From positions 2,046,001 to 2,110,000 of the forward strand of contig CDRNST010000215.1 in NCBI GenBank assembly GCA_977016875.1: 64,000 nt of DNA, in the 5' to 3' direction. How positions within the stretch are numbered: the stretch's first letter is position 1; each line of letters begins with the position of its first letter. A program made the position numbers and the translations under genes. Positions 1 to 64,000 of this stretch are shown here, one piece after another. The DNA is from Pavona decussata (Eukaryota). The notes below the pieces were generated by a model that was not told the origin of the DNA, made no database searches, and was given only the letters and a program-made list of their open reading frames with translations.

Positions 1-2960
1 AACTTTCGCAACCTTTAGTACTGCAATTGAATGGATTGCCCAACAGAAATTGAACATTAAGTGCATTTTGCACCTCCTAGATGACTTCCTAATTGTTGCC
101 CCTACTAAGGAGCTTTGTCACCATTAACTAAATTTGTTTTTAATGCTATGCAGTTATTTGGGCATTCCCATGGCACCGGAGAAAACCATAGGCCCGGCAT
201 CCATAATTACCTTTGCCGGTATCGAATTAGATTCTGTTTTAATGGAGGCTCTTCTGCCACATAAGAAGCTTGTGAAGTGTCGCATGTTAGTTTTTGGAAT
301 TCCTCACCCGTAGGAAAGTCACTCTGAAAGCAATTCAGTCGTCGACAGGCTTTCTTAATTTTGCTTGTTCAGTAGTGGTTCCAGGCCGAGCCTTTCTGCG
401 TCGTTTTATTGATCTAACCATTAGTGTTCGAGCCCCTCATTTTCTTATCCGGTTATCACGGGATTTGGCAGACTTTAATTTCTCTCCGGGTTTAATGGTC
501 GTTCGTTTTTCCTCTCAGATGCATGGTGTACTTCAACTCAGCTTGAACTATTGATGATGCATCTGGTAGCCTGGGTTTGACACCATTTCTGGTTCACAGT
601 GGTGCTATGGGAAATGACCATCTAGCTGGCGGCATAGGAATATAACCTTTTAAGAATTTTATCCTGTTGTGTTAAGTTTGTACTTGTGGGGTAAAGACAT
701 GACCAATCAACGTATTCTGTTTTTTACTGATAATGAAGCTTTGTTCCATGTTATTAATAAGCAATCCTGCCGGGACAAAGACTTGATGGTGTTTGTACGT
801 AAGCTGGTGTTGGTCTGTCTCTCTAATATAATAACATTGTCTTTAAGGCCAAGTATATTCCAGGCTTATGCAACACATTAGCTGATGCATTGTCTCGTTT
901 CCAGTTGCAGACCTTCAAACAGCTGGCATCGGCATACATGCACCCATGTCCCACAGAGATACCTCTGCAACTGCAGCCTCCCAATTGGCCAACATAGCAT
1001 CTTTTTTGTTGAGGTCCAGTCTTCAGCATTCTTCCATACCCACCTACAAACGGGCATGGAAACTTTTCCACCAGTTTTTCGCAAATTTATTTCAGCTACT
1101 ATTTCCAGGGTTACCTATCTCACCCTCTGTTTTGGCTCTGTATATCGCATATTTATTTAATAAGCATTACGCCCCATCCACTGTCAATACCTATGTCTCC
1201 GCCCTTGGGTTTTCTCACAAGTGGATGTCTCTTTCAGACCCCACTAAATTTTTTTTATGTATGTCAAATGCTCAAAGGATACCACAAAAAGTGGTTTCGC
1301 CTTGATATTTGTTTACCATCTTTTACACAGGCTGATTTTAGTTGCTCCTCAGCTTCAGGGGTCCCCTTACCAATTTTGTCAATTCCAGGCCATGTGCTCC
1401 TTAGCCTTCTATGCATTCTTGCGGTTAGGTGAAATGACTTCTATCCCTTTACAGGCCTCCTCCCCTCCCCTCCCCTCCAGCTGTAACAGAGCACAAAGTT
1501 GCTGTCCGCCATAGGTGACCTGGTTTCTTATAAAGTCACTTTTGGGAATTACAAACATCAGTACAATGCACGCCCCTTTTCAATCATTGTCTCCTGTCAG
1601 TCTGTGTCTTGTCGTGTTACCTTATTAACTTAATATTTGACTTTTCGAGGTTTTCATCCGGGACCACTTTTCATGACAGTGAATGGGTTACCGGTTACTC
1701 GATCTTGGTTTTCAACTCAACTTTCCATAGCGATACAGCTTTGTGGTCTTTCCCCCTCCTGTTACAAGGGCCACAGCTGTCGTATCGGTGCAGCCTCACA
1801 TGCTGCAGAGGAGGGTTTCTCTGCTGCCCAGATTCGGCTGTTAGGACGGTGAAAATCCAAAATTCATTCCAAAAATTAAGTATTTACGGCTGCCTTGCTT
1901 GTCTTCTTTGCCATTATGTAATATTTTTATGCTTGTCTTGCTTTTTGAGTGGGCAGTTAGCAAGCGCGGCTGTCTTTCAAGAGGTCAAGGTTTGTCCAAT
2001 TTTTCCTCTTAGCTAGAATTTACATATTTTCACTGATTCGCAGGAGCAGTTAGAAAGGGCGGCTGTCTACGCTGGTGTCACATTGAATTGTTTTGTTTGG
2101 ACAGGAGCCACTGACAAGGGCGGTAGTTTCCCATGATTTTTGGTGCATAGTTGATTCAATGGTGTACTATCATAATTCCACATTTCTTTTCTCATCTTGG
2201 TCCAGCTAGCAAGGGCGGCAGCTGTGTTAATTAATTCACTATAACTTATAGATAATAATACACCGTCATGTCTCTGCGCTACAACCCCCCCCCCCCCCCC
2301 TTTTTACAAGAGAGAGCGTGACTAACGGTGAATTTATCCCCACATATGCAATGACTTGGTAAATCGACTAAGGGCAAGTCATACCGCAGCGCATCGAGTC
2401 TGAACTCTTGCTTGTTGAGGGCTAAACCTTTGTCTGCGAGAGGCATCGCATTCAGCCAAGAACTTGCCCCCTTGTCCCTCAGTTGGTTAACCAGACGCAG
2501 CATGCCTGGGGAGAGGCTTGAATCAATGCTATCCATTTTCTCTTTGGCACTTGCTCTCTTAAGTGATTGTTGATGCCTCTTTAGCTCCTCCGTAGATCTT
2601 TTTCCTGGCACCATGATGGAACTCTGTGAACTCTATTGATCCAGTTCGCAAGGGCAACTGCCTCTTTCAGGTATTATCATATCCTCAGCTATTCGCTGGT
2701 TCCTCTCGTCTGCTGGCTTTGCCTGGGGTGGGGCAGCATCGGTGTTGTCTTCACGATGCTTACGGCGTTTTCTGTGCCCTCACCTTTACTGGGCCAGATT
2801 ATGGATCTATCAATGATTATTCAAACTGCATATTCTGAATAAAAGCGGCGTCTATGAACCTATGCTCATAGCCATTTTGGTCCAACTCTGGTAGTCTTGA
2901 TTCTTTGCCCAGTAAACCGAGCCCAGGCAAGCCAGCATACATTACAGCCATTATATTATA
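1..2960 (+). mobile_element. Degenerate tyrosine-recombinase retrotransposon (DIRS/Ngaro-like): RT, RNase H, tyrosine recombinase and 3' non-coding region; 5' part lies outside the window
   Basis: Frameshifted or stop-interrupted pieces. RT: HLLDDFLI near 71-94, LGIPMAPEKTIGP, GRAFLRRFIDL. RNase H: DASGS, LWG..NQRILFFTDNEAL..INKQSC, ADALSR. Recombinase N-terminus: TYKRAWKLF...APSTVNTYVSAL. Catalytic boxes: AFYAFLRLGE and YKGHSCRIGAASHAA...QIRLLGR. The 3' boundary is approximate. Confidence 0.85.
2258..2625 (-). mobile_element. Fragment of a non-LTR retrotransposon (CRE-like, restriction-like endonuclease clade), C-terminal region, nested in the DIRS-like element
   Basis: ORF 2279-2614 reads GASSWLNAMPL...LNKQEF..ALRY...LPSHCICGDKFTVSHALSCKKGG (CCHC knuckle). 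It continues after a poly-G frameshift with VAQRHDG, the RH[DN] motif that precedes the REL domain. Confidence 0.7.
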
Positions 2961-4372
2961 CATGTTAGGATGGAAGGAAAAGGCATAAATAATTTTTAAA
3001 CTAAAAGGTTTTAAGAGGGCATTTGGTTGAACCTTAAAACTCTTAAAGTAAACAGCTCAGTAGTTTAAATGTTATGCACGCTCTCCTTAATCAAGCGCAC
3101 ACCACAAACGAAGCATTTTCATTTGCCCGAGTTGCTTGCGGCGTTTTGTGCCGTTAGCAGACTTTTTCGCGGTTTTAAAGCCTGCATCTTGACTGGGGGA
3201 CAAACACCTGTAAAACTGAAGAAACAGTGTGGACGTGTGGCCAATTCGGAGCGCCGCTTGAATGTCTTTTAAAAGGAAAATATCACATACTTATTTTCGA
3301 TAAATAAGGAGGGTCATAATACTCAAGCTGTACAGGCTGTAAAACGGAAATTTTGACAATTCATACAAACCCTCCTGATTAAATATGCAAATTTGCTGGG
3401 AGATTGGTAGCGACACGATAAGTTTTGTAATGACAGTTTATGAGTGCTGTACTCTCTGTATTGTGCTAGTATTCAATCAGGTGGACTATGTATACAAAAA
3501 TTATTTTTAAAGTCAATTTCGAGCGAAGTTATGTTATTTCAAAGTTGGCTAAAATCCCATCTTTAGTATAAGCCATGTTTTTCTCCTAACCAAGATAGCG
3601 TCCGCAAAAAGGTCGATTGGTAAAATGTATTACGGTAGACATCTTCGTTTAAAAAACCGTCAAAGTGCGTGCAAAACTAGTGACAGTTGCCACAGCGCAT
3701 TAAAAACAAACGCCAATAAGCCGTCGAGGATTAGAGGCAGCCTTCAAATTTTCCCAGGGCAGGGTAAAATCCAGCCCTCTTAAAGAAATACCAGTTTAAG
3801 CAAAAAACAGTAATGCTACATAAAAGAAAGACATTTACAAATATATGAGCATGACTGCCGTCAAAACGGCGAGGTTGACGCAATCGACCCGCATACATCA
3901 TGTTTGCGTTTTAGAGAACGATAACCACCGGTGCTGTTTTCAATATCCAAATGTTTACACCGTTTGAGTTTTCGTTGGCTTCTTTTTCATTCTGGTCACC
4001 TAACCTACCAAGTACTGTTGCGACAGGTTATCTGAGGTTTAGATTATTTCCTAGAAGCAATGTATAGAAAACTTTCCATAGTACTATCCATCCTCGTTTC
4101 ATTACACCTGCGTCAGCTGAGTTGTCAGCTGCTCACTGGGCTTTATCGCGTCATATGTATGCTGGTCAGCGAATTTGTAAACCTCAGTGCCAACCTCTTC
4201 GATCAGACTTGAACTAAAAACCGGCCATAAATACTTAACGTATTCTGATGAAAATACTACCTACTCGCACGCCTTCCTGTTCTCGACGTTATGAAGGGCA
4301 CGTATTTGCAGCTTAGATGAGAGAATTTTAGAAGAAATCGTTAGTCCAATGTTTAGTTGGTGTGTCTTTTTC

Positions 4373-5269
4373 TCAGTTCCCACTTAAAAATGCGTTTCTC
4401 AATATGTTCACGGTATTGTGTCGAATGTCTCTCATCTTCCAGCAGTAAATCAGAGGATTGAGAGATGAATTCAGGAACAACAGAGTTAAAGTGTAATCCT
4501 GTATGATGGTAATCAGAGGGTCAGAGTTACGGGTTATAGCGATAGTCCACAAGATACAATTGTTTGGTAAATAACAAAGTACAAACACAAGATAAACGTA
4601 AATTGCAGTGACCGCGGATTTTCTTAGCCTTCCAACATTCGCAATTGCAACATTCTGTGCTAGTTGCTGTACCTGAAGAGCATGGATGTCTTGATGGTGT
4701 TGTCGTATGGTCATGTATATCTTGTAACTAAAAGGTGCTACAGTTATTACGCAAGAAACAAAAATGATGGCGAAAATCACGTAAATGATATTTTTTGAGA
4801 TCCACAGCCTAACCAACGAAAGAAAAAAACTGGACAGCCAAATTGCAGTTACCACAGCAACAACACGTTTGTGAGTCACAAGTTCCTGATATCGGAGATG
4901 TAAATGAATGGCCAAGAATCTGTCTGCACTCAGAGCTGTAACACCCAAGAACGAAGCAGTAGCAAATAAAGTCCCTAAGATGAGAAACGTCTTATCCACA
5001 ACTTTATGATTATGAGCTGGATTATTTTCAACGTTTTGTTCCAACTCCATGGCAAGATGTGCAATGAAAAAAGGTTGCACCAGTAAACCAACAGCAAGAT
5101 CAGAAACAGCCAGACTCAGGAGTAATGTTTTCAAAGTCTTTGGTAACGATGAAGTTTTTCTTATCGCGAGGATTGAGACGCTGTTCAACATGGTGGCGGT
5201 ACAGCATAACAAAGCGTTCAAGATGCAGTTAGCGATGTAAAATGAACGGTATTCTTCAGCTACAGCCAT
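4373..5269 (-). CDS. Intronless rhodopsin-like (class A) GPCR, cnidarian-expanded melanocortin/adenosine-receptor-like orphan type, 298 aa
   Basis: Seven hydrophobic segments; LN in TM1, LAVSDL in TM2, DRF in TM3, W in TM4, LCYLP in TM6, NSSLNPLIYCW in TM7. Confidence 0.93.
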   Translation of the reverse strand: MAVAEEYRSFYIANCILNALLCCTATMLNSVSILAIRKTSSLPKTLKTLLLSLAVSDLAVGLLVQPFFIAHLAMELEQNVENNPAHNHKVVDKTFLILGTLFATASFLGVTALSADRFLAIHLHLRYQELVTHKRVVAVVTAIWLSSFFLSLVRLWISKNIIYVIFAIIFVSCVITVAPFSYKIYMTIRQHHQDIHALQVQQLAQNVAIANVGRLRKSAVTAIYVYLVFVLCYLPNNCILWTIAITRNSDPLITIIQDYTLTLLFLNSSLNPLIYCWKMRDIRHNTVNILRNAFLSGN

Positions 5270-8200
5270 TGAAAATATAAAACAAGTTGAATGGATATTT
5301 TTTGCCGAAATGTAAGAAAAACTTTAAATTTGAATTTCAATTATCACGACGCTTCCTTCTAATATTCTTCAAGGAAAGACGTTTCACTGTCCCCGCGACG
5401 TGACGTACAAAATTATCCACCGTCGTATAACTGATGATCGTAGTCTAGGTTACTACAAGAACTTGAACTTCGTACAGGTTGGATGCAGAACTAGTCCAAA
5501 AACAACATAAGAGACATTTATGAAGCTTACCCGTGAGTTGACGTGGAAAGCCAAGATACGACATGGATCACCTGTTTTTCGAAATTGACACCTAATGGAG
5601 CAAAACTTTGTTTTTTGTAGGGTTGCATCTTTCACACGCTAAAAATATTCAACAATTATTTAGAAGCCTCTTGGTTAATTTTCAAAGCGAGCATGATACT
5701 TGTTTGTACTTCAATTGTTGATTGACGTCTTTGGGTATCATGGCGCGTTATTATTGTGAAAATCCAACATTTCAAATCAAGAACGGCATACACACAGCAG
5801 ACGTTTCTTAATCAAGCGACACATATACAAATCAAAGAGCGTGCACTTGCAATGACCAGCCTGTCTGCCTTACTTTCTCAAATCAACGCTTACATACTGG
5901 TCGAGCGAACGACATACGAATCAAACAGATGGTTTCCAAATGTAATAATGTAATAATGGAATGGAAGCTTCACATAACGAGCCAATCTCGTATCCAGAGT
6001 CCTCAGGCTCTTTGGTCAGCGGTAACTGGCAATCTGATAAAAATACAACATTTTCAAAACTGACAGCCTAAGCTGTTTTAAAATAGCTTATGGGTGTTTA
6101 AACTGTTTATTCATTTTCTTGCTTAGTCTTTATTTCATTCTTTCTTTCTTTTTTCTGATTTAGTCTTGCACATTGTTCGTGGAAAGGATACAGGAAGTAA
6201 AGCCAGTGAATTTGCTTCGCGAACATAACACCTGCATTATTCAGCAACCATAGATTATTTCAATTTACTGCTCTCACTGACAGGACAAGGAGAAACAAGT
6301 TATGAATTTGCCTGTTAACAGCAGTCTTTTATCCCAGTGATTATAACAGCCTCTGATTTTATTTTTTGTCATTTATTAATTGCTTTACCTTTAAAATACT
6401 TAATGAATTCAAGTCACGAAGAAAAATAAGGGTCTGTCTCTGTGCATAAAATGAACAGCAGGTGTTCGCTTATGTAAAGAAGATAATATTCAAACCTGAT
6501 GAAAGCAGACGTGGTTACAAGCAGCGTCAGGCTCGATCCTTCAGATAGAAAACAAAGCCATTGCCAGTAACTTGTAATCAACACATATAAAAAAACAGGC
6601 ATTGAGGTAGTTTAGCTAGAGTTGTTCTCCAGAAGTAAGCCATACAACATCGATCACTTGTTTACCCAAATGAATAATTAAAACGAGATGGAAAAATTTA
6701 TGGAAAGTTACTTTTTAATTTCCTTTTAGTCCATCCATGACACTCTTTGATTCGGCTACGTTAGTTGTCAAAGTGAAAACGAGTATGCTATTAAATGTTG
6801 CTTTAATTGTTGGTCACTGAAGCCGGAAATCACTTATTTGCATAATTGGTTTTTGTTGACAAAATTTAAAATTTAAGACCAAATATTAAAAACAAGACAA
6901 TTTGCTAGAGTGTGCCGATAAGAAGATTGGCTCCTAGACTGCGGAATTCAGGCGCTGAAACTCTACTAAGAACAGTAAAAAGTGAGCTTAGCATAGATCT
7001 AATTGTGCTGTTTTCTGTCCCCAGGCTTAAAATAGTTAATATGCAAAGGACGTTCTATGTCGGAGGCAATTCACGCGACCAGCATAAGATCATGGGCTTG
7101 GCGAAACCCGTTCAAGCCTCACTGATGAGAAATTTTCACTGGAGATTCAACATGAAGCGGTAGTTTAAAGAGCCTAAGAGAATTGAAAAAGATCAATTGG
7201 TTACGAGAGGCTTTGTTTATACACTGTTCGGTTGCGATAACCTCTCTTTTTTCAGCTATCACCACAAACTGTGCTTTATTCGGCTTTCTTTAAAAACACA
7301 AAGCTGACAACTTCTGTACGACACGGTGCACATGTGTGGATATTAGAATTTTCTTGCTTGTCTAAAAACAAGCATATTTCATCCCACAAATTTTTTGGGG
7401 TGCCTCAGTGGTCATAATATCGACAACCTTTGGAAATCTGAAATCAAGTGTTTTTTTTTTTTTTTTTTGGGGGGGGGGGGGGATAGTGTGGAGAAAAGAT
7501 CAAAAGTTGCTTTCATCCGGGAAATTTGATGACCAGTAAGGAAGATCGGGAAATTCTCTCCGTATCCGGGATACTCCCACATAAATCCGGGAGATATATG
7601 GGTGTCTACTTCCACTGTCTACTTTTTTTTTTTTTTAGAATTTCGTTCGCAAACTAAAAATTTAGATTTGCAATCTTGTGACTTATGAATGGCTTGACTC
7701 TGGCAAGGAATTAAATGACAGAACGAAAGAAACAAGCAAACTGCGTTACACCACTATTCGCCCAAGATATTCCTTGAGCAGCGGTTAGTCGCGATAATTT
7801 ATTTTTTGATATACATCATTTATGTACATTTCCCATTATTCCCTCTTCACCTTTCATAAATACATTTATAGACTAAAGGGTTTTAACAGGGCAGTTGTCT
7901 CAAGCTTGAAACTCTTTAAAGTAAACAGTTTAATAGTTTAAACGTTGTGCACATTCTCCCTTATCAAGCGGACGCCAGAAACGTGAGTTGCTTTGCGGCG
8001 TTTTCTGCCGTTGATAGACATTTTCGCGATTTTTGACGCCTGCATCTTGACTGGGGGAGGGGGGGGGGGTAAACACCTGTAAAATAAAAGGAACTGTATG
8101 GACGTGTGGCCGATTTTGAGCCTCCGCTCCAATATGTGTTTTAAAGGAAATGTCATAGGCTCATTTTTGATAAATAAGGAGGGAGTATTCAAGTTGCAAT

Positions 8201-9370
8201 GGCCGTACAACGGAAATTTAAAAACTTCATACAAACCCTCCTGATCAACAAATGCAAATTTCCTGCGAAATTATAAGCCGCATGAGAAGATTTCTAATGA
8301 CAGTTTATGAGTGCTGTACTCTATGTATTGTGCTAATATTCAATCAGGTAGATGATGTATATAAAAACAATTTTTAAGTTTGTCGATTTCGAGCGTAGTT
8401 ACAATGTCTCAAAGTTAGCCAACATCCAACACAATATTAGCCATGTTTGTCTCCCAACCAAGATAGCGTCTACGAAAAGGTCGATTGACGAAATGTATTT
8501 GGGTAAACATCTGCGTTTTAAAAACGCGTGCATCACTAGTGACAGTTGCCACAGCGCATTGAAAACAAAAGTCAGTAAGACTTTCAGGAATAGAGGCAGC
8601 GTTCACACTTTCCCAAGGCAGGGTGAAATCCAGCTATCTTCAAAAGTTAGCAGTTTACGCAAAGAACAGTAATGCTACATAAACAAGAACATTTACAAAT
8701 ATATGCGCACGAATGCCGTCAAAACGGCGAGGTTGAAGCAATCGACCATACATCATGTTTGCATTTTAGAGAAAGAGAACCACCGGTGCTGTTTTCAATA
8801 TCCAAACGTTTACACCGTTTGAGTTTTCACTGGCTTCTTTTCAATTCTGGTCAGGTGACTTACCAAGTACTGTTGCGACTTAAAATTTTAAAAACCTCTT
8901 CCGTGGAACAAACATGACCATACAGGAGCCTGAGGAGGTGCAGCCTATTTCCTAGATAGGATGTGTAGGAACTTTCCATTGCACTATTTGTCTCTCTCCC
9001 CCCTCCCACTCTCATACAAGACATCTGCTTCAACTGAGTTGTTAGCTACTCACTGGGATTCGTTCGCGTTCTATGTATGCTGTTCATAGTGAACCTCCTC
9101 GATCAGTGACTTGTACTAAAAACCGATCGTCAGTACTTTCGCAATCTGATAAAAGAAGTACTACGTACTTGCATGCCTCTTGTTTCTCGGTTATGAAGGA
9201 CACGTATTTGTAGCTAAGATGAGGGCATTTCGTTGAAAGTGAAAAAGAGAAAATTCGTACACTTGAGCTGTGAGTTGTGTATATAACTATGATAACCATT
9301 CATTTCTTCAGGAGAAAATTATATTTCAGAAGAAATCACAAGCACGTTGTTTAGTTGGTGTATCCTTTCC

Positions 9371-10264
9371 TCAGTTCCCACTTGAGAATGCGTTTCGCAG
9401 TATGTTCATGATATTGTGTCGAATATCTCTCATCTTCCAGCAGTAAATCAGAGGATTGAGAGATGAATTCAGGAATAACAGGGTTATAGAGTAACGCTGT
9501 ATGATGGTAAGCAGAGGTGCAGAGCTACCGGTTATAGCAAAAGTCCACAAAACACAAGTGTCTGGTAAATAACAAAGCACAAACACAACATAAACGTAAA
9601 TTGCAGTGACTGCTGATTTTTTGAGCCTTCCAAAATTCGCCATTGCAACATTCTGTGCTAGCTGCTGTACTTGAAGAGCGTGGATCTGCTGTTGGTGTCG
9701 TCGTACGGCCATGTATATCTTGCAACTAAGCAGTGCTACAGTTATTACGCAAGAAACAAAAATGATGGCAAAAATCACGTAAATAATATTCACTGGGATC
9801 CACAGCCTAACCAACGTAAGAAATACACTGAACAGCCAAATTGCAGTTAACACAACAACAATACGTTTAAGCGTCACTAGTTCGTGGTATCGGAGATGAA
9901 GATGAATGGCCAGAAATCTGTCTACACTCAGAGCTGTGACACCAAAGAACGAGGCAAACACAAACAAATTCAAAGGGACGAGAAATACCTTGACGACAAT
10001 ATCATTATGAGCTAGATTGTTTACAGCGTTTTGTTCCAGCTCCATGATAAGAAGTGCAATGTGCAAAGGTTGCACCAGTAAACCAACGCCAAGATCAGAA
10101 ACAGCCAGACTCAGGAGTAATGTTTTCAAAGTCTTTGGTAACGATGAAGTTTTTCTTATCGCGAGGATTGAGACGCTGTTCAACATGGTGGCGGTACAGC
10201 ATAACAACGCGTTCAAGATGCAGTTAGCGATGTAAAATGAGCGGTATTCTTCAGCTACAGCCAT
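9371..10264 (-). CDS. Intronless class A GPCR, tandem paralog of 4373-5269, 297 aa
   Basis: Same motifs (LAVSDL, DRF, CYLP, NSSLNPLIY). The first 58 aa are identical to the paralog. Confidence 0.93.
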   Translation of the reverse strand: MAVAEEYRSFYIANCILNALLCCTATMLNSVSILAIRKTSSLPKTLKTLLLSLAVSDLGVGLLVQPLHIALLIMELEQNAVNNLAHNDIVVKVFLVPLNLFVFASFFGVTALSVDRFLAIHLHLRYHELVTLKRIVVVLTAIWLFSVFLTLVRLWIPVNIIYVIFAIIFVSCVITVALLSCKIYMAVRRHQQQIHALQVQQLAQNVAMANFGRLKKSAVTAIYVYVVFVLCYLPDTCVLWTFAITGSSAPLLTIIQRYSITLLFLNSSLNPLIYCWKMRDIRHNIMNILRNAFSSGN

Positions 10265-11754
10265 TGAAAATATAAAACAAGTTGAAATGTATATTTTTTC
10301 CGAAACTTAAAAAATTTAAGTTTGAATTTTAATAGTCACGACGCTTCCTACTAATATTCTTCAAAGAAAGACGTTTCACTGTCCCTGCGACGTGCGACGT
10401 GACGTACAAAATTATCCACCGTCGTGTAACTGATGATCGTAGACCAGGTTACCGCAACAAGATGGAAACAGAACTAGTGTAAAAACAACAGAAGAGACAT
10501 TTGTGAGGCTTACCCGTGAGTTGCAGTGGAAAGACAAGCTGCGACATGGATCATCTGTTTGTCCAAATCGGCAGTTAATTGAGCGAAACTTTGTTTTATA
10601 TAGGGTCATGTTTATCACATGCTAAAAACAATTGACCAATTATTTAGAAGCCCCTTCGTTAATTGTCAAAGCGAGAGTGCTATTTGCTTGTTCTCCAATT
10701 GTTGATCGACGTCATTGGGTATAATGGCGCGTTTTTACTGACAAAGTTCAACATTGCAAATTGAGCATCATTTACAGACCTTGACACAGCAGACGTTTCT
10801 AAATCAAGCGACATGAATACAAATCGGAAAACGTGTACTCACAATGAGCGGTATTTTTGCGTTACTTTCTCGAATCGAAGATAGTCTGTACAAATTGAGC
10901 GTGCGATTTACTTGTCGAACGAACGACATACAAATCCAGACGGTTTCCAAATGAAATCGAAGCTTCAGAAAACCAGCAGACAACCCATGATTCCTTGCAG
11001 GGGTGATCTATGTCCGCTGCTCATCTAGTTCGCGGGCCCGGAGAATCTCTTCTCTTACCACGTGGGTGAAAACACAGGTAAACGAAGTTTCATGAGTTGT
11101 AGTGGAAAGCCACGATACGACATGGATCACCCCTTTTTTCCAAATCGACAGTTAAATTGAGCGAAACTTTGTTTTAATATATTAATAAGGTTGCATTTGT
11201 CAGATCCATGAGAACTTTCAATGTGAAAGTAAGTGCTGGCATTGCAGCTGGAATAAAATACTGACAATACAACAGTGAATACAATACGAAATGAGATTAA
11301 GTAGAGTAAAAGCCCACGAAAAATAAAAGATAACGGGTGTTATTCGTATTCACGAAACCCTGTCGGCGTTTTCCATATTTTATGCAGTAAATGTCACAAC
11401 AATTAAGCTTATGTTCTTCAGAATACGCTAGCCGCCTTTCGCCAGCAATACAAATCCGTTTTGAATACTGTGCTCGAGAAGTTTTCATTTTTCTCTACGG
11501 CTGAAAAACAATTTGACTCGACGGTCGAATGGATGATCGCAATGGGCGAGAACGACTCAGATTTCGCCTCAAAGTTCAGACATCCATTTGATACGACATA
11601 AGGATGATACATCTTAACTTTGGAGGTCTTCGTAAATCTGGTGCCAGGAAACGAAGACGAGAAAGTAATGACCTCGATATGTTCCATATTCAGTTTTCTT
11701 CCTTTCCTAAACAGTTAACTGCTCAATGTACATCATTAAATCCCCGCCATTACC

Positions 11755-11962
11755 NNNNNNNNNNNNNNNNNNNNNNNNNNNNNNNNNNNNNNNNNNNNNN
11801 NNNNNNNNNNNNNNNNNNNNNNNNNNNNNNNNNNNNNNNNNNNNNNNNNNNNNNNNNNNNNNNNNNNNNNNNNNNNNNNNNNNNNNNNNNNNNNNNNNNN
11901 NNNNNNNNNNNNNNNNNNNNNNNNNNNNNNNNNNNNNNNNNNNNNNNNNNNNNNNNNNNNNN
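11755..11962. other. Assembly gap (N run)
   Basis: Run of n. Confidence 0.99.
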
Positions 11963-25800: not shown

Positions 25801-26934
25801 AGATAATGCATTAGTCAATTCCAACAGGAATGGGGGGAGGGGGGAGGCACCCACCTTTAAATTGTAATGAAAGCTTAAGCCTGGTTCACACTAAAGACAT
25901 AACAACATAAGTGTGAATTTGCGCAAATGCAAATAGAAATTTATGTCAATGTTTTAGAGCAACATAACATAATGATGTAGCAGAAATATATAATGACATA
26001 AGCATAACAACATAAAGAAAAAACTGATCTTTTCTTGTTGTTATGTCCATGTCGTTTCGTTATTATGTTGCCAGTGTGCACCAGGCTTTATTCATGCCAA
26101 ACTAAGTATCAGATGAGTCCTATTTCTCAGTAAATGAGGCAGTGACCACTGGTTTTGTGAATATTGATGTCCTTCTCAGACATGCTTAATCAAGAAATTA
26201 TTTATTGCCTTTGCTGATGAGCTTATCATTTTAATGAAGCAACAATATTGCAAGGTGAAAATCTCACAACGGTCAAATGCCCGGAGGTCAGGACTAATGC
26301 CTGACTCCCATGACAGACAATGTTGAAAAATGACCCACTAATGCCCCCAGGGGGACACTCCTGGAACTGACTGGTAACTTTTGTGTTCTGAACGGTACAA
26401 CAGTGTTGATGTTCATCCGAAACATGTTTTAGAAATTTACGCGTCTTATTTCTACTTCAAGGAAAACATTCAGTTCTATTGTTAACCTTAACCTATGCAT
26501 AAACTTATTATGCTGAAGCTTTTGTTACTAATTTTATAGACTCTGGGTAATAAACTTTTTCGCCTGACAAGCTAATGCTGTGAGCGTGCACGTGTCTTGT
26601 TTTTACTTTCAGGAAAACCTACAGTTCTGTTGTTAACTTTAACCTACGCATAAACTTAATTATTTTGCTAAAGCTTTTATAAATTTTATAGACTCTGAGT
26701 AAAAAACTTGTTCGCCTGACGAGCCTGTAAGCTAGCGCGCAGCAGTAAGCGTGTGTTTGTTTTCATACCGACCTGACCATCTAAGATCCTGTTAATAGTC
26801 CGCGTAGGACTTCCAGTGATAACCAAATCCTTGGCCACATTCTTAGGATCGACATTAGGACACACTGCCAATACACTATTGATCATTGACTGGGGAATAG
26901 TTTTATAAGGGGAACAAACCTCCATGGTCGCCAT
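13802..26934 (-). CDS. EME1: Crossover junction endonuclease subunit EME1 (MUS81 partner), 12 coding exons, about 741 aa
   Basis: Exons (all GT-AG, frame-consistent): 26773-26934, 24674-25531, 23749-23877, 22621-22668, 21410-21589, 21172-21264, 19959-20089, 18356-18625, 17906-17966, 17022-17147, 14450-14506, 13802-13912. Domain order: acidic/Ser-rich disordered region, Lys/Glu coiled coil, inactive ERCC4-like domain (VVSIDP...SITWQR...GLEKYFR...SRVEVEEALVDLQL...FTKAVAEAPFK), then HhH region (GLKKVWQQYFQQFRNVSADMAAAIVAVYPSPQSLLQAY...LLQDILVRRGAGVLASSRRIGPELSRRV). Confidence 0.93.
14600..16881 (-). mobile_element. Truncated Polinton/Maverick (adintovirus-like) remnant inside EME1 intron 10: terminus, small Cys/His ORF and decayed rve integrase
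   Basis: Integrase N-terminus: YTLHKPARRHYKRSRVIVPGINAQFQADL...YKYLLTCVDVFSKYAFVV (14979-15401), then TDQG and IKMKP. Integrase C-terminus: VYRLKDDGDEILDGTFHE (14604-14786). ORF 16137-16496 contains CDGCAIHHPSQRQHSC. The minus strand starts AGTAGT at 16881, matching the Polinton terminal motif. Confidence 0.8.
17666..17845 (+). mobile_element. Degenerate tRNA-derived SINE in an EME1 intron
   Basis: GGAGCAGGGATGGCG A-box-like head, ctcccacca..tggcc, decayed B-box and body ending ...ccaacgttctaaattgcaatttcatctgg. Recognised as a common cnidarian SINE pattern from memory. Confidence 0.55.
20535..20755. repeat. Foldback-like element made of inverted arrays of short AATCAATGAGT-like repeats
   Basis: aatcaatgagt / aatcaatag repeats at 20538-20640 are mirrored by gattactcattgat / ttacccattgat repeats at 20670-20750. 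Confidence 0.55.
21716..22412. repeat. Tandem ~110-bp repeat (about 6 copies) in an EME1 intron; a dispersed single copy lies at ~46085-46190
   Basis: gtgtgaccattcaaatgaaagctactgagcagtactttcctgtggtgc...gagtctgtggatgaaatcctaaa recurs at ~21718, 21906, 22017, 22128, 22233 and 22344. Confidence 0.9.
23270..23674. mobile_element. piggyBac-like MITE (TTAA-CCC...GGG-TTAA) with a second MITE nested at ~23430-23624
   Basis: Outer element runs ttaacccctaatatcaaagaac...agggcttaaagggttaa; relatives occur at 42010-42210 (reverse) and 59477-59655. The inner element has TIRs TGTGCAGTTCCAGAAAA / TTTTCTGAAACTGCACA. Confidence 0.7.
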
Positions 26935-26965
26935 GTTGGTTGTTGGATCCAGCGCTTTTTGGCGG
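26929..26965 (-). promoter_or_regulatory. Candidate YY1-like (AACATGGCG, overlapping the start codon) and E2F-like (TTTGGCGG) motifs at the EME1 start
   Basis: Motifs are seen directly in a locally GC/CpG-rich patch. Function is inferred only. Confidence 0.3.
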
Positions 26966-28269
26966 AGCGCGCGTCGAAGGCGCGCACGCGGAGCACCACG
27001 GGTAGGGAAATATGGTAACTCATCGATGCGAGAAATTTTGTTATGCGCCCGTACGCAGCATCAGAGGATTACCAATGCGAATGGTAAACTTGCCTGCAAC
27101 TGCCAACTGTTTTTAAGGAATAAAAACAAACGGAAATTTTCAAGAAAGCTAATTTATATATTCATTGAATATGTTGACTAACGTGGAAAGAAGAGAAAGA
27201 GAGGAAAAGAGAAAGAAAACGAGAAAACTGGCGACGATTAAGCAAAGTTCGACGTGAAAGAAAGCGACTGAGAGCAAATGCAAACAGGCGAAATATGAAT
27301 GACGACTAACAGGTGAAACAGCAAGACAGAGCACGAGAAGAGAGAAGGAATTATACTTAAGAGCAGCGGAAGAAAGAACGAAAAAGAGACTAAATTATGC
27401 GGTAACCATAAGCAGGCTTATATAAATGCTATTAAAAAAAGGAATTGTGGAGCTCCGTTTTACGCTTGGCCAGATAGATAGATAGTTTAGATAGATAGTT
27501 TTATTGATATAATACTTGGCAGCCCGAAAGCTGAATTACGTATTTACATAGATACAAAACTAGCATTTATTTGCACTGCTGGCTCGTGCTAAAAAACTTT
27601 CATTAGACACAGGACAACCAGGCTAAAAAATGACGAGTTTGTATTAAACTCGGCAGAAGAGAAAGTTTGCGGGAACAGCAGTTACATGTATATTGTGTTT
27701 GTGCTAGAAATCAGTTTCCAAACTCGTGTTGACCTTAATCCAAATTACATCTGGAGTATAATCGATCATGAATGTCCCACGCTCTAAGCGCTCCGAGCGA
27801 TCTTTCAAGACGATGTCAGGAAATTCCTCATAAGAGGTTTTTGGAATTACTGGGATACAAAATGGCTGTTAAATGATCGTGCGTCAGCGAAAGTTTCCAG
27901 AAATGTCTTCCCAAATTTGCTTAAAAAGATAAATCTTGCAGCTACCCCGCTTATTCTTATTCCAGAATACGGTCAATCGAACGCAACCTAATTTTTTTTT
28001 TTTTACATGTATCTACATGTAAAAATGTTTTATTGCCAATAAAATTGTGTTTATTAAACTTTCTACTACAGAAATGGAAGGAAACCATCTTGGTACTCTG
28101 GGGTAACATTAAAGTATTTAAAGTAATATGTTCTCGTTTGGTGCCCCTAATTATTCCTGATTGTTCCAAGAAAAATTTGTTCCAATTATTCTGATCAGCG
28201 ATAATTAATGCGATCTAACAACTTGCAGTTCCTAAGTGGCTGTGAATCCTGTGACGAATGATAGATGTC

Positions 28270-30191
28270 ACCATTCAACCAATAGGGCTCGCCAAATTTT
28301 TCCAGCCAGCCAATCAGACGAAAGAGTGAGCTTCATTCTGCGAGCCGGCAAGAAAACTTGCAAAATTCGCGCCCCTTTTTGTTCAACTTTTTTTACCTTG
28401 TTCTGAAGCGACCGTCGAATGAAGTTTTATTTTCTTCTCCGAGTTTTGAGCTAATTATTTCGTTCTGCAACGAGAACTTCACCGAGAACCATATATACAG
28501 AGTGCACTAAAGAAGGAGAAGACGGAAAGTAAACTTTGGAGACTTTGTTGGCATGGCAAGGTAAGAAATTATCGACAAGCAGTTTGCACTTTCAATGCAA
28601 ATGCTGACGTTTGTTAAGTTTCATTGTGTTTTTTAAAGCTAGTACTTGTCTAAAGTTTGCTTTTATTTAATTTTTCTCAGCGTTTCATATGACCAGGAGG
28701 AAAGCTCCAACCTCCAAGGCTACGATTAAAGCGTTAAAAGTTACAAAAACGACGCAAAATGTTCTGTGAAGCCGGAAGACACCTTTACGCGTGGAAACTC
28801 GGCGGGGGAGAATTCGTGGCAAACTGAGAGTCTGACTCTGACAACAACTGTTAACATAAAAAACTAAGGTGAGGAAACTAGCACTCTCGATTTAATTTAA
28901 TTAAATAAGAGTGGCAATAATTAAACAAGTTTATTTTCCCTCTTTAATCATTTTTTTCCTAAAACGGGAAAAGTTTGTGCTTTTAGTCAAGGCATATGCA
29001 TGCAGCGCGAAAGCTTTCGATCAGTTTTGGAATTTGCGGGGAAAACAAACTGTTTACATCACGAAAAATAACGTTAACTATATAGTTAAAATACTCCCTG
29101 TAACACTATGTAGTTTGCCATTTTTGAAGCGAAATTATGTTATTTTGTCAGAACGTTTTTGACTTTGAGCAAAATTAGCGTATGTAGCAAGTTTCCATTC
29201 AATATTTAGTACAAACATGTTTTCTTGGAATTCCGCGGAATTTTTATTTCTTCTGCTCGAGTCGCAGAAACGCTTTAGGGGTTCTTTTACACATAAAACT
29301 AATGTCAAATTTTACGACCATGAATCTCCTTTAAAATTCAATTGTTCTTGCTTTTGCTAAACTTATGTCAATGTTAAACATCGTCATGGTTGCACGTTGA
29401 AAGGCCAGATTTCCGCACAACCCCATACATTTTAAAATTATGTATCCACTTTGCGACTCAAACTCTATTCGCGCTTGCCGTTTTTGCACGAGAGTTACTA
29501 TGGCAGTCGTGTATGTGTAATTTATGTATTGGACAGTGCGGAAATCTTTCCTTCCTTTTGATCTAAAATTTCAATTTCTTTGATCTTTTGTAAATGAAAG
29601 TGTCTTCAGTTGGACTGATTTCTGGCTGTTAAGTTCTGTAATTTCTAGGCTCACTACTTCAGTTAAAGGATTTGGAGACTATCTGAGGAAGACCATTACA
29701 ATTAAGTACGCAACTTGAACAGTTGCAAAACCAGAGTTTGAAAAAATACATTCTTGGAAGGGATTCAAACCTGTTCGAGGAACTCGAGCAGTGAATTTTT
29801 CTGTTCATGCTTTCTTTTCTCAACTGTGATAGCCTTACATAAAAATTATTCACCGACTGTTAAAACATATGATATTTCATATGTTCATTTGAATACATTT
29901 ACACTTCTGTCAAGCAATTTTTTTTTACCGGAGCCTTAACGCGCTTCATCATTCTCAAAAATTTATACAAACAGTTATGTATCTAAACTCCTCTTTTGTT
30001 TTGTTTTCTAGAAAATAACTGATTCCTCTTGACATGCCATTGTCCCTGCCATGAACAACTTTTACCACTTCTACAACCTGGTACAACTTCTCTATGGACA
30101 CAAATAAACTGTCTGATGTATCATGAATGGAAACTTCAAGCTCAAGCGGCAAGACAAAGACAAAGTCCGTCGAAGACCTTTTATGGTCTTG
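28270..30191 (+). ncRNA. Candidate spliced transcript (lncRNA or micro-ORF) oriented divergently from EME1
   Basis: Two CCAAT boxes (~28279, ~28310). Donor AAG|GTAAGA at 28560/28561, acceptor tttttctcag ending 28680, donor AAG|GTGAGG at 28868/28869, acceptor ttgttttctag ending 30011. The spliced ORF from 28553 is only 18 aa. Confidence 0.35.
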
Positions 30192-31749
30192 GTATCGTAC
30201 CCTTTCAGATTTATTTTTTACTGGGGTAGGGTTAGTTAAGGGGGGTAATTAAGTTAGCTCTGAATGGAACCCAGCTCTCGTTTGCGACGTTTAAAATATT
30301 TTTTGTCGACTATTTAATTTCTTCAGCTACTGTTCGACAAATGGTCCTGCTCTTCGACTTTATAACTTTTTGAACCGTCCGCATGATTCGTAATTGGATT
30401 TTGTTTCGCTTTTTGAGTGATACTGGCATTTGAAAATTGGCATATTTTTGTTCCTTAGCATTTCGACTGATTGACTTTCAGATATTCACTTTTTTCGCTT
30501 TTCATGAGATTGGTAATTCGGTTTGAATGGCTTTTTAATCGAGTTTCCATTGTTTTCGTGCTCCGTCCGTTATCAGCTTTGCTGCTGTTTGACCGTCAGC
30601 GTGTTTTTCGACTTCTGCAAGTGTCAGTGGCCTCAGCTAAGTAGCAGAATTATCTCTGCAACTGAGGCAAGCCAGCCTGGGTCCATTCAGATTGCATATG
30701 CTTAAACGCTGTTCACTGGGCTCTTCAAGCCAATTGGTAACCTGCCTAACTGGTTTGAATGCCAAGTGTTGGGAAGTAATTGGGCTTAATTGAGTATGCT
30801 TAATTGAAGGTATGTTTCACGAGGTACCTCGTGAGATATGCCTTAAATTTCTGGTAAGTGTTTTTTTTTTTTTTTCACTCTTCAGCGTTTAAGCATCATT
30901 CCCCATAACAGCATGAGGTCGAAATCACTTCGAGATTCATGCACCACTGCCAACGACTGCAATACGCAGCCGGGTTATGGCTCGTCATGAGGTCGAATTT
31001 ACTTCGACATTCATGCATCGCTGCCAACGACTTCGATGCGCAGTTTATGGCTCGTCGAATTTTTTTTCCGTGAAGTCCATTTCGATTCGCTTTTTATCTT
31101 GTGAATAACCAGTTTTATCACGGAAATTCCGTTTCGTTCTGGTGCTGTAGGTGTTTCCTCTCTTATAGCTGATTATTCGTGTCGGCTTCATCCTTTTTTT
31201 GCGACATTTTCTTCTGTGATCGACATTTTCAATTCGCTCTTTTTCTTCTGAAGGTCTAACTTTGCCACGGCATTTCGATCCGTTACGGTAGGCTCGTAGT
31301 TTTCTGCCCTTTCTTGTAACTGATCATTCCTGTCCACTTTTGTCTTATGATACATTTTTATTGCGACTTTTTTCCACAAATGGATTTTCGATTCGCTTTT
31401 TCTCTTTCCGTAGGCTCATGGCTTTCCTGTTACGATAGGCTTATAGCTTTTTCTCCACTACTGTTTTGCTAAACAATTTAACCACTTAAGGGCGATTCGC
31501 TTTTTCTCTTGTGAAGACGCAGCTTTCATAGCACCGATAATGAATTTCGATCTTAAACTGTAGGCTCATAGCTTTCCTGTTACGATAGGCTGATAGCTTT
31601 CTCTCCACTTGTGTCTTGTGTATTAATAGTGTAGCAGAGGTTCCTTATTAAGGTTGCTCAGTCATATCTTTTTCCTGGGGTGGGTAGTTGGCTTACTTTG
31701 GGATTGGGTAGGGTGGGTAGAACAGCAATAAATCCAAACGGTAGATTAG

Positions 31750-33543
31750 ACGCGGGAGTTCATGTGATGCTAGACGTCACATGGGCTGGTCGCGTACATA
31801 ACTGTTAAACTGTTAACATACGTTATTACTTTAAGGAAAACTTTTTTTACGAACATTTTCTATATATATATTTTTTTTTTCGTGTGAGAGTTCTTGGGAT
31901 GACTAGCATCCCGTAAGCTGGTCGTGCGTATTTAATTAGTCAGATCTGCTGGACACTGAAAACTGAAGATCACAAGACTTAGGAGCAAGAAAGGACGTCA
32001 AACAGAAAACACACCGTAGTGCGTTTACAAGCTCGGAGAACTGAAGAGAGTATTCTGAAGAAGAAAACAAAGAACGGAGAGGACAATGGAAAAGAAGAAC
32101 AAGAACAAGAAGAATTGGGACGAGGAAGGAGTGAAAGAGACTGTTGACTTTTTGAGCTTAGTTCACCAAGCTATTTTTCTTTTTGCTCTTTTCACCTAGT
32201 TATGAAGGGCTCAAGGAGTTTTCTGTTATCTTTGTTACTGGTACGCTTTCGTGTAGCTCGATATCTTCTGTAATTCTACTTGATATACAAACGAAAAGAA
32301 ACGGAGTCGACGAAGCAAGAACGAACAGAAGATGAAGATAGAAAGCATGAAAAGAAACCGCAACGAAAAAGTCAAGACCTTAGACAAAACAGCAAATAAA
32401 TTCAAGAAGAATGATGTCAACATCACAAAAGTAAGACAGCAAATTGTTGAGAATTGAAGAACAGAGAGATGAGTGGAGGACACGAGGCTCTAGGTGCGGT
32501 GAAAATTATATTGGCGTTGAACTACGTTTACCTAGGAAGGACTTAGGTTCGACTCCTGACAAGAGCACTCGGGTTTCCTTTTTCCGAGTATGCCTGTGTC
32601 ACTCACTGAATACCTCATCATTCTCATTTAACTAGTTGTTATCATAAGTAGAGCAGTGGCTCAAGAATTTTTTTTTTTCTTCCTTTCTTTCTTTCTTCTT
32701 TTGTGGAGGCTGACAAAATGATGCATCGTTGCTTTTGCGTCAAATTTCTCTACCACCCTTTTCTCTTTTGACAACTTTTGACAACCTCCTTAATTCGGGT
32801 TCTCGCCTTTTTTCCGTCTGGGGACCACTTTAGGAGGCCGACATCACCGAAATCCAGGGCGAAGTGAAACGAAGAAGCAAGACTAAGAGAATCGCGCGCT
32901 GAAAGGCATCAGAGACACGAAGAAAAAGGGTCAAGAATAGTAGAAACGCGGACGACCATTAAAAGACATGTTTGAAGATAATTGAGAGCAAGAGTGTCAC
33001 ATGAAGCCAAAAAGTTTGTCCTGGACTTTTAAGAAAGTCAGTTTCCTTGTTAATATTTTGAAACAGTGGTGCGGGGGCTCACAGAATACTTCTTATTCCA
33101 TGGGCTGGTCGCGCACTGTCTTGTCTTTTATTGATTGTTTAATGTAGGTATTTAGGCTCGAAAACTGGATCAGAAACCAAGATCAAGAAGTATCAGCAAG
33201 AACGTGACATTGGAAGCTGTGCGCAGATGGCCAAAAATACGTTTCATCTGGACAAGCCTGCAAACTGGAAAAGAGTAAAACACTGGCAGTGAAGACCTGT
33301 TAAGAGAGCAAGAAAGGATACAACAAAGCAAGAAATGCTGACAGAAAGAAACAGAGGACTTAAGCAATATTTGTTATACTCTACAATAATCAACATAATT
33401 TTAAGTCAAGTAAGACGGGTGGAGCGGGGATTCATGGGATTTCACTGATCAGTCCCATGGGTCGGTCGCGCGTCCAGGTAAAAATTAAACAGAGTGGTGC
33501 GGGGGTTCATGGTTTGGTTTCCCATGGACTGGTCGCGTATTCT
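31750..33543 (+). other. Five dispersed copies of a conserved, covarying stem-loop (GCG-GG-stem-loop-stem-GGT-CGC)
   Basis: Hairpins at 31750-31795, 31881-31928, 33063-33119, 33424-33469 and 33491-33543, with compensatory changes and G-U pairs on the plus strand. Confidence 0.7.
32535..32632 (+). mobile_element. 5'-truncated tRNA-derived SINE
   Basis: B-box GGTTCGACTCC followed by gagcactcggg...ttccgagtatgcctgtgtcactcactgaa. No cloverleaf can be formed. Confidence 0.6.
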
Positions 33544-35259
33544 TTTAGTAAGTAGTTATTTACGAAATGAAGAGCAATAGTTTATAAAGACCGCTTTGAA
33601 CGGGAGTTGTAACACAAAATCACAAGGAAAGACGCAAAGGCCTTCGAAAGTCTTGTGAAGATGTGAAGAAATACTCCAGAACAAAAGAAGACCAGCAAAC
33701 ATGTTAACTGACCTGTGAAAGAAACAAGCAAAGACAGACGCGGACTGCTGCATCGAATGTACTCGTAAACACTTCAGGTCACACTTGCTGTGGTCTCTTC
33801 TGCATCTGTGAGGTGGTTCTGGTGCCAGTCTACAGTAAACCTTTTCACTTCAGCTTTCTCTTAATTTTAGAGCTCACCTCTACATCGTACACACCTTGAG
33901 CCCTTTCACGTTTTTTTTTTTTTTTTGTTCACCTTTAAGGGTTTTCTTTTGACAGCATTCAGCCTTCCTCTTCTCCAGTTCTTCCCGTCTCTATTTTGTG
34001 TTCTATTTCTTTATGTTTTTGTCTTCCCATTTCACCCCTTTCTTCCACTTTGTATACGTCTCATTATCGGCACCCTTGAAGCCTTGAAGCCTCCTCCGAT
34101 TCACATGCTTCATTACTCTGCACATTGGTCTATCTACGGTTTCATTGACTTTCGTTTTCTCTTTTAACTAAATACGTTTTCTTTGCCGCTCGTCTACTGT
34201 CATATTCTTTGGGTAAGAGTTTCATCTTTATAATGCTGTGGCCTTGGCAACCTGGATTATAAGGTCAACCTTTCTATGCCCCTTTAAACTTCTCTCCCCA
34301 GTCCAAACACTGACTTGTCTCAGATTGTTAATTGTTACTAACGCTCCAGTTTACCTTTTTTTAAGTTGTGTAGCATTTCACTGCTTTCCGGAAAATGATC
34401 TTTACCTATACGCAAATTTTCCTGATACTGTTACCTGTTACTATTTCCTTACGAGCCCTTCCTTAATTGATGTTCCTTCTTTTCAGTTTTATGACTACTA
34501 CACCGCTATTCTAACTCAGCACAGGGTCAGAAAGTGTCAGTTGTTGTGATTTCTGTAACGTGAATGTTTTATGAGGTGGAATAGTTAGCATCATGACCAA
34601 GCCTGGAAAGCCAGGTGCTGTTGTTTGTCAGGTCTCTCAGTTGAGAGCTGTTCGCCTTACTTAAATCTTCGATGAATGAATGCCAGGAACGACTGTGCTT
34701 GTCTTTAATTCTTTCTGTTTTTCACTGTTATAAGCTTGAGTGACAGGCCTATTCCTGTGCAAACTCTACCTCACAATCATTACGCTGAGTTAATCTTATG
34801 CCCTGGTTAGTGACTGAGTCTATTACAGCCTTGGTAGGAAACCAAACGCTTTCAGAGCCCTAGCAAAGGGTAACTGGTCCACGTTTCACTGAGATCTTTT
34901 TCAGTTTGAAACTATGGTTTCTTGGTTGACTACCTGATCTGTTTGGTTTGAGCTGAGTGCTTGTACTTTCTCAAGCTTTCTTCAATACTCCTGACTGTAC
35001 ATTTCAGCCTACTACAACTTTTTTTTCATTTTATAGCTACTGAAAACTAAAAATAATAATCATCACAATCATCATCATTATCATCGTCATCATTATCATT
35101 AGTATCACCATCATCATCATCATCACCTTCTAATGACTATTTTGTTACAGGTAACTAGTGCTACAGCTTGCAAGAAACGGGATGATCAGTTCCAAGTTCG
35201 GAGATGTCTAATACAAAGCCAGTGAAGCCTTTTCTGAAACCTACAGTAGGTGGAGCTCA

Positions 35260-36055
35260 CTGCCGTCACACTTGCAATTAATCTACTTTTCAGCCAAGAT
35301 GACCAGCAATCAACAATGCTTCATCTCGGTCTTCAAACAGAATACCCTGTCGATATTGAGGAATCCGCAGATTTCAGACGCCTCAACCACATATTTCGAG
35401 AGTTAATTCAGCAACTATTCCATTTCGTTACTCTAATAACGGTTTATATCATTCAAATATTCAGCCGCAGTCATCGTCATCTTTAATTCATTCGCTGGCC
35501 ATTGCTTTTTCTACACGCCCGCGTATTTCGTGATCATCTCATATACACCTGCAATCAGTATCAATAACTCGACTTGTGCAATCATTATTGCTACCTGTAG
35601 GCGCCAGCTTCGAGTGTATAATCTGGTCAGCACTCAGGTTTAGTAATTCATCTACACCTCAAGTTCAGTCAAACGCCTGCTTCGCGATTTACGTGCGTGC
35701 AAACTATGTGAGTAAATTTTCTTTTGTTTTGGCACCAACATGGTGGCAATGCAAATCAATCTATTGGTACCAAATCCGCATAGACCCGCATGCATTCTGC
35801 TTTTATGCATTTGTCGTCGTTTTGCAAGCAACTTCCTTCCTTCTATCGTTTGTACAGTTCGATCCACTTACCACATCTGTGGTCTCATGTTCACTCTTCG
35901 CGCAAGGCAACATATCGTGCAAGAAATAGAATTTTTCGTGTATTCTTCCTATCACTTACCGGATTCATCGTTTCCATCTTTGCAATTCAATTCTCGGTGC
36001 CTATTCGTTCAAAACTTCGGCGTTCATCGTTTCGTACGCATCGGTCATCTACCTG

Positions 36056-36137
<82 letters not shown>

Positions 36138-36740
36138 GTCGTCATTATCTGTAAACAGCTTCGTTCTCCGTCACATTTTCATTACTCCTTCAATTTGGGT
36201 AAGTTATGCACACTACTGGGAGCCTAACGTTATCGTTATACAGGCGGTTGCGTCTTTTTTTCCCCACGGTTTTCCAATACGACCTGTAATTCACCATTTT
36301 ATTCCCCAATTCATTTCGGTTTCCGTCTTATCTACGCCGACCCATATTCGTTATCTTTCGCCAACTAACTGGCTATCTACTATCTACACGCGTTGCCTTC
36401 CGCAATCGATATTAGTATCGTAAAACTGTATATAAATGCGCTCCGTGTTTCTTCAAAATATTGCGGTCCATCGCCCTCTGTTATCTTTTTCGATACCTTA
36501 TCATGCCCTACAGAAATACATGCTTATCGACTTGCTATGCAAGCCATCGACAAACCGTGCGCAACTGTCGTTATCATCTTTTGCGATCTTGATATACCGC
36601 CATTGTCTTCTCGCCGCATTCGCTCTTCTTATCGCGCGACCCATTTTGGTGCCTTGTCGTTGTAGTGTAGCTAATACAATTTTTCCAGCACACGGAGCAC
36701 CAAGTAGAAGTCACGTGATGGATGTTCTGACCATGCGGCA
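35260..36740 (-). mobile_element. Highly decayed 5' part of a LINE (CR1/L2-like): ORF1 and the start of the AP endonuclease
   Basis: The minus strand starts with a CACGTG...GCTCCGTG leader. Cys/His relics resembling a PHD finger occur near 36450-36570, and NICG-L-RRLKSADF-like endonuclease N-terminal relics near 35330-35400. Many frameshifts. Confidence 0.45.
36056..36136. repeat. (CAT)n microsatellite
   Basis: Perfect trinucleotide run. It produces the poly-Ser and poly-Ile ORF artefacts. Confidence 0.97.
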
Positions 36741-36798
36741 AGTTAGCACTCTCAGAAATGCTCCAGTTCAAAAGGTCTCGCTGAAATACTTGAAGTGT

Positions 36799-36867
36799 TG
36801 GATGGATGGATGGATGGATGGATGGATGGATGGATGGATGGATGGATGGATGGATGGATGGATGGAT
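36799..36867. repeat. (TGGA)n microsatellite
   Basis: Perfect tetranucleotide run. Confidence 0.97.
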
Positions 36868-50136: not shown

Positions 50137-52765
50137 CGGTCTATTTCTTGCTTTTCCCACCTCCTGCAAGATGTCACGGGAAGGAATGGACGAACTTGGA
50201 GGGCGAATTTGACAATGAATTGCACCTGGGGGAAGGAGGGAGAGGTTTTCAATAAGATGGAGCAACTTGAACTCCTGTTCGTCTTATTTATTTACTTGTT
50301 TTGTTTTGTCTTGAATTTCTGCGGAAATACCCATGGAAGCACTTTCTACACAAGCCTTTGCCAAAAGGCTTCCTTTTCTCCCCCTCCCTCCCCCTCTCAC
50401 ACGGAGCCCCGGAGCCGGCCTAAAGCTTCTTGAGATGAGTAGAATTGTTTTCGGAGTTTTCTGTAGTCGCAGATAATGGTTAAAGAAAACTCCCATTTAT
50501 CCTTAGAGGCGTTATGTAACCAGCCATGGAACCCTAATTAACTCCTCATATTTGTACCATTTCTGAAAAAAAAAAAACCAGCACTTCCAAGTTACAATTC
50601 GACCCGGAACCTTTGAATCGAGTTACTCAACGGACAGCTCTTTGGTACTCTATGGGCAAACAATTACATTTGCATTTACGTTGTTAGGTTTTTCTTTTTC
50701 TTTCTTTGAAGGTAGACAAAGGAATAAGGTGGTGAAACAACCAAGGGGATTATGTATCAAAAGTAATTTGAGAAAAGGAAATTATAAGTAATTAAATTTA
50801 AAACTTATAATTAATATAGATTAGTCTGTGTAGTATCAGTTCTATCATTGTTTGCTAGTTAACTTGTAATACTTTTTTGTTTTTTACTTACATATTCATT
50901 TTTTTAATCATTATTATCATTCTTCTTTTATTTTTTTTTTAAAGGAAACCTCCACTCTTTAAAAACATTAACGTTAAGTTGTTAAAAATAAATACATACA
51001 GACGTTGTTTGTCAATTGTTTACACTCTGATTGTTGATTGACAGCTGAAGGTGTGAATGGCCAGGCCACGCCCCTTTTATACCGGCTCAGTCTCCTGTGT
51101 AAGGCGGAAAACTAACATCGTTTGAACTCTGTTAATTGTTCAAGGTTACAAATAAATAAAAAAAATAGTAAATATACTGTTCCTACATACTAAGGCCTAA
51201 TAGTTAAAACGTGTTCAACTCAGCTCTAGAACTGCTAAACATCAAATTTTATTATTTGATTAATATTTCACCAGTATTAAGTGATTCGGGAAATCAATAC
51301 CTCGTCATTTTTTTTTTTTTTCAGACGGTTTTATAAGTTTTCTTATCAGGCAGTATATGGGTAGTTTGAGGTCTATCATATTTCATGAGTCATATTCCAT
51401 TTTTATCAAAGAAATAGATTTCGCTGATAACTTTTCTATCAACTTCTCTTGGCAAGTAGCTAACAAATATGAAATACGAACGGACAAATTTAATTTTCTT
51501 AAAATTTTGTGATTCGAATTTTTAGCACCCCGGGCTGCGCTCTGTTGCTCGAAACCAGCTGACGGGATCGTGAATTTTGCAAGACTTGCAGCTGTTAGTT
51601 TTGGAGAATGAGGGAGAATGCATGAGCAGATCATTCAAAACCTCCTATAAATTCGCTTGGTTTAAACGATACCGTTGACGTTTACAGTGTGATGATTCCG
51701 ATCATGAGCTTTTAAAAGCTTTTTTTTTTTTTAAGTTTTTAAAGGTTGTGCCCTCAGATTTAATCTACTTTAAGCACTTATCCGGCAATATATGCGATTT
51801 TCAAAGGAATAAATTTCAAAAGTGTTTCGTACTCACAGATTCTTCTACATATCAGTGGAAATTTCCATCCATCGTCTATGAAAATCTGTTAAAACATTTG
51901 GCCGCAATTCAGCTTCTGTTCCTCAAGTGAGAAGTGAAAGTTGTGAAATTCCACAAACACGGCCATATTTTCATCGAACATGTCATCAACAAATGTTAGC
52001 AATAAACCAGGAAATAAGATAGCTATCGCTTTGAAATTTGTTCACGAAGCAATATCAAACATTTCTTACCAATTTGATTGTAATAAAAACCCTGGAAAAG
52101 TTTCATTAAAGCTGTCATGTAACGAGATAAATCGATCACATTGCAGCGAATTCACCGTCCACTGTCCACCATCATGTTTTTAGCCGCTGACCAGTTCGTT
52201 TATTGGCTCAAAAAAATATGAATGCTGGCACCTTTTCGCCTCCTCCCACCCCCCCCCCCCCCCCGCCCCCACACTTCGTCTGTTTGTTAATAAATAACCC
52301 CCTTTCGTGGCTCGTATTGAAGTATAATGCCCAAGGCTGAAAGATTGTCAGAACAAGATCAACAGCTGGCCAAGAAGCGAAGCTTCGAGGGCAACGGTGA
52401 AATTTTGAGGACAATTTTAAAGCCGAGGGCATTATCCGATATACCAGCCAGACGGAAAGTGGTCTTTTAAACCACTTCCGACCAATTTCTGAAACGCGCG
52501 CGCTTTACAGCGGACAAGACAAAAATACCACTGATGGCCACGGCGTGATTGCCGACAAATAAATCCAACCAAGCTAGTTAACTACATTTTATTAAATTGT
52601 TTCTTAACTCAACTTAATTTTTTTCTTTATTTTTGTCGTCGAAAAAAAATCGGGTGGTTGTTATCGTCTGATAATGGTCGGCTGATTTTGTACCACGTGA
52701 CGTGTTTGGCTGGGTTATACTTATGAATATAGGTAGAAATACTCTATAAAAGCGCAAAATTTGAC

Positions 52766-54337
52766 TTATTTTGTTAATTTGGAGCTCGCTCCAGCCAGAA
52801 CACCACACAATGTAATTATCCCAGCATCCAATGTGTTGACGTTCAATGAGTGACATCCAGAGGTCACGTGGTTCGCAACAGTTGCCAGGCGCGTTTGACC
52901 ATCAACTGAATAAGTATTGATAACGATGCCGGGCATGCGATCATCCAACCAAATCCGAGCTTTTCCCCCGAAGCCGTGTGTACGAAATACTACAACTACA
53001 GATCTAGTGACATTAAAACCTAACATGTCATCTTGTGGTAAACAGATGTGCAGTTTTAAACTAGAGTTTTCTTTCTCTGCTTGCCATCCGCCAAAGCCAT
53101 CGGATCTTGAAGGCGCAACTATACCCTGTACGCGTATGCGAAAGCCCATAGTTTCGTTTTTAACTTCTTTAAATCCTATATTTTTGGTCTCCTTTACATA
53201 TAGCGAAGGATTAAAGTACTTATCATTGATATCTGGTGTGAGTAGAGTAAAGCAAAGAGGTTTTGTACCACTATTGTCCTTTTCCATGGAGTAAAAGGCA
53301 TGCCTTGGCAACTGCCGTGAAGGTTCCCTAAATAACCCAAGCTGTGAGCTATCTATGGCTCCCAGTAAGGAATTGCGGACAATGTCAATAATCATCAAGG
53401 CAATTTGTGCATGCCCGATAATGCTTGCGTGATTGCCATCGGATGAAAACATTGCTGGAGTTTTTCTATTTCCGGGATTTGGACATAATGAGCTTCGCAA
53501 ACCTACGCTTGTGATCCCATAATGCCAGGCAAGCATGGTCTGTCCGTGGTTTTCCAGATTGTCACACTGGGCTATGCCTCTGTCACCTCGAATAAAGTTT
53601 ACAAAGATGACTGCTGGAGAATTCGGTTCACTCAAGACGCTTCGCGTGAGTTGCTCGAGAGGTAATGCCATTGGCAATGAAGAGTGTTTAAAAATCATGT
53701 CGTTAAGTGAAAACTCAAGAAACACGATGTCCATAGAATCTTGGGGTTTCAATAAAGTTTTATAACAATAGGAATAAAAGTTGCTAGAAGTGCCCCCTAC
53801 CGCCAGATTGCGAAGCATAACCTTAGAGTCCGTGAATGGCTGTATAGCTTTTTGCCACCAATCAATAAACACTCGGTAATAAATGCCATTAAGATCCGAG
53901 TAATCATAGACTAATCCACCTCCCGCCGATGTTGATCCGCCCATTACCGTAACGCCAATGTCTTGACCCAGTAAAGCCTTTCTCACAATGTTTTGAAGAC
54001 GTTCTTTCGTTGTTTCTCGTTCGATAGCCGCGTTATCGAGAAGCTTGGGCGTCAGAAGAATATCCTGCAAGGACTTGAATTTGTCTTTGTAATACCACAT
54101 CTCGAAAATATTCCCTTGAACCGAGCGTTGGAGTGCATTAAGTTGGACAGGGTTATTTAACAAGCTCTCTCTTTTATATTGCTCATCAGTTGAAGAATAG
54201 AATTGTCCCTCGCACGACAAAGTAAATAACATGTCACCGAAAATAAGCAAAATGATATAGCGCCTTGGAGTTAGCTTCCTTTCCATCTGAATTGTTAGCT
54301 TTGTCGTTATTTGCTTGAGTAAAGCCGAAAACATCAT
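52766..54337 (-). CDS. SGNH/GDSL-hydrolase-like protein, paralog 2; the likely start is the ATG at 54286 (506 aa)
   Basis: VMGGSTSAG, NLAVGGTSS, EFSLND, DGNH. The Met at 54286 aligns with the start of paralog 3. Confidence 0.88.
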   Translation of the reverse strand: MMFSALLKQITTKLTIQMERKLTPRRYIILLIFGDMLFTLSCEGQFYSSTDEQYKRESLLNNPVQLNALQRSVQGNIFEMWYYKDKFKSLQDILLTPKLLDNAAIERETTKERLQNIVRKALLGQDIGVTVMGGSTSAGGGLVYDYSDLNGIYYRVFIDWWQKAIQPFTDSKVMLRNLAVGGTSSNFYSYCYKTLLKPQDSMDIVFLEFSLNDMIFKHSSLPMALPLEQLTRSVLSEPNSPAVIFVNFIRGDRGIAQCDNLENHGQTMLAWHYGITSVGLRSSLCPNPGNRKTPAMFSSDGNHASIIGHAQIALMIIDIVRNSLLGAIDSSQLGLFREPSRQLPRHAFYSMEKDNSGTKPLCFTLLTPDINDKYFNPSLYVKETKNIGFKEVKNETMGFRIRVQGIVAPSRSDGFGGWQAEKENSSLKLHICLPQDDMLGFNVTRSVVVVFRTHGFGGKARIWLDDRMPGIVINTYSVDGQTRLATVANHVTSGCHSLNVNTLDAGIITLCGVLAGASSKLTK

Positions 54338-55101
54338 GAATCAAGGCTCTTGACCTGTTGAATATGCCGTAATCTTATTTTTCCCTGAAATAGAAATACG
54401 TTTCCCGCCCTTCAGAAACAACCGGTGCCAAAAGACTCACTTAGACGTTAAAGACTGGTACCTGGCTGTTGGTAGGACTAGCTCGGGATTTTTTAACTTT
54501 CTCTGTGTAGAGTACTAAGTGGGGTTGTCATGAGAATTTTGTTCCTTTTTCTTTTTTTTTTTTTTCTTTTTTTTTTTTGCCAAACTAATCAGTTTTCCGT
54601 AGGGCGAAGGGAAAAATCCGGATTCTCACCTTTTCAAAAATCAGAACAAAATCCAGCGAACTAGTTCGACCGTAGATGCCTTTGTTAAAACTAAAATATT
54701 TTTTAAACTCGTCACTAAACGGACAGGTATCGGCTGGTGGAAATTCATTGAAAGAAAACCAAATAATAAGCTTTCTTCAACAAGTTTTTTACGAAAAGGT
54801 TCAAGCAGGCACGCGAGGGTTTATCTCGCCAGGGAAGTTATGATTTCTCAGATTCGCTCTTATGAAGGACCAATGCTCGAACTGCATGAGCTCTCGAACC
54901 TTTTTACGGTGGCAAATTATCATCAACCCTGTTGAGAAAACCAAATATTCGTTTCCCTTCCTCTAGTTATGTTATTCGCAGCACCATAATTTATTTTGAA
55001 ACATAATATTGTTGTTTTGTCTTTATCAACTTTGAAATTGTAACATCCTCATAAAACATACCACGAGTGTTGGTGTTTTTGATGTCTCACTGTTGCACAG
55101 G

Positions 55102-55172
55102 TAGCCTGCGAACGCAGACGAATTTCCTGCTGTAGAAGGGGCAGCCGGAAATACGTCTGCGTTCGCAGGCTA
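55102..55172. mobile_element. 71-bp palindromic MITE with a 9-bp target-site duplication
   Basis: TIRs TAGCCTGCGAACGCAGACG / CGTCTGCGTTCGCAGGCTA. Flanks are ttgcacagg (55093-55101) and tagcacagg (55173-55181). The empty site is at 60939-60947. Confidence 0.85.
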
Positions 55173-55330
55173 TAGCACAGGCCGAGAACTAAATGAAAAC
55201 AAAATTATAAAATCTTTAACTTGTTCAATAGAGGACTGGCTTTCCAAACTTCCGCTTGATTGTCTTGAGTAATTATTTGAGTCTGACGGCTGTCCTGTAA
55301 TCAAACGACTTAAACCTGTGCATGTCTTAC

Positions 55331-55411
55331 CGTTCTTTTTCCCCGAATGTGGCTAAAAACCTGTCTAAGGAAAGCTTCACGAAGCGCAGGATTCATACCC
55401 CAACCTTCCAG
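55331..55411 (-). pseudogene. Orphan duplicate of neuropeptide exon 4 (LEGWGMNPALREAFLRQVFSHIRGKRT)
   Basis: 81 bp with intact acceptor ttacag and donor gtaaga. One amino-acid change (I to M) versus 61088-61168. It lies downstream of the precursor's predicted stop exon. Confidence 0.65.
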
Positions 55412-56401
55412 CTGTAAGAGAGGAATTTGTTTTGAAGGAAAAATATCCAGAACAGAACAGAAAAGCAAACAAAACGAAAAACAAAACAAAGGCTTCCCTC
55501 CTCTCCCCCCCCCCCCCCCCAAAAAAAATAATATTTATAATAAAAACACACAAAATTTTAAATTCTCCCTCGTGATTTCCATAAATTATTTTTATTGCTG
55601 CTTGGAAGAAATCTTTTCTATATCAGCGCAATAGCTCTTCCGTCAGGAAGTACCATGAAATACCGATTTTTCTAAACACCTAAGGAAACTTACCGAAGCA
55701 AATCCAAGGGAAAAAACTTTTTGTTCGAAAAATCGAGAGTTTCGAAAGATCGGGGGTTCGAAGAATCTAGATTCCATTGTACTGACGACATGATTTTTGA
55801 TTGGTTTATTTGGTTAAAAGTGGTCACGTGGTATTTTCTTGTCTTCACTATTGGCTCCTTTTGCACCTCACCCCCTCCCCCCTAATCATCACTTCGTCTG
55901 TTTGTTAATAAATAAGCCCCTTGAGCGGCTTGTATTGGACGATAATGCCCAAGGCTGAAAGAGTGTCAGAACAAAAAACAACTGGCCAAGAAGCGAAGAT
56001 TCGAGTGCAATGGTAAAATTTTGAGGACAACTTAAAGCCGAGGGCAGTATCATCCGATATACCAGCCAGACGGAAAGTGTTTTTTTAAACCACTTACGAT
56101 TAAGTTCTGAAATGAGCGCGCTTGACAGCAGAAAAGACAAAACTGCCGCTAATGGCCACGGCGTTGGTTCCCGCCAAATAAATCCAACCAAGCTAGTTAA
56201 CTGCATTTTATTAAGCTGTTTCTTAATTCAACTTAACTTGTTTCTTTATTTTTTTCGTCGAAAAACATCGGGTGGTTGTTATCGTCTGATAACGGTCGGC
56301 TGATTTTGTATCACGTGATCATGACGTGTTTGGCTGGGTTATACTTGTGAATATAGGTAGGGGTGCTCTATAAAAGTGCAAAATTTGCTTTATAAGGTTC
56401 A

Positions 56402-57922
56402 CTAAGAGTTCGCCCCAGCCAGAACACCACACAACGTAAATTTCCCGGCGTTCAATGTGTTGACGTTCAATGAGTGACATCCAGAAGTCACGTGGTTCGC
56501 AACAGTTGCCAGACGCGTGTGACCAAATATTGAATAAGTATCGATAACGATACCGGGCTTGCGATCATCCAGCCAAATCCGAGCTTTCCCCCCGAAGCCG
56601 TTAGTACGAAATACTGCAACGACAGATCTAGTGACATTAAAACCTAATATGTCACCTTGTGGGAAACATATTTGCAGTTTTAAAGTCGAGTTTTCTTTCT
56701 CCGCTTGCCATCCGCCAAACCCATCGGATCTTGAAGGTGCAACCAAATCGTGTCCCTGTACGCGTTTGTGAAATACGATAGTTTCGTCTTGAACTTCTTT
56801 AAATCCTATATTTTTGGTCTCCTTTACATTCAGCGAAGGATTAAAGTACTTATCATTGATATCTGGTGTGAGTAGAGTAAAGCAAAGAGGTTTTGTACCA
56901 CTATTGTCCTTTCCCATGGAGTAAAAGGCATGCCTTGGCAACTGCCGTGAAGGTTCCCTAAATAACCCGCCAAGCTGTGAGCTATCTATGGCTCCCGGTA
57001 AGGCATTGCGGGCAGTGTCAATAATCATCAAGGCAATTTGTGCATGCCCGATAATGCTTGCGTGATTGCCATCAGATGAAAACATTGCTGGGGTCTTAAT
57101 ATTTCCGGGATTTGGACATAATGAATTTCGCAAACCAACGCTTGTGATCCCATAATGCCAGGCCAGCATGGTCTGTCCGTGGTTTTCCAGATTGTCACAC
57201 TGGGCGACGCCTAGCTCACCTCGGATAAAGTTTACAAAGATGACTGCTGGTGAATTCGGTTCACTCAAGACGCTTCGTGTGAGTTGCTCGAGAGATAATG
57301 CCATTGGCAATGAAGAGTCTCTAAAAGCCATGTCGTTAACTGAAAACTCAAGAAACACGATGTCCATAGAATCTTGTGGTTTCAATAAAGTTTTATAACA
57401 ATAGGAATAAAAGTTGCTAGAAGTGCCCCCGACCGCCAGATTGCGAAGCATAATCTTTGAGCCCGTGAATGGCTCTATAGCTTTTTGCCACCAATCAATA
57501 AACGCTCGGTAATAAATGCCATTAAGATCCGAGTAATCATTCATTAATCCACCTCCCGCCGATATTGATCCGCCCATAACCGTAACGCCAATGTCTTGAC
57601 CGAGTAAAGCCTTTGTCATAATGTTTTGAAGACGTTCTTTCGTCGTTTCTCGTTCGATAGCCGCGTTGTCGAGAAGCTCGGGCGTCAGAAGAATATCCTG
57701 CAAGGACTTGAATTTGTCTTTGTAATACCACATCTCGAAAATATTTCGTTGAACCGATCGTTGGAGTTCATTAAGTTGGACAGGGTTATTTAACAAGCTG
57801 TTTCTTTTGTATTGCTCATCAGTTAATGAAAGGACTTGTTCCTCGCACGGCAAAGTTAATACCATGTTAATAGCATTGAAAATAAGCAAAATATTGCCAC
57901 TCATATTTAACTTCCTACCCAT
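56402..57922 (-). CDS. SGNH/GDSL-hydrolase-like protein, paralog 3, 506 aa
   Basis: VMGGSISAG, NLAVGGTSS, EFSVND, DGNH. Very close tandem duplicate of 52766-54337. Confidence 0.88.
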   Translation of the reverse strand: MGRKLNMSGNILLIFNAINMVLTLPCEEQVLSLTDEQYKRNSLLNNPVQLNELQRSVQRNIFEMWYYKDKFKSLQDILLTPELLDNAAIERETTKERLQNIMTKALLGQDIGVTVMGGSISAGGGLMNDYSDLNGIYYRAFIDWWQKAIEPFTGSKIMLRNLAVGGTSSNFYSYCYKTLLKPQDSMDIVFLEFSVNDMAFRDSSLPMALSLEQLTRSVLSEPNSPAVIFVNFIRGELGVAQCDNLENHGQTMLAWHYGITSVGLRNSLCPNPGNIKTPAMFSSDGNHASIIGHAQIALMIIDTARNALPGAIDSSQLGGLFREPSRQLPRHAFYSMGKDNSGTKPLCFTLLTPDINDKYFNPSLNVKETKNIGFKEVQDETIVFHKRVQGHDLVAPSRSDGFGGWQAEKENSTLKLQICFPQGDILGFNVTRSVVAVFRTNGFGGKARIWLDDRKPGIVIDTYSIFGHTRLATVANHVTSGCHSLNVNTLNAGKFTLCGVLAGANS

Positions 57923-59417
57923 CTGAATTGTTATCTTTGTCGTATTTTCTTGAGCGAAGGCGAAAATATTATGAATCCATTGACATGTTGAATCTTATTT
58001 TTCTGTTATGATGGAAAAAAATTTCCGCATTTCAAACAACCGGTGCCAACGGGCTCACTTAAGACGTGAAATGCTGGTACCTGGGTGTTGGTGGGACGTA
58101 CTAGCTGGGAATTTGTAAATTTTCTCTGTGTAGGGTACTAAGGGGGGTTCATTTATCATGAGAATTTCGTTGCTTTTTGTCCCAAACTAATCAGTTCTCA
58201 GGGCGTAGGGAAAAAGTTCCCGGGCAGAATTAAAACCAGGATTCCCACCTTTTTAAAAGTCAGAACAAAAGCCAGCGAACAAGTTTGATCGTAGATGCCC
58301 TTAAAATGTTAATATTATTTTCTTTTAACTCGTCGCTAAAACACAGGTATCGGCTGGTGGAAAGTCATTCTTTTGTTGTCTTCAAAAGATTTATGGCTTA
58401 GGGAGAAGGTCTTTGCTCTTTTAAAAAACCCTACAAAGAAATCGCCTGTGCTCTGTTACGAACTCTTTTCAAGATGAACACTGAAAACCAGCGAAATCTG
58501 TTTAGTTTAGTTTATTTAACCATTATACATACTTACATTATTTATCACCTGAAGGAAGGAGGTGGGGGAGGCGGACGATTTAGGGGCCGTGGAATCACGG
58601 ATCACATGGTTTTCAGAAGAATAGGACGGGGGATCAGCGATAATTGAGAGGCATTAGCCCAGCCGAGTGGTTTTATACCCGATAAAACACGTGCTGCGAG
58701 TTTTTTGAACGGCTTCAAAAACATTCCTGGAAAAGCGTGTGTCAATAGAGTTCATACCAATTACGCTTTTCTGAACGTTGGAAATTAGTATACGTGAAAA
58801 ACATCGCATACTAATGAGGAGTGTTTTATCAGCTGCTAAAACACCGCATACTAATATGAAGGAGGTTTATCGATATAAAGTCAAAAGCACGTGATGTATT
58901 TTCGACCATTTGATAGGTCAATGGGCTTATGAATTATTAATGAGTTTTGAATGTGTATATCAACAATACCAATTGAATTGGTATTTATTACTGTATTCTC
59001 CTCCTTTTGATATAGACATAAATTTTTGTTTTATGCTTTGGCCTCAACCTGGCCCAATATGATCACCAACAACGATCGCAGATGATCGCATTGTTAAACA
59101 TATTATGGGGCTGGTGTTATTTTATCAGCCATATCAAGGACATATAATTATTCACCAAGAAAATAATCTACAACTCAATATCATTGCTCCATGTTAAGGT
59201 TTTATTATCATTTTTCACGTTGCAAATCTAGCGTCCATATTTGATGCAGTGGATGACACTTTTTTTCACAATTTATATTGAAACGAGTCGATTGGAAAAA
59301 GCATTACTTATTTACTCAAATATTTTCCTAGGAATTTCCATATATGTAAATGTTGGCTTTAGCTTGGTTGTCTTGTCGTTTGCCGGGTTGTGTTTGCTAG
59401 CTGTCTTCAGAGGTTTT

Positions 59418-62400
59418 TCATGTGGACCTTTTGGAGTCATCCTGAAAGTAAAGCAGAAAAGTGCTTGTGTAATCCTTTAACCCCTAATATCAAAGAACAA
59501 ATTCTCCTATCTTGTCCCCACACTTTTCTTATAAAATTACTGGGGACAAGAAAAGTCACCTTGGGTAATCATATCCTTAATTCTCATGACCTCTGGGGTT
59601 AGATAACCCTTGATATTACAAGGAGAAATTTGATGATGATCACTGTTAGGGTTAACATTACCACCACAGATTGTTTTAATTGACTAAAATAAAAATATTG
59701 TGGAGGAGCGTATGCAGGTTTCTGATAAACACTCGTTTCCACGTCGTAAACTGACTTTTGTCTTTCACTAATTACATGGAGTAAAACATATTTCAACCTT
59801 AGGGGCAAAAGGAGGGGAAAAAATCAGAATAGCCTACGCCTAAAACCCAGCCGAGTTGTCCGCTTCATTTATGCAACGAGGAACAGCTCCCGTCGATTTA
59901 CAGTTCAACCCACTGCAATAAATGAAATTAAACTAAGCGTTTTCAATTCAGGGTTTTACCCTTACTATTGTAGTTTGGTGCTAAACCCTAAAATACTGTT
60001 CCTTGCCTAAAAGGAGCTCTATTTACTCAGTTTTCCGCCTGATAAATGGGGTTCTGTTCTCGTGCATGTCAATACTATGAGGTAAAGGGATACTAGGTTG
60101 TGTAATCCTCATAAAGTGTCGGTTTGAGATGTGAAATCGAGTGTTCATTGGCTTTCCACCAGCATGGCGGTGATGACATCACGTCTTCTAAAATAGTTTA
60201 AAAAATCGAAGGGCAATGAAACCCGTGAGGGAGCGGAGAGGGGAATTATATATGAGGGGAGGAGAGGGTTTTGCGGTGCAAATTTCGTTTGAATTTCCCC
60301 GGTTTTGAGGTGGAGAGGAAAAAGTGTAACATCGATCTACTCCCTAAAGGAAGAAGCTCTTAGTCTAGGAACTGTCAACGTTTCTCATTTTGTTTCTCGG
60401 CAGCTTGAACACTAAAATGTCCCTCCCTCCCCCCACCCCTCACCCTGCATACCTGTTGTCTTTTCCCACGGATGTGCCCCAGATATGCATTGTTTAAAGC
60501 AGCCAATAAATCTTCATTTGACGTCCAGCCACCCTTGAACACAACACGATTAAACAACATCACTTTTTAGAACTTGGTTCACTTAATAAACAGACACGCG
60601 AGGGTGTATCTCATCAGGGAATTCAAGTAACGAATTCTTAGATTCGCTCTGACGAAAGGGCCAATGCTTGAAACATCAACTCTCGAACCTTTTTACGGTG
60701 GTCAATGACCTTATCAACTTTTTTGATAAAACCAAATATTCGTTTCCCCTCCCCCACTGACGCAGTACCACAGATTCTTTTGAAACAAACCCACTTATAC
60801 TTTGAGGAGTGGCGAAGACGTAAGCTTTTGTATTTGTTTTGTTTGTTGATAATATTGTTGTTTTGTCTTTTAAAACTTCTAAACTGTAACATCCTGATGA
60901 AACATATCTCGAGCGTTGGTCTTTTTGATGTCTCACTATAGCACAGGCCGTGAACTAAATGAAAACAAAATTATAAAATCTTTAACTTGTTTTTCCAATG
61001 AAACTTCTGCTTGATTGTCTTGAGCAATTACTTGAAAGTCTAACGGCTGTCCTGTAATCAAACGACTTAAACCTGTGCATGTCTTACCGTTCTTTTTCCC
61101 CGAATGTGGCTAAAAACCTGTCTAAGGAAAGCTTCACGAAGCGCAGGATTGATACCCCAACCTTCCAGCTGTAAGAGAGGAATTTGTTTTAAGGGAAAAA
61201 AACAAATAAACAAACAAAACGGAACAGAAAAGCAAACAAAAACAAAAAACAAGGAAAGGGAAACAATTTTTGGTCCGAAGAATCGAGAGTTTCGAAAAAT
61301 TCCATGTCTCTTGCCTATTCTTGCAAAGACATCTTTCATATATAATCTTATCTGCAGCGACGAGTAGAAGACGTCCGTGTTTCCAAAACATCGACTGCTT
61401 AAACTTTCACTTTTGGCGCCAAAAACGCCGTACTCGATCCACGCCCGCACAACGTCCCTACCGTTCGTCTGCTTATTAAGCTCTCTAATATCTTTCAAAG
61501 GTAACCATAAAACTTTTCAGACTCATAGTAAAGCTATATACCAGAAGACATAACGTTGATTATTGTTCTCAAAGTCTTAGTCACCCTTAATTACACAAAT
61601 ATCTCGAGTAAGGCTTTCATATCCTGTTCAGATTGTTTTATCCGACTAATTGTTTCGCACGTTCCAGAACAGTGAACACGAAAGCTAGCGCAGTCGAAAG
61701 AGAGCCTTTACATAATCTCTTATAAAGTTTGTCCAAGAAGTTAAAACGCTTCTTACCGTTCGCTTTCCACGGAAATGACCCAGATAAGCTGTGTTCAGTG
61801 CTTCTCCTAGCGGTGGATTGTCTTCTAAATCCTGGAAATGAAAAGCCAAGTACCAATTCAACTTCATCAAAGAAAAAGATACTTAGGAATTGAATCCGTG
61901 GTACACGTAACCAGAGTCTTTGTAACGTTGGATGCGCGGTGGTATGGTGGTTAGCGTATCAGTCTTCCGGTTGGAACGGATCAGAAGATCGGTGGTTCGA
62001 GGTTAGGTTGCAATTGGTCTCTTGAAGTTCATTACTGTGTTGTTTCCTTAGACAAGAAACTGTACTCCACCTTGTCTCTCTTCACCCAGGTGTATAAATG
62101 TGTCTCGGCAAGATAAACGCATAGTGCTGGGGATGGATTAGCATCCTGTATCTAGGGAGGAGTAGCAATACTGCTAGCTGCTTCATGCTACAGAAATCCG
62201 GTTAAGTCCCAGTCGTGTGGGCTACTTAGGATCTAAGTGTGACCTAACCATTACCTAATATGGGTCCAAGTACGAGTGCTCCTGGTAAGAACCGCCTTGG
62301 TTTCATTGACTGAATATTTGACTACAATTTATACGATCACCGCACATGCCTACCAAAGGAACATTAAGCGGCAATATGACTGCGCATGCTCGTCGCGCGT

Positions 62401-63771
62401 GAGCAATCTTACTTGGCGAAATGGCGGCATTTTTAAAATTCCCATTGCTTGTTCTCATTTCGCGTGGATAAGCCCAAATCAAAATAGATAAGGTTGTCGC
62501 TTTCAGGAAAGGTTCCTTCGAACTTCCTCCATCACATATCTTATTCAACAAAAAAAATATTGAGGTAACAGGTATGAATTTGGCGATTGAAGTGGAGCGT
62601 TCTTAATCGATTCACACTTGAATCTTCGGAGCATGCGCACTCATTTTGCCGCTGTGTCCATTAAAGCATTTTAAGACGTAATTTACCGTTCTTCGTCCAC
62701 GGATGTGTCCAAAATAAGCATTTTTTAGTGCCTCTTCCAACGGGGGACCATTATCAGACTTCTGTAAAGAAAAATAAAGAAAAATAATGAAAAATCAGAA
62801 CCTTAAAAGGAGAGTCATGGGGATTAATATTTGGTATAATTACGTTTATCTCTCAACAGAATCCTATCATTAATGACCCAGTTTTGTTATAAATTACCAC
62901 CTCAGTGCACTAAACTGTCGATGAGTGTCTCTGGACACAGATGGGCTGGATCGAAATGGATTACATTTTGAAATAAGTTAGCATTTTTGTTTCCAAAATG
63001 TACCAGAACGGGTCCCGAGTTGTTTCTTTCAAGAATTCAGTTGAATTCTTTCTCTCGGTGTTCTAGAATTATTTTGCTACCGTATTAGTGAAGTTGTTGT
63101 TTACCATTTTCTTTAAAATAGGTAAAGATTTGATTCTAAAGCTCTCTCTCTGGAACTAGACGTTAGTACACCGACCGGAAAGTGGAACAAGAGGTTCGTG
63201 GGCCACAACTCCGCAATGATCATTACAAACTCGTTCCCAGGGTCTCTCGTCAGCCAGTCTCCGAGAACGAGAAAGGAGAGACCCTGGGAGTGAGTTTGTA
63301 ATCATTACTGTGCCCTTCAATAACACAAAAACCTTGAACTTCAAAACCCAGCTGACGATTGTATTGTCCATCAAAGTCAACCAATCACAGAGCAAGAACG
63401 TTACCACACTTCCGTTGTGTCGACTAAAGGCAGAGAAAGGACGTTGCCGTCGGTGGTCTCAATAAACATCAGTATTTATCTGTTATTGAAGGGGTAATAA
63501 CTATACGCTTTTCCGTAACCGTTTATTAAAGCGCCCAACGTCCGATGTTGCCTTAAGCTAAATCATAATTGGAAAGAGCCGACTTTGCGTCATATAAATC
63601 ACAACTGTGTTTATATTTATTGAATTCACTCACCGTTCGTCTTCCTCTTATGTGACCAAAATATTTGGCGTTTAGTGCCTCGAGTAAAGGAGGACCTTGA
63701 GATTTTTTCTCTGTTTCACAGCTCGCCAGGTAAACCGTGAAGAAGAAGACGACAACAAGTCTTAGAAACAT
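59418..63771 (-). CDS. HIRamide-family neuropeptide precursor (prepro-peptide, about 157 aa, five amidated peptides, six coding exons)
   Basis: Exons: 63634-63771 (signal peptide + ...GPPLLEALNAKYFGHIR-GRRT), 62687-62761 (KSDNGPPLEEALKNAYFGHIR-GRRT), 61757-61831 (DLEDNPPLGEALNTAYLGHFR-GKRT), 61088-61168 (LEGWGINPALREAFLRQVFSHIR-GKRT), 60453-60533 (GGWTSNEDLLAALNNAYLGHIR-GKRQQ), 59418-59441 (DDSKRST-stop, least certain). All introns are GT-AG and phase 0. An acceptor at 63779-63780 implies an upstream 5'UTR exon. AATAAA lies near 59201-59206 on the minus strand. Confidence 0.88.
59477..59655. mobile_element. piggyBac-like MITE copy in the last intron of the neuropeptide gene
   Basis: ttaacccctaatatcaaagaac...cactgttagggttaa. 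Confidence 0.65.
60595..60790 (+). mobile_element. Penelope-like terminal-repeat remnant with a minimal hammerhead-ribozyme-like core
   Basis: CTGACGA (60649-60655), short stem GGGC-CAAT-GCTT, then GAAA (60670-60673). A more decayed copy lies at ~54850-54960. Confidence 0.5.
61935..62255 (+). mobile_element. tRNA-derived SINE, antisense, in an intron of the neuropeptide gene
   Basis: A-box-like GGTGGTATGGTGGTTAGCG and B-box GGTTCGAG, then a conserved-type core ccttagacaagaaact...cacccaggtgtataaatg and a tail ggattagcatcc...gcttcatgctacagaaa. Confidence 0.75.
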
Positions 63772-64000
63772 TATTGGCCTGAAACGAGAAATTTCATCTT
63801 AAATAAAATAGTCAACGATAAAGTCGGATAACGAGGAGGACAGTCGCTAAAATGAGAATAAAGACTGAATAGCTGCTAAACTATGAGATAAAATCTCGAT
63901 CTCTAAACAAAATAAATGTGGTATTAAAGATAATCAATTTTCCAGTAATGAAGCATCATTTACGTTGAACGCTGTCTGTCAGATCAACGTGTCCTCACGC

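Follow-up and report, generated by a model that had tools for sequence, protein, structure and literature searches.

Five stem-loops that share a G-rich internal loop lie on the plus strand of a 64,000-nt stretch of the Pavona decussata genome (hereafter the window), and they raise the question of what they are and in which form, RNA or DNA, they have been selected. To our knowledge, few animal long non-coding RNAs have a secondary structure that passes comparative tests. Here the motif and an adjoining domain of ~0.9 kb combine strand-specific wobbles with compensatory changes, and both are conserved between coral genera where the DNA around them has become too divergent to align. The reading that we prefer, with a probability of about 0.45, is that the hairpins serve a structured, multi-copy non-coding RNA as repeated stem-loops for protein docking, for which we infer transcription, protein binding and a host function from sequence comparison. 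As part of this reading, the five hairpins would be copies of one ~55-nt stem-loop module selected as plus-strand RNA. New relative to the first-pass annotation of the locus are an ancestral pair of hairpins (H1 and H2), a second coral, a structured upstream domain and tests for a transposon origin.

The hairpin module and its strand

All five hairpins were recovered where the first-pass annotation had placed them, four of them intact and one decayed (Table 1; hairpin coordinates include the outer stem). H1 combines a lower stem ACGCGG/UCGCGU, a G/GG internal loop and a 13-bp upper stem with tandem U·G pairs under the loop CUAGA. H2, described earlier as decayed with AG in place of GG, indeed has the weakest CM score among the window hairpins, and its decay in the window's family (family A) runs from GCGGG to GUGAG and from GGUCGCG to GGUCGUG. 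The base of the H4 upper stem reads GA/UC instead of AG/CU, and the distance from H4 to H5 is ~300 nt in paralogues, ~235 nt of that spacer being deleted in the window copy. All five give far more stable folds as plus-strand RNA, with −17 to −27 kcal/mol and z of −1.9 to −5.1, than as DNA or as minus-strand RNA (H1 −15.7, H2 −8.8 and H5 −10.3 kcal/mol on the minus strand). A strict pattern built on the two conserved hairpin arms matched three times in the window against zero expected, and 28 times in the 602-Mb genome against zero for a backwards control.

Table 1 Features of the hairpin locus, in window coordinates
Feature	Position	Strand	Description
Family A unit (~19 kb)	28,095–47,323	+	Holds all features below; ~8 dispersed loci and one tandem array
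Island 1	30,150–30,271	+	Aligns with family B and the other coral
Island 2	30,628–30,691	+	18-bp hairpin (30,628–30,674) and UCCAUUCAG (30,681–30,691)
Domain closed by a 12-bp long-range helix (30,699–30,710/30,884–30,895)	30,699–30,895	+	Encloses hairpins 30,725–30,758 and 30,806–30,845
Hairpin of 17–19 bp	30,806–30,845	+	Four pairs with double changes
Two short UCGAA-type hairpins	30,918–31,015	+	30,918–30,934 and 30,986–31,015
H1	31,746–31,800	+	RNA fold −26.7 kcal/mol, z −5.1; CM score 65.2 bits
H2	31,878–31,932	+	Decayed in family A; RNA fold −17.0 kcal/mol; 46.8 bits
Purine-rich spacer tracts carrying hairpins	31,940–33,760	+	60–75% A+G in 100-nt bins
H3	33,065–33,119	+	H2-type, outer stem CAGUG/CACUG; −23.6 kcal/mol; 65.6 bits
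H4	33,418–33,476	+	−22.9 kcal/mol; 61 bits
H5	33,493–33,543	+	−19.7 kcal/mol; 57.8 bits

Adding six flanking bases to each hairpin brings out an outer 4-bp stem in H2–H5, so that the full module measures ~55 nt and comprises 22 pairs, one bulged base and the G/GG internal loop. The total stem is 18–22 bp per hairpin, flanked by unpaired purine-rich or AT-rich spacer. Three elements are constant: a short G-C lower helix, (U/C)GCGG with UCGC(G); an asymmetric, all-G internal loop in which G stands opposite GG; and pairs 1–7 of the upper helix, RRUUCAUG with CAUGGRYY, including two fixed U·G wobbles. The apical helix covaries freely. Around the internal loop both arms are equally constant, and the 5′ ends vary between hairpin types.

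Pairing is preserved across copies. Among 39 distinct copies (alignment A1), 92.4% of cells pair, against 32–47% when the partners are slid along the alignment; for 61 distinct copies from all loci the corresponding values are 90.8% and 33–42%. The compensatory swaps that had been claimed for the stems are borne out: 9 of the 22 module pairs show double-sided changes, in alignment A1 as in the 61-copy set, a count that is inflated by paralogue relatedness and, for the 61 copies, does not exceed that of shuffles (302/500). Because much of the covariation signal is inherited among paralogues, we counted events between hairpin types and lineages instead. Between types, G-C becomes A-U at the second upper-stem pair (H4), two apical pairs change from G-C to U-A and from G-C to A-U (H1 and H3), and several further changes fall in the outer stem. 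Within H1, U-A is replaced by G-C in the other coral described below and G-C by A-U at a locus on contig C143, in both cases with pairing kept.

Mismatches point to the strand on which the structure is read. Alignment cells with G·T number 194 against 16 with A·C, in agreement with the earlier claim of a G-U bias confined to the plus strand; G·T makes up 23% of all pairs, readable on the plus strand only, and three wobble positions are nearly fixed. As plus-strand RNA, H2-type copies of family B (a second set of loci described below) fold at −22 kcal/mol with z of −2.4 to −3.0, whereas the other coral's copy reaches −31 kcal/mol with z −5.6. The H2 type gives z of about 0 as minus-strand RNA, and −6.7 kcal/mol with z −0.14 as plus-strand DNA. 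These calculated fold energies favour RNA over DNA as the selected form. Within family A the hairpins are 0.84–0.94 identical, against 0.75–0.87 for their flanks. Folding revealed no larger structure joining H1 and H2.

The motif had been put forward as unannotated and selected as a plus-strand structure, and our results support that view, with RNA as the most likely level of selection. A search of Rfam 15 that covered 29–36 kb of the window, seven related loci and short inputs of 206, 246 and 931 nt with lax filters found no existing family overlapping the hairpins; the best unrelated matches had E values of 0.2–10. No miRNA model matched the five hairpins, and weak generic matches (E 0.23–7.7) fell on the spacer at 32,095–32,190 and on the upstream hairpin at 30,806–30,845. 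Models of snoRNAs, which carry either C/D boxes or a hairpin-hinge-hairpin fold with H and ACA boxes, likewise had no match on the hairpins, their weak matches at 34,993–35,120 falling in an (ATC)n microsatellite. The strict pattern had no match in viral contigs and a single one in 596 Gb of bacterial and archaeal genomes, in a Gemmatimonadales metagenome-assembled genome; this sequence does not form the hairpin and was therefore rejected as a chance match. A full-text literature search with arm sequences returned nothing for 13–14-mers and only unrelated primers for 11-mers.

Copies in the genome and in another coral

Further copies were found in the P. decussata genome, where the hairpin covariance model R1 gave 65 matches confined to 12 regions (~20 units). 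To judge from these copies, the module belongs to a low-copy family of ~20 non-coding units. Family A shows the order H1, decayed H2, H3, H4, H5 and comprises the window locus, one locus on contig C215 at 1.34 Mb, three on C214, two on C70 and a tandem array of 6.3-kb units on C215 at 180–220 kb. Family B carries H1 and H2 only, 110–125 nt apart, in a 3.6-kb tandem array on C318, at two loci on C143 and at one on C2. Family B and the other coral both retain H2 in intact form; one family A paralogue has a (GAA)n run in its place.

The hairpins and the upstream domain also recur beyond P. decussata, with compensatory changes. On two overlapping coral metagenome contigs (L041 and L042), H1 lies 145 nt from an intact H2, and since their best match to the P. 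decussata genome is 66–69%, we assign them to another coral. Between family A, family B and this coral, only islands 1 and 2 of the upstream domain, H1 and H2 can be aligned, island 2 over 30,628–30,693 with an extension to about 30,800. H3–H5 share the 5′ flank AGUGGUGCGGG with the H2 of family B, indicating that they are later copies of the H2 type. By this comparison, the ancestral module is the pair H1 and H2, to which H3–H5 were added in the window's family, with H2 itself decaying.

These copies also refine the earlier description of loops and spacers as unrelated between copies. Apical loops do vary from one hairpin type to another; within a type, however, the loop is retained among paralogues and in the other coral (UUAGA for H1; ACUUG or ACUAG for H2). 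The spacers, contrary to that description, are conserved among paralogues.

The upstream domain and the repeated unit

Conservation across the lineages extends to a region upstream of the hairpins. We applied RNAalifold to the region 30,120–31,120 in nine sequences, drawn from families A and B and the other coral, and obtained a consensus energy of −235 kcal/mol for the plus strand and −188 for the minus strand, against −11 to −17 kcal/mol for column shuffles. On the plus strand, 15 helices (131 bp) passed the filters, with 18 pairs showing double changes, and cells with G·U outnumber those with A·C by 136 to 25. Island 1 contains the hairpin GAAGACC-UUUUAU-GGUCUUC (30,171–30,191), a block containing TTAATTAA, and CUGAAUGGA, the 5′ arm of a long-range helix in which 30,259–30,270 pairs with UCCAUUCAG of island 2. 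In island 2, U-A and C-G pairs of family A become U·G in family B, which indicates pairing on the plus strand only; in family B a CCAAT box lies between the island 2 hairpin and UCCAUUCAG.

Two of the ~15 conserved helices are long-range, and one of the two covaries. The helix between islands 1 and 2 never varies and could equally be an inverted repeat at the DNA level. The covarying one is the 12-bp helix that closes the following domain, which reads UUAAAC/GUUUAA in family A and the other coral and UUGAAC/GUUCAA in family B, with 97% of its cells pairing. Of the two hairpins that it encloses, the 3′ one contains a 5′ splice-site-like AAG|GUAUGU in its 5′ arm (GUGCGU in family B) and has a ~50-nt apical insertion in family B. 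The conserved upstream helices suggest a larger conserved, structured module in which the hairpin array forms the downstream part, with an ancestral layout of a ~0.9-kb structured domain, a variable linker of ~0.7–1 kb, H1 and H2 at 110–145 nt from one another, and a purine-rich tail.

In family A all of these features lie within the ~19-kb unit, whose copies are 65–82% identical. Its window copy includes two masked N stretches, at about 37.9–38.5 kb and 40.77–40.95 kb. The purine-rich tracts that carry the hairpins are flanked by pyrimidine-rich DNA, and a purine-rich tail after H2 is present in family B and the other coral as well. The family A unit holds no long reading frame, no open stretch of at least 30 codons is convincingly kept across paralogues, and no reverse transcriptase, gag, recombinase or transposase frame was found in any unit. 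For a 70-nt satellite within the unit, folding gave no advantage over shuffles.

Copies of the unit occur as 19-kb segmental duplicates or as tandem units of 3.6–6.3 kb. Several dispersed 19-kb copies have 5′ ends within ~100 nt of each other. Their 3′ ends differ: the window copy is ~200 nt shorter than the C214 copies, and the DNA downstream of the three C214 copies has nothing in common. The C215 copy at 1.34 Mb continues into duplicated sequence of the neighbouring gene, EME1. SGNH hydrolase genes follow the window copy but show no linkage to the other loci, and were rejected on that ground. Split direct repeats of island 1 and H2 are present at one C143 locus (C143b) and at the C2 locus; the island 1 repeats, only 165–330 nt long and with flanks that differ, do not resemble LTRs. 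Neither LTR-like TG..CA ends nor target duplications were seen. Used as a query, the 3.6-kb family B unit found no further relatives, and neither it nor model R1 found an autonomous relative. The low copy number and differing copy ends give the unit the look of a duplicated non-coding gene rather than an active transposon. The tandem arrays, and the way in which island 1 and H2 recur as split repeats, would also be compatible with an origin as a repeat or mobile element. Near its start, the family A unit has two conserved CCAAT boxes (28,279 and 28,310), which precede two exon-like pieces with consensus splice sites (ATG 28,553, donor 28,561, acceptor 28,680, donor 28,869) and only 18 codons. 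In sequence, this arrangement resembles the 5′ end of a spliced, non-coding gene read from the plus strand.

What the hairpins may do

On the reading that we prefer, the units would be transcribed on the plus strand, and an RNA-binding protein would read the G-rich internal loop and the U·G helix, with the hairpins as its repeated docking sites. A constant internal loop and adjacent helix, as opposed to one constant arm, is the pattern of a protein-recognition site. The H2 type would have been copied three more times (H3–H5), each copy set in purine-rich spacer; as purine-only spacers cannot pair with each other, we propose that each stem-loop would stay separate and exposed. A broader version of this reading, which we regard as possible but doubtful and for which the cross-species comparison rests on one other coral species, takes the array to be the 3′ part of an undescribed, kilobase-scale structured non-coding RNA of stony corals. 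Such an RNA would join a multi-helix 5′ domain with covarying long-range helices to an expandable array of docking hairpins on purine-rich spacers, and would be encoded by a small multi-copy host gene family conserved between coral genera. If transcribed, the units would add a new structured RNA to cnidarian biology, with the 55-nt module as a bait and so a handle on its partner, and would offer a natural case of an RNA scaffold gaining binding sites by stem-loop duplication.

The content and ends of the units bear on the alternative that the hairpins are cis elements in the RNA of a non-autonomous retroelement or satellite-like repeat, old and low in copy number, which we consider unlikely. 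On this view they would serve as signals for packaging or for recognition by reverse transcriptase, their unpaired G residues recalling nucleocapsid sites, and the purine tail would represent a polypurine tract or a 3′ tail. The tandem arrays of 3.6 and 6.3 kb, the split direct repeats of island 1 and H2, the purine tracts before island 1 and after H2, and the near-coincident starts of several dispersed 19-kb copies all speak for such an origin. They have to be set against units devoid of reverse transcriptase, gag or recombinase frames, a motif restricted to 12 regions, differing 3′ ends, ends that show neither TG..CA termini nor target duplications, and the empty result in viral contigs. The packaging array of a non-autonomous retroelement suggested in the first-pass annotation thus finds no conserved reading frame, no spread beyond those 12 regions, no uniform ends and no autonomous relative to lean on. 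Were the unit nevertheless a mobile or satellite repeat, the hairpins would be cis signals of that repeat and of lower interest. Retroviral and LTR-retrotransposon packaging signals are stem-loops with exposed G bound by nucleocapsid zinc knuckles. The coral unit resembles them in its unpaired G within hairpins, its splice-donor-like site inside an upstream hairpin and its polypurine tracts, and differs in its low copy number, its variable ends and its lack of LTRs, a primer-binding site and gag/pol. Another alternative is that single-stranded DNA hairpins serve a Crypton-like recombinase or a Helitron-like rolling-circle transposase; elements of this kind have a stable single-stranded DNA hairpin at a defined end, beside or mobilised by a Rep/helicase or tyrosine recombinase. 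Strand-biased mismatches would arise in folded single-stranded DNA too, GATTGG/CCAATC motifs adjoin the hairpins, and fragments of a DUF3504 reading frame are found 1.4 kb from the C2 locus. We hold this alternative to be highly improbable given that 23% of pairs are G·T, that the H2 type folds no better than shuffles as DNA (z −0.14), that no recombinase lies within or beside the other 11 regions and that the element has no defined ends.

Two further alternatives keep the hairpins as RNA and assign them to processing of a transcript. Their size (~55 nt with ~22 bp including the outer stem, as in a pre-miRNA) and clustering on one strand recall clustered miRNA precursors and mirtrons, and they might accordingly be miRNA-like, mirtron-like or short-hairpin RNAs cut from a host transcript. 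A canonical animal miRNA precursor has a stem of ~33–35 bp, made up of a 22-nt duplex and an ~11-bp basal stem, its mature arm, above all the seed, is conserved more than the other arm and the loop, and it yields discrete reads of 21–23 nt with 2-nt 3′ overhangs. The anatomy of the coral hairpins argues against the small-RNA precursor cluster that had been proposed: no ~11-bp basal stem extends below the 22 bp, and neither an arm nor a seed is best conserved, the 5′ ends where a seed would lie differing between types while the internal loop and the middle of both arms stay constant. In a mirtron the hairpin ends coincide with a GU donor and an AG acceptor; here H2–H5 start with GUG(G/C) and are followed by AG, and in most H2-type copies by AG or GURAG-like sites, but the GUGGUG-type donors are weak and lost in some copies, and H1 lacks a GU start. 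From the anatomy and the absence of miRNA model matches on the hairpins, we judge a small-RNA origin quite unlikely. The same splice-site-like sequences would have another meaning if each H2-type hairpin were a small exon or exon end whose fold hides or presents neighbouring splice sites of a spliced non-coding gene. An AG stands 3–5 nt before H2, H3 and H5, GURAG-like sites follow H2, H3, H4 and H5 by 7–35 nt in most copies, the upstream hairpin stem contains AAG|GUAUGU, and the unit has its CCAAT-box promoter-like start and two consensus-bounded exons at 28.28–28.87 kb. Control of splicing is nonetheless very unlikely in our judgement: AG and GU are each lost in one or two of 11 paralogues, the covarying outer stem explains the AG as well, and H1 does not fit.

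The preferred reading, protein-docking stem-loops repeated along a non-coding RNA, has parallels in known systems. Iron-responsive elements are marked by a C bulge and by an apical loop fixed as CAGUGN, and reside in coding mRNA; the array in the transferrin-receptor 3′ untranslated region brings together, in one RNA, five copies of such a stem-loop, which binds protein and conserves a bulge or internal loop. The coral array is similar in layout, its protein binding being putative, and differs in an apical loop that varies between hairpin types and in having no coding gene. The A-repeat of Xist and the roX-box stem-loops of Drosophila roX1 and roX2 are repeated stem-loop modules of long non-coding RNAs, and they share with the coral unit several copies of a short conserved stem-loop on one strand of a non-coding sequence, unrelated spacers and presumed protein recruitment. 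The coral hairpins have no sequence or model similarity to either, the only match to the rox2 model falling on the minus strand of an AT-rich spacer (E 3.1). The coral unit, of putative transcription and protein partner, is also multi-copy, with purine-rich rather than U-rich spacers and a structured domain of 0.9 kb upstream of its hairpins.

Promoter-like sequence and G-runs upstream of the hairpins

Near the start of the ~19-kb duplicated unit, the two CCAAT boxes are followed by ATG-GCA-AG|GTAAGA and then by a second exon-like block with consensus splice sites at its bounds. Joining the blocks yields a frame that reaches a stop after 18 codons. As judged from its sequence, this segment may supply the promoter and initial exons for a non-coding gene extending into the hairpin region.

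GATTGG (CCAAT when read from the opposite strand) also occurs in clusters, frequently in the form of TCGACNGATTGGCT repeats, in a contig from another coral (L041 2190-2290) and, at the C318 and C143 loci of P. decussata, between islands 1 and 2, the conserved upstream blocks predicted to pair as a long-range helix. These clusters are positioned between both arms of that helix, and the family B loci, which carry H1 and H2 only, additionally show forward CCAATC boxes adjoining island 2. Both the clusters and the boxes could act as promoter elements of the NF-Y type or, alternatively, represent a motif in RNA. The run of G3-4 tracts ahead of H1 may form a G-quadruplex, and a comparable G-run at L041 3805-3830 precedes H1 of the other coral.

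Features in and around the duplicated unit and its paralogues
Feature	Coordinates	Details
EME1-region duplicate	G000:C215:1356197-1361828	versus window 19900-28500
Two CCAAT boxes, then exon-like blocks	window 28279-28869	CCAAT boxes kept among paralogues
Inverted-repeat element	window 29400-29553	arms 29401-29430 and 29524-29553
G3-4 tract run	window 31675-31725	GGGGTGGGTAG...GGGATTGGGTAGGGTGGGTAG; directly upstream of H1
Short interspersed repeat	window 32535-32630	high-copy; tRNA-like GGTTCGACTCC box
Tandem repeat, 70-nt period	window 43073-45520	35 copies; 85% matches
Inverted repeat, 512 nt	L040 6894-7405	near-perfect (93%); adjoins C143 unit

Duplication and repeats of the unit

On the window's own contig (C215), the paralogue at 1.34 Mb continues past the unit into a duplicate of the EME1 region, ~80% identical, and together the copy and this region constitute a larger inverted segmental duplication. 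The 70-nt tandem repeat is a component of the duplicated unit and recurs in the paralogues, often several times; its plus strand is C-poor, and on either strand it folded no better than shuffled sequences. The inverted-repeat element, of which other contigs carry many copies at ~80% identity, resembles a MITE that has inserted into the unit. The short interspersed repeat, with dozens of matches (88-92%) across contigs, is an insertion separating H2 from H3 in the window copy.

Neighbours of the C2 and C143 loci

The DUF3504 domain type occurs in Crypton-derived proteins, and two reading-frame fragments with this domain (E 2e-11 and 4e-11), together with one weak QRICH1 match, lie at L046 6448-7407, ~1.4 kb from the lone hairpin of C2. 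A nearby P-loop reading frame of 325 aa gave no Pfam match. At C143, the mir-9 model matched both strands of the 512-nt inverted repeat weakly and below threshold (E 2e-4); the generic hairpin form of this repeat is the most likely reason.

Follow-up and report, generated by a model that had tools for sequence, protein, structure and literature searches.

The analysed window, a 64-kb stretch of the Pavona decussata genome, contains a gene that is very probably the expressed, single-copy stony-coral orthologue of the hexacorallian HIRamide (FHIRamide/FGHIRamide) preprohormone, with one peptide encoded by each symmetric phase-0 exon (Table 1). The first exon (E1) alone matches Desmophyllum, Stylophora and Porites proteins with E-values from 3e-30 to 2.5e-25 and 64-71% identity, the orthologues begin with the same signal peptide start, and the order of the copy types is that of the Corynactis, Porites and Stylophora precursors (PMC7523074, Additional file 6). 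Both the matches of E1 and the order of the copies agree with the original prediction in assigning this secretory, multi-copy precursor of amidated peptides to the HIRamide family. The locus is single in the 602-Mb genome, where a search for paralogous HIRamide genes gave nothing beyond one further match with E = 3.1. No Pfam family was detected for the precursor, with a sub-threshold match to zf-C2HC, which is noise, as the sole hit, and ARAGORN found no tRNA-derived element in the introns.

The coding gene consists of six exons with canonical AG/GT borders and runs on the minus strand from 63771 to 59418; the latter position, given as the start coordinate in the original prediction, is where the stop codon ends. 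Each of the exons E1 to E5 is equipped with a polypyrimidine tract, an AG acceptor and a GTRAG or GTATG donor, and all their lengths are divisible by 3. The five motif-bearing pieces that had been predicted were all found in their places on the minus strand, and the four internal exons, thought to be 75 or 81 bp long and of phase 0-0, measure exactly 75, 75, 81 and 81 bp. A six-frame scan of the whole window for the pattern H-[IFLVM]-R-G-[KR]-[KR] yielded six matches, which lie without exception on the minus strand and comprise the five peptide exons and one duplicate at 55334-55351. The five copies end in H-I/F-R-G-K/R-R, and four of these are part of the RNA-supported isoform. An X-Pro-Pro start is present in three copies (G-P-P in E1 and E2, N-P-P in E3) and is missing from the E4 and E5 types, likewise in other corals. 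Heuristic scoring of the N-terminus revealed signal-peptide features, namely, an n-region that contains Arg, a hydrophobic core of 11-12 residues (residues 5-15), with the mean Kyte-Doolittle value of the putative core at 2.0-2.8, and A-S-C at positions -3 to -1 before residue E19.

Table 1. Exons and associated features of the Pavona decussata HIRamide locus (positions in the window)
Feature	Positions	Strand	Description
E1, coding part	63771-63634	minus	138 bp, 46 aa; signal peptide and first peptide copy, end HIR-G-R-R-T
E1, whole exon	63634-63778	minus	candidate acceptor tttcag/G at 63779/63778; 7-nt 5'UTR; GTGAGT donor
E2	62687-62761	minus	75 bp, phase 0-0; second copy, G-P-P... to HIR-G-R-R-T
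E3	61757-61831	minus	75 bp, phase 0-0; third copy, N-P-P... to HFR-G-K-R-T
E4	61088-61168	minus	81 bp, phase 0-0; divergent copy, LEGWGINPALREAF...SHIR-G-K-R-T
E5	60453-60533	minus	81 bp, phase 0-0; last copy, GGW.SN..LL... to HIR-G-K-R-Q-Q
E6, terminal exon	59179-59441	minus	coding part 59441-59421 (DDSKRST), stop codon TGA 59420-59418, then 3'UTR
AATAAA	59206-59201	minus	in the 3'UTR of E6; RNA contig ends at 59179, 22 nt beyond the signal
E4dup	55331-55411	minus	extra copy of E4, splice sites intact, outside the RNA contig transcript

The expression and splicing of the gene can be traced in contigs from two runs of the same organism (X1 and X2, from two studies), which are called RNA by guess only, yet are clearly spliced. 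In these contigs, E1 is joined to E2 (62761/63634) and E2 to E3 (61831/62687), and E3 is joined straight to E5, with E4 skipped (60533/61757); these three joints are present in both X1 and X2, and the joint between E5 and E6 (59441/60453) is present in X1, which also includes a contig piece at 59179-59440. The four junctions are base-exact, with GT..AG ends on the minus strand. Both contigs match the genome at 63634-63779 and then run 15 and 40 nt off it, which implies a non-coding leader exon upstream of E1. Thus, the gene is transcribed from the minus strand, canonically spliced and polyadenylated near 59179. Because E4 is skipped in X1 and X2, the RNA-supported product is 130 aa long and contains four peptides. 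The proposed precursor of about 157 aa with five peptides is therefore borne out as the sum of the exon lengths (46+25+25+27+27+7 = 157 aa) and not as the transcript seen in the RNA contigs. The skipping of exons in frame, another part of the original prediction, is apparent from the loss of E4 in these contigs and from single-exon differences among the models of Porites and of Stylophora. Among the joints listed for Pavona decussata, no junction leads into or out of E4; contigs drop rare isoforms. Two metatranscriptome RNA-seq runs (X4 and X6) add no support because they show no depth on E1 or E5 and consist of repeat-like or unspliced pieces only.

The gene kind is not new. The Scleractinia FHIRamide/FGHIRamide preprohormone was published in 2020 as family #6 (Koch and Grimmelikhuijzen, PMC7523074), so that the view of a hidden, novel gene does not hold, and neither does the novelty of the layout as far as corals are concerned: in GenBank/RefSeq, the gene of Porites lutea and that of Stylophora pistillata are already modelled with one exon per peptide, and their models or isoforms differ by one 27-aa exon. 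Related gene models are available for Porites lutea (XP_073246000.1/XP_073246001.1), Porites lobata (CAH3037271.1), Stylophora pistillata (XP_022784111.1/PFX29554.1) and Desmophyllum pertusum (KAJ7386272.1), and all deposited coral models are named uncharacterized or hypothetical. No discussion of exons was found in the papers searched on these precursors. The coral preprohormones share with the Pavona decussata precursor the signal peptide start MFLRL..., the GHIR-G-K-R-T exon ends and the succession of PP-type copies, the GWG.NPALREA type, the GGW.SN..LL type and a short tail; the C-terminal motif of the E4 type differs, being SHIR in Pavona decussata and HLR, RFR or HFR in other corals. What is modestly new is the contrast between corals and anemones discussed below. 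A DNA pattern of two adjacent HIRGKR motifs also retrieved 14 metagenome contigs, several of them from gut metagenomes and one labelled human gut; the three that were read match by chance: their motifs fall in different frames, and peptide repeats are absent.

The layout of six coding exons with the same boundaries recurs in L024 (P. lutea), in L025 (S. pistillata) and in three unannotated relatives, and the peptides of each exon cluster by position rather than by species. Porites, Stylophora and the Pavona decussata lineage have orthologous exons of the types E1, E2/3, E4 and E5, and the layout is therefore old. Lineage-specific duplication, decay and copying of exons is still going on. E2 is duplicated in one relative and E3 is decaying in another; between the window and two related coral genomes (L019 and L020), E3 shows 7 changes in L020, 6 of them amino-acid changing, E5 shows synonymous changes only and the E6 tail is unchanged in both. 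The recent exon duplicates in relatives fit the original proposal that the gene grew by duplication of whole exons.

Such copying is exemplified by the extra E4 copy (E4dup) carried by the Pavona decussata lineage, unlike the other coral models, 5.7 kb downstream, between two GDSL/SGNH-like ORFs. It lies inside a segmental duplication of ∼0.7-0.95 kb (54803-55750, copied from 60588-61300), is present and open in both L019 and L020, and differs from E4 at 1 of 81 nucleotides, compared with 44 of 257 in the flanks (p = 5e-5). The only part of the duplicated segment that is a high-copy repeat is 60633-60803; E4 itself was rejected as a dispersed repeat, the exon occurring just twice in the genome.

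In the proposed processing pathway, the signal peptide would be removed after about residue 17-18, a prohormone convertase would cut after K/R-R, a carboxypeptidase would take off the basic residues, and peptidylglycine amidating mono-oxygenase would convert the exposed Gly into a C-terminal Arg-amide, with N-terminal trimming of the cnidarian type expected to stop at X-Pro-Pro. The predicted products are peptides of ∼17 residues ending in (F/L)GH(I/F)R-amide that may signal through GPCRs akin to the two HIRamide receptors of Nematostella; the one from E4 (NPALREAF...SHIR-amide) would be distinct and lack Pro-Pro. Because the internal exons are self-contained and have lengths that are multiples of 3, dropping or adding one would alter only which peptides result, and the loss of E4 in the RNA contigs gives the four-peptide form of 130 aa.

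This scheme could be right about secretion and processing and wrong about the function, if the products were antimicrobial or other secreted peptides whose resemblance to HIRamides reflects shared descent. The length of ∼17 aa and the acidic residues led Koch and Grimmelikhuijzen to doubt that the long, acidic peptides of this family are genuine neuropeptides (PMC7523074), but the Nematostella orthologues are amidated in vivo, as found by mass spectrometry, and give a neuronal in situ signal (Hayakawa et al. 2019, PMC6756747), two GPCRs respond to them at 2 nM and 190 nM (Thiel et al. 2024, PMC11087051), and the C-terminal core G-H-I-R-G-K-R is invariant across the coral copies, so that a non-neuropeptide role appears quite improbable. 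A different doubt attaches to E4. Its bypass in both spliced contigs, together with the absence of an E4-type copy from Desmophyllum, Pocillopora damicornis and one Stylophora model, would be expected if E4 and E4dup were dead or never-used pseudo-exons, in which case the gene would make no more than four peptides, the fifth one in the model being an artefact of reading the sequence. The conservation of E4 argues against this: all 81 of its nucleotides are identical in L019 and L020, compared with an intron divergence of 4.5-10% (Fisher p = 0.0008 against L020), and none of the six copies of E4 and E4dup examined has lost its reading frame or either splice site. Moreover, E4-type exons are included in proteins of Porites lobata, P. 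lutea and P. evermanni, in Stylophora XP_022784111.1 and in the published Corynactis and Ricordea transcripts (PMC7523074, Additional file 6). Disuse is thus unlikely, although somewhat less so than a non-neuropeptide function, and E4, conserved far above the intron level and included in other corals, is read as a conserved cassette exon that is probably regulated. Its invariance at the nucleotide level could also reflect a constraint other than coding. The Pavona decussata contigs contain the E4-skipped form only, the deposited Stylophora models come with and without the E4 type, and the deposited Porites lutea isoforms come with and without the E5 type (isoform X2 lacks it).

The precursors of Nematostella and other actiniarians are of the same multi-copy kind: they have a signal peptide and several copies, each 14-19 aa long with X-Pro-Pro at the N-terminus and, at the C-terminus, HIR-Gly-Lys/Arg-Arg, which gives an Arg-amide. 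They differ in that the copies end in F/Y-HIR without Gly before His, number 5-10 and are separated by variable spacers. They also appear to share one exon, as judged from the genome-contig translations in the published supplement only (PMC7523074, Additional file 6), so that the layout of anemones apparently differs from that of corals, which saves part of the evolutionary point of the original prediction. The chances seem about even that the family expanded by two routes, with one symmetric exon per copy in Scleractinia and Corallimorpharia and tandem intra-exon repeats in Actiniaria, and that the E4-type peptide is a separately regulated ligand with a receptor preference of its own. The exon-per-peptide layout might, alternatively, be ancestral to all Hexacorallia including anemones, which would abolish the contrast; a profile search with six coral precursors recovered scleractinian proteins and genomic ORF fragments only, with Actiniaria beyond its reach. 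Such common ancestry of the layout is doubtful, if the least improbable of the alternatives considered here, because in Phymanthus crucifer the signal peptide and nine copies are read in a single frame of one genome contig, whose translation continues as 'GKRVS...', the pattern that reading through a GT donor should produce, and in Anemonia viridis eight copies come from a 4.3-kb scaffold, whereas the genome-derived entries of corals and corallimorphs stop once the first copy is complete, with 'GKRTV...' (PMC7523074). If the two routes are real, symmetric exons would allow birth, death, copying and cassette splicing at the level of exons in corals, with the ultra-conserved yet skipped E4, the duplicated E2, the decaying E3 and the stray E4dup as examples.

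In TAC1-like genes, related peptides are encoded on separate exons that arose via exon duplication, and splicing sets the peptide mix. The coral gene follows the same logic but differs in that its internal exons are near-uniform symmetric units of 75-81 bp. A link of the family to tachykinins has been proposed (PMC6756747) and disputed (PMC7523074), and the literature also notes exon duplication for proglucagon. No new class of system is opened by this gene. For annotation, the gene can now be drawn exactly, including the expressed four-peptide isoform and the conserved optional fifth peptide exon; callers that are ORF-based or ab initio split it up, and public collections offer nothing for the Pavona decussata lineage except ORFs that read through from exon into intron. 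For biology, it illustrates, in a compact natural gene, how the duplication of exons and their splicing as cassettes can determine the blend of neuropeptides in a nerve-net animal, and the coral-anemone contrast provides a case in which two ways of multiplying peptide copies within one family can be tested.

In six-frame translation, the pattern H-[IFLVM]-R-G-[KR]-[KR] occurs six times in the whole window and only on the minus strand: five occurrences fall within 60459-63654 and the sixth is at 55334-55351. Exact reading of the exons bears out both the five peptide exons of the original prediction and the precursor sum of 157 amino acids: each of the exons E1-E5 of the HIRamide precursor gene is preceded by a pyrimidine tract and AG, has a length that is a multiple of three and ends in ...G-K/R-R-T (E1-E4) or in G-K-R-Q-Q (E5), with the donor (GTGAGT, GTAAAT, GTAAGA, GTAAGA or GTATGC) directly after. 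Position 59418, predicted as the start coordinate of the gene, is where the stop codon ends in E6, a tail exon of seven codons. The N-terminus of the precursor has signal-peptide-like features, a Gly and a dibasic site are present at every peptide copy, and a search of the coral's own genome finds the gene at one locus only.

Coordinates of the HIRamide exons, splice joints and neighboring features in the window
Feature	Position	Strand	Size	Basis or remark
E1	63634-63771	minus	138 bp	flank reading
E2	62687-62761	minus	75 bp	flank reading
E3	61757-61831	minus	75 bp	flank reading
E4	61088-61168	minus	81 bp	flank reading
E5	60453-60533	minus	81 bp	flank reading
E4dup, extra copy of E4	55331-55411	minus		frame and both splice sites kept
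Joint E1-E2	62761/63634	minus		X1, X2 contigs
Joint E2-E3	61831/62687	minus		X1, X2 contigs
Joint E3 directly to E5	60533/61757	minus		X1, X2 contigs
Joint E5-E6	59441/60453	minus		X1 only
Intronless ORF	56402-57922	minus	506-550 aa	one of three
Intronless ORF	52766-54337	minus	506-550 aa	one of three
Intronless ORF	48484-50136	plus	506-550 aa	one of three
Dispersed repeat (intron 4)	60633-60803		~165 bp	own-genome search
Inverted repeat (intron 1)	63214-63310		35-nt arms	86% complementary, 27-nt loop

The window gene is an orthologue of the published FHIRamide/FGHIRamide preprohormones, a family named from Actiniaria, Scleractinia, Corallimorpharia and Zoantharia (Koch and Grimmelikhuijzen, PMC7523074); Additional file 6 of that study lists coral precursors starting with MFLR/MLLR, with peptide copies almost identical to those of the window gene. 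When the exons were searched one by one, E1 retrieved from 1.8 billion representatives proteins of Desmophyllum pertusum, Stylophora pistillata and Porites lobata (E = 3e-30 to 2.5e-25); the remaining matches are ORF calls from unannotated coral assemblies in which exon 1 is read through into the intron, all going on with ‘...GKRTVS' or similar, that is, a translated GT donor. The precursor has no Pfam model. In Nematostella, HIRamides were found by mass spectrometry, with neuronal expression (PMC6756747), and two GPCRs respond to them, with EC50 values of 2.1 nM and 190 nM (PMC11087051). By analogy with these data and with general processing biochemistry, the precursor would be cleaved by a convertase, trimmed by a carboxypeptidase and amidated to Arg-amide, the N-termini would be trimmed to X-Pro-Pro, and the peptides would signal through a GPCR; for the E4 and E5 peptides, no exact N-terminus can be predicted.

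The gene is expressed and spliced. Contigs of two sequencing runs, X1 and X2, from different studies of the same organism, for which the RNA label is only a guess and which are nevertheless spliced, were mapped to window 58001-64000, and at all joints the ends read CT..AC on the plus strand, that is, GT..AG on the minus strand. By record arithmetic, a single 433-nt contig spans E6, E5, E3, E2 and E1; its match to the genome breaks off at 63779, precisely where a candidate acceptor (tttcag|G) lies 8 nt before the ATG, and 40 more letters follow (15-40 across the RNA contigs). A non-coding leader exon must therefore lie upstream, perhaps outside the window. Over the 229 bp ahead of the ATG, divergence from L019, one of the unannotated related coral loci, is only 2.2%. 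At the other end, E6 terminates in the contig at 59179, 22 nt past an AATAAA at 59206-59201, so that the transcript is probably polyadenylated at 59179. X4 and X6, the true RNA-seq metatranscriptomes, cover neither E1 nor E5.

Of the predicted chain of junctions, E1-E2, E2-E3 and E5-E6 are present in the contigs, but E3 is joined to E5, none of the joints listed touches E4, and the product of this observed isoform is therefore 130 amino acids with four peptides. The list leaves out 67 further joints, and rare isoforms drop out of contigs. E4 is the odd copy, without Pro-Pro, with the motif GWG.NPALREA and the end SHIR-Gly. A rival reading is that E4 is unused in Pavona decussata; we consider this improbable. 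Although skipped in the contigs, E4 is identical at 81 of 81 nt in L019 and in a second related locus, L020, whereas the introns on either side diverge from those of the window by 4.5-7% in L019 and 9-10% in L020 (Fisher p = 0.019 and 0.0008, respectively). E4-type exons belong also to Porites proteins and to Stylophora XP_022784111.1, are found at a further related locus, L021, and occur in Corynactis and Ricordea transcripts (PMC7523074 supplement). The exon peptides of four species cluster by position (E1, E2/3, E4, E5) and not by species, and therefore, the exon set is older than the split of the compared corals; judging from the published supplement, the E4 and E5 types are also older than the split from Corallimorpharia. 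In our reading, E4 is a conserved cassette exon, and the contigs simply missed its inclusion.

The predicted growth of the gene by whole-exon duplication fits the E2, E3 and E4 copies seen in the window and its relatives. In the coral with loci L021/L022 (ENA ERZ25071797), an E2-type exon is duplicated in tandem (L021 11888-12116), with a 79-nt intron and similar duplicated flanks, which gives six peptide exons; Porites evermanni has two identical E3-type copies. In L020 (ENA ERZ26692669), E3 differs from that of the window at 7 of 75 nt; six of these substitutions are non-synonymous and include Pro-Pro to Ser-Ser and HFR to NFH, whereas E4, E5 and E6 are unchanged or have synonymous changes only; this E3 is either decaying or being repurposed. 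In the window, L019 and L020, the stretch corresponding to 54803-55750, which lies between two GDSL/SGNH-like ORFs, is a copy of a ~0.7-0.95-kb segment that contains E4. E4dup and E4 differ in 1 nt of 81, compared with 17% in the flanks; the ~25 nt just before the exon copy and the ~45 nt just after it are also nearly identical.

Two of the three long intronless ORFs were scanned and match Pfam Lipase_GDSL_2 at 23 and 18.7 bits, below the curated cut-off of 32.9. A GDSL-like neighbor is also present at the HIRamide locus of Stylophora (a faint match), and hence this neighborhood may be conserved. For the intron 4 repeat, the own genome has >1300 candidates at first look, and the scored copies, dozens in number, have 76-84% identity. 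Very high summed contig depth with many loose ends in all four runs suggests that 59470-59655 (intron 5), 58600-59000 and 62400-62800 are high-copy repeats; copies of the first are found in the window at 23262-23429 and 42018-42216. A pair of MITE ends or a hairpin RNA could account for the inverted repeat in intron 1.

The observed gene is real and its original biological interpretation is sound, but for corals the layout is not novel, being already present in deposited annotation. Porites lutea XP_073246000.1, mapped to its locus, has six coding exons with one peptide each and the same boundaries as in the window, after GKRT and GKRQQ; the peptide-exon structure of Stylophora pistillata XP_022784111.1 is the same, and the three unannotated loci share the arrangement. 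The 27-amino acid E5-type exon is precisely what P. lutea isoform X2 lacks, and the 27-amino acid E4-type exon is precisely what distinguishes the two Stylophora models. The words exon, intron and splicing are absent for the HIRamide gene from the three key family papers, and full-text search found no further paper on it; the exon-per-peptide layout is thus annotated, yet undescribed in the literature searched.

The anemone entries in the PMC7523074 supplement differ: that of Phymanthus crucifer translates one genome contig in a single frame, through the signal peptide and nine copies and on into ‘GKRVS...', and that of Anemonia has eight copies on a 4.3-kb scaffold, whereas the genome-derived coral and corallimorph entries stop after the first copy. 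The sequence labels of the authors suggest that anemone copies are intra-exon repeats and that only the terminal intron is shared. The interest that remains is modest and lies in a conserved yet skipped cassette exon, a stray exon copy and an apparent difference in copy multiplication, exon by exon in corals and apparently within one exon in anemones.
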